A stretch of 63,502 nucleotides of DNA, filler included, from Vermamoeba vermiformis (taxonomy: Eukaryota), in the NCBI GenBank assembly GCA_045837725.1. It is 7 parts of 7 records of this genome, joined end to end, with 100 filler letters (N's around TTAATTAATTAA, not from the genome) between each part and the next. Parts side by side here need not be neighbours in the genome. Positions count along the whole stretch, not along the records: positions 27,547 to 58,368 come from JBEWZL010000097.1; 6 more parts are not named here. One strand, written 5' to 3'. Below the pieces are notes generated by a model, which saw only the letters and a list, made by a program, of their open reading frames with translations, made no database searches and was not told the DNA's origin. Below, piece by piece: positions 1-63,502 of the stretch. Position numbers and translations under genes: made by a program. How positions within the stretch are numbered: the first letter of the stretch is position 1; every line of letters begins with the position of its first letter.

Positions 1-553
1 GTAGTGGATAAAAAAAGAACACTGTTGAACAGGAAGAAAATTTGCCGGCGCATTTTAACCGGGCTACAAGAAGTTTACTTTAGGCTGATTATTCATAATA
101 GGTTACTCACCCACTCACCCACTTGACCGAGTTCCGTATTTAGTGCTTGGATCTTCTAAATTGGATTGTCTTCCAACTTTGTGCGAAAATTGCCAGATTG
201 TGTACATTGTCATCTGAAAACAATCATGTTCCAACATTAATACAAATACGAGACGTGGATACTTGTGTATTGTAGGGCATGGCGCACAATTACAAAGATT
301 CCGGCATGAAGCATATGGATACCCGTATAGTGCGTTTTGAGGATTACAATCAGGTTCCGCAAGGGCCGACGAAAAAAATAGACGAATTTTGTTTTGAAGC
401 CCTCTACGACAATGGAATATCTAAGGAATTACACGCCGTAACGGATGAGACCCTAATAGCTTTAGGTAAGATTCCGTGATCTAAAAATAAACAAATAAGT
501 TAAACAATTATTTAATCTAATGTTTTCGTTCAATAGGAAAACCAGATAGTCTA

Positions 554-3500
554 ATGAACAACATATATATTTTTAGAATAATACAGGAATTGAGAGAAAA
601 AGAATTACCGGAGTTGACACGCCAAGGTTTAAAACCGAATGGTAAGATTACTAAGAAGAAATGGAATGGCTACACAATTACAAAGCGTACACTCACGATT
701 GGAGACGTATCGCTATGGGAATACATTTATAAAAAGAGCGACGACGACTGGATCATTTTACACCGCTACGCTCCAAAGATACAATACAACAAAAACGGTC
801 AACAAAAGCAGAAAGCTCCGCAAACGAACATTGCACTTAATGAACACAACAGCAACAAAAATACTCAAGACAATTGGCAAAACTCCGAAGAGCTCGATAG
901 CTTTGTTAACAATGATATTGAAGGCAATGACAATGAGAATAATCAGCTGGACAGCGAAACTCCTCACGTCATGGAAAATTCTCAAGACAATTGGCAAAAT
1001 TACTCCGAGCTCGATAGCTTTGTTAACAATAATATTGATGGCAACGACAGTGACAATGAGAACTATTTCTATCAAGATGGAGCTAATAGCAACCAAAATA
1101 ATCAGCATGAAGTCGGTCAATGCCTGCAAATCCTCACCGAAGCTTGGCAAAATCCGCGCATGCACAATGAGAATATCGAACCAGATGTCAACGAAATTAT
1201 GGAAGACGTCGATGGAATTCTACCAGACGCTCCCAGCACGTTGTACCTCAAACTGTTACGCGAAAGCATAGCAAAAAAGAAGTTCTTCAATAAGCCAATT
1301 AAAATATATGACGAATTATTGCAATTTAAGCTGGCCTCGGACGATCTGATGGAAGATGAAGACGATGACGCCTCAAATGGGGGTTTAGACCACGATTCAG
1401 ACGAGGTTGAAGAAGAAGAGATAATTTCCTTTTCTGAGTTGACGCAAGATGGCTTCCAGTTTATTATCGATAACAAATTGATCCATTTAACTTCCCCTGG
1501 AGGAACGGGCAAAACGATGACGATTTGGCAGTTGGCGAAGAGTGTCGACGAGTATTTTCGTCGAAAACTCGTTCCTGTTGCTATTAAAGGTCAGCAGGCA
1601 ATAATATCTTAGTTTGAAAACTAATGTGTGATTGCAGCCGAGCACTACTATCATCAGATTAAGCTAGAAGACCAGTTCAATTTTCAATATTTGTCGGTCG
1701 AAGCGCTCGTCAGAGGTAGCATGCATACTGCCGAGGTGAAGAACATCGAAGATCAACAGATATGGTGCCAGAATCTAGAAGCTACGATTCAGAACGGCAC
1801 GGGTATTATTCTGTTGATTGATGCCCTCGATGAAATGAAGTCACGTGATCGAGAAGAGTTCTTGAAACATATTGAATTTTTAACGGCCAATCTCCCTGGT
1901 TAGTTCATTTGCATCCAAAACAAACTTCAATCCTAATTCAAACATCTTTACAGGGTTGATTAAAGGAGAGGTCAATCTTGTGGCACTTGTTGTGTCATCT
2001 AGACCAGGCTTGACCTTGCCGACAGATTCCGAAGAACTGTCCTGGCTGCAATTAGAGCTGATCGAGCACGACGACTCAGAACACGTGTTACAGATCTTGT
2101 GCGCACCAGGGAGTGCAGTATATACGAAGGCTCTAGAGCTGTGCGAACATTACGAATTTCCAAAGTACTTGTTCTGGTACTCATTGTTGGTCATTGAAGC
2201 AGAGACAATGGACGCGAACTCGACACTGACAGCTTCTCAGTTCGATTTTCTCGGAGGATTGTTGTTACGCTCGATCCGGACGACAAAAGATAAGAAAACT
2301 AGTCTCGACGCTGATCAATCGGCAATGCTGAACGAAGATGCGACGTACTTGCTGCTCATAGCAGGGTTGATAGCATATATCGCCAAAGTTCGGCAAACAA
2401 CTAGGATCGCTGATTTAGAACAAGAGCTCTCGTTCTTGATGACTGACATGTCATTTCCAAAATCAATTATTGACAGTCGCGGCTCAGTTATCAAGAAGCT
2501 ACTGCCGGTATTGCAGTTTTGTCATTGTTGCACATCCTGCACGGAAGACAGCGAGGACAAGTTGATAGTATTCGATCATCTGATCGTTTTCGATTACTTA
2601 GTCGCGAGTTTCATCATCAAGACGATCCTGCAACAAACTCACCCGTCATTAAAAGAACAGATCACTGCGAACCCATCTTTGGCATTCGATTGGCCACATT
2701 ACGTCACAGATACAGCGCGTTACGACTCTGAGTGGCTTCAAGTCATGCACCTCATTGCCGATGCGCTGCCAGTCGGAGATTTCATCACAACGATCAAACA
2801 ATGCCGTCTCGATGAAGCAGAGGCCTGGCTGTCAAACATAGCCAATCATCCGCGGTGCTATGACATTGAAGACCCGACATTAGCGTACATCAAGTTGATA
2901 GTCTCGTGTCTATTTAATGCGTCGCGAAAGAGTGTTAGTACTGCCAAGACAAGTCATAAAAACAAAAAATCAAAAAAAGAGAGCTCGCATTCGGACAGTA
3001 GTGCGACACGATTAAGTTTTGAAGTATTAATCAAATTGTTTTCTCAACCGGTGATTGGTCAACTGATTATTGAAGATATTTGTCAGATAAAGTCGTTGTC
3101 ATTACTCTTCGACGAGTTAACGCAACAAAATCTCCACGGCAGATTTATTCAGATATTTATCGACAAATTTAACGCGCCTTCAAGCGAGCAACGTATGCCC
3201 GAGGAACTAGTGACGCTCGCCATCCGTTTTTTCAATATTGGCAATCCAGAGATTAATTCGACCATTCAAGATGGACTTTTCAATCGATTGTCGTCGCGTT
3301 GTGCCACCGAACCAGTCAGCAGCCCAATGACCAGAGCAATACAATTTTTTTTCAGAAAGATCCAAGCCTTTGGTTATTTGATAGACAAGCTTGCCAGCGA
3401 CGACGAACTCGAAGTTGCTTCGGCCATACCAATGTTGCTTGGTTTTAAAACTTATCGGACAATGTTCTTCATACAAATTGACGCACTTCTCATGGAAATT

Positions 3501-4503
3501 GCACAACACCAGTCCTTACCCCCCGATGAAGTTATGCCAAGACTGCCAGGTCCTTCAGTGTTGAACGCACTTCTAGCATGTGGATCGTTAACTTGGCTGG
3601 AGATCAAGCACGCCTGTCGATACTTTGACAACGAGCACTTCAGCTGGTTGAGGGAGACCATTCGACATTACTACGGAAGCATCAAACAAAGGTCGGCGCA
3701 GACACGAGAAGTAATTCTTCCCGGTCACTTCGATTGGTATTCTCGGAAGAAATCGAAGACATTGTTGGCTTTTGGTATGGCAGGAAAACCAACCTCCAAA
3801 GGGTTTGTGCATGATGTTACCCAAGAACAAACACAAATTTTTGCCGGATGCGTAGAAATTGCCTCTGTGATGTTGAAAGCAAGAGACGAGCACAAGCCGC
3901 TAGCTGAATTGGAATTTATTGACGATCAGTTGGTTCCAGTTCCCTTTAAAGGTAAGTTAACTTTTGTCTGAACGAGCAACTGACACGCACTCAGAAAATA
4001 CAGTAGAAGAGGCACTAATTTTGCTTGACCGCAACGCTGAAAAGATTAGTGTGCAATTTGATACCAGAGTTCGGCGAAATCTGGTCATTCACAGATGCCA
4101 TTACGTACAACTTGTAGCGGATAATGTTCTCGCTCAGCTGTTCACTTTAATAGATCAACTGACGAGCGCGCACATCACCCTATTGATAGGCTACGCGAAC
4201 GATTGCTTTTGTCTCAAGGGAACGAGAAAGGAGTGGTACCCCGTGATAAACTACAACAGCTTGGAGAATCTGCTCGTCGCATTGTGCTCCGAAGACAGAT
4301 CATTCCAATGGAGCCCAGAGACTGTTGTTCAATTGTGGCAGTTCCTCGGCACAGACTGCTACCAATTCTATTTGGAAGAATTTTATCACGACCAAGTCTT
4401 CCCTGACTTGATCGAAGAAATGACCGCCAAATGGAGCATAGAAGAGGCGCGCATTCTTAGCCGCAGTTATGCAGATGGATTTGAAATCCAAATTGCAATA
4501 TGA
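554..4503 (+). CDS. NACHT/STAND-family NTPase (NLR-like), ~1270 aa, multi-exon; 5' end uncertain (possible upstream exon 279-465)
   Basis: Walker A LTSPGGTGKT, Walker B ILLIDALDEM, sensor-1 VVSSRP, winged-helix motif FDHLIVFDYLVA. Frame-preserving GT-AG introns 1590-1637, 1899-1953 and 3952-3994 join ORFs 554, 1628, 1956 and 3964. Confidence 0.8.
864..1050 (+). repeat. Intragenic duplication (117-nt offset) encoding the N/D-rich motif QDNWQNxxELDSFVNNxIxGND
   Basis: ctcaagacaattggcaaaa...gagctcgatagctttgttaacaat occurs at 864 and 981. Confidence 0.9.
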
Positions 4504-4693
4504 CGTCATGCAGATGATTGCGCAGTTGACTGTTGAAGAGTGAAATATGCTTCGATCATTCCATCAATACAACGATGCACAAATCAACACACTGTATTGC
4601 CGACATAAAATTGACACGCCGTCACAAATCACTTTCACTTTAATCGATAAGTGCAAATAAGGGAAAAACGACCGTTTCTATACTGGCCATCGC

Positions 4694-4793
4694 NNNNNNN
4701 NNNNNNNNNNNNNNNNNNNNNNNNNNNNNNNNNNNNNTTAATTAATTAANNNNNNNNNNNNNNNNNNNNNNNNNNNNNNNNNNNNNNNNNNNN
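4694..4793. other. Artificial contig linker
   Basis: 100-nt N run containing TTAATTAATTAA (stops in all six frames). Confidence 0.98.
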
Positions 4794-5158
4794 TTTGTTT
4801 GCTGAAATTTTTTGAGTTAGTGGCAAATCAATTTTTTTCTAAGTCCAACAATCAACTTCAAGAAAATGCAACTATATTACATGAGTAGTCTAACAATTTT
4901 AACTTTTAAAAACTATTATTATATGAATAAAGCTAGGTGTACATTATAGTTTTAAGGTGGGTTAATGTTTATTTGTAAATGCACTGCAATCTACTTGGAT
5001 TTGATTCTGATTACCAATAAGATTAAGTGAGGAACTAGCACTGACACTAAGCAATGTGCTAGACCTTGAGTGGAGTCACCTCACACTCTCTCTTATTGTC
5101 TACAAGCTCAACACAAGTAACAAAGGTGTTGAAAAGTAGGTGATGAAGAATGACTACT

Positions 5159-7109
5159 TCAAAGAGCTAGTAGTTGCTGCAAGAAAGGATGAGTTGATAG
5201 ACCAAACTGTTGCACCATCTCTTCATCATCAAGAACTAGATAGTGCTCCTCTGCAGTTTCAGCAGAGTGATCCATCAGGTAATGGAACCACTGCTGATGA
5301 GACTCTGTCCAACCCCTCAAATTGCCCTTGTTATAAGCAAGAGTATTTAAACTCTTTCTAAGGACTTGAATTGTGTATTGAGAGTTGGTTACTTGGTTGG
5401 TTAGAGCCTTAATAAGCTGGCAAATTTTGTTAGTTGTAAATGATTTTCCTGTGTCATAGTCAATCCAAAAATCATCAGATGGATGGTTTGAATCAACTAA
5501 ACAGGGTCTAACATGATCTATATAAAAGTTGATGTATTGATTTAAAGAACAAGGTACTGGGAATGGCTTGAAGATAGACCTGTTATTGTATGAAGCATTC
5601 TTGGTCCACTTAGGACAGAATTCCCAGTAGCCTTTGTTCTTTTTATAGTATCTCTTACCTTTACTTACTGCTTCATCTCTTTGTTTCCAAATCATAGTGT
5701 CATTCAGAACCATCTTAGTGAAGTAGCTAGTTCTTGGCATGCCAATTGAAAGACCAAGAGTCCACATCAAGCACAACTGATACTGCTCACATTGCTGAAG
5801 CTTTAAAGGCTCTATTCAAAGTTATTTGTTAGTTAACAAATTTGTTTTGATCAATAGTCTTTGATTACTGACTTGTCTTTGTGACCATAGTATTTTTTTT
5901 CTTGAAGTGAACCTTTGATTGAATAATCTCTTCCATTGTTGTCTTTGAGAACTCTGATACTGCCACAAACTTGTCTTCAGAGCATAGTTTGCCTTCAGCT
6001 TTCATCACTGACATTCTCATGGAGTGTTTCTTCAAGTCCCTGGCTGACTTTCTAGCTTTCTTCCTTTGATTAAGATAGAACTTCTTTACTGCTTTGATTT
6101 GTCTCAACCTAATGTAGTTATTTTCATTTAACTTAACAATTTTAAGTAGTTTAAGGATACAGCTGATGTTAGAGCAAACTGTTGAAGCCATCTTCTTTCC
6201 TTTTCTTGTTTTCTTTTTGCCTATAGTTAAGAAGAACTGCTTATTAATATCAATAGACTGAAAGAACTTTGCAGGTGTTGGGTAATGATTAGTTAATTTG
6301 ATGAATGACTTTGTTTTCAAGTCTTTCATCAAAAATATAATTATGGATACTAGTGTTGATGATAATAGTCTTGAGTTATTGTTATTTGACTCTGAGTCAA
6401 TCTCCTGAATGAGATCAGCCCAGTACTTAGCCTTGATCAATTTTGATTTGATCAGTTTCCAGTTGATTGGCTTAGACTTCTTTTTCTTCTTCCTTTTAAG
6501 TGGCTCTTCTTCAACTGCCTCTTCAACAGCTTGTTGGATGTGGAATTCTTCAATCTCTTCTTCAATCTGTTGCTGCATTGGCTTTGGAATTCTTCTCATG
6601 TTCAATGGGTCTGCTCTAATTACTTGCTCTGCTTCTATTTCTTCTTTAGACTCCTTCATTTCACTTCTTTTTCTCCACCTGTTGACTCTCTGAATCCATT
6701 TTCTTCCTTCTGTTGACTTCTTGAGCAGAGCATTCTCCATCCAGAAAACCTCTCTGAACCTAACTTCTACTTTGTAGAGCAACTTATTGCCCTCAAATTT
6801 GAATGAATATACATTAGTAATCTCTCCTCCTAACTCCTCCTCAGCAGTAGGCCTATGGTTATGAACCTTTGGTCTATTCCTGGGATTTGTAGCAGAGAAG
6901 AGTTCAATGATAGTATACCTATTAGCAGGAGAGTACCTTAAAATGCCAGAGCAGCAGTTGTTCTTCAAGTGGGGTATCACTGACTTGAACATGAGCTCTT
7001 TGTAGCAGAGGGGGCAGTCTACCTGCTTGCAACTAAGATTGAATGAATGCCAATGAGCCAATTGCCTGGTCATTTCATCTTTGTCAAAGGCTTTGAATAT
7101 ATCTTGCAT
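5159..7109 (-). CDS. Tyrosine recombinase with N-terminal C2HC zinc finger and chromo-like domain (Crypton-like DNA element protein), ~630 aa, 2 exons
   Basis: YR motifs: SIGMPRT (R), WTKN (K), IQVLRKS (H/QxxR), LMDHSAETAEEHY (H...Y). N-terminal CPLC..H...C. Chromo-like ITNVYSFKFEGNKLLYKVEV..FWM. In-frame intron 5872-5812 (GTCAGT...CTAAC...AATAG). Confidence 0.75.
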
Positions 7110-7277
7110 AGTGTTATTGTTGAAAAATTAAAAAGGGTTCCCTTGTGGTGCTGTGTTTTTAAAAAAACAACAAAATAAATTGGACAAAAAAAATTGATTT
7201 GTGATTTGTAACAGCTAGTTTTTCATGAAAAATACATTATGTCTGCAACCTCAGCTTTGTTAACTGAACCTGCACGT

Positions 7278-7498
7278 ACATGTCATAAGCAGTCCAACAA
7301 AGCAAAGCGCACTCAATTCTGTTAATTACTAAGGTATTTCAAAATGCATTTTGCCTAGCTTTGACAGGGGTCTATAACTTTTTTTTTAAACCATCAATTT
7401 TATGATTGATCCTTAATCTACATGTCATTAGGAGTCTAACAAAGCAAACCGCATTGGAATCTGTTAATTACTAACTGAGATCAAAATGCATTTTGACC
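7278..7498. repeat. Two ~80-bp imperfect direct repeats upstream of the YR gene
   Basis: tacatgtcat..g.agtc.aacaaagcaaa.cgca.....t.ctgttaattactaa.......tcaaaatgcattttg at ~7278 and ~7419. Confidence 0.85.
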
Positions 7499-8033
7499 CC
7501 AGAAACTTGCCTTTTTTGGCAGGTTGCGTAGACTGCCTGCAGCATCCCAGGTTCAAAACCCACTGCTTGCAACCTTTTTTTTTTATTTTTTCCTCTTAGT
7601 TAAGACTGCTAATAGGCACTGTTTCTTATATTGTTTAATGTTTTCCATTGCATTAAGCCTATTTCAGGGCCTTTCTGCTTGATTCCACTTGTTCCTTCTT
7701 ATTGCCTGTTTGGTTTCAACCACCTCTGCTTCTAGGTCTCATGCCCTATACAGCACTTTTCCACCACTGCCTTGATTACTATGGTATCATAGCATCTATA
7801 CATCATCACCCAGTGACTTTCTATTCTTGTGTTACTTGGCTCCAACTCCTGGCATTTTAGGTGCCCAGGCCAACATTGCTCCAATTTTCTCTCTTCAACT
7901 CCACAGCCAAAGCCCATCTATTTAGTACAAGTTGTTAGTACCCTTCAAGCAATAACTGGGGGGACTATTGCTTATGCCCCTTCAGTCCTCATTGCAAGGT
8001 GCAAGTCAAGTCAAGTCATTCTCCTTGGTGAGC

Positions 8034-8325
8034 TGAGGCAGGGCCTTCTTCCCTGCCTCAAAAACTATTACCTCCACTAAGATTATTCTAGTTCTACTAA
8101 TCAATGACTGTTGAGTGTCCCCTTGATTGCAGGCAGTCTTTACAGCCTGCCTGGTAACTTGTTCAGCAGTAACCAAAATATTACCAGCTACTTTGTGAGG
8201 TGAGGCAGGGCCTTCATCCCTGCCTCAAATACTATTAGCACAGTCATAACTATGCTTGATCTATTGTATCAAGGCCAATTGGATGCTTCCCATTGATTGC
8301 AGGCAGTCTTTCAGCCTGCCTGGTA
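8034..8325. repeat. ~170-bp-period direct repeat with two hairpins per unit
   Basis: TGAGGCAGGG...CCCTGCCTCA at 8034 and 8201; TTGATTGCAGGCAGTCTTT(A)CAGCCTGCCTGGTA at 8123 and 8293. Confidence 0.85.
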
Positions 8326-9809
8326 CTAGTTAAACATCAAAAACAGCCTCTTTTCTGCCTATCTGCAAATTTGCAGATTTGATATTTTATTGTAATTTAT
8401 CACCTTTTTTGCTCATTTTCATGCTCTTTATTCATATTTTGAACCCTTTTTACAAGCAGCGCATCAATTGCGCAATTTGATTTTTTTAATTTTTTTCGCA
8501 CTTTGCCGAATCCTTTCCAAAATCAATTTTTAAGCTTGTAACAGCATATTTACATGTATTAAAGGTATTATTTTATTATTCTGATGATCTTTTTTCACCA
8601 AAGCCTGTCATCAGCATTGTCATCAGCCCTCTCATCAGTTATTGTCATCGGCACCCAAATTTTCGCAAAATTGTTTCGGATTTACCTCAACTTTCTCATT
8701 GTTTTTGATAATTTGGGCATAATTAGCCTCCTCTGAAGTATATTTGTGCAAATTTTGAGACGCGCTGCCCTCGGCCTAGCGGCCTCGGACAGCGCCGAAG
8801 ATCCCATTGTATACAACTTCCCAACGCTAAAATTGGCCCAAAATCTCAGAAAAAAATTGGAATTGCGGTAAGGCAAGGCTATTTCGTCGTTCTAATGCAT
8901 CTGTGGCAACAAATAGCATGTAATTCTATTGTACATACCGCAGTGCATCGTTGAGGCCCAACCAATGGCAAGTGCGAGCACAAGGAACTTTGTTTAAGCT
9001 TCAACTTTGCCAACTAACCCAGAGCCCGGTGGAACACATCACAAACATCATAACAAAAGAAAACCGGTTGTTTTGAGAGGCCGTACGAAGCGAGCCAAGA
9101 CCGATTTACTAAAAGAAATTTCCGCCGAATACTGCTTCTTTGACCGGAGTTTGACCTCGTTCATGAAGAAAAGACCATTTTTTTGCCCGAGCTTCTCGTC
9201 TTTCTTCGTAGCAACCCAAGAAAATTCCAAAAGAAGCGTTCCTACTCCTCGGATTTTAAAATGACGAATTACCCAATAGAAGAGGTGATAGGCAGGTACA
9301 AGAGCGAGTTTCCCTCGAACGTTGCCACTGTTGGATGACTATGTCTGTTTACTGTCTGTCTCAGCACGGCGTGAGAACAATTATAACGTGACGCGAAGGA
9401 ATCGCCTAAGTCTGTTAGTAAGAGAGCAAAACTACTTCCAAATGCTTTTGGGAAACGTTCCGTTTTCTTTCCGAATGAATTAATAAAAAATAATTGGAAC
9501 ACACCAAGTCTACCTCTTTACCTGCTTTCCTACGGTCTAGCAAGCACTCAAATAAGCCAGCTGCTCGCAGATATGGTTGCACAAAACGTAAACACTTGCA
9601 ATTCGTTGCCGAACGCAGTTTGTACCGCCCAGCCCGAGGTCACTTAATTTAAAAAGCAAAAATACGACACAATTCAAGGTAATAATTACGCAAGATTTGC
9701 TCTCCGAAGTAAATAAAGCATGCGTCAACGCAACGATATCGTTCAGAACAAGAACAGAAAGCTAAAAAAGGAAGGTGTTTCATGAAAAAAACCGCTAACA
9801 ATTCGTTCT

Positions 9810-10665
9810 TTATTCGAATGATTTAATACTATGTTCGAACATTGCCTCCTTCGAGAAGCGAATATAATCACCGAAGTTGTTCAAGTCTCCAGAGGCGAAA
9901 CTTTTTGCATCTGGTCCGCGGAAGGACAACCGCGAGAAAGGATGAGATCACCTTCGTCAATCCGCCGAGAACTTCAGTCTTGCTCAAGGCAGGACACGCA
10001 TGAAACCGCTGGTGGCAGATACGTAATCAGCGGGAGTTGAGCCTTGAACCATCTTGACGAGGCCACCGAAACTGAACAATCCAGATGCGTAAGGATCGTT
10101 CTCCAAGAGAGTATCTGTGATGCGACCAAGTACTCCAGTAGTGGCTGGCATTTGTGAGTGGACATTTTGCACGATGTTATGGGCGAACAAGAAAGGAGGC
10201 AAGCGAATAGTTGTTGTCGCAGGCTCAACTGACGCACCAGCGTTAGCAACGAATAGCGCGTCACCATCCTTGTAGAGTTGCGTCAGTTTGCCCATCACGC
10301 TGATCGTAGAAGCGAGTCATAGGGTGATTAGCGGGGAACTTAATCCTAGTCGACCCATTTAGTGATGGGGTTAGGGCTATTTAAATTAAACCGTTAGACG
10401 TCTGCGATAATCTTTCTCTTGTGTGAATTACTTACTTTCCACCTGCCATAGCGTCCTTGTTACCATCGTGAAATCACGAACACTTTGTCGGGATGGACGT
10501 GGGGAAAGCACTCTTCGGCAGCATCGATGAAAGCACCAATGGTAGGTAGTAGGCGAGCAGTTAGCACCTGTCAAGGTGATATCTCGCAAATAAGGGTTGG
10601 CATCAGAGGACGCGTCCTCTTGGCAAGAGCTTTGATCTTGTTCGCGCAAAGCCGGCCACCTAATT
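9810..10665 (-). pseudogene. Fragmentary intron-containing gene of unknown function, apparently frameshifted
   Basis: Donor GTAAGT ~10434, branch CTAAT plus CAG acceptor ~10300. Coding-like sequence continues in a different frame past ~9995 to a TAA at ~9810. Confidence 0.3.
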
Positions 10666-11414
10666 AAAACAATCAATAAATAAAATATTAAACAGTAAAA
10701 TAAATATCAACAAGGTGGAGACGTCTATAATACTTTAAACAACATTCGAACTTGGAAATGATAGAGAAAATATAAACAAATTAAATTGGAATTAAAATAA
10801 CCACCAAAACAAACTATGAAAAATAATTTTAATCTATTTTATATCTCTTTGCCGAAATTCTCTTCTTGCTAATATCGTACGTCAGAATTTACGCGGATTA
10901 TAAATCCTAAAATAATATTTTGATGCTTAATATTACCGTAGTTGCCTTTTGTCTGGGTTAATGCGTGCAATAAATATTTTACTAATACGAAGTCAGATTC
11001 GCAGTAAAAACTGCGACTCACTAATAAGCACGACAAGTGCGGTGCCTTCCATTAGATAATTAAGTGGAGGACTGAAACAACTATGAAAGAACGGTCGACA
11101 AAGGCAAAAAAAAGCCAAATTTTTTTGGCCAAACGGTCGCAAAAAATAAACGTGTGTGTGCGCAAACTCACCATGGATACCACACAGGAAGCAGTTAAAT
11201 ATATAAAATGGATGCCAAGCAGCTCAGCAGGTTCAAGGAAGACAAGATCTGTGCGCGGGCGCAATTGCAGCAGGCAATCGACGGAGGGACCGAAACAGCG
11301 AAAAGAGCGAGATTTGCAGAAATTATATGTTCAGTTCGAACATTGAATTAAGAACGAACACCACAACTCATATTGGTTATTAAATTTTTATTTCTTATCG
11401 TTCTTAATTCTACT

Positions 11415-12908
11415 ATGTCTTCTTCTACTCCTGCTAGGTCGCATGTGATTGCGAACCACGTTACATCTCTTCTTCAAGCTTTGTCTTCCAACGCTGACGA
11501 CGTCCAGGCTCTTAAGGAGACTCTAAATGGTGTTGTGAGCTGGAGCTCGTTGGAGAACTGGGCTGGTTCCGACTTACTTCGGGTCCGTTACCTGATGGCT
11601 TTGGCATTGGCCTTTTGTTTGGATAACAACGAGCAAGCTCTGAAGCGCAGCCCTACTTTGTCGGCAAGTGTTCTTCAGGAGTTGTACGATAAGGCTGTAA
11701 CCACTGAGGACGCAGAGCGTTTCGTACCTCACTTGACTCCCATCCTGGTCAGGATTAAAGAGCTGACGGAGCCTAAAGATGGTGGCAATGTAAATGGCAG
11801 CCAGGATATTCCTGAGCAAGTGCATTTGGACTTGGTGTCGCTGCAGCAACGTCTTAGCGGCAGATCGGAGGATTTTCGGCGTGAGTTCACTGACCTCCTA
11901 CGAGCGGTGGCTACTCCCACTAAACCAGCAACGAAGAAGCGTCGCCTTCTTGATGGGTCGTCTAAAGTGGTAGCGGTTTCTTCGGATGACGAGTCGGACG
12001 CAGAACTGGATGTGGTGGAGACCACGCATCAAGAACTGGCCAAGAATAAGGCTCTCAACTCTCGGGCCGACAAGCTGATGAACCAGGTCGAAGGGCTCTC
12101 TGCTAAGCAAGGTCGGGCCAACAACAGCAACCGGGGCAGAGTTTCGGGCGATGGCTCATCTACTTCGGGTTCTACATCCTCGAAGGATTCGTCGGGCAAG
12201 ACATCGGGGGAGGGCTTTAAGGAGAAATCCCCATCCTGGAGCATTGACCCAACTCTTGGTATGACGGAGAAGTCTCCCGCGGTATCGGCATCTCGATCTG
12301 CAAATGTGTTCCCGGCGAAGACCTTCTTGGTGGGAGAGACCGCTAAAGAAGTACGTGTGCGCTTGCCACGAGATTTTACGGAAGCGGCTCTGACTCGTAG
12401 ACCCGGAGCCAAGGAAAATGCCCTGCCTGCCGATCAGGTGGACTACCTTGGTGCGGCGATGCAGCTCGCTAAAATTCTGGAGAGGGAGTCAGATAATTTC
12501 GACGCTACAGTCTACTTCGATTATGTGTCTTGGATGGTTCGTTTTTCTAAGACTTACGAGTGGGCGGATATCATGCTCTTCGATGAGTGGTTCCGTAAAC
12601 ACGTAGCGATTGGCTGGTTGTCGGGTTGGAACGACCGCTCACCACTGGTGATGGGCGAGTTGATGGTGTCGTGCAAGCCCAAGATTCGCACAGCGCCTCC
12701 TCCAGCTCCAGCTCGGAGCAGATCGTCTGCTCCGTTCAGACGCGGTTTTTGTTTGGACTGGAACGCGGGTCGTTGTTCCAGATCCAATTGCAAGTATCGC
12801 CATGCTTGTTCAGTGTGCGAGAGCGAGGATCATTCTGCCACTGGTTGCCCAAAAGGCAAGGCGAGCCAGACGGGTTCTTCGGGCGCGTCTGGGGCTCGCA
12901 GGAATTAG
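11415..12908 (+). CDS. Gag-like ORF1 of a DIRS/Ngaro-type retrotransposon
   Basis: Intronless and GC-richer than flanks. YVSWMVRFSKTYEWADIMLFDEWFRK..W motif and C-terminal CCCH + CCHC fingers (CLDWNAGRCSRSNCKYRHACSVCESEDHSATGC). ATG at 11415. Confidence 0.8.
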   Translation: MSSSTPARSHVIANHVTSLLQALSSNADDVQALKETLNGVVSWSSLENWAGSDLLRVRYLMALALAFCLDNNEQALKRSPTLSASVLQELYDKAVTTEDAERFVPHLTPILVRIKELTEPKDGGNVNGSQDIPEQVHLDLVSLQQRLSGRSEDFRREFTDLLRAVATPTKPATKKRRLLDGSSKVVAVSSDDESDAELDVVETTHQELAKNKALNSRADKLMNQVEGLSAKQGRANNSNRGRVSGDGSSTSGSTSSKDSSGKTSGEGFKEKSPSWSIDPTLGMTEKSPAVSASRSANVFPAKTFLVGETAKEVRVRLPRDFTEAALTRRPGAKENALPADQVDYLGAAMQLAKILERESDNFDATVYFDYVSWMVRFSKTYEWADIMLFDEWFRKHVAIGWLSGWNDRSPLVMGELMVSCKPKIRTAPPPAPARSRSSAPFRRGFCLDWNAGRCSRSNCKYRHACSVCESEDHSATGCPKGKASQTGSSGASGARRN

Positions 12909-13175
12909 TCTTCGCCCGATATAGCGCTGTCACCAGGCGCTTTAATATTTGGTGTAAGTACCTGCTGAACGACCCTGATGCAGGGTTCTTAACGGAGATC
13001 TTCGCACCAGGGGGTGGTCTTCGTTTGATTGAGGACGGTGTTGTCGTTCGCCCGTCCTCGGTGGCTAATTATCCCCTTCCTCCGGAGTGTTGGTCTACCT
13101 TTAATAGTGACATCATGTTAGAGGCGAAGCTTGGTTTTATCGCGCCGGTGATCTCCATACCTCGCAAGATCAATG
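12626..13175 (+). CDS. N-terminus of overlapping ORF2 (reverse transcriptase) of the DIRS/Ngaro element, truncated by contig end
   Basis: Overlaps the gag 3' end in another frame. WCKYLLNDPDAGFL...G and DIMLEAKLGFIAP resemble the pre-RT region of YR retrotransposons; RT core not present in the window. Confidence 0.6.
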
Positions 13176-13275
13176 NNNNNNNNNNNNNNNNNNNNNNNNN
13201 NNNNNNNNNNNNNNNNNNNTTAATTAATTAANNNNNNNNNNNNNNNNNNNNNNNNNNNNNNNNNNNNNNNNNNNN
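13176..13275. other. Artificial contig linker
   Basis: N run with TTAATTAATTAA. Confidence 0.98.
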
Positions 13276-13951
13276 CAGTTCGCCAACAACAACACGACGG
13301 ACGTTTGGGCCCTTGTGTTGTGTTGACTACGCGAAGTATTTAAAATGAAACAAACGCGGAAAATAATTTCTGACACAAGCACGTGGCGGTCACGTGTTTT
13401 TCTAAAATTAGATCGGAGATTAAAATTTGCTTTCACACGAACAAATTGCAGTGACAAGCACAAGGTAAGTGCTATTATAGTCCGCTAAATTGTGGACGCG
13501 TTCGCCCATTCGTGAACGTTAATTGTTTCCGTTTTAAAACGGATTTTAATCCGCTCACCCGTGGATTAAAATTTAGTGGCGCCATTCTCATTCGAATGCT
13601 CACTAAAAAATTAAAATATTACTTTTGTTTTAATGGAAAGAGTAGAGTACCGTTTAAACAAAAAATTGTAGCGTAATAACGAGCTGATCGGTAACGTAAG
13701 TACACATTGGAGTTAGAATTTTGTTAATTGCAATTACGATCTGCAGTACGAAATTCCTATTGTTTGATGATCGCGTTAATTTAAATATTTAAAATATTAA
13801 TAAATTAGTTACAATTAATTGGCAATTTGGAGTTCTCCCGGCGCGTCATTAAATCGATATGATAATTGTTATTAGTTAAATTAATAGTAAATATAAAGCC
13901 ATTATATTAACAAAATTTTTATTTAGGCCTGGTGGCAGACGAATTGGTAGA

Positions 13952-15320
13952 ATGCTCGAGTACACGGACTGCGTTTCTTTGCAACAATGGCTCGAGAAGT
14001 CGATAAAATCAGAAGAATTTTGCGAAATTAAACCTGCCCTTGTACAGCAACTAAAATTAACTGTACAAACTGTACGCGGTAATAAAAACATTTAAAGTCA
14101 GCTTAATTGACAATTCCTAGGTAAAAACACGCGGGAGAGAGCTTGGTATCATATTCAATGAGGGATGGGCATTGCGATTGTGTATTTCCAAGGGCAGTTA
14201 TATGGTTTTTGCTGCTCATGACAGTGTGGCACCGGCTGTAGTAGAGCAAGCCCCTTTAGCAATGAAAACGGTTACTGGCAACTCTCTATTGTTGGTGGAT
14301 GAAGGGGTTGGCAGATCTGTGGTGGTCTTTCAGCCTGAACTGGCGTGGGATGCTTACGGCCCTGACATTCTCTTAGAATCAGCTCTGTTCACCGCGAACC
14401 TCACAACTGTCTTGTCAACTCAGAGTGATTACTTGCGACAAATCACTTTGTTTGAGGCTCTGCTTGATCCTTACTTATTTAATGGTTTTGGTCCGTTGCT
14501 CGTCAATGAGATTCTTCAACGGCTATATTATTATTTTGGTAATCTCCAGATTTGCAGTAAACAAAAGACTCATATCTTTACAGAAATACGTCCATTCATC
14601 AATGCTCGACAATTTTTAAAGCACGACCACAACCGCAACCTTCTTCAACGCATGAGCACTGAATTTATTGGCCAGTTTTTACATATGTCATCGTTGGCAC
14701 TGAACTGTGTCAATTTCATGGACTTTGGATGGCTTGAATTAAGATCTGTGTTACTGTTTTCATTTCGGCAACAAGCTTGTCGCGAAACAACTGTAAGCTG
14801 GTACAGTGTTACTTTGGTCTCTCAACGAGAAGAAATTTGTTATTCAACATGTGAGTCTGTTGATTTGCCGCAAAATTGGAGCAAAATGGACGCAGTTCTC
14901 CAAGGGCCAGGGCTATCTCATTACTTTACTTGGCAAAGGGTTAGTATGATGTTCATCCTGTAGCTTTGCTAATTGTACCAGCTGGAGGCAAGCAATTCCA
15001 AAAGAAAGGGATTACCAACTACTGAGACACGCGTCAAAAAGCCGCGCAATCACCAGTCTGCTGCTCCAAAGAGAGAAACTGAAGATGTTGATACAATGTT
15101 TGTTCCGTATTGTGATGTTCTTTGCAAGTATGTGTTATAATCCAATTCTTTTCAATTTCTAATGTTTAATAGTGTTACTTTTCCTGATTATTCTGACGAC
15201 TGCACTGAAAGCGAAGATGAGAGCGCAGCCAATGACAAAGAGATTGCAAGGTTAAAACGTAGATTTAACAAAAAGTGTCGTAGGATCGCCAACAAATTCA
15301 AACATAAAATAAAACTATAA
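13952..15320 (+). CDS. Divergent Fpg/Nei (NEIL-like) DNA glycosylase-family protein lacking catalytic Pro2
   Basis: N-terminus MLEYTD (vs MPE..E); TRGRELGIIF (vs RRGKxL); YGPDIL (vs LGPD); H2TH LFEALLDPYLFNGFGPLLVNEIL. Introns: (14042 or 14072)-14120, 14940-14981, 15129-15172. Basic C-terminal tail, stop at 15320. Confidence 0.7.
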
Positions 15321-15364
15321 CTCTTCACTCAATTATTGCACTGATGTATTAACCTTTGAGGCAA

Positions 15365-16165
15365 TGCCTTGAAGGTAACAACCTACCTAACTTCGGACAT
15401 CGTCGCCTTGAAGGTAACGACCTCCCTGACTTTGGACGTTGTCGCCTTGAGGGTAACGAGCTCCAACGTTGTCGCCTTGAAGGTAACGACCTCCCACGTT
15501 GTCGCCTTGAAGGTAACGACCGTCCTGACGTTGGACGTTGTCGCCTTGAGGGTAATGACCTTTCTAACTTCTGACATCGTTGCCTTGAAGGTAACAACCT
15601 CTGACGTTGGACGTTGTTGCCTTGAAGGTAACAACCTCCAACGTCGTCGCCTTGAAGGTAACGACCTACCTGACTTTGGACGTTGTCGCCTTGAGGGTAA
15701 CGACCTACCCAACTTTGGACGTTGTCGCCTTGAAGGTAATGACCTCTCATGTTGTCGCCTTGAAGGTAACGACCTCCCTGACTTTGGACGTCGTCGCCTT
15801 GAAGGTAACGACCTACCTGACTTTGGACGTTGTCGCCTTGAGGGTAACGACCTACCCAACTTTGGACGTTGTCGCCTTGAAGGTAACAACCTACCCAACT
15901 TTGGACGTTGTCGCCTTGAGGGTAACAACCTCTCACGTTGTCGCCTTGAAGGTAACGACCTCCCATGTTGTCGCCTTAAAGGTAACGACCTCCCATGTTG
16001 TCGCCTTGAAGGTAACGACCTCCCTGACTTTGGACGTCGTCGCCTTGAAGGTAACGACCTACCCAACTTTGGACGTTGTCGCCTTGAGGGTAACGACCTA
16101 CCCAACTTTGGATGTTGTCGCCTTGAAGGTAACGACCTCCCACGTTGTTGCCTTGAAGGTAACGC
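15365..16165. repeat. Tandem array of ~23 copies of a 22-nt palindromic core GTCGCCTTGAAGGTAACGACCT with mostly 8- or 17-nt linkers (30/39-bp units)
   Basis: Counted by eye. Linkers are recurrent (cccacgtt/ccaacgtt; acctgactttggacgtt/acccaactttggacgtt), not unique. Confidence 0.95.
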
Positions 16166-16261
16166 CTCTGGCGTTGTCCAGAGGATATTTCATGCATTGG
16201 CTGTTCGACTTAGTATTTTTTCCATAACCCAAACATCCGTCAACCCCAAGTATATATAAAA

Positions 16262-16550
16262 TAACCACGACGCTAACAATTAGCGTACGCGTGAAACAGG
16301 CATTTTCATCATGTTTCAACACATTTAAAGCACACGTTACCAGTGAATCAGCATTGATACTTCAACAACGAAATCTCATCTTTGATTCTCATTATAGCCA
16401 TGACGCTTGAAAAGCGTACACGTAACATTAAGACAGCACTTTGATTCCCATTATAACCATGACGCTCACATAGAGCGTACGCGTAGAAACAGGACATTCT
16501 TCATGTTTCTGCGTATTTAAAGCACGCGTGCGAGTAACTAGCATTGATAC
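16262..16550. repeat. ~98-bp imperfect direct repeat (plus a partial copy)
   Basis: taacca.gacgct.aca...agcgtacgcgt.gaaacagg...tcatgtttc....atttaaagcac.cgt...agcattgatac at 16262 and 16454. Confidence 0.8.
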
Positions 16551-16743
16551 CATACCAGTGATGAAGCATGATATCCTTCATGCTTCTATTGACTTAAAGC
16601 ATTCGTGTACCAATTAACTAACACTTATCCCATCTTCACAATGAAATTTCATTTTCATTTCTCCTCTTTTCTTCTTTCATTCTATTATGGAACGACGCTG
16701 AATGTCGTTTGGCACGTGTGTATTTACAATAAAAAATGAATCT

Positions 16744-17221
16744 AAATAAACAAATCGACCCTTGTGGCCGACCTGTTGCGAATCTTGGATTCGCGCTGTC
16801 AATCCTCGAAATAACTCGCGCTGTACGGCCGTCGCGGCCGTGGCGCATGACTATCTGCTGTTAATAAGCCATGATAAATAAATATAACGACCTTTGTGGT
16901 CGTTCTGTTGAATTACTGACGCGAAATAGCCCGTGCGCCATTTTCGCATCAGTTCTGATCTTCGAAATAACTCGCGCTGAACGGCTCTGATACCGCGGCG
17001 CGTTACTATCAGCTGTACATGACTATAATAATGATAGAAAATAAATAACTCGACCCTTGTGGTCGATCTGTCAAAGTTCTTTAAAAATACCTTTTCAGAT
17101 GATGCGTGCGATTTTGACAACTCGAAATAACCCGCGCTGTAACGACTTTGGTGTCGTGGCGCGTAACTGCCCTATGTAATAATCGATAAATAAATGCTTA
17201 ATCAACCGTTTTGGTCGATCT
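16744..17221. repeat. ~150-bp unit repeated ~3.5 times with CGACC-N-GGTCG hairpins
   Basis: AAATAAA..CGACC(C/T)TTGTGG(T/C)CG at ~16744, 16874, 17039, 17186 (last degenerate) and CGAAATAAC(T/C)CGCGCTG at ~16807, 16963, 17123. Confidence 0.8.
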
Positions 17222-18479
17222 CCTCGGTTAAAAGTAAACTTACCTGCTCGATCCGTTGACGTATTTCTAAATCTCGTTAGAATCGAACCTGTAGCGATAA
17301 ATTAAATCAGTACTATTGAAATTAATTACCAATAGACCGCGAGTAACGAGAATCTCGGTAATCTCGCGGATTTAAGAATTGATCAGCGTTCGAATCTGAC
17401 CTCGAACGCATCCAATAAATAAAATTTTGCTAATATTGTTATTATTACATACCATGAATCATGCAATAGCCATTAATTGTTCATAAATCTTCCTTGATCC
17501 GTCATTTCGAGTCGACGGATCGGCGCGACGATTTCTAGCTTTCTCTGCCACCGAGAATTTTGGCATTAATTTCGCGCGTTGTTTCTCGGCGGTCTGAATC
17601 CAAAATAATTAACAATAATTAATTGAGAGGTCTGGATCAAAATTAAAAGATCCAGGGGCCCGTTGGCTCCCTCTGATCCCCGCGCTATTTATCGCTTACC
17701 TTGTCGTATTAACAAAAAAATAATATAGCCATATTAGCTCATTGTTTGAGCTATTGTTTCGCATCAATGCAAAATTGAACACTGTTCGTTCAAGACAGTA
17801 CTGTTCAATTTCGTTCCATTTTTTGCCAGTAAATTCGGGGCGCCAAATTTTCCGGTTTTCCAGTCATTAGGCGCCCCCCAGTGCTCCCCTAACCCTAAAA
17901 GAGGCTTTTTATTTTTCGCCACGCCTGGATTCGAACCTGCGCCTTTCAAGGTTTTACAAGAGTTTGGCACTATTTCCCGATTCAGAGTCTGTCAGGAGCC
18001 CAATTGGCCTGGTATCCTGATTCGCAACGGATCGGGGTCAGGATTTTTCTTCCTGATTGGCACCCAATCGGGATGTTTTCAAATTTTGACCAATGCCATT
18101 AACTTTTTTCTGCGTTTTTCATGAAATTTACAGGCTTTTTGTTTTTACATCGTTTTTGCTGGAAAATGCAAGTTTTTAAATATTGCCCCTTTTCGACAAA
18201 AACACCTATTCCTATATCCCTAACTCCTAGGAAACAGTAATATGTCAGTATTAAATTGGCGATACTTACAGCAGTGTGAGTGCTTTGGTAAATCTTAGCT
18301 TCTCTTCCATTGTGCTTAGTTAACTTGACTGCTTTATTTGGTAACATGACTTTGCCAAGTAAGTAATTTTGTTAAACATTGCATTTATTTACTCGTAAAA
18401 TTTATTAATGCCAATGATTCAGGCATTAGTTAATTTATATTTTTCTTATTTAAAATCTTCATCATCGTCTGGGAAATTT

Positions 18480-19340
18480 TTAGCTAATTTTTTGTAAATT
18501 GATTCGACTGAATCTTGTGGAGTTTGAGCTTGCTGTATCATTGTTCGTTAACGTTTCAGTGTCAGGCTTGACGCTTTCGGGCTCACTTTCACTTTGTGTT
18601 GGTTCTTTGGTTTCCTCTTTGGGTGTTGGACCGGCTAGCTTGCCTTTCTCTGGCTCATAGGAATCAACATCAATTATCTCGGGACAACTTTGCTTCAAAG
18701 TATACGCTTGTTTTTGATTTTGGCCCTCCAATTGCACTTGTGCATTGTTATTTGGCTTGGGTTCATGCATGTGCAGCTCTTGGGCAGGTTCTTTGTCAGT
18801 TATCTTTTGAACTTGCTTCTCTTCAACAGGAATATCGGCTTAACACCTCTTTCGAATCCGGCGACAAGCTTTGATCGCCATTATTTTCTTGTCTTGCTTT
18901 AGCTTTGTTATTAGTTTCATGAATGTATTGAATTGCAGCAATCTTATCACCCTGCTTCTCAGTACGTTCTATTTTAAAGTAGCTATTGTTACCACTTTAA
19001 TCTCGACTAACGATATTCTGTCCAGGCTGAAGCACTAGAAAGTCTAATCGGCCAACTCTTTTTCCACCTGGTCTTGTCAACCATTGCTTGATGATTGCAT
19101 TGGCTTGTTCGAGAGTGTAAAATACAGTTGGACTTGTGGCACCAAGCTCTTTTGAACGCTCCAAGAAAACGTTATTGAATGGATAAGTTCCGATGGAAGC
19201 GTTTGGAGCGTACAAAGACAACTTTGAGCAGAACAAGTTTTTGCTCAACAAGCCAGCAATGCCTCCAAGCCATTGCTCCGAAAAATCATCAGTTTGTGCA
19301 TAGAAATGACTGTGCTTATCAGAACAATGGCACAGGTATT
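18480..19340 (-). pseudogene. Interrupted ORF of unknown function
   Basis: Coding-like ORF pieces 18997-19251 and 18480-18770 separated by stops; no recognisable domain. Confidence 0.3.
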
Positions 19341-19479
19341 TTCTTCGTTAATAGTTAGACAATTCAAATTGCTTATTAACACGTACCTTTCCATCTTGTT
19401 GTTACTTAATCAATAATAACAAATTTGAATATATTTAAACAAGGAAATTTTATTTTTAGTTCATTTCGAATTAACATTA

Positions 19480-20425
19480 GTTTCTCCAGGCAGGGATTTC
19501 GAGTGAATTGCAGCCATTTTCACCTCCAGGGGATCCAGTCAACCCATAGTACAAACATATTTTGCTTTGTTATTATAGCTAAATCATTTATTTGAAGTAT
19601 CTTCTTTACAACTATTTATTACAGTCTTCATCTAATAGGTAGATCTGTGAATCAATGTCTAGTCTCACAAAACTAAAGATCACACCACAAGTGCCTATGT
19701 CAAAGGAATCTACTATTCTCCCACATATCACTTCTCAATAGTGCCTTGTATTGAAACTTGCTGCAACTTAGGGAAGGCAATGAAGGTGTTTTGCAGAATG
19801 ATTGGATAAATTTCAAGATGTACACTCCATTATTGTTGCCTTACTGCCACCAACTCTAATTCAAAATGAAAGGGATTTTGTTCTCTCTTTAAAGATCTAT
19901 TTAGGTAGCTAGGCAATTAGTTATTGACATACTGTTGCTATCATTTTTACCTGGCAAGGTTGTTACAAAGTTGTTCATAATGCCCTACTTTGGTTGTTAG
20001 TGAGTCTGCTAGCACCAAATTCGCTTTCTGCTGTTCCAAGTTTACCAGTTGGGAGGCACTTACCAACTGATTAATCAAATTCAAGATCTATTGCTGGACT
20101 CTAGACAGATTTTAGGCCACCCTTGTGATCTAAGCTTGCTAGGTAAGTATTTTTTTGGAAAACTTCTTGCTAACAAGTTATTCAGTTATTAGTCCACCTG
20201 GACTCCAACCAACTTTAGACTGAAGCCAAAAAGCTTAACAATAATTTGGCTGGGATGCAATTGTGGACACTAACTGCAAAATGCTCAACATGGTTAAACT
20301 AATGTATAGCACCACTTGGTTGGAATCATTCTAAAGTCTTGTCCAGTTTCACAAGTTATCAAAGAAAGAGCAACTGATAATTTGGTCATAAATTGGCCAA
20401 CAGTCCTTTGAAATCATGGAGTGGA
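19480..20425 (+). pseudogene. CpG-depleted decayed gene
   Basis: Canonical intron GTAAGT...CTAAC...TTCAG at 20143-20185. Downstream frame broken by several TAA/TGA; only one CG seen in 19502-20425. Confidence 0.4.
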
Positions 20426-20525
20426 NNNNNNNNNNNNNNNNNNNNNNNNNNNNNNNNNNNNNNNNNNNNTTAATTAATTAANNNNNNNNNNNNNNNNNNN
20501 NNNNNNNNNNNNNNNNNNNNNNNNN
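20426..20525. other. Artificial contig linker
   Basis: N run with TTAATTAATTAA. Confidence 0.98.
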
Positions 20526-22414
20526 TGGTCGCCCACTGGCGTAAAGAAGAAGAAACTTCACGTTAGCTGGTCGGAACTCAAGCAAGTCAACGGCAGTTAC
20601 ACTTTATCCAACGAGGGGAAGTCGAAGACCTGAAGCTTGTTGACAGCGAGGAACAACAAGTCAGTTTGTACAATGACGACTATTGGAACGGTACGCGTAT
20701 TATTTTTATCGTTTCAGGCACAAACTAACGAATATGTATGTTACAGAGGCTGTCTTGTCTCCTAATAAGATTGCCAAGACTATTTTGAACAACAACTCCG
20801 TGACCAAGGAAACTTTGGATCTGTTGTTGACTAACGTTCCCGGGAACAGTACGTTAATTACAACCCTAGTCGTAAAGTCTAATCATGTTATCAGACAATT
20901 GAGCGACAACGTGTTCTTCGCTGTTCGTGCTGGTACCACAAGGTGCTGGTCACGTGATCGAGAACTTGGCCAAGAAGGGTGGCTTTGGGTTCAACTCCTT
21001 GCACTACCAAGTACGTTACAACCGCTTAGACACACCTATTATAAGATATTAACTCACTATAAAATGTAGGTTCTTCTCTTCGAGAACGAAGAGCTTGAAA
21101 AGTTCCGTGCAGTCAGCGTGACCAAGAAGCCTTACGCGAACAAGATTATCGCTCCTCTTCACACTGCTGCCAATCCTAAGTACCTCAAGGCCTTGTTGGG
21201 CGTTGTTCCCGAGTACTATTACCCTGATGAAGAGCGTAGAAGACCAAAGGGCGTTGCTGAATTGGATGTAAGTTCTTGAGAATTCCTCTCGGCTCTTCTA
21301 ACATACGACATAGGGTGCTCCTGCTCAAGGCAATGTTGTCAAGCAAATGGTAGAACAAAGTGACAAGTTCGGTGGTTGGAACTCCATTCACACTGCTTGC
21401 TGGTATGGCGAAACTAAGGTGTCGAAGTACCACATTAATACCGCTCAACCTAACATCGATATCCTCGTATGTACCAAGCTGCAAAGAACGGTTACCTCAA
21501 GATCGTCTGTCAAGCACAATGTGCGCGACTTGTTAGAGCCTTTCGCTTTGTCTGTTGCTCCTGCTTCTGCTCTGCCTGGTACGAATCGTAATATTACCTA
21601 AATAGAAGCTTAAATAATCTTTATTTTAGACTCGATCAAGTCCACTATGACTGTCTTAGCAACTTGAAGCGATACAAGCAAGCTGTTCGATCGATCGGTA
21701 TCGACATGGATGTGATGCCGTTGAACAGATTGACCAAGGACGCGTTGTTCAAAGCACGTGACATCTTGCTGGCGATCAAGGAGAAGATTGACGAGTTGTC
21801 GCAATTGCAACAGAAGGGCGTGGTCAATCAAGACACCGCCACGACCATTCACGAACGCATCGCAGTGCTCACTAACGAGTTCTACGAGTTGATTCCTCAC
21901 ACTGCCTATTCGAACGGCCGCATTGAATCGGTCAGAGAAGAACGTTCAGTGAAAGTCAAGTTGAACATTATCAACAACTTGATCGACCTTGAAGCCGCTT
22001 CAAAGATCTTCTTGGGTGCACTATCGCAGCAACAAAAGACCTCCTGAAGCTGAAGGCACTGGTGCTTTGTTCGGACGCGGCATTGACTTCGCAGACACTT
22101 TCTCTAAGAGCTATAACTACACTCTGAGGACGGCTATGGTAAGGACTTGCCTAATTAGAAATATCGTTACAAAGCATCTTATTCATTGTTTAAATAGGCT
22201 TTATGCTCTGCGAGGTCGCTCTTGGCAAGATGAAGCGATACGTTCAAGGACCTGAAGATAGAATTGGAAGCAGCCCTTGCCGGCTTTGACAGCGTTCAAG
22301 GTACGAGAACATATTGGAATTCTATTCTATATGCCTGAATGCTGATCTTATTATCGCCACCTCAGCGAATTCAACGAGTACGTGCGCTACTTGATCCAAC
22401 TCAAGCGCAAATAA
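20526..22414 (+). pseudogene. Ankyrin-repeat PARP (tankyrase-like) pseudogene with internal deletions
   Basis: Ankyrin-like GWNSIHTACWYG; PARP regulatory domain MPLNRLTK...LTNEFYELIPH; catalytic pieces PPEAEGTGALFGRGIDFADTFSKSYNY, MLCEVALG, EFNEYVRYLIQ. HGS segment missing, frames shift. Confidence 0.75.
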
Positions 22415-22738
22415 TTCTCTAGATTGAGGTTAGTTTTTACTCGTTAATCTTTTCATCATTCCACAGAATAACCAACCGATTGATTTAATAAATTCTGAAT
22501 TTTCCTTTTATGGCAAATGGCAAACCGAAATCGAGAATCTGCCAACCAAAGGTAAGCACTTATATTTGTTTGGGACACTTTCATCTCTCAAAAATATATT
22601 TAAAACGAGATTTTAAACGCGCTAAAAATAGATTAAAACTGAAAAGATCACATTAACTAACGAAAAAGACTTCAAAAACGATTCAGCTTTGTGTCAGTCG
22701 TTTTAGAATTCTATTTTGTACAAGAAACAACACGTAAA

Positions 22739-24324
22739 ATGGTTTCCATTAGCTTCGTGCTGGTCTTGTGCTCTTGCGTCGTCTTCTCCACTGCATCAAT
22801 CACTCCGATCTGGCTTTCTCCGTTGAACACCTCTGATACAAGTCAGTATTGTTCATTATAGCTTTAAAACCAACTAAAAATTTATTGTCAGGCGAATTTC
22901 AATCGGTCAAATACGAGTGGACAAACATCAGCACTGGTGCTGGCGGCAGAGCTGGAGCTTTTTCGGTTGAAACAGATTCAAAAGGAACAATATGGATTAC
23001 TGGTGGCTACAGTTATACCAGGCAGTATTCAAACGCTGTTTGGAACTACGACCCCAAGACTGATCTTTACCGTTGGGTTGCAGGCACTGTCAATGACTCC
23101 AGCGTCAATCACGTTGTAGTCACTGAATATGGTGTGCCCGATGCTAACGGATTTCCTGGTGACATGACGTTTCCCGCTTCAGCGATCGACCATTACGACA
23201 ACATCTGGATTTATGGAAGCGAAGCTGGCATTACAAACATGTTCTGGCGGTTCAACACGACGTCATTTGAGTTTACAAACTTCCGATATAACGATACGCA
23301 TCTCCCCGTGTACGGCGAAGTTGGCGTCCCTGCATCTGGCAACACTCCTGGAGGAATGGAAGGCGCTAGTCTCAGTGTTGACTCTCAAAACAATCTGTGG
23401 CTCTTAGGAGGATATCGCTCAGGAACTCTCAACAGCGTATGGCATTTCAACACGACTTCATTGATGTGGACTTTTGTTGGAGGCGACGCTATTAACCCCG
23501 TCAAAATCGACTTTGCGAACAAGACTTGGAATGGCCGTTGGTTGCCTGCCTCTACAATTGATGAAGAAGATCGTATTTGGATTTTCGGTGGATATGGTGA
23601 CGGTGCAGCTGGCGAGACAGACGTAGATTGGGGTGACATGTGGTCATTTGACACGAAGACTTTGGAGTGGCGTGTCGAATGGGGAAATGAATCTTCACTC
23701 GTGATCAACAGTTCTTTAGCAGTGCCCGACGACTTCAACATTAACAACTACCCGCGTTCTAGAACAGGTGGTTTGATGGTTGACAGACGAGACGGCACAT
23801 TGCTCCTCGGTGGTGGAAGTTTTTACGTTACTGACCAAGGCTTAAATGATTTTTGGCTATTCAACAAGACGAGCAAGATGTGGAAGCTCGTGTCCGGCAG
23901 TATTGGTTCTGATATAGTCCCGAATAATTTCACAAACTACCGTGCCAAAGGAAGTGTACTTGGATCTCGGTACTACCCTGGCAGATCTGGTGGCGTTCAT
24001 AATCGTGGTAATCTCATTCTATGCGGTGGAGATGATGGCAGTATGGCGTTCAGTGACATCTGGATCTTGCCTCAAGACCAGTGCGTGGGTGCCAATAACG
24101 ATTGTGACGTCAATGCTGACTGCATCGTGTCCACTACTGATTACTTCTCGCACACTTGTACCTGCAAAGAAGGATATACTGGCGACGGAAAAACTTGCAC
24201 CTTGGCTTCTCCTCCATCCTCCAATTCGCCTTCTTCTACGCCCTCTTCATCCAAGACATCGGCAGCAGCTATCAAACTTGCCGTGCCTATCTTTGCTATA
24301 TTTTATACCGTATTATTTGCCTAA
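22739..24324 (+). CDS. Secreted/surface kelch-repeat beta-propeller + EGF domain + Ser/Pro stalk + hydrophobic (GPI/TM) tail
   Basis: Signal peptide MVSISFVLVLCSCVVFS; intron 22842-22891; kelch motifs (IWITGG, LWLLGG, IWIFGG); EGF CDVNADC...CTCKEGYTGDGKTC. Confidence 0.85.
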
Positions 24325-24327
24325 ATA

Positions 24328-24427
24328 NNNNNNNNNNNNNNNNNNNNNNNNNNNNNNNNNNNNNNNNNNNNTTAATTAATTAANNNNNNNNNNNNNNNNN
24401 NNNNNNNNNNNNNNNNNNNNNNNNNNN
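24328..24427. other. Artificial contig linker
   Basis: N run with TTAATTAATTAA. Confidence 0.98.
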
Positions 24428-24681
24428 TCGGATTTTACAGATGCATCCGCTCTTCGCAGTCTTTTTTTTCGTACATTTTTTTATTATATTAATAAATCAA
24501 TTCGAAAATGCTCATATATAAAAAGCCTAAATAGTAGCGACACTTTTGTCTGTGCCCTTGGTGTAGTCCCAGTCATGCATTTCGGATTTGCAGCAAAAAG
24601 TGGCCCTGATTAGGCTTATTTCTACGAACATTATTGGATTATGCAACACGGAATAACTATCATAGAGAATACTAATATAGT

Positions 24682-25984
24682 ATGGAAAACAATATTGAGG
24701 AAGCAGACCTTGGTTCGGACTCCCGAAGCGCAGAAGAGGATTTTATGTCGGATTCGTCTTCGGATGAATACAAAGACGAGTACGGCGAGCTATTTAAATT
24801 AGACAATCCAATTCCTCTCAGCGAATACTTGAAGGATTGGTGAGTATTATTCAATATGGAATTTTAGTTTTAAAAAATTGGAATTATTATTCTGAACAAC
24901 GCCAAAAAACCAATATGAATATGCCTCCAATAATTAATTTGCTCTTAAAAACTGATTTATTATTATTAGGGTTTCTTTGGAAGTACCACAAGATCCGCAG
25001 GTTATTTCGAAACTGGACCAGTATGTGGTTACCCACGCTTGCGATGGACTTTTTCAGCTATTCGGCGTACGGAATAGCAATGGAGATCGATATTTTGCAA
25101 AGTATGACGTACAAGAATTGTACGAGACCGAGAAAAGAAGTCACGAAGTGTTGGATCCGCTGAATTGTCCTTCGATTATCAAAATGGTCGATGCAATTCC
25201 AATAGGCGAAGGAGGAATCATAATGGTACCTATGTATAATCGGTATTCTCATGATCCACTGAACCGGCATATACAGCTGGTCATGAAAAATTTGTTGGAG
25301 GTAAATCCACCCGCCGAGATCCAATTTTAATTTCAAAATGCCTGACGACATTGATAGGCGATTAAATTATGTCATGATAATGGTATTGCGCATATGGATA
25401 TTAAGCCTCAGAATATTGTTTGGAGGTTCGCAGATCCGGGCCGCTGCAAAATTCTCGAGATCTTCCTTACAGATTTTGGACTAGCTTGTTTCGACTTCGA
25501 AGAATACGAATATATGACTATAGAGACTATACCAGGCACCTTGAGGTATTATTCTCCAGAAAAACTTATGGGCCTCATTCCACCTGATCCGCGCGTTTGC
25601 GACATCTTTGCAGCTGGTGTTGTATTCTTAGAATTGGTACGTCATTATTGCCGTACTAAAATGGAATCTTATTAACCAAATTAGGCAATGCAAACAACAA
25701 AACCAGCGTTTAAATATGGCACGTTGGATGAAATTTTCAACGTGACTTACAACTTTGAAGAAGTCGTAGGACATTTGTTGCTGCCTCAAACAGCCGATTT
25801 ATTGAAAAAAATGCTCGAAATTGATTACACGCAAAGAATTACAGTCAATGCAGCATTAGAACATCAATTTTTCCGCGAAAAGTACGCAACTCGTATGCAA
25901 TACGCAGTAGCGCACAAAATTGTGGGGAAAACTTGGAGGTTCCTTTACAAACCTGAATTCCTTACTCAATATAAACTTAATTAA
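24682..25984 (+). CDS. Divergent Ser/Thr protein kinase (non-RD), multi-exon; an alternative last exon may extend to ~26099
   Basis: FAKY, HMDIKPQN, TDFG, GTLRYYSPE, CDIFAAG and RITVNAALEHQFF across GT-AG-separated exons. Confidence 0.85.
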
Positions 25985-26284
25985 CTAATTGGCAGTACTC
26001 GAGTCCTTACAGGTAATAACGAATGATTTTTTCAAAACAACCTCGATCGGATCTTGCAGTTTGCACGACAATGCTAGTTTCGTCTTTCGCATGCGATAAT
26101 AATAATTCAATAATAGTTCGATATTGATTCAATATTTCCAATCAGTGTTATGGTAAGTACTCACCGTTACAAAAAATTACGTTTTTCTTGTTAACAATCC
26201 GCAAAACCAGCCTGCAAAAATGTACGCATTTTTTCAACGAACTATTGCCGACGAGCAAGTGGCGTATAATTTATTTGGCAAGAC

Positions 26285-27446
26285 ATGGATTTATCCGATG
26301 TAGAATACATTTCGGGGTCGGCCTCAAGTTCAGGTCCAGATACCGAAGAGGAGGAGTATGGAGAATTGTTAGAACTTACAACGCCTATCCCGTTAGAACC
26401 ATTTATCCAACAATTGTACGTACATTTATTTATACTTCGCTGCTTTTAATCTACTCGTAAATTCAAAGAATTACTCGAAGCCAAATTAATTTAGTTTCTG
26501 ACTAATAAATTAAACTCATATTTTTATTGGTAGTTTCGCAACAGCTTCATTTTTGAAAGCGGAAGTCAAAGAAAAGATACGACAGTACACAGTAACGAAA
26601 ATGGCACCAACGCATCCGCATTTTTTTGGGTTATCAAGAGAAGGAGATAATCAAGAATATTTTGCCAAATATGACTTAGGTGATTATTATGAAGGTGAAA
26701 AAAGGAGTCACGAAGTGCTAGATCCGTTGAATTGTCCTTCGATTATCAAAATGAAGGACGTTATTCCAATTAACGACGGAGGAATCATTATAACGCCCTT
26801 GTATCGAAGATATGACTATACTATATTCCGAGCATTTAGACAAACAGTCATGAAACAGCTTTTGGAGGTACATCCGCAAACGGAATTTTTGACTTGACTG
26901 ATCTAATCGTTTTATAGGCTATAAAAGTATGTCACGATAGTGGGATAGCTCATCGAGATATTAAACCAGCCAATGTTGTATGGCGGTTCGTGGATGTGCA
27001 GCTTTCATCCATTGAAATATTTTTAACTGACTTTGCTTTGGCTTGCTTCGACTTTTCTCCCTACAAAAACAAAACAATTAATGAAATGCCGGGCACCCAG
27101 CTTTATTCTTCGCCGGAGAAGCTTCGAGGAGAAATTCCACCTGATCCGCGCGTCTGCGACATTTTTGCAGCTGGCGTTTTCTTCATGGAGCTGGTATGGA
27201 TTTATTTTACTTCGAGGAATTATTATAAACAATTAATTGTAGTTACGTGGCGATGGAAGGCATGTATTCGCAGACCGTACTGTGGATGGAATTTTCCTAT
27301 TCCTTAGCAAAATCGATTTCTGGTTCGGATCCAGACCTCCCAGCACCCTCGATTTATTGAAAAGAATGATTGAAGACGATTACACGAAACGAATTACGGT
27401 TACCGAGGCGTTAGAACACGAGTACTTTAAGGAGAAAATTATTAGT
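26285..27446 (+). CDS. Paralogous divergent Ser/Thr protein kinase, reaches contig end
   Basis: FAKY, HRDIKPAN, TDFA, GTQLYSSPE, CDIFAAG, RITVTEALEHEYF; near-identical segments and equivalent intron positions to the upstream kinase. Confidence 0.85.
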
Positions 27447-27546
27447 NNNNNNNNNNNNNNNNNNNNNNNNNNNNNNNNNNNNNNNNNNNNTTAATTAATT
27501 AANNNNNNNNNNNNNNNNNNNNNNNNNNNNNNNNNNNNNNNNNNNN
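27447..27546. other. Artificial contig linker
   Basis: N run with TTAATTAATTAA. Confidence 0.98.
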
Positions 27547-28489
27547 ATTATTATTAGCCTTATTATAAATTCTGGCGCGTTAGTGGCCCGGTTTGTAGCA
27601 GCACTTATCTATCTTATTTTTTACGGTTCTCGCCAAAAATAATCATTAATGTGGTAAATATTAGGTCAATTATCAGCGCAGAGCCGATTAGAATAATAAA
27701 GACGTAAGTTAATTAAAGTTTTCAAGCTGCCAAGACTTACCCGCGGCTAGTCTATGGATTTGACGCGAGGTATTAGGCTATACTTGGCGTCTTCTTAAAC
27801 AAGTGATGATGGGTCACTCAGTTCTTAGTCTCCTAGTGTCCATTCTACTACGTGTTGAACATTGCCTGGATGATGATGTAATTTGCTCGCAACAAATGCA
27901 CGACACTGCAAACGAACCAGGCTGATGGAAACTAGTCCCGTGTTAACTTTGTGTTGCAAAGGCTCTTAGCTACGCTTTCTTAATCAGAATGGGGACTGCT
28001 GAACCGAGAAATTTCGGTACGTGGTGCATGACTGGCCAATCTTTGCGACATTTCGGTGTCAATTTCAACTCGAGATTTGGCTACGGAATTGAATTCCCCA
28101 ACACTGATTTGACTTGATACAGCTTACACAGTAGTTAAACTCTATAACTAACGGCTCGCATTAATTCTTCCCGATGAATCAGTTTCAAAGAAACAATTGT
28201 GATCTTGGGACAGTATTTGTGTGCAGTGAAATTTCCAAAGTATGAGATGATACTATAACGTATAATGTCATACAAGCCACTATTATATCCCAAAGTAAGT
28301 CATTTCTTAGACGCGAACGTTCGAGACTAAAATCAGTTCGAGCATTATTTTTTTATAAAGAAGAGTAGATCTACGACTAGAGTGATTAACGCAATTAGTG
28401 AACTCCAGATCTGCCATACTAGATATAGGATTTAAAGAAGGCACTTAACATCAATCAGCAAATGCTGCCAGCGAAGCGTTCGTATTTCA

Positions 28490-28640
28490 GGACGAATCAC
28501 ATTGCACGTAAATTTCAGAATGGGACTGGAACGGCAGTGTCAAGGAATAACTAAAAATTAAGATAAATGCAAGAAATACCAGCTATAAATAACGATTTAT
28601 TGATGCTAGTCTATTCATTCAGTTCAAAACTAAAGAACGA
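28490..28640 (+). promoter_or_regulatory. Conserved promoter module (GAATCAC, AAGATAA, TATAAATA, initiator-like TATTCATTCAGTT) shared by the four paralogs
   Basis: Same ordered motifs at ~28490-28640, 31370-31510, 33005-33120 and 34455-34590. Confidence 0.7.
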
Positions 28641-28668
28641 ACAACAACAAATCAATCTACTTGAAAAA

Positions 28669-29199
28669 ATGTCCGAACCTAAAGTTACTCTCGCTCACAA
28701 GAAGAACCTTCGTGATGCTGAAGCCAAGAAGCCTGCTCTTATTGAGCGCATCAAGGCTGCTACTGGTGTCGAATACGACTTCGAACTTGAACCCAAGTTT
28801 GACGAATTTGTTGTTGGCTTGATCAAGGGCGGATCTCGCTACCACGAACAAATTGGAGACGTTCTTTACAACCCTAATGGTTACCTCGACCACGCTGCCA
28901 AGCTGTAAGTATTTTTCAATTCGAAGAAATTTCATTACTTTTCCAGATCGGCAAAACGATTTCCGTTACTGACGCAATTTTGCCGTAGGTTCGAAAAGAA
29001 CTGCAAGGACGATATGATCAAGGAGGCTATTGTTGACGCCACTTCCAACAAGAAGATCATTCTCCGCCTCGATCCGCAAGCCTCTGTCAACTCCTGCGTT
29101 TCATTCAAGGACGGCAATTTGATCCTTACTACTACTCCCAAGAACTTCAACAACTATTTGAGCTACATGTCTGACTTCGATATTTCCAAGATTTTGTAA
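28669..29199 (+). CDS. Small (~150 aa) unknown protein, paralog A of four
   Basis: MSEPKVTLAHKKNLRDAEA...; intron 28905-28988; strong C/T-ending codon bias. Confidence 0.85.
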
Positions 29200-29276
29200 A
29201 CGAATCTCGGAGCAGATCCGAACCTTGTACGAAAGATTGGCATAGAATAAAAATTCGTACAAGTAATAAACTAGTT

Positions 29277-31023
29277 TTATTTCAGCTGATATACATGCGT
29301 AAACTTGGCTATAACTTCGTTAGAAACATTTTTCAAGAAGACAAGGCTGGTCAGATGCGTGAGCGGAAGCAAACTTAATGCCTGCTCGTCGGTTGTATCA
29401 CAATTAACAGTAAGTTGTTGCAGGTTGGTAAGTTGAGTAGCTATATTCCAAAAGCCTATACTTCGCTGCGGAACGAACAAGTACTTCAGATCTGTCATTT
29501 TTGAAACGCAACTAACGTCGATATTGTTGCTGACGAAGTGCAAGTACGTCAGTTTGGATAGTGAATGTAACCCCTGAACGCCTTTATCCGGATTAGGAGT
29601 GGCAAAATGCAAAAATTCCAAGTTCGTCAGATCCGCTACGTTCACGTCAAATTTTGAATCGCCCCATCGATAGATTGAAAGTTCTTTTAGCGTTGTTAGC
29701 TTTGACAAGAACATTTGATATTGTGCATTGGCCCCAACATCTTCGACTGACTTTAATGATGTCAAGTTGGTTAGCTGGGTCAAAAAATACATGTACCAGC
29801 CGTTATTAATAGCGACACTTTCAAGCGTCATCAAACGGGAAATTTCCTTTGAAAATTCGACGGTTTTGGCATTTAAGACCAATTCAGTGAGTTTCGATGA
29901 AGTCACGTATGGCGCGAACAAACTGTCGTGAAGTTCAAGTCGTCTGCTGAGCGATAAGTTCTCTAGGTCTGTCAATGCTGTCAAAAATTTCATCGGTGAA
30001 ATTTCTCGTCCGACAGTAAAATCGATGGCTAGTGATTTCAATTTGGTTAATACTGTCAATTCGTGTGATCGTGGGTTGTCATCGGCTAACATTCTAATCT
30101 TCAAAAATGTCAAATTTGTGTTGAGATCCAATCTCTCGGGCGAAGGTTGCGGTATTATTCCGTTGCGCGTTGCTAGCTGGACATTCAAACTTTCCAAATT
30201 TGGCAATAAATGGTGCGGAAATGATTGCCCTTGATTATTTTTCCACTCCAAGTGTTTGAGACCTGTCATACGTTCCACGACTTCTTGTTTGACGTCGATC
30301 ATTCCTTCAAAGAAAGCCACCAATGACGTAAGTTTCTCGGGAAATTTCAATTTTTCTAAAATTGCTGCATTTTGTAACGGTTTGGAGATCGAGACGGTGA
30401 GACTTTGCAAGTTGGTCAGATGTGTCAAAAAATTCACGGTCAGTTCGTCGTAAGCGTCCACTTGTGTGATGTTTGGCAAGTACGGTAACAATTGAGAATA
30501 ATAGGACCGATGGGCTGGTTGTATATGGATTTGTTGTAAGTTGGTCAAAGTTGTCAAGCGGATCCAGTTTTCGACAGGGAACTGCGTGTAGTTTCGATCC
30601 GGGATAATAAACCGAGTTAAGTTCGTCAAACGAGATATTTCCAATAGTTCTGTGAATTGATCCGACGGTCCATTCTCTTTGAACCTTGTTTTGGCAAAAG
30701 TAAGACCGATCGGATGTGTCAACTTCGACATTTGCTCTATGACCTGTAATACTTGTTCTCTTGTGGCATAATTTATAACGAAATTATTTAGTACCGCAAT
30801 ATCTCTCCATTGAGCGCAAACCAAGCGAGAATTCAGAATCGATTTTAAATCCGAAAAATCTAAAATCCGTTGGATGATCTCTGGTGGCCATAAATCCTGT
30901 CAGTTTAATTTAATTAAAATTAAGCAAATATTATGCGCGTGATAACTATTTAATTAGACTCTATTCTAAGTTTGACATCAAGGATCGAGACAGCAATCAA
31001 CATTGCAAGCTCCTACTTACCAT
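29277..31023 (-). CDS. F-box + leucine-rich repeat protein
   Basis: Exon 1 is ATG only (31023-31021), intron 31020-30897, then DLWPPEIIQRILDFSDLKSILNSRLVCAQWR (F-box) and many LTNLxxL repeats. Confidence 0.85.
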
Positions 31024-31554
31024 TGCTTGATTTATTATTAATTATGTAACCAGTTAATGCGTGTTTTTATGTTACTAGTTTATTTTAAGTAAGATTTTGG
31101 GAGTAAAATCTGCACGGGACTTGAGCGTTCCATCAGATTCTGTTCCTTGGCTGGTGGTACCGATCCTTCTAGAAATTTGGATCCGTCATACTATTACGTG
31201 CAAATAATACGGAAAAAGGGTGTTGAGCGAATTTAATTCATCGTAACGAGATCCGCACCGTTACAAACTAGTTCGATGTGCAACCTCATGATCTAACCTC
31301 ATCTATTTAATTGTGGATACATAAGGATCTACAAACAAAGACCACCGACCAAATTCTTCGTACTTTTTTCTGATTGAATCACATTTCTGGATGTGACGGA
31401 AGGCTTTGTTGCAGGAACGAATGAAATTACAAAACCTAAGATAATTACTGGAAGAACCAGGTATAAATAACGATTTATTACTGCTAGTCTATTCATTCAG
31501 TTCAAAACTAAAGAACAAACAACAACAAAACAACTTACCAAATCCAACTAAAAA

Positions 31555-32146
31555 ATGGCCGAAGCAAAAGTTACCCTCGCTCACAAGAAGAACCTTCGTG
31601 ACGCTGAAGCCAACAAGCCTGCCCTTCTCGCTAAGATTAAGGCTTCTACTGGCGTCGATTACACCTTCGAAATCGAGCCCAAGTTCGACGACTTTGTCAT
31701 TGGTTTGATCAAGGGCGCAGCTCCTACCCACGAGCGCGTTGGTGAAGGCTTTTACAAGGACGACGGCTATCTCTCCCATGTTGCCCAACTGTAAGTATAT
31801 TATAATTAATAATCAATCATGTTATATAACAAGCTCGTGCATAAAATTTTGTCTGGATGTGCCTTGACGTCAAAAATTATTACTTGACAACTTTCAATAT
31901 AACCAGTACTTACGTTATTTAATTATTAGGTTCGAAAAGAACTGCAAGGACGATATGATCAAGGAGGCTATTGTTGAAGCCACGCCCAACAAGAAGATCA
32001 TTCTCAGCTTGGTCACATCCGGCGAAGTTGATGACGCCAAGTGCATTCAATTCAAGGACGGTAGCATGTACCTCTACGTCACTCCCAAGTACTTCTACTC
32101 GTGGATGAGCACTTATTCCAACTTCGACATCACTCAGATCTTGTAA
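31555..32146 (+). CDS. Small unknown protein, paralog B
   Basis: MAEAKVTLAHKKNLRD...; intron 31791-31929. Confidence 0.85.
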
Positions 32147-33158
32147 AATGTTGATACCAGCGATTGTTATTCTCGGTATCCATTGTGCCTGTAAACTTTG
32201 GATCTAATAAAAGTCTATAAGCCACATATTACCGCCGGCAATACTATTCATCCGCTTGATATGTTCTTATGAATATCAGCAGCGTAGTGTAACGGATCAC
32301 CGGATCTGGCACTGCTGATTTTACGCACGGCACCCAAGCAACGAGCAATAATATCATATGATAGCATACTAGAACGTGATTGTGTTGTGTTGTGGAGTTG
32401 GACCAGTCCCGTCGAATATCTGAAAATTAAGATAAATATCCGAATTATGAATTAGGTTAACGTCCCAATTAAATACATCCACAAATGGCGTTTGTTCATA
32501 TACATTGCATAATTTAATATGCGCGATGTTCAATTGCATATTGTTCGTACCTATACTGCATATAATTAATTATGCGCGATTTTGCGTCAACGCACAATGT
32601 ACTGGATTCGATAACGAGTTTCAGTAACTGAAGTGCATTCAATGAAAAGTTGCATATATTGTATTGTTCTAATATAAGGTACGTTAATAAGTGCCAAAAA
32701 AAGCATCATAATAAGTTACGAATCGAGTTCCACGGGTAATAAAGTTACGGAATTTAAAAACATAGTTCTTAATAATTGCGATCAAAACGAAACGATCTGT
32801 CGCTTCAAACTAACTATATAGCATATAATAGAACTAATAATACGTTGCAAAATCACTTGCCGATTTCAAAAAAAATGCTTCCGTAACCAGCTCCGCGTTA
32901 CCTACCGATTGTCGCAAGATCTGCAAGGACGATATGGCGATCAAGCATCCATTATCGATATTAAATTATTTGTGGATGCTGCGCTTTGAATTCTTTGCTG
33001 CGTGGTTGAATCACAGACGGAAGGGACTGCACGGGCGTCCTGAAAATTAAGATAATAGTCAGAAATATCAGGTATAAATAACGATCGGTTGCTTCGATTA
33101 TATTCATTCAGTTCAAAACAAAAGAACAAACAACAACAAATCAATCTACTTGAAAAAA

Positions 33159-33767
33159 ATGGCCGAACCTAAAGTTACCCTCGCTCACAAGAAGAACCTT
33201 CGTGACGCTGAAGCCAACAAGCCTGCCCTTCTCGATAGAATCAAGGCTGCCACTGGTGTCGAATACACCTTCGAATTCGAGCCCAAGTTCGACGAGTTCG
33301 TCATTGCTTTGATCAAGGGCGGATCTGCCAGCCACGAACGTATTGGTGAAGCGTTCTACAACAAAGACGACGGCTATCTCGCACAAGCTGCTATGTTGTA
33401 AGTACTATAATAGAATTTTATTAGTTATGTTTCAATCGATTGATATTAAACTGAATTGTTGGGCTCGCGTACTGGAAAAAATTACCCGCGAAATTTCATT
33501 TACAAAAATATTGAAACCGTTTTGTATTGATTGCTTACTATATTTTATAGGTTGGAAAAGAACTGCAAGGACGATATGATCAAGGAGGCTATTGTTGACG
33601 CCACTCCCAACAAGAAGATCATCCTCAGCTTGGTCACATCCGGCGAAGTTCCCGACGCCAAGTGCATCGAGTTCAAGGATGGCAGCATGTACCTCTACGT
33701 CACTCCCAAGTACTTCTTCTCTTGGATGAGCACTTACTCCAAGTTCGATGTCACTAAGATCTTGTAA
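33159..33767 (+). CDS. Small unknown protein, paralog C
   Basis: MAEPKVTLAHKKNLRD...; intron 33398-33550. Confidence 0.85.
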
Positions 33768-34631
33768 AGTGCGAGCTAGATAACCAATAAAGTCCTAATA
33801 AGCAAGTTAGAATAACTTGTGCGAATTTTTTATCAAACTTACGAGTGGTGCTGTCTTTGCGTTTGACGAATCGGGCGACGTTTTTTCAAGCCCTGGCATT
33901 AATCCTAGAACTTGCTAGGAAGCGAAGTCCATACATTCGTTTCCATATCAACCATATTTAAAGTTCACTTATTTGAGAGCAACTATTGTCTCCATGTTCG
34001 ACTGAAATTACATTGCGTTAATTGAATGCTACTTAGAGTGTCAAAGTATTCAAGGCCGGTTACCGAGTTGATAAACTTCAACAATCCCCATTTGCACTGG
34101 AATCCTTGACGTTGAGTTATAGTGAATTACAGCCACAAGTTCGGCACTTTCAAGCACGAAAGATCCCGTTCGAAGTTTTTTCTGAATCCCGCATCCGTCC
34201 AAAAATCTATCTAGAGACTTGGTTGAACACGACTATCATATTGGCAATATTAATGTTATATGTTATATCTCATAGGATCTCCATTAGCGATAGTTTGTTG
34301 GTTCAATCGAAGTCAAAAGATCTGTCAGAAATAGTGCGGAGATGACTGATCCGACCTTGTGATAATATATCTGTTTAATAAAGGTCAGTATAAGCACGTT
34401 AAACATCTATTCTAAGAGGTGGCAACAGCTGTTGCAGATCCTAACTTTTTCTGATTGAATCGCATTTGAAGAGGACAATTACAAAGGCCTGTTGACCGAT
34501 TGAAATTACAAAACCTAAGATAATTGGTGGAAGAACCAGGTATAAATAGCGAATGATTTGGCTCAGTCTATTCATTCAGTTCAAAACTAAAGAACAAACA
34601 ACAACAAAACAACTTACCAAATCCAACAAAA

Positions 34632-35205
34632 ATGGCCGAAGCAAAAGTCACCCTCGCTCACAAGAAGAACTTCCGTGACGCTGAAGCAAAGAAGCCCGCT
34701 CTCCTTGCTAAGATTAAGGCTGCCTCTGGTGTCGACTACACCTTTGACCTTGAGCCCAAGTTCGACGACTTTGTCATTGGTTTGATCAAGGCTGGATCTG
34801 GCTACCACGAGCGAGTTGGTGAGGGTCTCTTCAACGACGACGGTTACCTCGCTCATATTGCCCAACTGTAAGTATCATCGTTAAATAATACTTTCTAAAG
34901 AATTTGAAACGGATTTGCTCCGTTACGAAATTGAAACTTCGTTGTTTGTTACTAAATTATATGTTAAAGTTACTTACCTTGATATATATAGGTTCGAGTC
35001 TGCCTGCAAGGATGATATGATCAAGGAGGCTATCGTTGAGGCCACTCCCAACAAGAAACTCATCCTCGCTTTGTCCAACGACGATGTTCCCTCCGACAAG
35101 TGCGTTGCATTCAAGGACGGCAACATGTACTTCTATATCACTCCTAAGAAGTTCTATTTGTGGTTGAGCAGCATTGCTAACTTCGATGTCACTAAGATCT
35201 TGTAA
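34632..35205 (+). CDS. Small unknown protein, paralog D
   Basis: MAEAKVTLAHKKNFRD...; intron 34868-34991. Confidence 0.85.
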
Positions 35206-35508
35206 ACATCGAAATTACGCGGGCTTTTTCAATATCTATCTAATATAATTCAATTATTATGCGCAGTGATATTACCGTAATTATTTGAATTATTGTACAT
35301 TTTTAAATAAATTAGGCAGATCTTCCTAATTCAAAAATCGCTTTGAATAAATACAAACCTCTTAATGGCTAAGATATAGTATTTTTTGGCAGTAATATTG
35401 TGCATTATATTCGAAGAAAAGCAGATCGCACGTGTTGTGCCTCGTGCAAGATTTTTTTGACTGAGTTTCTTTTACATTAACAGTTATCCACCAAACACCG
35501 CTATTAAT

Positions 35509-37876
35509 ATGGATAATTTAACTAAATTAAGCGTTGACGATATAGACCAATTAAAAGTAGCGCTTGGAATTACCACGTAAGCAGATTGACAAAAAAAAAG
35601 ATTTTGTTTGGAGACGAATTAATTAATTTGTGTAATTTACTCGTGCTTATTATAGTAAAGAGCCATCTCTTAATGTATCAGCAGTCGTTAAAATATTTAC
35701 CACCGCTCAAAAACCTGATTATTCGATCCCATGGCAGACATCCGATATTTTAATAGCTACAGGTCCGTATTAAATTTTCCAGCATATTATTTTATAGTTT
35801 AATCAATTTAACCCTCCTATTTTTGTAATAATTTAATTCAGGTCAAATACGCAGATCTATTTTTTTTTTTTGCGCTCGTTACCGGCAACTTTACTTTTGC
35901 AAATAAGATGTAAATATTAATTTGTTCTATATAGGCAGCGGAGCAGTTATTGGTGATAATCTTATTCTTACAGCAGCTCACGTAATAAGTTCAGCAACAT
36001 ACATCCAAGTAAGTCGAGCTCAAAACAACTATTTTAGCTTCATATATTAATATAGTCGATAAAGATTCAAAAAATAAGCGATCCTAATAAATGCAGGTAA
36101 GTTTGTGTTGTTTCTAATGCCACGATCAGATCCGAATAATTTTTCATGTTAGTGCGCGAGTAGTGAATGTGTGCCATGATAGTGATTTAGCACTATTAGA
36201 ATCGACCAATCCGAGTTTTCTGGCTGGCATTACTCCAATTGAAATAGGACCGCTGCCAAAGCTTCGAGATCGCGTTAACGTTTGTGGATTTCCTGTTGGC
36301 GGTGAAGAGGTAAAGATAACATATACCATAGTAATATTATATATATTGATAGTAATTATAGCTGAGCATTACTGAAGGAATTGTATCGCGGATCGAGGTC
36401 CAAGTTTATTCGCACTCAAGAAAAGCATTGCTTGCGGGCCAAGTAGACGCTGCAATTAATTGTAAGTTCAAAATATCATCTATATTCAATAAGTAGTATT
36501 AATATTATAATAGCTGGTAATAGTGGCGGTCCAGTTTTATCGCGCGAAGGAAAGTTAATCGGTAAGTTAATTCTGATAGCCTTATTAGGAAATTTCTAAT
36601 ATAGTTCATTATAGGAATAGCATTTCAATCGTTATCTAGCGCTGAAAATACGGTATAACAATTGCATCAAATTCTTAATTAATTTTTTGCTGATCCAACC
36701 GTCTTAGGGCTATATCGTGCCTTTTCCGATCATAAATCATTTCTTGGAAGGAAATAAGAGATTTGGACGCAATTACCAAGCATTTCCTGATTTGGGCATT
36801 AGCGTTGAGGTGATGCAGAATCCGATCTTGCGAAAACGAGTCAAAATGCAAGAACATCATAGTGGTGTCCTTGTGACGAAAGTATTTGCAAAAAATTCAG
36901 CATGGGGACATTTAAAAGAAGGTAATTTAAATTTATTAAGCTTATTTTCTTTTAAACGTTGGGCAAATCTGATCCGGATTTGTTTCATAGGCGACGTTAT
37001 CCTTGAAATTGATGGATACTCTGTCGAGAATAATGGCACCGTAAAATACTATCATGATATTAGAACAGATGCGACAGTACTCGTTATGGAACATTTCGTT
37101 GGCGACCTGATCGCAATGAAGATCCTGCGTAACGGCGAAGAACAAACAATTTCATTCCCGTTAAAACCACTCAAAGACTTAATTCCGTTGTTTAAATTTG
37201 ACGTTCATCCACGTTATTTTGTCTATTGTGGCTTAGTATTTCAACCAGTGAGTTTGGATCTGCTGCACGCCCTCTACTCAGCGGTAAGCATTCTCTATTA
37301 TATTGTTAGCATTATGTTAATCATCCTATATTTAGAACTGGTACTCTCGGGCACCGTCAGAATTGGCCTATCTGTTTGATGAGAGTGGCAAGCGCAAGTT
37401 GGAATTTATTGACGAAGTACGCGTGTCACACGTGTCACCGAGGTTAATTTTTTAAACTTTTCTTTTGACAGGTCGTAGTGCTCTCAATGGTCCTTGTAAA
37501 CGATCTTAATATCAGCTACGATGATTTTGTTGGTGGAGTTATTGAAGAAGTCAATGGCGAGGCCGTGGTCAGTTTGGCGGATCTAGCCGAAAAAGTCGAG
37601 CGGATCGTCAACAACCCCGAAAGTACGATCATCGAGTTTAAGACCAGCAAGAACTATCGCCTAGTACTTCCTACTTTGCATGTCGAAGACTGTCAAAAAG
37701 TTCATGAAGCCACGCTGACACGTTACCGAGTACCACGAGAAAAACAAATCGCGCTTGATTTACAATTACATCAAAATCATGAAATAGCTCCAAATAACAC
37801 AACGACGATCGACCTTGACGACGTTGCTCAAGTTATTCAAGAGATCATCGAAGACGAAACTATTGTAATGAATTAA
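35509..37876 (+). CDS. Deg/HtrA serine protease with PDZ-like domains (plant Deg2/9/10-like), many introns
   Basis: VVKIF..PDYSIPWQ, ILTAAHV (His), CHDSDLALL (Asp), GFPVGG, VDAAIN/GNSGGP (Ser), YFVYCGLVFQP. Confidence 0.9.
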
Positions 37877-37929
37877 CGAACTGATCCGGATCAGATCTTG
37901 CCCTCGACAAAAAAAAAGAAAACAACATA

Positions 37930-38100
37930 GGATGGCAGCGCTAGGCGTTCTAAAGACGCGTTAACCACTCCGCCACACGGCAAGTCCAGCCACAGCCCTT
38001 GCTAAGCAATCGCCATGGCTGTCATCAACCGCGACAGGATTCGAACCTGCGAAAATCCGATTTCAATTCGACGAAGAACCGCCTCGAGCATCAAGCATCC
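37930..38100 (-). ncRNA. Circularly permuted tRNA-like RNA (Ser-like, anticodon TGA)
   Basis: On the minus strand the 3' half (anticodon loop, T-arm GCAGG-TTCGAAT-CCTGT, CGCGGTTG) precedes the 5' half (TGCCGTG-TGGCGGAGTGGTTAACGCG). Leader and trailer base-pair; a T-run follows. Confidence 0.65.
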
Positions 38101-38321
38101 TGAAAGAAAATTGACAGATTTTGTTTAGGGACCGTCGCGGCTGGCGGTTAACACTGCGCAAGCATCTTTCGTTAAAAATGTTGCTAAAAGTAAAGATCTT
38201 TTTTTGAAGCGTTAATTCAGTAAAGTAGATTTTGTCTCGTACGTGTCCGGTAACGAAACAAAAAAGAATTTTGGTTGACAGCGTCGTCAATTCTGTCATA
38301 TAACAAGCAAAGCGACTAACA

Positions 38322-38697
38322 ATGGGCCGAGGAGGAAAGAAGTTTGCCGGCACTTTAACTGAAGTGCTGCAGCCGTGCAGTCGTGCGTTGATGGGCATTG
38401 CAAGTGCTTTTGTAATTACGGGCATTATTTTATTGTCAGTAGTGTACGCTAGATTTAATTCTTACCCTAATCCAGGTTAGTATCAATTTTTAAAAAGCAA
38501 AGCAAATCCGTTAACTTGCGGATGTCCAACTAAAATCAGCGTTTGCTGCAATATTCAATTTATACATATTATTTGTATTTAACATCATTTTTTGGTACAA
38601 TTTAGATGATTTCATAATTTCGGGCGGTGTTCTACTTGGTTTTGGCGGTTTGCTGTTGGTGGTTGGAATTTCCTTGTTAATTTGCTCTCGAAAGTAA
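38322..38697 (+). CDS. Small two-TM membrane protein (~80 aa)
   Basis: MGRGGKKF...FVITGIILLSVVY...; intron 38476-38605; second hydrophobic segment GGVLLGFGGLLLVVGISLLIC, then stop. Confidence 0.65.
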
Positions 38698-38839
38698 TAT
38701 CCAATTTAATAGTATCATAATGTAAATAAATGTAGTTAACCTTTATTATGATTATTTTCTACGGAACATGTCAAAGACATTTTTAATCGTCGATTTTACC
38801 GTTGGTGTCACTAAACGAATAATAGTCGTTATTAAATAA

Positions 38840-40670
38840 TACTAATAATAGAATTCAAATTAAACTGCCTCAACTTACCTCCTAGTTCATCCAAATACGC
38901 CAGTATGTTTACATGCCCTTTGCTCTTGGCTTTATGATACAGTTCAGGACTTGGTGTCACGTGCCCACAGTGCACCATGTAACGCAACAGATCGACGTCA
39001 TCGCCCAGTTGATTGATGGCATCAGGTGCCCACGGATCTTTTTATTGAAGAAAGTTAATGAGCTGTGAAAAATGTCGAATGACACGTGTCACTTTTTGAC
39101 ACTTTGACACTTTTGACTTACATTTGTGTTCGTGTGCGTATTTATAGCAAAGGGCATTGCCATGATCGCAACCAATCGAGAATTTGATGCCTGTAGTTGA
39201 AAATTCAATCGCAGTTAGTAGGAAACGAAAATAACCGCTTTTCTGACTCCAAACGTACCTTGCTTGAGCAACCAAGCCATTGACGACACATTCCTCGATT
39301 GAATTGCAATAACGACATGCTTTTCGTCGAATTTAGCGCCGTGTTGTTTCATCCATTCAAGCACTTTGAGTGTTTCTACAGCCGCAAGTGTGAGAGGAAG
39401 TCTCAACATGGAACCCGTGATCTCGAACTTCTCGACATTGTACATGTACTCCAAAAAATCGACACCATAGCGATAGGTCAACCCCATTTCGACGTACTCA
39501 GCGTGAGTTTTTAATCTTGGTCCGAGTTTTTTTTCCATGACGTACTTCACGCAATCAAAATTTGCACTAATAGCGGCCTGTAATACATCTATTCGATCTC
39601 CGTCTTCATACTCTTTAGTATCAGTATCATAATGTTGCTCTTCAATGCACCACTTCAAAAATTCTAGATCTGCGGATTCGGCCGCTAAAGTGCCAAGAGC
39701 GTTGGGTCTGTTCACCTTGTTCACCGTTGATAAATACTCTAATATGTCCTTTTGAGCGTTCTCAGCTGCCCTTGAGAAGATTTCGGGCAATAAAACAGCG
39801 TCAGGTACGTTTTCCATGAGATATTTCAACACATCCAAAGATCCGACTGTTTCGACGGGGTACGAAATTTGCGCGCCATTCTCTATCAAGTATTTCAAGC
39901 AGTCTAAAGCGCCGTGTATTATTGCGTAGTATGCTGCTTCGCCACAAGGTGCACCGTTTTCGTAAGCGTACTTCAACAGCTCCAAGTCGTTCGCTTGCAC
40001 TGCATTCTGGCTCGCGTAAGTCTTCCATTCGAGTCCTCGCGCTTTCAGAAATTTCACCGCTTCAAGGCTCCGAGCAATGATGTTGTTCACGGGGCAGCCT
40101 TCTTCCACGGCATATTTCAAGCACTCGAAACGATTGCAATTTGAAGCCATGTGTGGTATATTATCGTCCCATGGATATCCGTTCTCGTGCAAGTACTTTA
40201 AGATGTGCACGTGCCCTGCAGTAGCGGCAACACAACACAACGTTATGCCGTGGTTCGTCTTCATGTTAATCTTGTTGCTGATGTTCTCGAGGCAGTACTT
40301 GAGCATTTCTAGGTTGCCAATGCGGGATGCTTCATTGGCCACTTGTAGGTTCAATCGACATCCGTTATTTCGCAGAAATTTCAAGGCCTCAAGTTGGTTG
40401 TTCACAGCAGCGATGATCGCGAGATCTGTCGTGAAAAAGAAGTTCAACGACTTCAAATACTCCAAGCATGATATACTGCCAAGCTTGATGAAGTAAGCAG
40501 CGCATTCATTCTGATCGAGAACGAAGTGTTTGGGAAACGGATGCAGATCCAAGTGCGAGTTGAACAAAGACTTGCATGAAGATCGGAGCATTAATGCATC
40601 GAAATAATTTGTGTGGCTTATGATAATCTTCATTATCTCATTTGGCACTCCTAACAAGCCCTGGCTATCC
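38840..40670 (-). CDS. F-box + ankyrin-like repeat protein (terminal exons uncertain)
   Basis: F-box LLGVPNEIMKIIISH...LRSSCKSL; repeats LKYLHENGYPWD, LKYAVEEGCP, LKYAYENGAP; donor GTACGT ~39257 and a further exon ~39037-38880. Confidence 0.8.
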
Positions 40671-41111
40671 TAAAAAAAATAAATATTTGAAAATTTCGCA
40701 AAAAAATTACCGTGGTGCTAGTTGCTATTAGGGCGCCAAAAATGAAACAACTTAATTAAATGACAAATTAATTGCCTACTGAAATTAAATTTCGGTTCGA
40801 TCGGGTAAAAAGTTTAATTTTAAAAGCCTTACCTGCGTAGCCTTGACCGGCCATCTGTGCCCTTTGCGTAAAGCTTTTTTCATTGTTAGACGTGAGTGGT
40901 TGACTATACAGTAATAAATTCCAATGACCAAAATCCGTACAATTGTTCCTGTCATTGTGAGTTTGGGAACGAGCTACGTGTACTGAAAATGCTCTTATTA
41001 GCGATTCCTCCATATAAATTATTATTAGTATTAAGCAAAAATAATTGATGACGGCAAAGTTTAGGGTTTTTATTGCAATAACTCGACAAAAAATCGTTCT
41101 TCAAATTCTGC

Positions 41112-41552
41112 TCAGATCTGGCGATAATCCGTCGGCGAAGGGTGACCGGAGACTCTTCTTAAGCCAATAATCGCGATACAAATTGAAACAGCAGCTAATA
41201 CGGCACCAGGAATGGTGAATACGTAGCAGAGGTAGATCAGATCGCCAAGCAGAGGACCAAACACGATAATATTGACGACGAGAGTGGCGATCCAAATTAA
41301 TTCCAGTAAAATAGCCATAATTAACACCATGATCCAAATAGCAGGTTTGTTGAACGCATCCACACCTGAGTCTTGAGCATTTTTCTTCTCTTTCATGAGC
41401 CCGACGAAGCTCATTACTAGGCCAGCAATAGCGCCACATCCAGCGATAAATAGGGCCATATGATATCCTACGATAAGAAGTTGCGGGATCCACACGGCAA
41501 GTTGAGCCAATCCAAGGAAGCCACTAAGTATAACAAGACCTCGTAATTGCAT
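41112..41552 (-). CDS. Four-TM membrane protein, 146 aa
   Basis: Intronless ORF with four hydrophobic helices and a C-terminal YRQI (Yxx-phi) motif. Confidence 0.7.
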   Translation of the reverse strand: MQLRGLVILSGFLGLAQLAVWIPQLLIVGYHMALFIAGCGAIAGLVMSFVGLMKEKKNAQDSGVDAFNKPAIWIMVLIMAILLELIWIATLVVNIIVFGPLLGDLIYLCYVFTIPGAVLAAVSICIAIIGLRRVSGHPSPTDYRQI

Positions 41553-41960
41553 TTTTGAAGGTTGTAATCAATTTCGAAGTGCTATATTAAATAACAATAG
41601 ATCGCTTCATTTTTAAATGTTTTCGATTCACAAATTTCATTCCTAAGAAAAGGATTTGTACGTCCGGTCGAAAAGTGATTTTCGAAAATTAATAATAGGG
41701 AACCGATTACCTACATTGTGATAGATGAATCTAGAAGGTTGCATCGAAAAATATGAGAAAGATTCAGATCTGGATTCAAGTGACCTGGGGTCCCCTGATC
41801 TGAAACTATTTTGCTTTCAATAGAAATAATAATATATTATGTTACGTAGTATATAGCCTAATATAAAGTCATAAAAGTTTGCCGAATGTAGCGCTACATC
41901 CAACACTTTCAAAAAAATGTTGAGCGTTAATAGCAATTCTGAATTTAAGTAATACTAGTA

Positions 41961-44272
41961 TTATATATTATTATTATTATTATTGCTTGACTTATCTGGA
42001 TAAATCGTGTCCAAACGGGTGTGCTCGATTCCTCGGTCAATACTGCCCACAGCAACAACATGCCACTTTTGATTCATAATCACGAATCGACCGCACGCGT
42101 CAGTATAATCAGGATTGCGTGTCGTAAGATTCAGCGTAGTAACGGGTGCTAGTGGCTGTAGAATAACTTCGGCTTTTTCACCTACATCCGAAGTCAGATC
42201 AGTTGGAGAAACCAAATGCTTTCAAAATTTTTCAATAAAACTATATAAAATAGTACGAATATAATCAATTTTTAACTAAATAACAAATCACTCGCAGATT
42301 CTTCCTCCGGATCGGATCTGGATCTGGATCCAATTTTAATGACTAAATTTTTGCGCTACGTACCTTTCATAATACCAAAACATTTTCGCTCCTCTTTTAA
42401 TGTCTTAATATCGAGCTCATTGCCATTTTTGTCCCACACAGTCAAAATTTTTGCAACAGTTATGCTAGCGCGAATGCCGAGACTATGAATTGCACCATTA
42501 TAGCCCTATACTCTAGTTAGCATTACCTTATTTGGTTATTGAAGTTAAATTTAATTACCTCCGTTATTAGGCCGCTCCATTTGTACTCGGGCAAAATGTC
42601 GCCAACGTTCAAAAGTACAGCGTGAAAGAGTTTGTTGAATTGACCAGTGTAAAAATATTCTTTAGTTATCACAGTTGATGGATAACGAACGAAATGATAT
42701 TTCTGCAAATGTTAGTTGTCACATCTTGCCTCGTAAAATAAAAAAATTACTCGTAATGGCGGGCATTGTACACTCAAAGCAAGCGTTACGTAAGAACTAG
42801 TAAATATAGCATTAGTATTAACATAAGTACTTTTCAAAGTGATTGTAACACAACGTACTTTGATAAAGCCATTGAACGTGAATTGTGATTCGATTGGATC
42901 TCGATGACTTGGGCTGGGACAAAATTTTTCCTATCGTAATAACCGAAATAGCCAAATAAAGGTTCTATGACGGGCAGCTTATTGACTCCTGTTGGAAAGA
43001 CCTGAATGTTATCACCGACAGAAACGCATCCGTCTGTGTTGTATAAAACAAATGATTAATGGCAAGCAAAATACGACTTGTATCATACCAATTATATAAA
43101 CGCCAACGACGTGCAGTCCTTTTTTGCTCAAATTCGGAAAATGTTTCACTATCGATGCGTTGAATTTTGTAAAGAGTTTGTTGATGGACGGAGCTGCTGG
43201 TTCATTTGCGACATGGTTCAAAGCACTCCACAAGCCCATGCCAGTATTGTACCACGTCATATTAGTGTTTGCATCACTAGTCATTGGTGTTGACATGTCT
43301 TGAATACTCATTGGAATGAAGTGCATGCGATCCAAACGGTGAGCACCGATCACTTTGACCGCGACCTTTTTGATGCTGTCTACGCATTTTGTATACTCTA
43401 ATAAATCGATTAACGTTAGATGTAGTTAATAGCCGACATCTATAGTACTACCTTGCTCGCTATATTGTACTAGATCCATTTTGTTGATAACAAATATCCA
43501 CTCAACATCGCTAGTCAGCGCGTGGTACGTGACCAGATCTTGACGCAACTTTGCTTTGAATTGCTCTATATCACCACAAGTAACTACGTATATGATTGCT
43601 TGACACTAGCATTACAAAATTAGAACTGATCCAAGACAGTTGGTACCGGCACATCCGTGGATGGCGCGTTGACTTACTGCTCCGCAATTGGCATACATCA
43701 TCTTGACTTGATTTTTCCTCGTAGAACCGTGCCATATATTCGCTCGAATGTTTTGGAGCTGAATTCCGTTGATCTGATAAGTATTATCATTGACAAGTTT
43801 TAATGGCGGTGTTGTGGCTTCTTTTGCTATTGATAAATTTTTTATGCGCACAGAAAAGTCTAATTCATCTTTTAGTCGGCTGTAGAGCGTTGTGCTTCCT
43901 AAATTTAAAATTATTAATTAAAATTTCTTCGCCTAGGTACAAATTTCGCTAGCAAGGCTGCCATATTACGGTAAATCTTAATATAATATAATAATATTGG
44001 AATTAAAAATATTACCTGCCCCAGGTAAACCAGTAACAAGAATATTTAATGAATTAGGCGCTGCTAGCCCGTCCGATAGTGTGGCTTGAATCAAATTAGC
44101 TGTTGCTTTCGAGGACCTAAATTATTATTATTAATTCCGTTCATTAAGATTGGTCGAACAAGTAAGGCAGATGTGCCTACCTAGCGAGGCTTCGGATAAT
44201 TGTATTCAATGGCAAATAAGAGAAGATCTTTGAATTGATCTCTTTAGGTAATATGCTAAAATAAGAAGCCAT
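41961..44272 (-). CDS. F-box-like domain fused to a degenerate EF-1A/eRF3/Hbs1-family GTPase (domains I-III), multi-exon
   Basis: Exon 1 MASYFSILPKEINSKIFSYLPLNTIIRSL; NILVTGLPGAGSTTL; FVINKMDLVQYSEQ; FIPMS; NMTWY..LWSAL; domain III GEKAEVILQPLAP...GRFVIMNQKWHVVAVGSI. Confidence 0.75.
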
Positions 44273-44393
44273 GTTCGTTGTGGTTACTTGTTAACGGCAC
44301 AAATAAAATTCAGATGCGCAGTTTTATTGGGTTGGTGGACAAATGATCCGAGCCACCTTGCTTGCATGACAAAACTATGCTTATGACTATTAA

Positions 44394-45128
44394 TTAAATG
44401 TAAGTAATATCCCAGTGGTTGCTTTCACGAGCGTAAATGTTGCCAGCTGCGGATCTGTATTGTGCAGCACCATCAGAGCGACGACCAATGTTAGTAAAGG
44501 TACGGGTAATGTAGCTATCGATGCAGCTGTTCAAAGCAACGTCGACCTTGTAGCCATTCCAGTGAGACATAGCGTTAGGGCGGCCAGCATGACCAGTCTA
44601 TCGAACGAGAGCCGATTAATCACTGAATAAGCAATATAATAGTTTTTCTTTAGGTAATATTAAAAAGGAAATATTAGATAAGTGAAAAGTAACGATTGCA
44701 TGAGATTTACGATTTGGATTGACATTTGACCGTTTGATAAATCTCGTAGGAGGTTGCAAAAAGCCACCATAAGGATATTAAATCAATTAATACTAACCTC
44801 AGTTCCTCCAGTAATGGTGATCGAGCAGCCTGAAGCGTGACGGAGAGTAATAACGCCGGTGATAGTTTGAACACGGATGGTATCCAAAGAAGTGCAGCGA
44901 GCGTTGTTTCTGTCGCTGCAGCCTCCGCTCGATGATATGCCAATGCCTGTTGATTGATTAATATCAAAATTGAATCAATAATTCAATTTCAGAATCCAAA
45001 AAACGGATGGTGGCAAACTCACCAGCGGCACGAACGCGAGCTAGAGCTTCAGCATGAGACAGGCGTTGAGCAGAAGCAATGGAAAAGACGGCGAGCAACA
45101 CAATAGCATAACAGATAGCGTATTTCAT
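44394..45128 (-). CDS. Secreted bacterial-type putative zinc peptidase (M15/LAS-like fold), ~150 aa
   Basis: Signal peptide; exons 45128-45023, 44946-44798, 44597-44394; ITGGTETGH...SHWNGYKVD and HWD motifs. Confidence 0.75.
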
Positions 45129-46030
45129 TGTTGTTCGTCGACGAAGAGGTTAGTGCGATTTTTCTATGGTGCTGCGCAGTTCAAAAGTGAAGTAAAATGA
45201 CAAATACCAGAGCGTCCGGGTAATTAATGGACAATTAACGTCATTAATCATTATTGCACGCGTTGGAAAGCGATTCAATCATGGCAAAGTACAAAAAATC
45301 CCACGTTTGTGTTTTGGCGTATTATCTCATTCCGAAATGTAAATAAACAAATATCCACAATACGAAACTTATTTGTGCTATCTGGTATCTGGTGTTAATA
45401 GCGATAGAACTGGAAAATACTAAAATAAGGTAAGATCGGATAGAATCAAATTAATTTACAACCGCTTTTCCTATGATTATTGATAAAGAATTTTTCGTTT
45501 AAGTTTTGAATTAATTTTCCTATTTTTTGGCTAGGGTATACATATTTTTTCATAATTATTATATATTTAATGCAGATCAAGATTTTTATCAGCCGCCTTG
45601 GAGGAGAGACAAACTACTACGTACGAGTTTGCAAACGAAATATAATATTTGATTTGGAGATTGTCAGCTTGCAACGTTGCTGATCTCGCGTCATGTTTGT
45701 TGCGATTAATGCTGAAAAATTGAGGCCTGCAAGCACGCATTTTCCTTCTCACCTTGCGATCAACTTAGATTTTCAATATTGTTCCAGGTACTAGACAATC
45801 TATTATAATAGATCTTCAATTGGGAGCATCACAGACCAAAGTAAGTTTTGAGACACTAATCACTTTGAAGATTTTCTTAAATCGCCATAGCATATCTACG
45901 ATATTAGGTGATCTCACAATAAGAGAAACGGCAGATTCTGACGGGGTGGGAAATGGGGAAAAGGGGCCCGTGAGTTCAATCACCAAAATTTAAATAGCAC
46001 AAACACCTAGACCATGAATAAGCAGCGAAG

Positions 46031-48016
46031 ATGTTGAACACAATATTGATCGGCATACTGGTAGTATTGTTATCAATTTACTTGATATTTAAGAAGATCT
46101 TTCCGGATACAGCACCCCACATCCCAGGTATATCCGTTTGGCCGCAAGCATTTAACATTGCAAAATTTCAAAGTTATCTGGCACAGCAGGCTATAAAGCA
46201 TGGTGGGCCTTTTTTTAAGGTTCAGACAATTCAATCGGCGATCGTAGTCACGCAACCAGAATCCGCCAAGGTAAGTCGCAGCCCATGCTTTATCGAATCG
46301 AAATACATAATATATAATTAATTTGATTTATTTAGTGGGTTCTTTCAGAGTTGGAAGCATTTCCTAAAGCGCAAGCTCCTTTCGTCAAAGCAGTAAAAGA
46401 TCTGCTTGACTACAATATTGTTTCTGCAAACGGAGAGGAATGGAGGTACGTAATATGCTATATTATTTAATGCTGTAATTATAGCAGCGCCAAGTGCATA
46501 GCGAGCGAGATCTAACTCTTTGCCAAATTAGGAAATACCGAAGTGTACTCAGTCCTCCGTTTCATTTCGATGCGATAAAGCAATGGGCTGATATATTTAG
46601 AACTGAATCGGAGACTCTATGCAATATATTCGAGGCGAACATTGAAAAACCAATTAATGTTTCAGAATGGCTACCTAGATTCACGATCGATGTACTAGGT
46701 ACAATTTAATCTTTTATATAACGAATAATATATTCATACTTCGGCTATTAGGAAAGACAGCATTTAGTTACAACTTCGATGCGATGCACGGGAATAGCGA
46801 CGAGAACTTGCGAACTATGAATGCGATCTTGACTGGGTTGGACGACGTAAAGCACTTGATCTGTGGATTGGTATGACTTAGCAATAAATAATGGCCTATT
46901 AATAACATCTTTTAGATCGAAAAGAAGTTTGGATTCAATCCAGTACCCAGATTCACTCGCGATGGTGTAAACTTCAAGAATTTTTTGAAGAAATTGATTG
47001 AAGTAAGCATTAACGTGAAATTCCGATACTAAGTATGTTAATTAATGATGATCTACAGGAAAAGAGAAGAAATCCTTCCAAAGAGCAGTCAGATTTTGTC
47101 GACACTTTACTCGCGGCAGATCCGCCATTTTCCGACGACGTTGTAAGTCCAAATAACCTATATAACAAATAATATACCTAATATCATTGCTCTAGATTAT
47201 ATCGAATGTGTTTATTATGATCGTAGCTGGTCATGAAACTACGGGTAAGATCCATTAGTACTTTCTGCATATGACTAACGACTGAATAGCTACCGCTTTG
47301 GCATGGTTAATATACCATTTATGTAAGCACCCTGAAATACAAGAGAAGGTTCAACAAGAGATCTTGACCAAGATCGGCAAAAACGCAGCAGTAACGAAAG
47401 ACAATACTAAAGAGGTATGCAACGCGATAATATAGTATATAAATAATTCTGGTATTATAGTTGAGCTATTTATCGCGCGTTTTGAAAGAAAATCTTCGTA
47501 TTCAACCTCCTGCGGCAATGTTACCGACAAGACGGGTAGATCGCGACTGCGAGTTTGAAGGCGTTAAAATACCAAAAGGAGTAAGCTAATAAGTTAAATT
47601 AAGTTCTTTATTAACGATCCTAATAGGCACTAATGTGGCTTGGAATCTACGCTATCCACCACAACCCTGCGTACTGGTCACATCCAGAACAATTTGACCC
47701 TGATCGATTCGAGCGCAGCGAACCGTCTCATCCATTCGCTTATTTACCCTTTTCATTGAGAAGCCGCGCTTGGTAAGTAATAAGTTCGTTACTGCAATTT
47801 TTCGTAACGGATCAGATCTCTGTTGATCGAGATACAAGAGCTTTATTAATTTGAAATTGTTATAGCTTAGGTAACAACTTCTCAATGATGGAACAGATTA
47901 TATTCGCAGCTTGCTTCTTCCAGAGATTTCAAGCGCGGTTGCTCGAGTTTGAGACGGCAGCAAGCTTCGTACTGAATACACCTAAGAAGGTTGTCGTACA
48001 ATTAAGTAAAGTCTAA
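46031..48016 (+). CDS. Cytochrome P450, many introns
   Basis: N-terminal anchor, AGHETT, ExxR (KENLR), FDPDRF, heme motif PFSLRSRACLG (Cys codon split by an intron). Confidence 0.9.
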
Positions 48017-48581
48017 TGAGCGAAGACAATACACTCTAAATGCTATAGCGAGTAAAATGTACCGTTCACTGAACCGAAATAGCCAATTTAATGGAAAATT
48101 AGCTAGGTCTATTATTCGGCTTCCTAAAATTTCATCAACGTCACTCCTTAGCAGCATTACACGCTCCTTTAATGTTAATTACAATATGCTCATTAATTTT
48201 TATGCATTCCGTTTTTACCTTTATGCTTCGGCACCGTGCGCCATTAGTTGCCACAGAGACGTAATAATTTAGCCATAATTATGTTGCAAACTCAGATCTA
48301 CGAGCAGATGCAGCAAAATCCAGCTTTGAACAAGCAAAATTTAAAGCCCGCAGGAATAAGACCGCGTCATCTTTCATATTACACATTAAGAAAAATATAA
48401 TGCAGGGCAAAATTGATACCTTTTGTGCAGATCTTGTTTGGTCTTGCTAAAAACGCAATTCAGCTAACAGAAATTTTAATTTTATGAACTGACACCAAAA
48501 CAACACAACTGTTCAGATTCTGAAGAGCGCATCACTATTTATACGGTGCACCTATTTTTATTTATTTGTCGGTAGAATAAG

Positions 48582-50869
48582 ATGAGTGACACGAACGGAT
48601 CAGGTGATCACCTAAAAAGTGCCGATGAGGCTAAAGAACGAAGAAAATCGAGGTTTTTACGTCATAATAAATCAAGGGAACGTGACCACGAGAAAGATAA
48701 GGAAGAAAGAGGTTCTCCTAACGGATCTAAGCCAACTAGCAACGAATTCAAGATCGAAGAACTTTTGCAACGAAGAGATAGCCACGGCCATGATGATATT
48801 AATACTAAACCTAGGTCTGGTAGTTCGTCAAATAGTCATACGTCTCCGAGGAAGATGGCTCCACCGCCCCACATCCCGCTCAACAGCATAGTTCGAGATT
48901 ACCATACTGACTCCGCAGAGCATAAAGTCACATTCGATGCTGATTTAAATTCATCTGAAGATGTTAGTGCTATGGAGAGCTTCAGTGAAGCAAGCTTTAG
49001 CGAGAAGAGCTTTAGTTTTAGAGAAAGAAGTGGGACAACAGATACGATTGATACAGAGGCCAGAAAAAAACGGGCACGTGCCAAACATTATAGGTATGTT
49101 TATTAGAATATTAGAATATTATTATGAAAATTTTTTGAATCGATAGAATTAATTTAGAAATTCAAATTCAACGTTCGACAGCAAAACAAACATTAAACAC
49201 GAAACATTGAAATTGCATCAATTTTATTATCGTTGGTCATTTTATTCGCGAACAACTGCGATCTTGACTAATGTGACGGAAGCGAAGAAAATTTTTTTTG
49301 CTACTATGACGTTAACTAGCAATCTCAAATTTTAATACCCGCAAATAATCTCCGAGACAATCTGCGGCTACTTAGATTAATCGAAATTGAATTTACAAGT
49401 CAATCAAGCGAACTAATATTTTTCTGAATTAGGAAACTCGAGATAAACCGCAGGTCAATGTCCGAGAATAACGGACCTCCACCCGACGAGCGTGTCAAAA
49501 TTAACGTGGGTGGAAAATTATTCGAAACATACGTATCAACATTAAGGTACTTATTTGGCAACCGTGACAAAATTTTGAATCAATAAGCTTAATCTGATGT
49601 CATAACTAACTTAGCTTCATAACTATATTAATGTTGTTATAATAATAAGTAAGTTAACATTTTTCTATTATTGTAGGAAGCATCCGGACACGTTGTTAGG
49701 CGCCATGTTTCATCCACGAAATGCTGAAATGTTAAAGAACAGGTACGTCCATTACAATCTATTTCTATAGTAATAGAGACCCTTAATATGTGGCATTAAT
49801 AGTACTGTGTTGTGATTATTAGTATTGGAGTTTCATAGCCGCGAAGTTACGGATCCAAATTTCTTTCGAAATTCATCAATTATTTAACTTTTGATACTAT
49901 TCAAATATTGTTTACTAATATCGATCTATATTATAGTAAGGATGAGAATGGCCACATTTTCTTTGACAGAAATCCTCGGTGTTTTGAAGCTCTGTTAGAT
50001 TACTACCGCACGAACAAATTAATTCCGTCGCCAGATATTCCACTCGAATTATTGAAAGAAGAATTGGATTTCTTTCAAATGGACATTGAAGAGTACAGCG
50101 ACAACAAACGACTCTCGGTGGAGCTCATGAAACTCGAGTACCAGTACGTAAAGCAGTTACTATAATAATATAATACATAATAATGCTTTATTTCCATAAT
50201 TAACTATTCATGAACGCGTTAGTTTAAGGAACCGTAGACAAAATTCTTAAAATTCTTAACATTAGATCTTGAGTCTTGTGATGTTGCTAAAACAATATTT
50301 ATATGTATTGTAAGAATCACTAATGTAATAATTAAATTTTTATAGGCGCAAGATTCACAGTGCAGACGAATACCGACGCATGGCACGATCCAAGTTGTTA
50401 GCAGACCATCACGAGACACTGATCAAAATCTTAGAACTGATTCACAAAAAGATCGAGAAAGAAGCGAAGAATGGACGTAATAGTTGCATTGTATCGTTTT
50501 TCTCGCCTCTGCATTATACGGACAGCACATCCCGCGAGATTTTCAACGTTGTCTCCTTAGACGTAAGTTTTATCCTAATAATGCAATCATATTATATAAC
50601 TCGAATAATTTCATTATTGATTTGTTCGAAATCGAAAATTGTGTCGATCCGGATTCAATTCGGACCCGATAAATTGTTGGATCTGGTCTAATTGATTGTA
50701 ACTTTAGGAAATGAGAGAAATTATCATGGAGTTGATGAAAGAAAAGAGTTTTCATATGAGCCAGACCTTTGAATACTCAAAAACAAAAGCTACGAATATT
50801 ATTGGTTTGTCAGATCAAGTGACCAATTACAACGACCCTAAATTCTTTTCGTTCACCGTCAAGTGGTAG
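48582..50869 (+). CDS. KCTD-type BTB/POZ (potassium channel tetramerisation domain) protein
   Basis: VKINVGGKLFETYVSTL, HPDTLLGAMF, IFFDRNPRCFEALLDYYRT, EELDFFQM; disordered N-terminus. Confidence 0.85.
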
Positions 50870-51463
50870 AACTTTCGTGCATTATTAATCTCCTTGTAAT
50901 ATAGCTTGTAATAAATACCTGTTTTCTTGCAAGATATTCGATCGCGATTTATTTCGTACACAGATACAACAACCATGTAGATATTAGATTTGAATCATAC
51001 AGAGAAAACGAAACTTCCAACTAGGAACTATCAAATTGAGCGTTTCTGGGTTGACTCAAATACACATCCGAGATGCACGAACTACCATTATTGCTTGCTA
51101 AAAATAAGGTAAAATAATGTGCATAATTTTACAACATTTTTGTCTTTTAAGTCTTTTTGCCTGCAGATCAGAATTTGATTTTTTTTAAAATGAAATCAAT
51201 TCTATTCGGTTTACTACACGTGCGCAATTTACGTAAATTACGTCGCAAAAATTTATTAACGATTTTTTAGGTAATTTCGTATTTCGCGGTTGTTGCTGCC
51301 CAAGCAGCTGCGGAATTGCGGATTTAGAGAAAAAGTCAAATTCCCTAATTCCGCTGGTACAATATTTAATGATCAAGTGGCTTATATCGCTCAAATAATC
51401 TGTTAGAGTAACGTAAGCAAACTATTTCTTTTGCTAATCGCCTGTTGACTTTAAATCTGGGAG

Positions 51464-54400
51464 ATGGCGAACGGATCTCAATTTCTGTTGCTTACGCTCA
51501 AAAATTTCAAAATCAAAGGACGTAATGGCTGTGGTACTGCTATTGAAGTAATATTTCCAGCCATTTGCTTGGCTTTCCTAATCGCTATGTTCGTCATAGC
51601 GGTACCTACTGAGCCGAACTACGATCCGATTCCAATTGGCTTTCAACCGGTCAATTTAACATACGGACCTAATGTAGATTCGGTTCGTAGTATTATGCTC
51701 GCTGTTGTGTATGGACAAGAAGATCTACTGCATCCAGTGAACACCGAAGAAGAGATGGAAGAACTGATAGTCGGTACAAAGAACAATATTACTGCAGGTA
51801 ATTAATTATTTGTTATTTCCTATTAATTTACTTTCGGAACAATTTCATTCGGCTTTGATCAAAAATTGACGTTGTGAATCTAGGAGTTTTCTTTCGGTTG
51901 ACGGAGGATGAGCTGGCCAACGATAAGCTCTCCGATAACGTTACCTATAGTATTCGAATGCAAGCCTATAGCGTGGCTAGACCATCAATTCTATTCGAAT
52001 ACGCGGCAAATACCGACTCTTCCAAAGCGTTGATGTACTACAGCTTCGTTGCAATCCAAAAGAGTGTGGATCAGGCTATTATGGCTACAAAAATCCAAGA
52101 AAAGACTGGCACAGCAAGCAACGTAAATCTTCAAGGCTTCGCTACGAGATTTCCCAAACAAGTTCCCGAAACTGAATTGGATGTGCGCTGGCAACTTCGA
52201 AACAGCATTCTGAAGCTTATTGGCGGCACGTGGTTAACATTTTGTTTGCTATTCTCCGTGTATCGCCTCGTTGGCACAATCATCGTCGAGAAAAAGACCA
52301 AAGTCGTAGATGCAATGCGCATGATGGGCATGCGAGTAAGAAACACTTTGAAATTTCCTAAAGATAGCCACTAATATATGATACTAGAATGAACTTTATT
52401 GGGTGACTTGGTTCATCGTCTCGCTAGTTCTTCTCATTCCAATTCTAGTGGCCTGCTCGGTCTTGCTAAAGTACCTCAACTTTTTCCCACTGTCATCGAT
52501 TGGCTTAATCTTCATTACTTGGTTATTATACGCCGCGTCACTTATTGCATTTGGAATGATCTTCGCTGCTTCTTTGAACTCGGCTAAGGTAAAATAAGGG
52601 AGCCGTATTTGCTGCAAGTACTCATGTTCGTGCGTATAGAGCTCTGGTCTGATTACTTTGATGGTACTCGTAGTACTTAGTATTGCAGGAGCAGCCATTT
52701 CAGCCTCAGATATGCACCCAGCGCCTAAAATTGTGCTGTCTGTCTTCAGCCCTGTTGCCTTCAACATCGCGGTCAACATTTTCGCCGAAATTGAAAACCT
52801 TAAAATGCCAGCGGACGATCACCTATCAGGTAACAATCCTTATAGGTATTATTATCACTTTCAATTATTAATATCAATTTAGAGTACTTTGGTGGTCGGC
52901 CGTCGCTTCATTCAATGATCGCCATGCTCGTAGTTGACACGGTACTTTATCTTATCCTCGCGTGGTACATTGACGGCGTCAAGACAGGTGGTTCCAAAAG
53001 TTCGTGTTTTTGCTGCAGACCTTCGTACTGGGGCAAACATAAAAACAAAGGACCTGTTATTGACGAGGAAGAACTTGCCGGTCACCAAGATAACGCTGGA
53101 GATTTCGAGAAAGTTGATCACTTCAAGCAACCTGTTGTGTCTATTCAAAAGTTGCGAAAGAAATTTATGTTCGATGATCAACCCTTTATCGCCGTTGACG
53201 GTTTTTCGTTGGACATGTACGAAGGCCAGATTCTTGCCTTATTAGGTAATTATTGATACTCGCACCTATAAGTCCTAGTACTAAATATATTGACAGGTCA
53301 CAACGGTGCTGGTAAAACTACGTTGATTTCAATGTTGACTGGAAGTTTGGATCCGACATCCGGTGAAGCTGAAATGTACGGCAATAGCCTCACGAAAGAT
53401 TTAACTGCCCTGAAGAAAATCATTGGTATTTGTCCTCAATATGACGCTATATGGCCCCAATTGACAGTCTTCGAACACTTGCAATTGTTCGGTGGTTTCA
53501 AAGGTACGAGAAAAAGTCTTAATTTCTGACACTTTTTTAAAATTATTGCCATTTTTAGGAGTAAAATTTAGCAAAGTTAAAGCTGAAGCGGAACAACTCA
53601 TTCGAGATTTCGAACTTGAAGAAAAGCGAGATTATCCTGCTGGAAAATTATCCGGCGGTCAAAAACGAAAGCTGTCAATTGCAATGGCGCTGATTGGCGG
53701 ATCAAAAGTCGTTTTTTTGGACGAACCTTCTGCGGGCATGGATCCTGAAGCTCGACGAGTAGTTTGGGACAATTTAGTCAAACACAAAGAAGGACGCGTC
53801 ATTATTATCACGAGTAAGTCTTAATTAGTCACCATTAATTCAATACGGTCCTAATATATCCTTCATTAGCTCATTTTATGGATGAAGCTGATTACCTAGG
53901 CGATCGAATTGCCATTATGCGACATGGAAAGCTATTGTGCGCTGGATCTTCGTTGTTCTTAAAGAATAGATTCGGTCTTGGTTACACCCTTAATTGCGTA
54001 AGCAACTAAAATATGAACGATTAGAGTTATATTTTAAACCATAAAAGAACACGAAATATTATTTAATCGATAGTTATTTGAAAGTTGATGTAGGCTAATG
54101 AATTTTCGATAGGTTAAGACACCTACATGCAATATTGATGAGCTTACAGAGTTCTTGAAAAAATACGAGGACGTTCAAATTCTTTCGAATGTCGGTGCCG
54201 AAGCTATTTACAGAATTCCACGCGATGGCTTCCGAAATCTCCCGCGCATGTTAAATGACATGGAGATTAGCAAAGAATCGCTTGGAGTAATTTCCTACGG
54301 AGTTGGGCAATCGACGCTTGAAGAAGTTTTCTTGGAACTAAATATGGATTCAGATCTGCAAGGAATTTCCGAAGATACGCTAAAAGAAACCGTTTTTATT

Positions 54401-57117
54401 CCAGCTTCTGATTCCTCGAACAAACGACAGCTAAACGCACTCTTGAACAAACGAAAGCAGGTTGCTAAACGAGACGTTAAGTTCTTGTTCATTCAGTTCG
54501 CAGTGCCTATCATATTGTGCGTTGCTGCCTTTGTGGTGCAAACCTTGATGTTTACGAACACCGTTGGTGGCGAAATTGCCGTGAACGGACAAGTTTACGG
54601 TACGGATCTAAAAAAATTTCTAAATTAACTAATTGAATCATTTTTAAGACGGATTCATCTCACCTTGGGCTAATTCGAATTGTACAACCAATTACTTCTC
54701 TGCTTTGCCGAACTACACGCCAGAATTGTTCCCGGAAATTTCCTTCAATGACGTCACTTCTGTGCTTAGTAACCCCGACACGTACGCATCAGGTGCTATC
54801 ATCAATTATTTCTGCATGTCTGTGGGGCCGACCCAAGTGCTTCAATATGCTCTCTATTACAACGCATCGTTGCCTCACTCTATTGGCGTCCATCAAAACC
54901 TCATCTCAAACGCTGTTCTCAACACAGCACTTGGCGGCCTTGGATCCGTAACGATCAACACTATCAACCATCCCGTTGGTAAGTTATCCTTTTGCATAAC
55001 ATATTCGATGTATTTATGGTCTATTTAGGCATTCCCATTGATCTGCTCACAAACCTCATCAGCGTTTTGATCTTCCTCTTAATTCTGATTGGTTCGTGCG
55101 TACTTTCAGCGTCAATCACCGCATTTATCTTCCAAGAACGTGAGCTTGGCATTAAGCAATTGCAATTGGCCAGCGGAACTAATGCAAAGATTTACTGGCT
55201 GTCCAACTTCATCTGGGACTTCACGCTGCACATGATCGTTTTCATTATCATAATCATCGTTGCTATTGCTACAGATTACAAGACATTCGGAGGAGAGAGA
55301 ATAGGCGCCGAGTTCATATTGATTATCTTATACAGTCTGTCATCGGTCACTGCTGCTTACTTCTTCACCTTCGTCTTTTCCGGATCCGGATCTGGTCAGG
55401 GTGCCATCTTAGGTCTCTTCCTCGGTCTTAGCTTTGGCTTCTTAACATTCTTCAACGCTGTTTCTGTTGCCGTACCAGGTGCTCAAGATGCTATGAATGC
55501 ATTGGGCTATGTTTTTAGAATTATCAGGTACGAGACAAAAAATTTTTCACGATGTGTTGACCGACCATATTTTTTAGTCCTCATTTCCTTCTGATCGCTT
55601 CATTCGGTCAATTGACAAATAGCATCGGCGCTACCACAAAAAATATCGTTACCGAAAACACGGACATTTTTGGAATGTAAGTTTTTGTTCGGAAATGTCA
55701 CGCTTGTAAGTTTCACTAATGAATTCATTGTAGTAACTATTGGGGCACATCGTTCATCATATTCGGTGGTCAATTCTTGCTTTATGGATTTTTAACGTTA
55801 TTACTGGAAAATATGCATCAATTCCGCTTGAAACAAAAACGATCTGCAAATCACCACGGCGAACATTCAGTCGATGAAGAAGACGATGACGTCATGCGAG
55901 AACGAGATCTCGTACAAAATGCGAACCCGAACGACGTTGAGAACAATCTTGTATGGGTCAGTGGTCTGCGCAAAGAATTCAACGGCAAATCCAAGATCCG
56001 CAAAGTAGCGGTCAACAATTTTTCTCTACGCATCCCTCGTGGAGAAAGTTTTGGATTATTGGGTGCTAACGGAGCAGGTAAATAATAATACAATCATATA
56101 TTAAAATATCCGGATTGACAAACATTTCCTTTTTAGGCAAAACTACTACTTTAAAAATGTTGTCAGGACAACTGTTGCCAACATTGGGTGAAGTCAGAAT
56201 CAACGGAAACACGTATGAAAATCTCGATCAGATTCTACAGTCAATTGGATGCTGTCCGCAATATGACTCTGTCATTCCTAAGTTGAGCGGAAGAGCACAT
56301 CTAGAACTTTTCGCCGAACTTAGAGGTACGCCTATTTAATTCAAATATGACTTACTTAAATATGTTATAGGTCTCCCTAAGCACAAGATTCCTGCCATTG
56401 TCGATGCGTTGATTGAAACCATCCATTTGACCAAGTACGCAGATCGACCTTGCGGAAAATACAGCGGCGGTAACAGACGAAAACTGTCATTAGCTCTTGC
56501 ATTAATAGGTAGAATATGTCGCTTAATATTGATTACATAACCTAATATGCATATTAGGCAACCCTCCTGTTCTTTACTTGGATGAACCTTCCACCGGCAT
56601 GGATCCGTTGGCGCGAAGATTTATGTGGAACTTGATTATGGCAGTGCGATCCAATAAGGCTATAATATTGACTACGCACAGTATGGAAGAATGCGAAGCC
56701 TTGTGTACTCGTTTGGGCATTATGATAGGAGTGAGTTTTAAAAAAACTGAAATTTCGTTAAACTGACCAATCATATCGCAGGGAAAATTACGTTGCGTTG
56801 GCAGTCCTCAGCACTTGAAGACTAAATTTGGAGATGGATATCGCTTGGAACTGAAGACGGATCTGCAACACGTCGATCAGATCCCCTCATTTATTCAAAA
56901 GATATCTCCGGAGGCCAAACTCGTTGATCAACATACAACGCTATTTAATTATGAAATTCCGATGCAGAACTTAACATTAGGACAATTATTCGAACAAGTC
57001 GAGAACGCAAAGGATAATTTACATATTGGCGATTACGCGGTCAGTCAAACTACACTAGAACAGATATTTATTACTATGGCACAAGAATACATTAGGCCAC
57101 GCGTAGTAGTTGACTAA
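51464..57117 (+). CDS. Full-size ABCA-subfamily transporter, many introns
   Basis: Two NBDs ([57 protein letters not shown]), two TMDs, TLEEVF and TLEQIF. Confidence 0.95.
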
Positions 57118-57285
57118 AATATAATGTAAAATATTCATATAAAACCTCGGTGTCTCTACCAAGTGAGTGGCGTCATTCGCTGAAGATGAAACATCCGTGG
57201 ATCGAACCTCCCTTGAGTCACGTGATTCGTGCAAGAAGCAAAAAGATTACATATCGTTATAAAGCACAAGAATTATTTATCAGCG

Positions 57286-58368
57286 CTACATCGCAAGTAC
57301 AACCATCAACAGCACGATACTCATTTCAATGACGGCAGCACCACTCGTCTTGCCAGTCGGAGCTTTGACGGGGACAGCAACAGGAGGTGCGGGACACGTG
57401 ACAGTTGAATTGCACGTGGCGGTCAAACCAAACTTGTCAAATTTGAACGCGACAATCACGTTGTTTTGTTCTTGGATCTCGGTTGGATGCGCAGTCACAG
57501 TGCCACACTGCGGATTGTTCACCGTGTACAACGTGTCAGTGGGAATTGTAGTGCAAACGTCGAGTTGAATGTCTTTGCATGTCACATTGATGGCCGTTGT
57601 GAGGCACGACGAGTATATGTAGCCCTCGTTAACGGAGCCTAAGGTCAAGCCAGGCACAATCAGCTCGCGTTGGTCATTGATGGCGACGTTGAGGCCAAAG
57701 AAAACTTGCGCAGTAGCGTTCAATTGGTAGCTTTGTTGCCACACGCCCGTGTCATTGCGCGTAATGACAACGACTTTGCCAGCTGGCCCGGATGCGTCCT
57801 TCGGTACGGTTCCGGAGTTATCCGCTGGTGCACTGACGACGAGAGTGTTCGCGTCAATGAACTTTCCTGTTTGTCCCATCAGCGCTAAGGTGCGCAAGCC
57901 AAGTGATGCAGCCGTGATTTGCTGTCCTGAGGTCCACACGCCATTCACTTTTTGATAAAATTTCAGATATCCGTAGATCTCTTGGAAATTTAGGTCCGCC
58001 AAAGAAGTCAGCACCATCGTATCGACACCGTTGTATAATGCTATTTGATAGGTGGCCGTATCGGCTTCAATAGTCGATCAACTTAAATGTGGGCCCAGAC
58101 GCCACAAACTCGAAAATATTGACGCTGGACGCGTTGTAAGTGATCACAAATTTGCCGTCTTGCGTCACTTGGTCGATCGGCGCGACTATATGATCGCCGA
58201 GATCAAAGTCTGCCACAAATGTCCATGCAGTGCCATTATAAGAATAGATGCCTAAATAACCAGGTCGTTCACCAACAAAAACATTTCCAGGAAAAAAAGA
58301 GGTTTTGTCGTAGTCTGGGCCTTCAATCGTTTGGGTCAATGTTGGTACGTTGTTTTCGAGCTTGTATA
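57286..58368 (-). CDS. Beta-rich surface protein with Cys domain, Pro stalk and hydrophobic tail; partial and frameshifted near 58075
   Basis: ORFs 58339-58067 and 58017-57286 are colinear but out of frame with no intron between them. Confidence 0.6.
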
Positions 58369-58468
58369 NNNNNNNNNNNNNNNNNNNNNNNNNNNNNNNN
58401 NNNNNNNNNNNNTTAATTAATTAANNNNNNNNNNNNNNNNNNNNNNNNNNNNNNNNNNNNNNNNNNNN
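58369..58468. other. Artificial contig linker
   Basis: N run with TTAATTAATTAA. Confidence 0.98.
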
Positions 58469-58649
58469 TACGCGACACAGTCATCGGTGAGTATATATTA
58501 TACATAATCGTCACATATTAAACGAGCTCATTGGAACACGTCGCTGGGGTTGAGATCGGATCAGATTCAATTTCCTTCCCTAGAAATATTTGAATTACTA
58601 ACTAATTATTACGCAATAATGATTAATTAAGCGATTCTTAACCCCTTTA

Positions 58650-59381
58650 ATGACAGAGATGGAGTCGCTAAGTGTACGTGAGGTTGCAGTCGGATCAAGC
58701 TACGGCGCAGCATTCGGCGCAGTACTCGGTGCTATTTATAGCGTGGGCAAGTATCGCCTCGTCACGCGTCAAGAGCTGCAACAACAGCTGCAAGCAAGAG
58801 CTCAACTGCGCGCAGATCAGCACCGCACTGAACTCACCACTGTCGAGCCCAAGCGACGACTGCCACTTCCATATTTGGTCAAAATACCCGATGACGTGCT
58901 CGCTCAACAGCACCGTACACTGCAGCGCGAGAGACTGCGCACGAGTGGCAAGTTCATCGCGTACTGGTCGCTGCTCGGCGGGCTCTACGTCACTGCGCGC
59001 ACTGGCGTCAACAACTACTGCGCACTGCACACGACGATGCACCACTACGAGCGGTGGCAACTTGCCTCCACGTGCGCTGGGGCACTGCTCGGCACACTGG
59101 GCGGAATAACTCGCATGCAGCGCGGAGCAGGCGTGGCACTGACCACAGCCCTCGGTGCAGTGCTGGGCTACCTGCAGGGACGCACGAGCAATCCATACAA
59201 CAAGACAGATCCGCTTGCAGCACAGCCAAGCAGAGTGGTGCAAGTGTTGGAGTGGATTGGCATTCACAAGATGAGTCCTGAAGAGCTCGAGGAATATCAG
59301 CAGCGTCGGCGAGATAAAGAGGCGGCGATGGAGCTGTCTGCTGCACTGCCTAGCAAACGTGATGTAAATAAACGAATGTAA
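58650..59381 (+). CDS. Tim17/Tim22/Tim23-family-like membrane protein
   Basis: Four Gly-zipper helices (GAAFGAVLG; WSLLGGLY; AGALLGTLGG; ALGAVLG); intronless, 243 aa. Confidence 0.6.
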   Translation: MTEMESLSVREVAVGSSYGAAFGAVLGAIYSVGKYRLVTRQELQQQLQARAQLRADQHRTELTTVEPKRRLPLPYLVKIPDDVLAQQHRTLQRERLRTSGKFIAYWSLLGGLYVTARTGVNNYCALHTTMHHYERWQLASTCAGALLGTLGGITRMQRGAGVALTTALGAVLGYLQGRTSNPYNKTDPLAAQPSRVVQVLEWIGIHKMSPEELEEYQQRRRDKEAAMELSAALPSKRDVNKRM

Positions 59382-59419
59382 ATACCGAAAGGACGATCCG
59401 ATGTTGAACCATCAAACAA

Positions 59420-62400
59420 ACTATCTTGTGCCTTTCCTTTTCAGGATGCTTTTAGAGTTAGCTTTTTTGTGTCTCAGACTCATGGGGGCAGGCCAAAAAG
59501 TCAGGGTGGCAGTCTGGCTACCAGGTAAAGAATTGAAACAAACAATGGGTGTCTGCTGGCCTTGATGGCCGTACAACCCTGCTCCAGTCTATTGTTTCTT
59601 TGCAGGGGTAGATCTTGTTTTAGATTGGTGGCTGTAGGACGCACTCCTGAGGGAAGGCAAGACATTTAGCAAGGGTAATGTGTTGGCAGACATCGTGTCC
59701 ACCAATTTTTCGTCCATCTGTGGACAATGGAGGTCATCCTGCCAATTGACGTCTGTCCGGGGACAAGGTGTCCGTCCAGGGACAGGGAGTCTGAAGTTAG
59801 TACGAAATTAATCCAAGAAAAAAGGGAAGACTTGCTCCAGAAGTTGAAGAGGAAGCACTGGAGTTGTAGTAATTGACCAATCGGAGGGTATTGTAAAAAT
59901 GCATTTGGGTATATTTCATTTTTTTATTCAGAAAACCCATAGTACATGGAAGTGCAAGTTGAACAAAAAAAACGGCACATCAAAATATGCCGTAGAGCTG
60001 AAGTTACAGCCTGTTTTCTTGAAAATCAACTGGGAAACCCCCATTTTACTCTAAGGCGCCCATATTAGGAAGTGTTTCACTGGTTTGTAATCATGATTTG
60101 ATGCTTTGAAGGTTGCCAGATCATGGTACACAAAAGAATTGGAGTCTGATGCTTACTTGAGTGTTCCTAGGGCAAATACAGTGCAAAAAGCAAGTATATA
60201 GCATGGAATAGCCTAAAAAGGAAATTTGTGGTGCATATCAGTGGTCCATGAGGTAGACATTTGCAAAACACTCCTCTTGGCACTTGTGTGCATATGATCT
60301 GGCAATTACTAACAGTTTCCCTCCATCATTTATATGCCTTGCACTTCCCAGCTGAAAACTGAGTTTTCTACTTGCCTAATATAGAAATATAGTAAAGTGA
60401 TCAGCAAATCGTTAGTAATTGATAAAAACTGTTGGGACAAGTTTCAACTTTAGTAACCATGGTGCAACAAATGCCAACTGCCCCATCATTTCCTAATTTG
60501 GTAATTACTGTCAAATCCCGAAATTTCAGTTAAAAAACAGAATTTACAAGGATTACGAGCAACAAGGAAGTCGTTAGTAATTGCCGGAATTTGGTGCGGC
60601 AAGTTCAAATCATTGTTTTTTGTAAAGGTCCACTTATGATGTCCATAACCTCTTGCCATATATGGTTATATTTGCTAGTTACACTAACTGCCTGTTACCA
60701 CCTTGGAGCATTCTGGCAAACAGTTAGTAATTGACAGAATTTGACGGGACAAGTTGGAATGGTATGTACATGCTGTAAAGCATTGTTTATGCTGGCAACC
60801 TTCCTAATTTGGAAATTGCTAATGATTTCCGAATGGGGCAGCAATGATTGAAAATTTGCAGATTTTTGCAAGTGATTTCAAGGGCCAACATCAAATTTTA
60901 TTAAAATCTTACAAAACATCGATTTTCCAACAATAATCCTCCCAATGCCCCCCAAATATACCCAAATGCATTTTTACAATACCTTTCGATACCAATTGTG
61001 CCATTAGCACTAGTGGACCCTACTATTGTCATCAGGCAAATGCTGCAGGCTGAAAATGGCAATGTTCTGGAGGTCGTCCTGCCCAAATTAGACGGAACGT
61101 CCGTCCATAGACAGAGTGTCCGTCCAGGGACGTGGTGTCTGTCCGCGGACAGGGTGTCCGTCTGGGGACAAGGCGTCCGGATACGGACGGGGCGTCCGCT
61201 GAAGTTAGTAATTAACGAAATTCAATTCTGTTTGCTGCAGTAGGTAGAGCATATATAGGATACTACTAGGTATGAACTTCCCATCCACATCAGCTTCCAG
61301 CCACTGGAGATAGAGAAAGAATTGTAATCACCATACATTGGAAAGTTGGATATTTTGGCTAATGGATGTAATTTCAGCGTCTTTATCAAGAAAATAACAT
61401 ATTTTTGCAACCAGGACATGTTTGGAGCACAAAGAACAGTTTAACATCCTATCCAAAAATTGTGTGCTATTTGAGCTATCATCCTATAGATATGTAGTTC
61501 TGCATAGAACTGAGCCAGAAATGGATTGTTGTGAATGAGAAGTTTCTCATAACAAAGTGCAAATGTTGATTCTTTCTATTGAACTCTGACATGTCCACTA
61601 TGTTGCAAACGATTCCGTATGTCATGCCAAGCCATAGCTATCAAAATCTTTGTTACCTGAGCCATTTGGAGCTTGATTTCAAAAACTGAGGAACTTTCCT
61701 CAGCTCAATCCTAGAGCTTGGCCAGCAAGGAAACCATCAAACTCATCCGAAATATAGGTATCCACGACAATTAGGTGCTATTAGCCTTTTATTCCATGAG
61801 AACCTAGTGACGGCGGACGCCCTGTCCGGGTCCGGACGCCGGAGGTCGGCTTGCATACTGTGAGCTGGCGTCCACAATGGGCAGGGCATCCACCGTGGAC
61901 GGGGCGTCCGCTGACCTTAGGTTTTCTCTGACAGTTGCAGCAATTGCTTAGATTATTGTATTATTGATATGTTTCTGCTATATCCAGTGTATCTGATGGT
62001 CTTGGACAATTTCTAAAGGAGCTGGAAAAATTAGACTCATCAACAGAACTAATCTTCTGCATACCTCACTTGGCTCCAAATGTTTACAGTTTCAATAACT
62101 ATAGTAAGCAGCTTCCAAATCTATGCGTGCACTCAAATCAAAGCTGAAACAAAAAAGTTGACATGCACACCCTTTCAACGCCATAAATATGTAGAGAGCG
62201 ACAATACACCAAGTTCTACACGAACAATGATGCATGGTTGGTTGGCGGACATCCCGTCTGGCAAAAATTGGACGTCCGCCATGGACCACGCACACCCTTT
62301 CAGCAACTTAAAATTTGTAGAGAATGAAAATACACCAAGTCTATACAGAACTATTGATGCATGAGGTTGGTTTTGTATAAGTAACACTTTTTTTTGCAAC

Positions 62401-63502
62401 CAACTTCAATCATGAGAGTTCTTCATATGTATATAGAACAAAGTTCTAGTACTTAAGTTCTTTGCAGAACATTGCCATTTTCAGCCTCTGGCGTTTAGCC
62501 CAAAGCCTCCTGATTCCAATAGTAGTGCTTCTTGGGTCCACTGATGCTAATGGCAGAGTTTGGTATAAGTTGGTCAATTACTAACATCAGCGGACGCAGC
62601 GACCCCGGACAGACGCAATGTCCATGGACGGATGAAAAATTTTTGGCGGACATCCGCCCTACTAACTGACATTCAGAAAAATAAAAAAATGGCAGACAGC
62701 AGGAATTGAACCTGCTCTGGGACTGTATGGCTACTCAGATTTTTTCTAAGTCCAATAAATAAAAAATCCATGCAGATGCCAGGAATTGAACCCAAAGCAA
62801 CCACACCCCCATACAAACTTACCATAAAATTATGCCTACAGCAGGAATTGAACCTGCTCCTGCACCCATCCTGGCAAAATTACTAAGTCCTACCGGCCGC
62901 CCTGACCAAACCGGCCACCCTGGCCAATTCGGCCTGGCCGTCCCCCTTAAGTATGAACCAAGCAATCAGCACATACTTAATACAACACAACTACGTATTT
63001 TATGCATCACCAATTGAAAGTTCGGCTACAATTCATTGTCACCTAACAGTCCAAAAATTGTTGCATCATTCATACTTTTTATATGGAAGGAATATGCTTA
63101 ACCACATACATGGCATATAGAAATCCTATTAAAAACTTGGTACTATATAATGTATGGTCAGCGGACGTGCGGTCCATGGTGTACATCCAATTTTTGGCGG
63201 ATGGGACGTCCCATTACAATTCTTTCTCAATCTCCAGTGGCCAGAAGCAATGTGGGACGGACACCCTGTCTATGGATGGTGTTCTGTCTAATTTGGGCAG
63301 GATGACCTCAACCAAGCAGATACAATGCTATGTTACTTTCAAAGTTGAGGTTTATCAGCAAAAAAAGTTGCTAGTTCTGCCATTTTCACCTAGACTAGTT
63401 GCCAGTTCAAGCTGCTAATGGCAGAACTTGGTTTAAGTTGGTAAATTACTACTCAGTGGGCAGCCTTCACAGAAGGATGTGGTGAGCAATATTTTTTGGG
63501 TA
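59420..63502. repeat. CpG-poor non-coding mosaic of direct and inverted repeat modules (probable transposon-derived DNA)
   Basis: 30-bp perfect inverted pair 59887-59916 / 60954-60983; inverted pairs 61047-61070 / 62464-62487, 61070-61120 / 63255-63309, 61280-61327 / 63212-63242; recurrent GTCCG/CGGAC and GTTAGTAATT motifs. Confidence 0.75.

What the first reader, a model, noticed from the sequence alone, without database searches (positions are those of the whole stretch)
37930..38100. Circularly permuted tRNA-Ser-like gene: 3' half upstream of 5' half, closed by paired leader and trailer
Seen, minus strand in order: leader GGATGCTTGATGCTCGAGGCGGTTCTTCGT; 3' half CGA-ATTGAAA-TCGGA-TTTTC-GCAGG-TTCGAAT-CCTGT-CGCGGTT-G; spacer that folds into a 10-bp stem (CAGCCATGGC/GCTGTGGCTG) capped by TTGC-TTA-GCAA; 5' half TGCCGTG-TG-GCGGAGTGGTTAACGC-G-TC; trailer TTTAGAACGCCTAGCGCTGCCATCC; then a T-run. 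The acceptor stem pairs 6 of 7 (T1:T72 mismatch). Joining the halves at 28/29 gives a perfect anticodon stem TCCGA/TCGGA around TGA (38065-38063) with discriminator G73. Leader and trailer pair (GGATG/CATCC, AGGC-GTTCT/AGAAC-GCCT). Established: permuted tRNA genes are known from Cyanidioschyzon, some green algae, a chlorarachniophyte nucleomorph and Thermofilum, and mature via a circular intermediate. Inference: either a permuted tRNA in a new lineage or a new ~170-nt tRNA-mimic Pol III RNA. Caveats: no long Ser variable arm, A at position 32, and no canonical bulge-helix-bulge found at the junction.
Basis: partly seen in the sequence, partly recalled or inferred. Interest (0 to 1): 0.88.

Follow-up and report, generated by a model that had tools for sequence, protein, structure and literature searches.

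The report
Circularly permuted serine-tRNA-like gene
A small conserved gene in an unidentified microbial eukaryote encodes a transfer-RNA look-alike whose two halves are written in swapped order; it is either a very unusual way of making a tRNA or a new tRNA-mimicking RNA.

Summary
On the minus strand, 38100-37909 reads: 30-nt leader, tRNA positions 29-73, a 43-nt hairpin spacer, tRNA positions 1-28, a 25-nt trailer, a T-run. ARAGORN finds nothing in the genomic order. It calls tRNA-Ser(UGA) once the halves are swapped. Only 1 of 2000 random window 28-mers can replace the 5' half.

Independent assemblies of relatives hold the same arrangement. They show 1 change in 170 nt of the element against 25 in 352 nt of flank. 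A more diverged copy changes positions 32, 49 and 72 in ways that keep or improve the cloverleaf.

It does not meet the definition of the known permuted tRNA genes:
- The junction lies in the anticodon stem (28/29), not at 37/38.
- No bulge-helix-bulge motif gives that junction.
- The long variable arm of serine tRNAs is missing.
- Position 73 varies, and the variable loop holds TTTT.

Expression as a small RNA was not shown.

My best reading (0.45) is a selected, Pol III-type tRNA mimic with a capped acceptor end, the same topology as bacterial YrlA. A true permuted tRNA is at 0.25 and a decaying remnant at 0.15. The lineage is unresolved. I rate it a new variant of a known kind, interest 0.6.

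The parts
38071..38100 (-). Leader (30 nt). It pairs with the trailer. Conservation in a relative's contig runs to about 38109, and the diverged copy stays similar up to 38105.
   Evidence: duplex -20.2 kcal/mol. X4 record 8 has no difference before 38110; loose ends at 38105.
38026..38070 (-). 3' half of the tRNA-like body, positions 29-73. It holds 3 bp of the anticodon stem, the loop ATTGAAA with anticodon TGA (38065-38063), stem strand 39-43, the 5-nt variable loop TTTTC (38055-38051), the T arm (38050-38034), acceptor strand 66-72 and G73 (38026).
   Evidence: ARAGORN drawing; the only perfect T arm with loop TTCGAAT; 3 further hits carry TTCAATT at 62699-62857.
37983..38025 (-). Intervening spacer that caps the acceptor end. 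Four unpaired nt on each side flank a 10-bp stem (38021-38012 with 37996-37987), topped by an inner 4-bp stem with a 3-nt loop.
   Evidence: -21.7 kcal/mol; 1 of 1000 shuffles reach it.
37955..37982 (-). 5' half, positions 1-28. It holds acceptor strand 1-7, U8 G9, a Ser-type D arm with a 3-bp stem and the loop GAGTGGTTAA, then G26, U27 and C28.
37930..37954 (-). Trailer (25 nt), which pairs with the leader. UUU (37954-37952) is the single-stranded link at the three-way junction.
37909..37925 (-). T-run TTTTCTTTTTTTTT, a presumed Pol III terminator. A second copy in a water metagenome stops resembling the window exactly at 37909.
   Evidence: X4 record 3 has a loose end before 37909.

Best explanation
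The stretch 38105-37909 (minus strand) is a selected, gene-sized unit. It encodes a circularly permuted tRNA-like RNA derived from tRNA-Ser(UGA).

Proposed fold of the ~175-190-nt transcript:
- The 3' half (positions 29-73) and the downstream 5' half (positions 1-28) pair into a complete cloverleaf.
- The spacer hairpin caps the acceptor end, with 4-5 unpaired nucleotides on each side of the acceptor stem.
- Leader and trailer form a ~19-bp helix that leaves the anticodon stem between positions 28 and 29. This makes a three-way junction with a 3-nt link (UUU) and a 4-nt link (UCGU).

I think it most likely acts as a stable tRNA mimic made by RNA polymerase III. Its topology is that of bacterial YrlA RNAs. 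It may be opened at the acceptor end by RNase P and tRNase Z. I do not think it acts as an ordinary serine tRNA made through splicing-endonuclease cleavage and a circular intermediate.

Shown: the arrangement, the cloverleaf, the conservation, and the structure-preserving changes.
Inferred: transcription by Pol III, the fold, any processing, and the function.
For: 1. Architecture: ARAGORN calls tRNA-Ser(tga) only after the halves are swapped. Controls give 1 of 2000, 39 of 2000 and 0 of 2000.

2. tRNA residues, read directly: U8, A14, G15:C48, G18G19, A21, U33, A37, G53-C61 and T-loop UUCGAAU are all present. Their role as conserved tRNA positions is from my own knowledge.

3. Rfam: the best match in the genomic order is YrlA, whose consensus runs variable loop, T arm, closed acceptor stem, D arm. 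The score is 15.8 bits with E 2.5, far below the gathering score of 69, so this is a topological likeness only.

4. Independent assemblies hold the same order. X5 records 12-14 and X4 records 4-8 bridge trailer, 5' half, spacer, 3' half, leader and upstream flank.

5. Conservation in X4: 1 substitution in the 170 covered nt (37940-38109) against 25 in 352 nt of flank, one flank being coding. Fisher p = 8e-4; worst case, counting a second copy, p = 0.02. Upstream indels of 4, 1 and 6 nt rule out a coding constraint there.

6. A more diverged copy in RNA runs X21 and X23 changes A32 to C (the usual pyrimidine), G49 to A (G.U becomes A-U) and U72 to G (U1xU72 becomes U.G). All three keep or improve the permuted cloverleaf, and the last worsens pairing with the leader's own 5' end. 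In X5 a spacer-stem A-U becomes G.U.

7. The similarity between copies starts at about 38105 and ends at 37909, the end of the T-run. That is what a transcription unit would show.

8. The features that argue against a translating tRNA are listed under rival 1.
Against: - No small-RNA evidence. Only 8 and 9 reads were laid from about 13 million records each, at 85-95% identity, and they run 41-46 nt upstream of the leader.
- Whole-transcript fold z-score is only -1.15. The proposed structure is -55.8 kcal/mol against an MFE of -62.2.
- The anticodon loop keeps every feature of a decoding tRNA, which a mimic would not obviously need.
- The unpaired nucleotides flanking the acceptor stem look made for RNase P and tRNase Z, as in true permuted pre-tRNAs.
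- No Ro-binding helix, Ro60 gene or other partner was identified. The YrlA score is far below threshold.
- TTTT inside the variable loop could stop Pol III early in organisms where four Ts suffice (my own knowledge).
- One of two X5 variants carries G53 to U, which breaks the G53-C61 pair.
Confidence: 0.45

Rival explanations
1. It is a true circularly permuted tRNA gene. Leader and trailer are cut off and the ends ligated at 28/29, giving a circular intermediate. RNase P and tRNase Z then remove the spacer and CCA is added. The product is a 73-nt tRNA with anticodon UGA.
For: - The swapped halves give a near-MFE cloverleaf with a perfect 5-bp anticodon stem and a canonical loop: U33, A36-A37-A38, and C32 in the diverged copy.
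- A leader-trailer helix abuts the junction, and a T-run follows.
- The 43-nt spacer lies within the known range of 1-74 nt (Soma 2014).
- Unpaired nucleotides flank the acceptor stem.
- The sequence changes seen preserve the structure.
- A metagenome contig, L024, shows a textbook permuted tRNA-Leu(UAG) that also has a hairpin-like spacer.
Against: - The junction is at 28/29. Known types are 20/21, 37/38, 50/51 and 59/60. Eukaryotes outside C. merolae rely on 37/38 (Soma 2014).
- A brute-force search over all registers found 142 places with a 4-bp central helix. Of these, 2 were strict hBHBh' motifs, about the number chance predicts, and neither gives the Ser(UGA) junction.
- The 4-bp helix next to the junction is altered in the diverged copy at 2 of 4 pairs (37949, 37948).
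- The long variable arm is absent. By my own knowledge it is the main identity element for eukaryotic SerRS.
- U1xU72 is mismatched, and position 73 is G in one copy and U in the other.
- No joints in the reads, though there were only 17.
- Caveat: my strict-BHB script recovered only 2 of the 12 non-redundant control loci with a fully paired acceptor (L024, L002) at the true junction. Its negative result is therefore weak on its own.
Confidence: 0.25
2. It is a non-functional remnant of a rearranged or tandemly duplicated tRNA-Ser gene that is still decaying.
For: - U1xU72 is mismatched and the variable arm is lost.
- TTTT sits in the variable loop.
- One of two X5 variants carries G53 to U.
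- The window holds other tRNA-like debris that ARAGORN does not call: three T-arm-like repeats at 62699-62857 and an imperfect T arm at 17927-17937.
- Tandem duplication with loss of the outer halves is the accepted origin of permuted genes (Soma 2014).
Against: - The element is conserved well beyond its flanks, including a coding flank.
- Changes in the diverged copy keep or improve the pairs.
- The spacer hairpin and the leader-trailer helix are not expected from decay.
- Leader and trailer show no detectable likeness to the missing halves: 3388 of 5000 and 2857 of 5000 shuffles score as high.
Confidence: 0.15
3. It is a tRNA-derived SINE or another mobile Pol III element.
For: - At least one further copy has different flanks: loose ends at 38105 in X21/X23 and before 37909 in X4.
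- The unit ends in a T-run.
- TTTTCTTT occurs on both sides, at 38110-38103 and 37925-37918.
Against: - The B box lies upstream of the A box, the opposite of SINE heads (my own knowledge).
- There is one copy in 63.5 kb.
- The upstream flank in the RNA reads is a single sequence (agreement 0.79 and 1.0), which suggests low copy number.
- Pattern scans found no copy in JGI metagenomes (0 of 48 loci), in GTDB genomes (0, then 0 of 3) or in IMG/VR (0, then 0 of 5).
- There is no A-rich tail.
Confidence: 0.07
4. It is a chance resemblance or an assembly artefact that joins two ordinary tRNA-Ser genes.
For: The window is stitched from 7 contigs.
Against: - The element lies about 10 kb from the nearest linker, inside contig 27547-58368.
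- The same order is found in contigs of two other runs.
- The chance controls give 1 of 2000.
- The 3' half lacks the variable arm, so it is not an ordinary Ser gene.
Confidence: 0.02

Closest known systems
Circularly permuted tRNA genes of Cyanidioschyzon merolae, prasinophyte green algae, the Bigelowiella natans nucleomorph, Thermofilum pendens and, recently, Auxenochlorella (Soma 2014 PMC3978253, passages; EMBO J 2026 PMC13578239, passages; Auxenochlorella preprint PMC12633428, passages)
   Same: - The 3' half lies upstream of the 5' half on one strand.
- The short intervening sequence (43 nt) falls within the known 1-74 nt.
- Leader and trailer pair next to the junction, and a T-stretch lies downstream.
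- The joined halves give a canonical cloverleaf.
   Different: - The junction is in the anticodon stem at 28/29. Known junction types are 20/21, 37/38, 50/51 and 59/60.
- There is a three-way junction in place of a bulge-helix-bulge motif.
- The class-II-type (Ser) body has lost its long variable arm.
- Position 73 varies between copies.
- The organism is not shown to be an alga.
- No circular intermediate or mature tRNA has been shown.
L024 (metagenome contig, 3202 nt): permuted tRNA-Leu(UAG)
   Same: - Same order of parts, with a spacer of about 39 nt that can form a hairpin.
- Same D-loop and T-arm sequences, and a similar acceptor stem (a shared 24-mer).
   Different: - L024 has its junction at 37/38, a perfect hBHBh' (6 bp, 3 nt, 4 bp, 3 nt, 5 bp), a long variable arm and A73.
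- The shared 20-mer also occurs in 8 of 8 ordinary bacterial and phage tRNA genes fetched with it, so it shows no kinship.
Bacterial YrlA (Y RNA-like A) tRNA mimics, Rfam RF02553 (bioRxiv 10.1101/312249, passages)
   Same: - The RNA ends form a long helix on the anticodon-stem side.
- The order is then variable loop, T arm, an acceptor stem closed by a loop, and D arm.
- The tRNA tertiary residues are kept.
- That paper itself likens YrlA to circularly permuted tRNAs. It reports that M. smegmatis YrlA, with a 7-bp acceptor stem, is cut by RNase P and receives CCA.
   Different: - The score is 15.8 bits against a gathering score of 69.
- The host is a eukaryote, not a bacterium.
- A complete anticodon hairpin is kept here, whereas YrlA has none.
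- No Ro/Rsr-binding module or neighbouring rsr gene was identified.
Two-piece tmRNA from permuted ssrA genes (mentioned in Soma 2014)
   Same: A permuted gene whose product could work as two base-paired pieces, with no ligation, after the acceptor end is opened.
   Different: That system is bacterial and has a tag-coding region. Nothing here shows such processing.

Membership tests
Circularly permuted tRNA gene | The 3' half lies upstream of the 5' half on the same strand, separated by a short intervening sequence. | tested here: met
   3' half 38070-38026, 43-nt spacer, 5' half 37982-37955.
Circularly permuted tRNA gene | The joined halves give a cloverleaf with the conserved tRNA residues. 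| tested here: met
   ARAGORN calls tRNA-Ser(tga) for 3 of 3 junction variants; cloverleaf -21.1 against MFE -22.7. Blemishes: U1xU72 and A32.
Circularly permuted tRNA gene | A BHB or BHB-like motif at the junction or, in eukaryotes other than C. merolae, a junction at 37/38. | tested here: not met
   The junction is at 27/28 to 29/30. Neither of the 2 strict motifs found gives it. The script recovered the true junction in L024 and L002 only, among 12 control loci with a fully paired acceptor, so its sensitivity is low.
Circularly permuted tRNA gene | A downstream T-stretch and no terminator inside the unit. | tested here: inconclusive
   the T-run at 37925-37909 is present, but TTTT at 38055-38052 lies inside the variable loop.
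Circularly permuted tRNA gene | A circular intermediate and a mature, aminoacylated tRNA. | not testable with these tools
   no joints, but only 17 reads were laid, from runs that are not small-RNA libraries.
Cytosolic tRNA-Ser | A long variable arm (class II). | tested here: not met
   the variable loop is 5 nt (TTTTC). The D arm, T arm and anticodon loop are Ser-like (likeness recalled, not computed).
YrlA / Y RNA-like tRNA mimic (RF02553) | Reaches Rfam's gathering score. | tested here: not met
   15.8 bits against 69, E 2.5.
YrlA / Y RNA-like tRNA mimic (RF02553) | Module order: T arm, closed acceptor stem, D arm, with the RNA ends forming the stem on the anticodon side. | tested here: met
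   alignment.
YrlA / Y RNA-like tRNA mimic (RF02553) | A Ro60/Rsr-binding helix and an rsr/Ro60 gene. | not tested
   No genome is held. Only 20 ORFs of the window were scanned against Pfam, and none was TROVE.
tRNA-derived SINE | Many dispersed copies with target-site duplications, and an A box upstream of the B box. | tested here: inconclusive
   The box order is reversed. There is one copy in the window. At least one more copy exists elsewhere. Genome-wide copy number cannot be obtained.

The most novel reading that the evidence does not exclude
It is a working tRNA gene of a new kind, in a eukaryote outside the algae known to have permuted tRNAs.

The halves would be joined, or simply held together, at position 28/29 of the anticodon stem by a route that does not use a bulge-helix-bulge motif. 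The product would be a UGA-anticodon tRNA without the serine variable arm.

In the boldest form, the long leader-trailer helix that leaves the anticodon stem two base pairs below the core stands in for the missing variable arm. The molecule would then work as a branched or two-piece serine tRNA.
Probability: 0.2. Interest if true: 0.85.

Novelty: new variant of a known kind. Interest (0 to 1): 0.6.

Why it matters
By the papers I read, permuted tRNA genes are reported from one red alga, green algae (four prasinophytes and Auxenochlorella), one nucleomorph and one archaeon. All depend on the tRNA splicing machinery recognising either a BHB motif or the 37/38 position.

A conserved permuted tRNA-like gene that meets neither rule has two possible readings:
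- A second processing route exists for disrupted tRNA genes.
- Eukaryotes, like bacteria with YrlA, have turned a permuted tRNA into a stable mimic with another job.

Either reading can be tested with one Northern blot and one junction RT-PCR.

There is also a practical point. Standard tRNA finders and Rfam missed the element entirely, so similar genes are probably being overlooked in protist genomes.

Tried and rejected
1. **Tandem-duplication remnant.** I asked whether the leader is a decayed 5' half and the trailer a decayed 3' half. Global alignments score no better than shuffles: 3388 of 5000 and 2857 of 5000 shuffles score as high, and the cross-controls behave the same.

2. **Alternative reading with the anticodon-like hairpin as a long variable arm.**
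   - The BHB brute force gave 46 relaxed candidates.
   - ARAGORN accepted 3: two 'Thr(ggt)' and one 'Ser(aga)'.
   - I rejected them. The 'Thr' loop lacks U33 and a purine at 37, and its BHB and variable stem are broken by the changes in the diverged copy (38092, 38093, 38067). The 'Ser(aga)' fold has a distorted D arm.

3. **Searches for further copies.**
   - Metagenome scan for a T arm followed within 40-70 nt by the Ser-type D loop: 48 loci, none a copy of this element. They are known-type permuted Ser(CGA)/Leu genes or closely spaced ordinary tRNA genes.
   - A family-specific 26-mer: 0 hits in GTDB genomes and 0 in IMG/VR.
   - A 20-mer of T arm plus acceptor: 3 and 5 hits, all 8 ordinary bacterial or phage tRNA genes.

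4. **Placing the organism.**
   - The protease fragment's best named hits are uninformative.
   - The ABCA fragment's best 120 hits are at most 61% identical and spread over animals, brown algae, kinetoplastids, fungi and a prasinophyte.
   - Atlas: the nearest cluster for the Kelch-EGF protein is mostly Chlorophyta at score 0.85, a lead only. The F-box/LRR protein gave mixed taxa.
   - The lineage stays unresolved.

5. **Expression.** The RNA runs gave 8 and 9 reads at 85-95% identity, with no joints, no pile-up of ends and no consistent strand. They neither show nor exclude a small RNA.

6. **Rfam.** No match at the gathering thresholds in the window. There was no tRNA-family match at E <= 10 in 37700-38350.

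7. **ORF 38063-38425 (minus strand).** It overlaps the leader, has no Pfam family, and the relative's indels of 4, 1 and 6 nt inside it argue against coding.

8. The whole-genome search and the earlier-findings look-up could not be used.

Full report
**What is there.**

On the minus strand the window reads, 5' to 3':
- a 30-nt leader (38100-38071);
- tRNA positions 29-73 (38070-38026);
- a 43-nt spacer (38025-37983);
- tRNA positions 1-28 (37982-37955);
- a 25-nt trailer (37954-37930);
- seven more bases, then TTTTCTTTTTTTTT (37925-37909).

ARAGORN finds no tRNA in the 63.5-kb window. Rfam finds nothing at its gathering thresholds. When a script joins the two halves by coordinates, ARAGORN calls a 76-nt tRNA-Ser(tga) for each of the three junctions the sequence allows (27/28, 28/29, 29/30). 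It calls nothing in the genomic order.

The drawing shows:
- an acceptor stem with 6 of 7 pairs (U1xU72);
- a 3-bp D stem with the loop GAGTGGTTAA;
- a 5-bp anticodon stem around AUUGAAA;
- a 5-nt variable loop;
- a T arm with loop UUCGAAU.

By my own knowledge of tRNA, the residues that build the L-shape are all present: U8, A14, G15:C48, G18G19, A21, U33, G53-C61. The D arm, T arm and anticodon loop are those of eukaryotic tRNA-Ser(UGA). That last likeness is recalled, not computed.

**More than chance.**

- With the real 3' half, ARAGORN accepts 1 of 2000 random window 28-mers and 39 of 2000 shuffles of the 5' half.
- With the real 5' half, it accepts 0 of 2000 shuffled 3' halves.
- The joined 73-mer's cloverleaf (-21.1 kcal/mol) is close to its MFE of -22.7.
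- The spacer folds into a 10-bp stem topped by a 4-bp stem, at -21.7 kcal/mol. One of 1000 shuffles does as well.
- The leader-trailer duplex of ~19 bp is -20.2 kcal/mol. It is matched by 80 of 2000 shuffles and by 31 of 1979 random window 25-mers, so it is suggestive but not overwhelming.
- The whole transcript is not unusually stable: z = -1.15. The proposed structure is -55.8 kcal/mol against an MFE of -62.2.

**Not an artefact, and under constraint.**

The window is stitched from seven contigs by N44-TTAATTAATTAA-N44 linkers. The element lies about 10 kb inside contig 27547-58368.

Contigs of two other public runs bridge every boundary of the element in the same order. These runs are X4, a water metagenome, and X5, 'organism B'.

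In X4:
- The syntenic copy shows 1 substitution in the 170 nt covered (37940-38109). That substitution is at 37986, in the unpaired stretch before position 1.
- The flanks show 19 substitutions in 220 nt (37703-37922, mostly the end of a protease gene) and 6 listed in 132 nt (38110-241).
- Fisher p = 8e-4. It is p = 0.02 if the four unlisted differences of a second, non-syntenic contig are charged to the element.

A more diverged copy appears in the RNA runs labelled with the window's species (X21, X23). No read there is 95% identical or better, so this is another strain or a paralogue. It differs at ten listed places:
- A32 to C;
- G49 to A, which turns G.U into A-U;
- U72 to G, which turns U1xU72 into U.G and worsens any pairing with the leader's own 5' end;
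- G73 to U;
- one spacer-stem G to A;
- two leader bases;
- three adjacent trailer bases.

The three changes inside the cloverleaf keep or improve it.

Similarity between copies begins at about 38105 and, in X4 record 3, ends at 37909, the last T of the T-run. A transcription unit would show this pattern.

Against constraint, one of the two X5 variants has G53 to U, which breaks the G53-C61 pair.

**Context.**

The window is eukaryotic. It encodes Kelch-EGF, F-box/LRR and ankyrin proteins, an ABCA transporter with short introns, and a Deg/HtrA-type protease whose stop codon (37876) faces the element. GC content is about 40%.

I could not place the organism:
- ABCA hits are at most 61% identical and taxonomically scattered.
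- One Atlas cluster leans to Chlorophyta at score 0.85, which is a lead only.
- No genome is held.

**Comparison with known permuted tRNA genes.**

Soma 2014 (PMC3978253; passages read) lists 34 such genes. Their junctions are at 20/21, 37/38, 50/51 or 59/60. A BHB or BHB-like motif sits at the junction, an upstream TATA-like or AT-rich region and a downstream T-stretch are present, and intervening sequences are 1-74 nt. Green-algal and nucleomorph genes use 37/38, the position the eukaryotic endonuclease recognises.

A 2026 review (PMC13578239, passages) and an Auxenochlorella preprint (PMC12633428, passages) add no lineage outside algae and archaea. The listings of my two full-text searches for 'permuted tRNA' add none either (74 and 34 papers).

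My metagenome scan recovered many such genes as positive examples. One is L024, a permuted tRNA-Leu(UAG) with its junction at 37/38 and a perfect 6-3-4-3-5 BHB.

The window's element differs:
- Its junction lies in the anticodon stem.
- Its strands meet in a three-way junction. A UUU link and a UCGU link lie at the same end of a 4-bp helix, not staggered as in a BHB.
- A search of all registers found 142 four-bp helices and only 2 strict BHBs, about the number chance predicts. Neither gives the Ser(UGA) product.
- The 4-bp helix next to the junction is not kept in the diverged copy.

My strict-BHB script found the true junction in only 2 of the 12 non-redundant control loci with a fully paired acceptor. 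The argument from position therefore carries more weight than the missing motif.

**Further obstacles to a decoding serine tRNA.**

- The long variable arm is absent.
- Position 73 varies between copies.
- U1xU72 is mismatched.
- TTTT lies inside the variable loop.

The weight I give these rests on my own knowledge of SerRS identity rules and Pol III termination.

**What it works like.**

In the genomic order, the only Rfam model that aligns across the body is YrlA, the bacterial Y-RNA-like tRNA mimic (15.8 bits, E 2.5, gathering score 69). Its consensus runs variable loop, T arm, closed acceptor stem, D arm, with the RNA's ends forming the stem on the anticodon side.

The structural paper on YrlA (bioRxiv 10.1101/312249, passages) itself describes these RNAs as resembling circularly permuted tRNAs with closed acceptor stems. 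It reports that M. smegmatis YrlA, with a 7-bp acceptor stem, is cut by RNase P and then receives CCA.

The window's RNA has the same topology, plus a complete anticodon hairpin. It is not a member of that family: the score is far below threshold, the host is a eukaryote, and no Ro module was found.

**Verdict.**

- Selected tRNA mimic made by Pol III, possibly opened at the acceptor end: 0.45.
- True permuted tRNA matured by an unknown BHB-independent route: 0.25.
- Decaying remnant: 0.15.
- SINE-like element: 0.07.
- Artefact or chance: 0.02.

Transcription, processing and function are all inferred. The RNA reads available (17 in all, no joints, running upstream of the leader) decide nothing.

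The finding is a new variant of a known kind. It is worth a Northern blot and a junction RT-PCR.

Noticed in passing
window 4694-4793, 13176-13275, 20426-20525, 24328-24427, 27447-27546, 58369-58468: Six identical linkers (44 N, TTAATTAATTAA, 44 N). The window is therefore a chain of seven separate contigs of a draft assembly, and neighbourhood across these points means nothing.
   Followed up: yes
window 62699-62857, minus strand: Three T-arm-like hairpins about 65-80 nt apart: GCAGG-TTCAATT-CCTGC twice and TTGGG-TTCAATT-CCTGG once. Two are preceded by GGACTTAG.AA, and one is followed by a T-run. ARAGORN and Rfam call no tRNA, and no matching 5' acceptor strand was found nearby. They may be tRNA-derived repeats or further disrupted tRNA genes.
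   Followed up: partly
window 17780-18080, minus strand: A second exact GGTTCGAATCC (17937-17927) with an imperfect T stem. About 65 nt upstream lies TGAATCGGG, which resembles the main element's TGAAATCGGA. Downstream there is a telomere-like TTTTAGGGTTAGGGG. This may be a decayed relative of the main element.
   Followed up: no
L024 (about 1410-1500 of the locus, minus strand): A textbook circularly permuted tRNA-Leu(UAG) on a 3.2-kb metagenome contig: junction at 37/38, perfect hBHBh', A73, a long variable arm and a spacer of about 39 nt.
   Followed up: partly
L002, L005, L006, L007, L012, L013, L014, L017, L043 and their duplicates: A family of permuted tRNA-Ser(CGA) genes in mostly marine metagenome contigs. 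The halves are identical between loci but the intervening sequences are quite different (24-48 nt; one is an internal direct repeat). This shows how freely that spacer evolves in the known kind.
   Followed up: partly
window 15352-16256, both strands: Long open frames on both strands over a short-period tandem repeat (repeating VVALKVTT-like units). It is probably a minisatellite and not a gene.
   Followed up: no
window 33000-37876 (+) and 51400-57114 (+): A Deg/HtrA-type serine protease gene with PDZ domains ends at 37876, convergent with the element; its closest relative is 81% identical, from a JGI metagenome. There is also an ABCA-type transporter gene with many short introns.
   Followed up: partly

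Follow-up and report, generated by a model that had tools for sequence, protein, structure and literature searches.

A ten-exon gene of Vermamoeba vermiformis that joins an F-box-like motif to a diverged EF-1A-like body with a degenerate nucleotide centre

Gene structure, splicing and constraint

The window (the whole stretch of DNA that was analysed, 63,502 nucleotides with filler, made of seven parts from the Vermamoeba vermiformis assembly GCA_045837725.1) carries on the minus strand of positions 41961–44272 ten GT..AG exons that join into one open frame of 534 codons. The spliced exons sum to 1605 nt, i.e. the 534 codons and one terminal stop, and the nine introns measure 48–182 nt each and are all of the GT..AG type. 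Every statement that a previous sequence-only reading had made about the sequence of this interval could be located on re-examination. A tblastn search with the gene model revealed no second copy of the gene in the window, the sole other match being the Walker A motif of an ABC transporter (E 0.41). The upstream gene terminates only ~120 nt ahead of the ATG.

Exon 1 (44181–44272, start codon at 44272–44270) encodes MASYFSILPKEINSKIFSYLPLNTIIRSLA(R), the final Arg codon being split AG|G at the 3′ end of the exon, and contains the F-box-like motif, with LPKEI at 44251–44237. Exon 2 (44016–44116) encodes a linker, SSKATANLIQATLSDGLAAPNS, followed by LNILVTGLPGAG, made up of what would be strand beta-1 and of the P-loop's first half. 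The second half, STTLY, lies in exon 3 (43678–43898), so that the GLPGAGST codons (44031–43891) bridge the exon 2/3 junction; this exon also holds a diverged switch I and the sequence WHGST (43734–43720) at the G3 site. The core of the putative G domain, with the G4 motif NKMD (43485–43474), is assigned to exon 4 (43452–43605), and its end, with FIPMS (43320–43306) and NMTWY (43263–43249), to exon 5 (43089–43397), which also starts domain II. Domain II would continue through exon 6 (42859–43033) and the 46-nt exon 7 (42751–42796), the boundary between domains II and III falling in exon 8 (42559–42702). Domain III is assigned to exon 9 (42364–42505) and exon 10 (41961–42181); the latter comprises the end of this domain (GRFVI, 42092–42078), then a poly-Asn tail, and closes with the stop codon (41963–41961). 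Since the frame of exon 2 is devoid of any Met or start codon and that of exon 1 hits a stop directly past its donor, the G domain has no alternative start.

Contigs from run X1, which derive from a relative ~96% identical, lack six of the nine introns exactly (introns 3, 4, 5, 6, 8 and 9). The junctions visible in these contigs are the 3′ junction of exon 3 (43678/43605), those of exons 4, 5, 6 and 9, the 3′ junction of exon 8 (42558/42504) and the junction of exon 10 (42362/42179, cut +2). Intron 7 (42703–42750) is retained in the X1 contig, which differs there by five substitutions and two inserted bases. As to the exon 1–2 and 2–3 junctions, there was no RNA cover at 43922–44325 in the four runs (X1 and X5–X7). 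Runs X5, X6 and X7 contributed 6, 3 and 7 reads, respectively, which are 90–95% alike and mostly partial; they probably derive from a related gene and are uninformative on the gene at 41961–44272.

The X1 contigs also report on selection. Among the 39 differences listed, 5 fall in intron 7 and the other 34 in 31 codons, of which 15 are changed synonymously and 16 non-synonymously. Synonymous sites number 292 and non-synonymous sites 1058, and the resulting dN/dS of ~0.3 (0.29; binomial p 8.7e-4) is a gene-wide average among the differences listed. The exact absence of six introns and the excess of synonymous change bear out the proposal, made from the sequence, that these exons belong to one spliced gene: the gene is real, spliced and selectively constrained.

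A homologue that is 52% identical (262 of 507 residues) was found on a metagenome contig, L012. It is encoded by an intact gene of 512 residues with nine introns, all of which coincide in position and phase with those of the window gene, including the phase of the intron that follows exon 1 (15 of 31 residues identical). Identity reaches 67% in exon 2, where a stretch of 13 residues, SLNILVTGLPGAG, is the same in both, 73% in exon 4 and 57% in exon 9, and L012 matches both the size of exon 7 (46 nt) and that of the next intron (48 nt). The motifs LP.EI..KIF.YLP, GLPGAGSTTLY, HGST[RK]KNQ and NKMD are common to the two proteins. No synteny between the flanks of the window gene and those of the L012 gene was detected by tblastx. 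The search for the same architecture elsewhere, which the sequence-only reading had called for, thus turned up a gene with the same N-terminal exon and the same degenerate motifs.

Relatives are otherwise scarce. For exon 5, four were found among 1.84 billion proteins; scans of metagenome contigs and of viral contigs with this exon gave none, and a second metagenome scan, with the family alignment, recovered L012 only. Word-indexed protein searches with exon 5, and with exon 3 in 'longer' mode, gave no match, and a protein search with the N-terminal frame of L012 returned only its own ORF, P0006. The relative P0001 matched only generic GTPase clusters in the ESM Atlas, with scores of at most 0.83, a level often reached by shuffled proteins.

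We considered whether the locus could be a pseudogene or an artefact of the gene model, i.e. a short ORF (exon 1) of unrelated origin next to an EF-1A copy in decay. The loss of catalytic motifs described below, the word-indexed searches without close relatives, the lack of RNA cover over exons 1–2 in four runs and the proximity of the upstream gene would all fit, but decay does not account for an intact 534-codon frame, for the exact removal of six introns in the X1 contigs or for the excess of synonymous change, nor for a homologue that, between different flanks, has an intact frame, the same introns, exon 1 and the very same 'degenerate' motifs. We regard this explanation as disfavoured and very improbable.

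The EF-1A-like body and its nucleotide centre

The region downstream of exon 1 was compared with translational GTPases by means of profile tests run locally, on script-spliced proteins, against a small reference set of our own (archaeal EF-1alpha, CysN and EF-Tu), in which all five EF-1alpha sequences scored above the TIGR00483 cut-off and the CysN sequences were confirmed as CysN-like. With an eight-sequence EF-1alpha/CysN profile, hmmsearch gave E-values of 1e-11 and 7e-17, at 46.6 and 63.7 bits, and a 30-sequence EF-Tu profile scored 2 bits, which is no match. Likewise, all phmmer matches among the references were of the EF-1alpha or CysN type, residues 173–310 aligning to residues 162–286 of E. 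coli CysN.

The most extensive alignment was obtained with hhalign: residues 51–511 of the query aligned to positions 4–417 of the 421-position archaeal EF-1alpha/CysN template with a probability of 98.7% (E 2.3e-16) and 21% identity, the best score over 10 column shuffles being 6.1. Taken separately, the G domain reached a probability of 97.9%, domains II and III together 72.6%, and domain II (residues 291–400 against template positions 247–291) 44.9% (E 2.2e-4). Domain III alone reached 2.5%, which is not significant, yet it aligned at the right place. The presence of three EF-1A-type domains, as first read from the sequence, is therefore upheld by the colinear alignment, but not by domain III on its own.

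Pfam scans were run on exon-sized or intron-containing pieces. As the sequence-only reading had suggested checking, PF00009 (GTP_EFTU) matched exon 4 (16.1 bits, E 0.0087), P0001 (21.2 bits), P0002 (20.6 bits) and L012:3300–3800 (23.1 bits), yet all these scores fall short of the gathering score of 26.5. When exons 3, 4, 5 and 10 were run by phmmer against PDB sequences, none of the four retrieved an EF-1A-family chain, and a family profile of exons 4–5 retrieved only MTG1 (E 0.094). In a tree, the family joined beside archaeal EF-1alpha, outside the group formed by CysN, SelB and EF-Tu (94/90), on a very long branch (>3.6 changes per column). Taken as a whole, profile alignment supports the view that residues ~51–511 represent a three-domain homologue, strongly diverged, of translational GTPases from the a/eEF1A–CysN branch. 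Archaeal EF-1alpha and bacterial CysN were the only references matched by phmmer, hmmsearch and hhalign; the likeness is colinear over three domains, and NKMD and a FIPxS / M.WY..G..L..L stretch are common to both sides. By contrast, the window protein lacks G1, G2 and G3, and has an additional F-box-like exon and a poly-Asn tail.

The nucleotide centre is indeed degenerate. G1 reads GLPGAGST (residues 60–67, identical in L012), Ser66 replacing the Walker A Lys, so that the altered P-loop GLPGAGSTT first noticed in the sequence was found again, spanning exons 2 and 3 and unchanged in the homologue. The missing G3 was also borne out: the aligned stretch is W-H-G-S-T (residues 120–124; V-H-G-S-T in L012), with Trp120 opposite the G3 Asp, and DxxG is absent from the G domain, D..G occurring only at residues 439 and 489. 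No recognisable G2 was seen. The motifs described as kept were all found, as NKMD (residues 179–182, also present in the relatives P0001 and P0002), FIPMS (216–220) and NMTWY (235–239). The losses of the Walker A Lys, of the G3 Asp and Gly and of the catalytic His are conserved in the 52% identical homologue. Because the architecture and these odd motifs recur in such a homologue, and because shuffled hhalign scores are far lower, we consider that they lie beyond chance.

The GKGSF switch I loop is absent from the window protein and from L012, in line with the earlier remark that the GKGSFKY loop targeted by Lgt could not be seen. Since this loop is missing from both homologues and neither G1 nor G3 is kept, the protein is, judging from its motifs, not eEF1A proper and not the elongation factor of the organism.

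P-loop NTPases that lose the Lys of Walker A normally no longer bind phosphate, and the body would probably have lost GTP binding. The conserved NKMD could mean that a guanine nucleotide is still bound. As a full alternative, the protein would be an atypical guanine-nucleotide switch, whose non-canonical P-loop still binds GTP or GDP and whose nucleotide state gates the binding of a partner. At 52% identity, the two homologues still share NKMD, the glycines of the P-loop and the Thr after the lost Lys, and Ski7 binds GTP despite a Ser at the position of the catalytic His (PMC4509514). However, the loss here combines the Lys of Walker A (Ser66) and the Asp of G3 (Trp120) with that of any recognisable G2, whereas Ski7 retains its P-loop. 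Such a switch appears unlikely to us.

A dead centre would bring the protein close to the pseudoGTPases, which have a G-domain fold without catalytic or nucleotide-binding motifs and serve as protein–protein interaction modules (PMC12490416). Unlike the members described in the literature that was searched, the window protein would be a translational, EF1-family pseudo-form fused to a ligase adaptor.

The N-terminal F-box-like motif

Exon 1 matched the Pfam family PF12937 (F-box-like) with 20.2 bits (E 5.3e-4), below the gathering score of 24.3, and PF00646 with 15.2 bits, below the cut-off of 20.5; the N-terminus of L012 scored 24.2 bits (E 2.8e-5) and 18.3 bits, respectively, both again under the cut-off. 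F-box-like was the top Pfam family at both N-termini, the only competing family being the related PRANC. The alignment of window exon 1 covers positions 2–23 of the 47 positions of PF12937, and 22–23 of the 47 are covered overall in either homologue. The profile did not pick up the second half of the F-box (helix 3 and the conserved Trp); this held also for L012, whose in-frame intron permits a scan in a single frame. AlphaFold2 gave a model of low confidence, with a mean pLDDT of 45.8, for the 82-residue N-terminal frame of L012, in-frame intron included.

The residues that are invariant between the two exons 1 are L8, P9, E11, I12, K15, I16, F17, Y19, L20 and P21. They include the signature LPxE[IL]xxxI[FL]xxL, conserved in both homologues and aligned to profile positions 1–23. 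The proposal that the protein starts with an F-box therefore stood in part: signature and intron position are conserved in L012, but only half of the profile is matched, and below the Pfam cut-off. Residues 5–30 may thus be said, on the support of the profile match and of a conserved exon, to carry an F-box-like motif.

The same data bear on a reading in which the SCF (Skp1–Cullin–F-box) ubiquitin ligase plays no part. The gene would then encode a lineage-specific paralogue of the EF1 family with a part in translation or mRNA surveillance, comparable to Hbs1, Ski7 or GTPBP, and LPxEI would belong to a short helix with another partner, as opposed to a functional F-box. The half-matched profile and the two scores under the cut-off are what such a paralogue would give, and, in PMC4342817, EF1-family proteins are said commonly to bear an extension at the N-terminus through which other complexes are recruited, and the EF1 family of eukaryotes to be the chief origin of novel trGTPase functions in the cytoplasm. 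Ski7 and Hbs1 themselves have an EF-1A-type three-domain body behind a region at the N-terminus by which a different machine is recruited, and Ski7, like the window protein, has non-canonical catalytic residues, in Ski7 a Ser at the catalytic-His position (PMC4509514). Ski7 nevertheless has a working P-loop and binds GTP, whereas the window protein has neither the Lys of Walker A nor the Asp of G3, and the Ski7 N-terminus binds the Ski complex as well as the exosome, whereas that of the window protein is F-box-like.

Indeed, the residues conserved in exon 1 are precisely the signature positions matched by F-box profiles, no Pfam family but the related PRANC competes with F-box-like at either N-terminus, and the motif lies at the extreme N-terminus, where many F-box proteins have it. 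A paralogue working apart from SCF is thus, in our view, a doubtful explanation, albeit the foremost of the alternatives.

Possible role as an SCF substrate receptor

F-box proteins select the targets for destruction by the SCF ligase, and EF1-family factors give the cell its standard access to the ribosome's A site and the tRNA-shaped partners of that site. The gene and its architecture are well supported. We favour a reading in which this transcribed, constrained ten-exon gene encodes an SCF substrate receptor with a dead EF-1A-like factor as its binding module, and we hold the chances that it is right to be about even. The N-terminal F-box-like motif would dock on Skp1, making the protein a substrate-receptor subunit of the ligase, and the body would hold a partner whose usual target is an EF-1A-family factor or, alternatively, a surface on which such factors dock. 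Skp1 binding, the loss of GTP binding and the nature of the ligand are our inference.

A narrower version seems unlikely, namely that the body docks at the ribosomal A site/GTPase centre, or on an eRF1/Pelota-like partner, and that the F-box brings the SCF ligase there. If true, it would amount to a cullin-based quality control of ribosomes or translation factors built from a translation-factor mimic, restricted so far to a protist-like lineage. This is the form that the ribosome quality-control role suggested from the sequence might take.

The other role suggested at the outset was that of an integrated decoy: pathogen effectors aimed at eEF1A would be lured by the EF-1A look-alike and delivered to the proteasome through the F-box. 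A bait joined to a ligase adaptor fits the architecture, and bacterial F-box-bearing Ank effectors are reported (PMC4148323) to interact with SCF1 and EF1alpha, which makes the eEF1A–SCF interface a known battleground. A decoy should, however, resemble the real target, and this body is too diverged for single exons to match the EF-1A family in PDB; the switch I loop named in that proposal is absent; and a dN/dS of ~0.3, as a gene-wide average among the differences listed, bears no sign of an arms race. We therefore find a decoy improbable, much more so than the paralogue without SCF.

Under the favoured SCF-receptor reading, a conserved fusion with a lost GTPase centre would raise the question of what use a ubiquitin ligase makes of a translation-factor mimic. 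It would also provide the pseudoGTPases with a translational-GTPase member, and the EF1 family with a new subfamily and domain architecture. Were the motif not to bind Skp1, the protein would still be a new, very diverged and catalytically stripped EF1-family paralogue. A literature search returned no description of an F-box combined with an EF-1A-like body, and in the available text of the 2015 trGTPase survey (PMC4342817) the term 'F-box' occurs 0 times.

The protein resembles the F-box proteins of the FBXL, FBXW and FBXO types in having an N-terminal LPxEIxxxIFxxL followed by a separate C-terminal domain. It differs from them in that no second half of the F-box can be recognised and in that the C-terminal module appears to be a translational-GTPase fold, as opposed to LRR, WD40 or kelch. 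Two other N-termini in the window look like F-boxes; their alignment was too poor to serve as an F-box profile. The window contains, at 29277–30899, a canonical F-box + LRR gene that scores 27.2 bits, above the Pfam F-box cut-off, and F-box genes are therefore present in this genome.

A spliced gene under constraint

On the minus strand, 41961-44272 consists of short open pieces between which the reading frame shifts. Joined at GT..AG borders, ten exons (44272-44181, 44116-44016, 43898-43678, 43605-43452, 43397-43089, 43033-42859, 42796-42751, 42702-42559, 42505-42364 and 42181-41961) form a single frame of 534 codons whose sole stop is terminal; the nine introns measure 48-182 nt, all donors begin with GTA, and the window DNA is eukaryotic (~40% G+C). 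The start codon of exon 1 is the first ATG downstream of an in-frame stop. Its frame meets a stop just past the donor, so exon 1 is not a stand-alone gene, and the frame of exon 2 lacks a Met, which leaves the G-domain exons without an alternative start. Upstream on the same strand, an ORF at 44394-45149 has a signal-peptide-like start, MKYAICYAIVLLAVFSIASAQ, and ends ~120 nt ahead of the start codon; Pfam gave no match for two pieces of it.

Word-indexed protein searches returned no relatives. Exhaustive phmmer comparison of exon 5 with 1.84 billion representatives found four proteins (51-56% identity, E 1e-29 to 4e-13), all of them genomic-contig ORF fragments reading through introns, one of which bears the source annotation 'translation elongation factor EF-1alpha'. 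A metagenome scan with an alignment of these relatives gave one locus, L012, which carries a complete gene of ten exons with an intact 512-codon frame. All nine introns have the same position and phase as in the window, and the two proteins are identical at 262 of 507 residues (blastp 499 bits); the flanks of the two genes have nothing in common.

Splicing was assessed in X1, a sequencing run with contigs ~96% identical to the window. Introns 3, 4, 5, 6, 8 and 9 are absent from these contigs, with borders exactly as modelled and GT..AG on the gene strand; given this exact skipping, the source of the contigs is spliced RNA, either of a close relative or else of a recent copy. Alone among the seven covered introns, intron 7 (42703-42750, minus strand, 48 nt) is retained in an X1 contig. 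It differs from the window by 5 substitutions and 2 inserted bases (~10% divergence, versus ~3.7% in exons), and the two extra bases make in-frame read-through impossible. L012 has an intron of identical length (48 nt) at this place, and intron 7 may be inefficiently spliced or regulated. Exons 1-2 and introns 1-2 have zero cover in X1 and in the raw RNA runs X5, X6 and X7, so the key junction, from exon 1 to the G-domain exons, is a gene-model prediction; the raw runs gave only 6, 3 and 7 reads, partial and 90-95% alike.

The constraint estimate used 39 of the 55 X1 differences counted. Thirty-four of the 39 are exonic and fall in 31 codons, with 15 synonymous and 16 non-synonymous codon changes; with 292 synonymous and 1058 non-synonymous sites in the covered exons, the ratio comes to 0.29 (binomial p 8.7e-4). 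The gene is conserved, spliced and constrained, and its product combines an F-box-like N-terminus with an EF-1A-type body that has lost its catalytic residues.

The EF-1A-like body and its GTPase centre

Taken exon by exon (nine of ten in the Pfam scan, exon 7 being too short), the similarity to known families in Pfam and among PDB sequences is feeble. Only exon 4 touches GTP_EFTU (E 0.0087, 16.1 bits); the best Pfam match of that exon, TRAPPC10, was judged spurious. Longer fragments (P0001 and P0002, protein ORFs from homologues, and L012:3300-3800) reach 21-23 bits against a GTP_EFTU cut-off of 26.5, and no EF-1A-family chain came up among PDB sequences with four exons and one profile as queries.

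The window and L012 proteins were spliced by script and tested locally against our own references: E. coli CysN and EF-Tu, and 84 complete ORFs from a pattern scan of genome contigs, among them five archaeal EF-1alpha (5/5 above the TIGR00483 cut-off) and two CysN-kinase fusions. The alignment with CysN crosses the exon 4/5/6 junctions (residues 173-310 vs 162-286). An eight-sequence EF-1alpha/CysN profile gave 46.6 bits (E 1e-11) and 63.7 bits (E 7e-17) for the two homologues, versus 2 bits with a 30-sequence EF-Tu profile. With hhalign, the two-member family matched EF-1alpha/CysN at 98.7% probability (E 2.3e-16), residues 51-511 spanning template positions 4-417 of 421; archaeal EF-1alpha alone gave 97.0% and EF-Tu 2%, and the top score of ten column shuffles was 6.1. 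The sequence-only reading had all three EF-1A domains in place. Colinearity over residues 51-511 agrees with this; by part, the hhalign probability was 97.9% for the G domain, 44.9% for domain II and 72.6% for domains II+III, and domain III alone, though aligned at the right place, reached only 2.5%. In a 25-row tree the family joins beside archaeal EF-1alpha, outside the CysN+SelB+aIF2gamma+EF-Tu group (94/90), a weak placement since the branch exceeds 3.6 changes per column and the references include no eukaryotes.

The hhalign alignment bore out the proposed loss of the P-loop Lys and of G3. GLPGAGST pairs with GHVDHGKS, the P-loop Lys becoming Ser66, and W120-H-G-S-T124 lies opposite D-a-P-G-H, so that G3 has lost its Asp and Gly and the His needed for catalysis is gone as well; over switch I the alignment confidence was near zero. 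The Lgt target loop (GKGSF) is not present, and NKMD (179-182), FIPMS and NMTWY..G..LW.ALN are retained, also as proposed. By what is established for P-loop GTPases, these motif losses predict that hydrolysis is absent, and tight nucleotide binding is probably absent too. A rival reading is a switch that still binds nucleotide, as the retained G4 may allow. PMC4509514 describes such a case in Ski7, an adaptor of the EF1 family in which Ser replaces the catalytic His and GTP is still bound; there, however, the P-loop is kept, unlike GLPGAGST here. GLPGAGSTTLY, HGST[RK]KNQ and NKMD are identical or near-identical in L012 and the window; the 'degenerate' motifs are thus fixed family features and not recent decay, and a pseudogene or artefact is disfavoured.

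The F-box-like N-terminus and a possible SCF role

For window exon 1 the best Pfam family is F-box-like PF12937 (E 5.3e-4, 20.2 bits; cut-off 24.3), with 15.2 bits for F-box PF00646 and E 0.028 for the related PRANC. In L012 an in-frame intron allows exons 1+2 to be scanned in one frame, giving E 2.8e-5 and 24.2 bits for PF12937 and 18.3 bits for PF00646. In both, the alignment is limited to profile positions 1-23 of 47, the Pfam profiles recognising no second half of the domain, and an AlphaFold2 model of the L012 N-terminal stretch was of low quality (pLDDT 45.8). Exon 1 is conserved like the rest of the protein (15/31 identical, with L8, P9, E11, I12, K15, I16, F17, Y19, L20 and P21 kept), and its intron splits the same Arg codon in L012 and the window. 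The F-box start proposed from sequence thus stands as a conserved signature with PF12937 as its top family; since only the first half aligns, below the cut-off, we call it F-box-like, and F-box membership is not proven. In L012 the exon 1 frame is open for 44 further codons upstream (2532-2663, plus strand), with more ATGs, and P0006, the ORF of this N-terminal frame, begins there. The extension is not conserved, since the window frame meets a stop 6 codons ahead of its ATG.

Most likely, we infer, the protein is a substrate receptor of an SCF ligase. Skp1 would dock at its N-terminus, and recognition would fall to the EF-1A-like body. Candidate targets are things that EF1-family bodies bind: the ribosomal A site and GTPase centre, aminoacyl-tRNA, the exchange factor, and eRF1/Pelota-type partners, Dom34 binding being perhaps ancestral to the EF1 family according to PMC4342817. 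With a half-profile match at the N-terminus, an EF1-family paralogue acting outside SCF is a rival to this receptor. The pathogen decoy proposed earlier sits badly with a body so little like eEF1A. As a receptor, the protein would be an F-box protein with a new cargo module as well as an EF1-family pseudo-GTPase. Full-text literature searches, judged by title and abstract start, gave no description of a protein in which an F-box and an EF-1A/EF-Tu-type domain are fused; a paper naming both 'F-box' and 'GTP_EFTU' lists the two separately, and 'F-box' is absent from the 2015 survey of translational GTPases (PMC4342817).

Other features of the window

At 29277-30899 (minus strand), 11 kb from the gene, an intronless-looking ORF of 540 aa has an N-terminal PF00646 match above the cut-off (27.2 bits) and LRR_14 at 45.4 bits; judged by these domains, it is a canonical F-box + LRR receptor. 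The 484-aa ankyrin-repeat ORF at 39215-40669 (minus strand; Ank_2 E 3e-21) has an N-terminus (…LGVPNEIMKIII…) that is F-box-like by eye, with no F-box match at E<=0.01; counting it, three F-box-like genes, including the present one, would lie within 15 kb. The 495-aa ORF at 22837-24324 (plus strand), with kelch repeats (Kelch_KLHDC2, 61 bits), an EGF domain (EGF_3, 32.6 bits) and a hydrophobic C-terminal stretch, looks like it encodes a surface protein. At 15349-16259, several frames on both strands are long-open over a tandem repeat unit (…GRSLPSRRQRPK… / …LEGNDLP…), which looks like a minisatellite-like repeat and not a gene. Runs of N at about 13190-13231 and 24340-24379 (X in translations) were read as assembly gaps. 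ORFs at 521-1612 (plus strand) and 5159-7127 (minus strand) encode a P-loop (…TSPGGTGKTM…) along with Asn/Asp-rich stretches of low complexity, are adjoined by large ORFs without an assigned family, and could be mobile-element genes.
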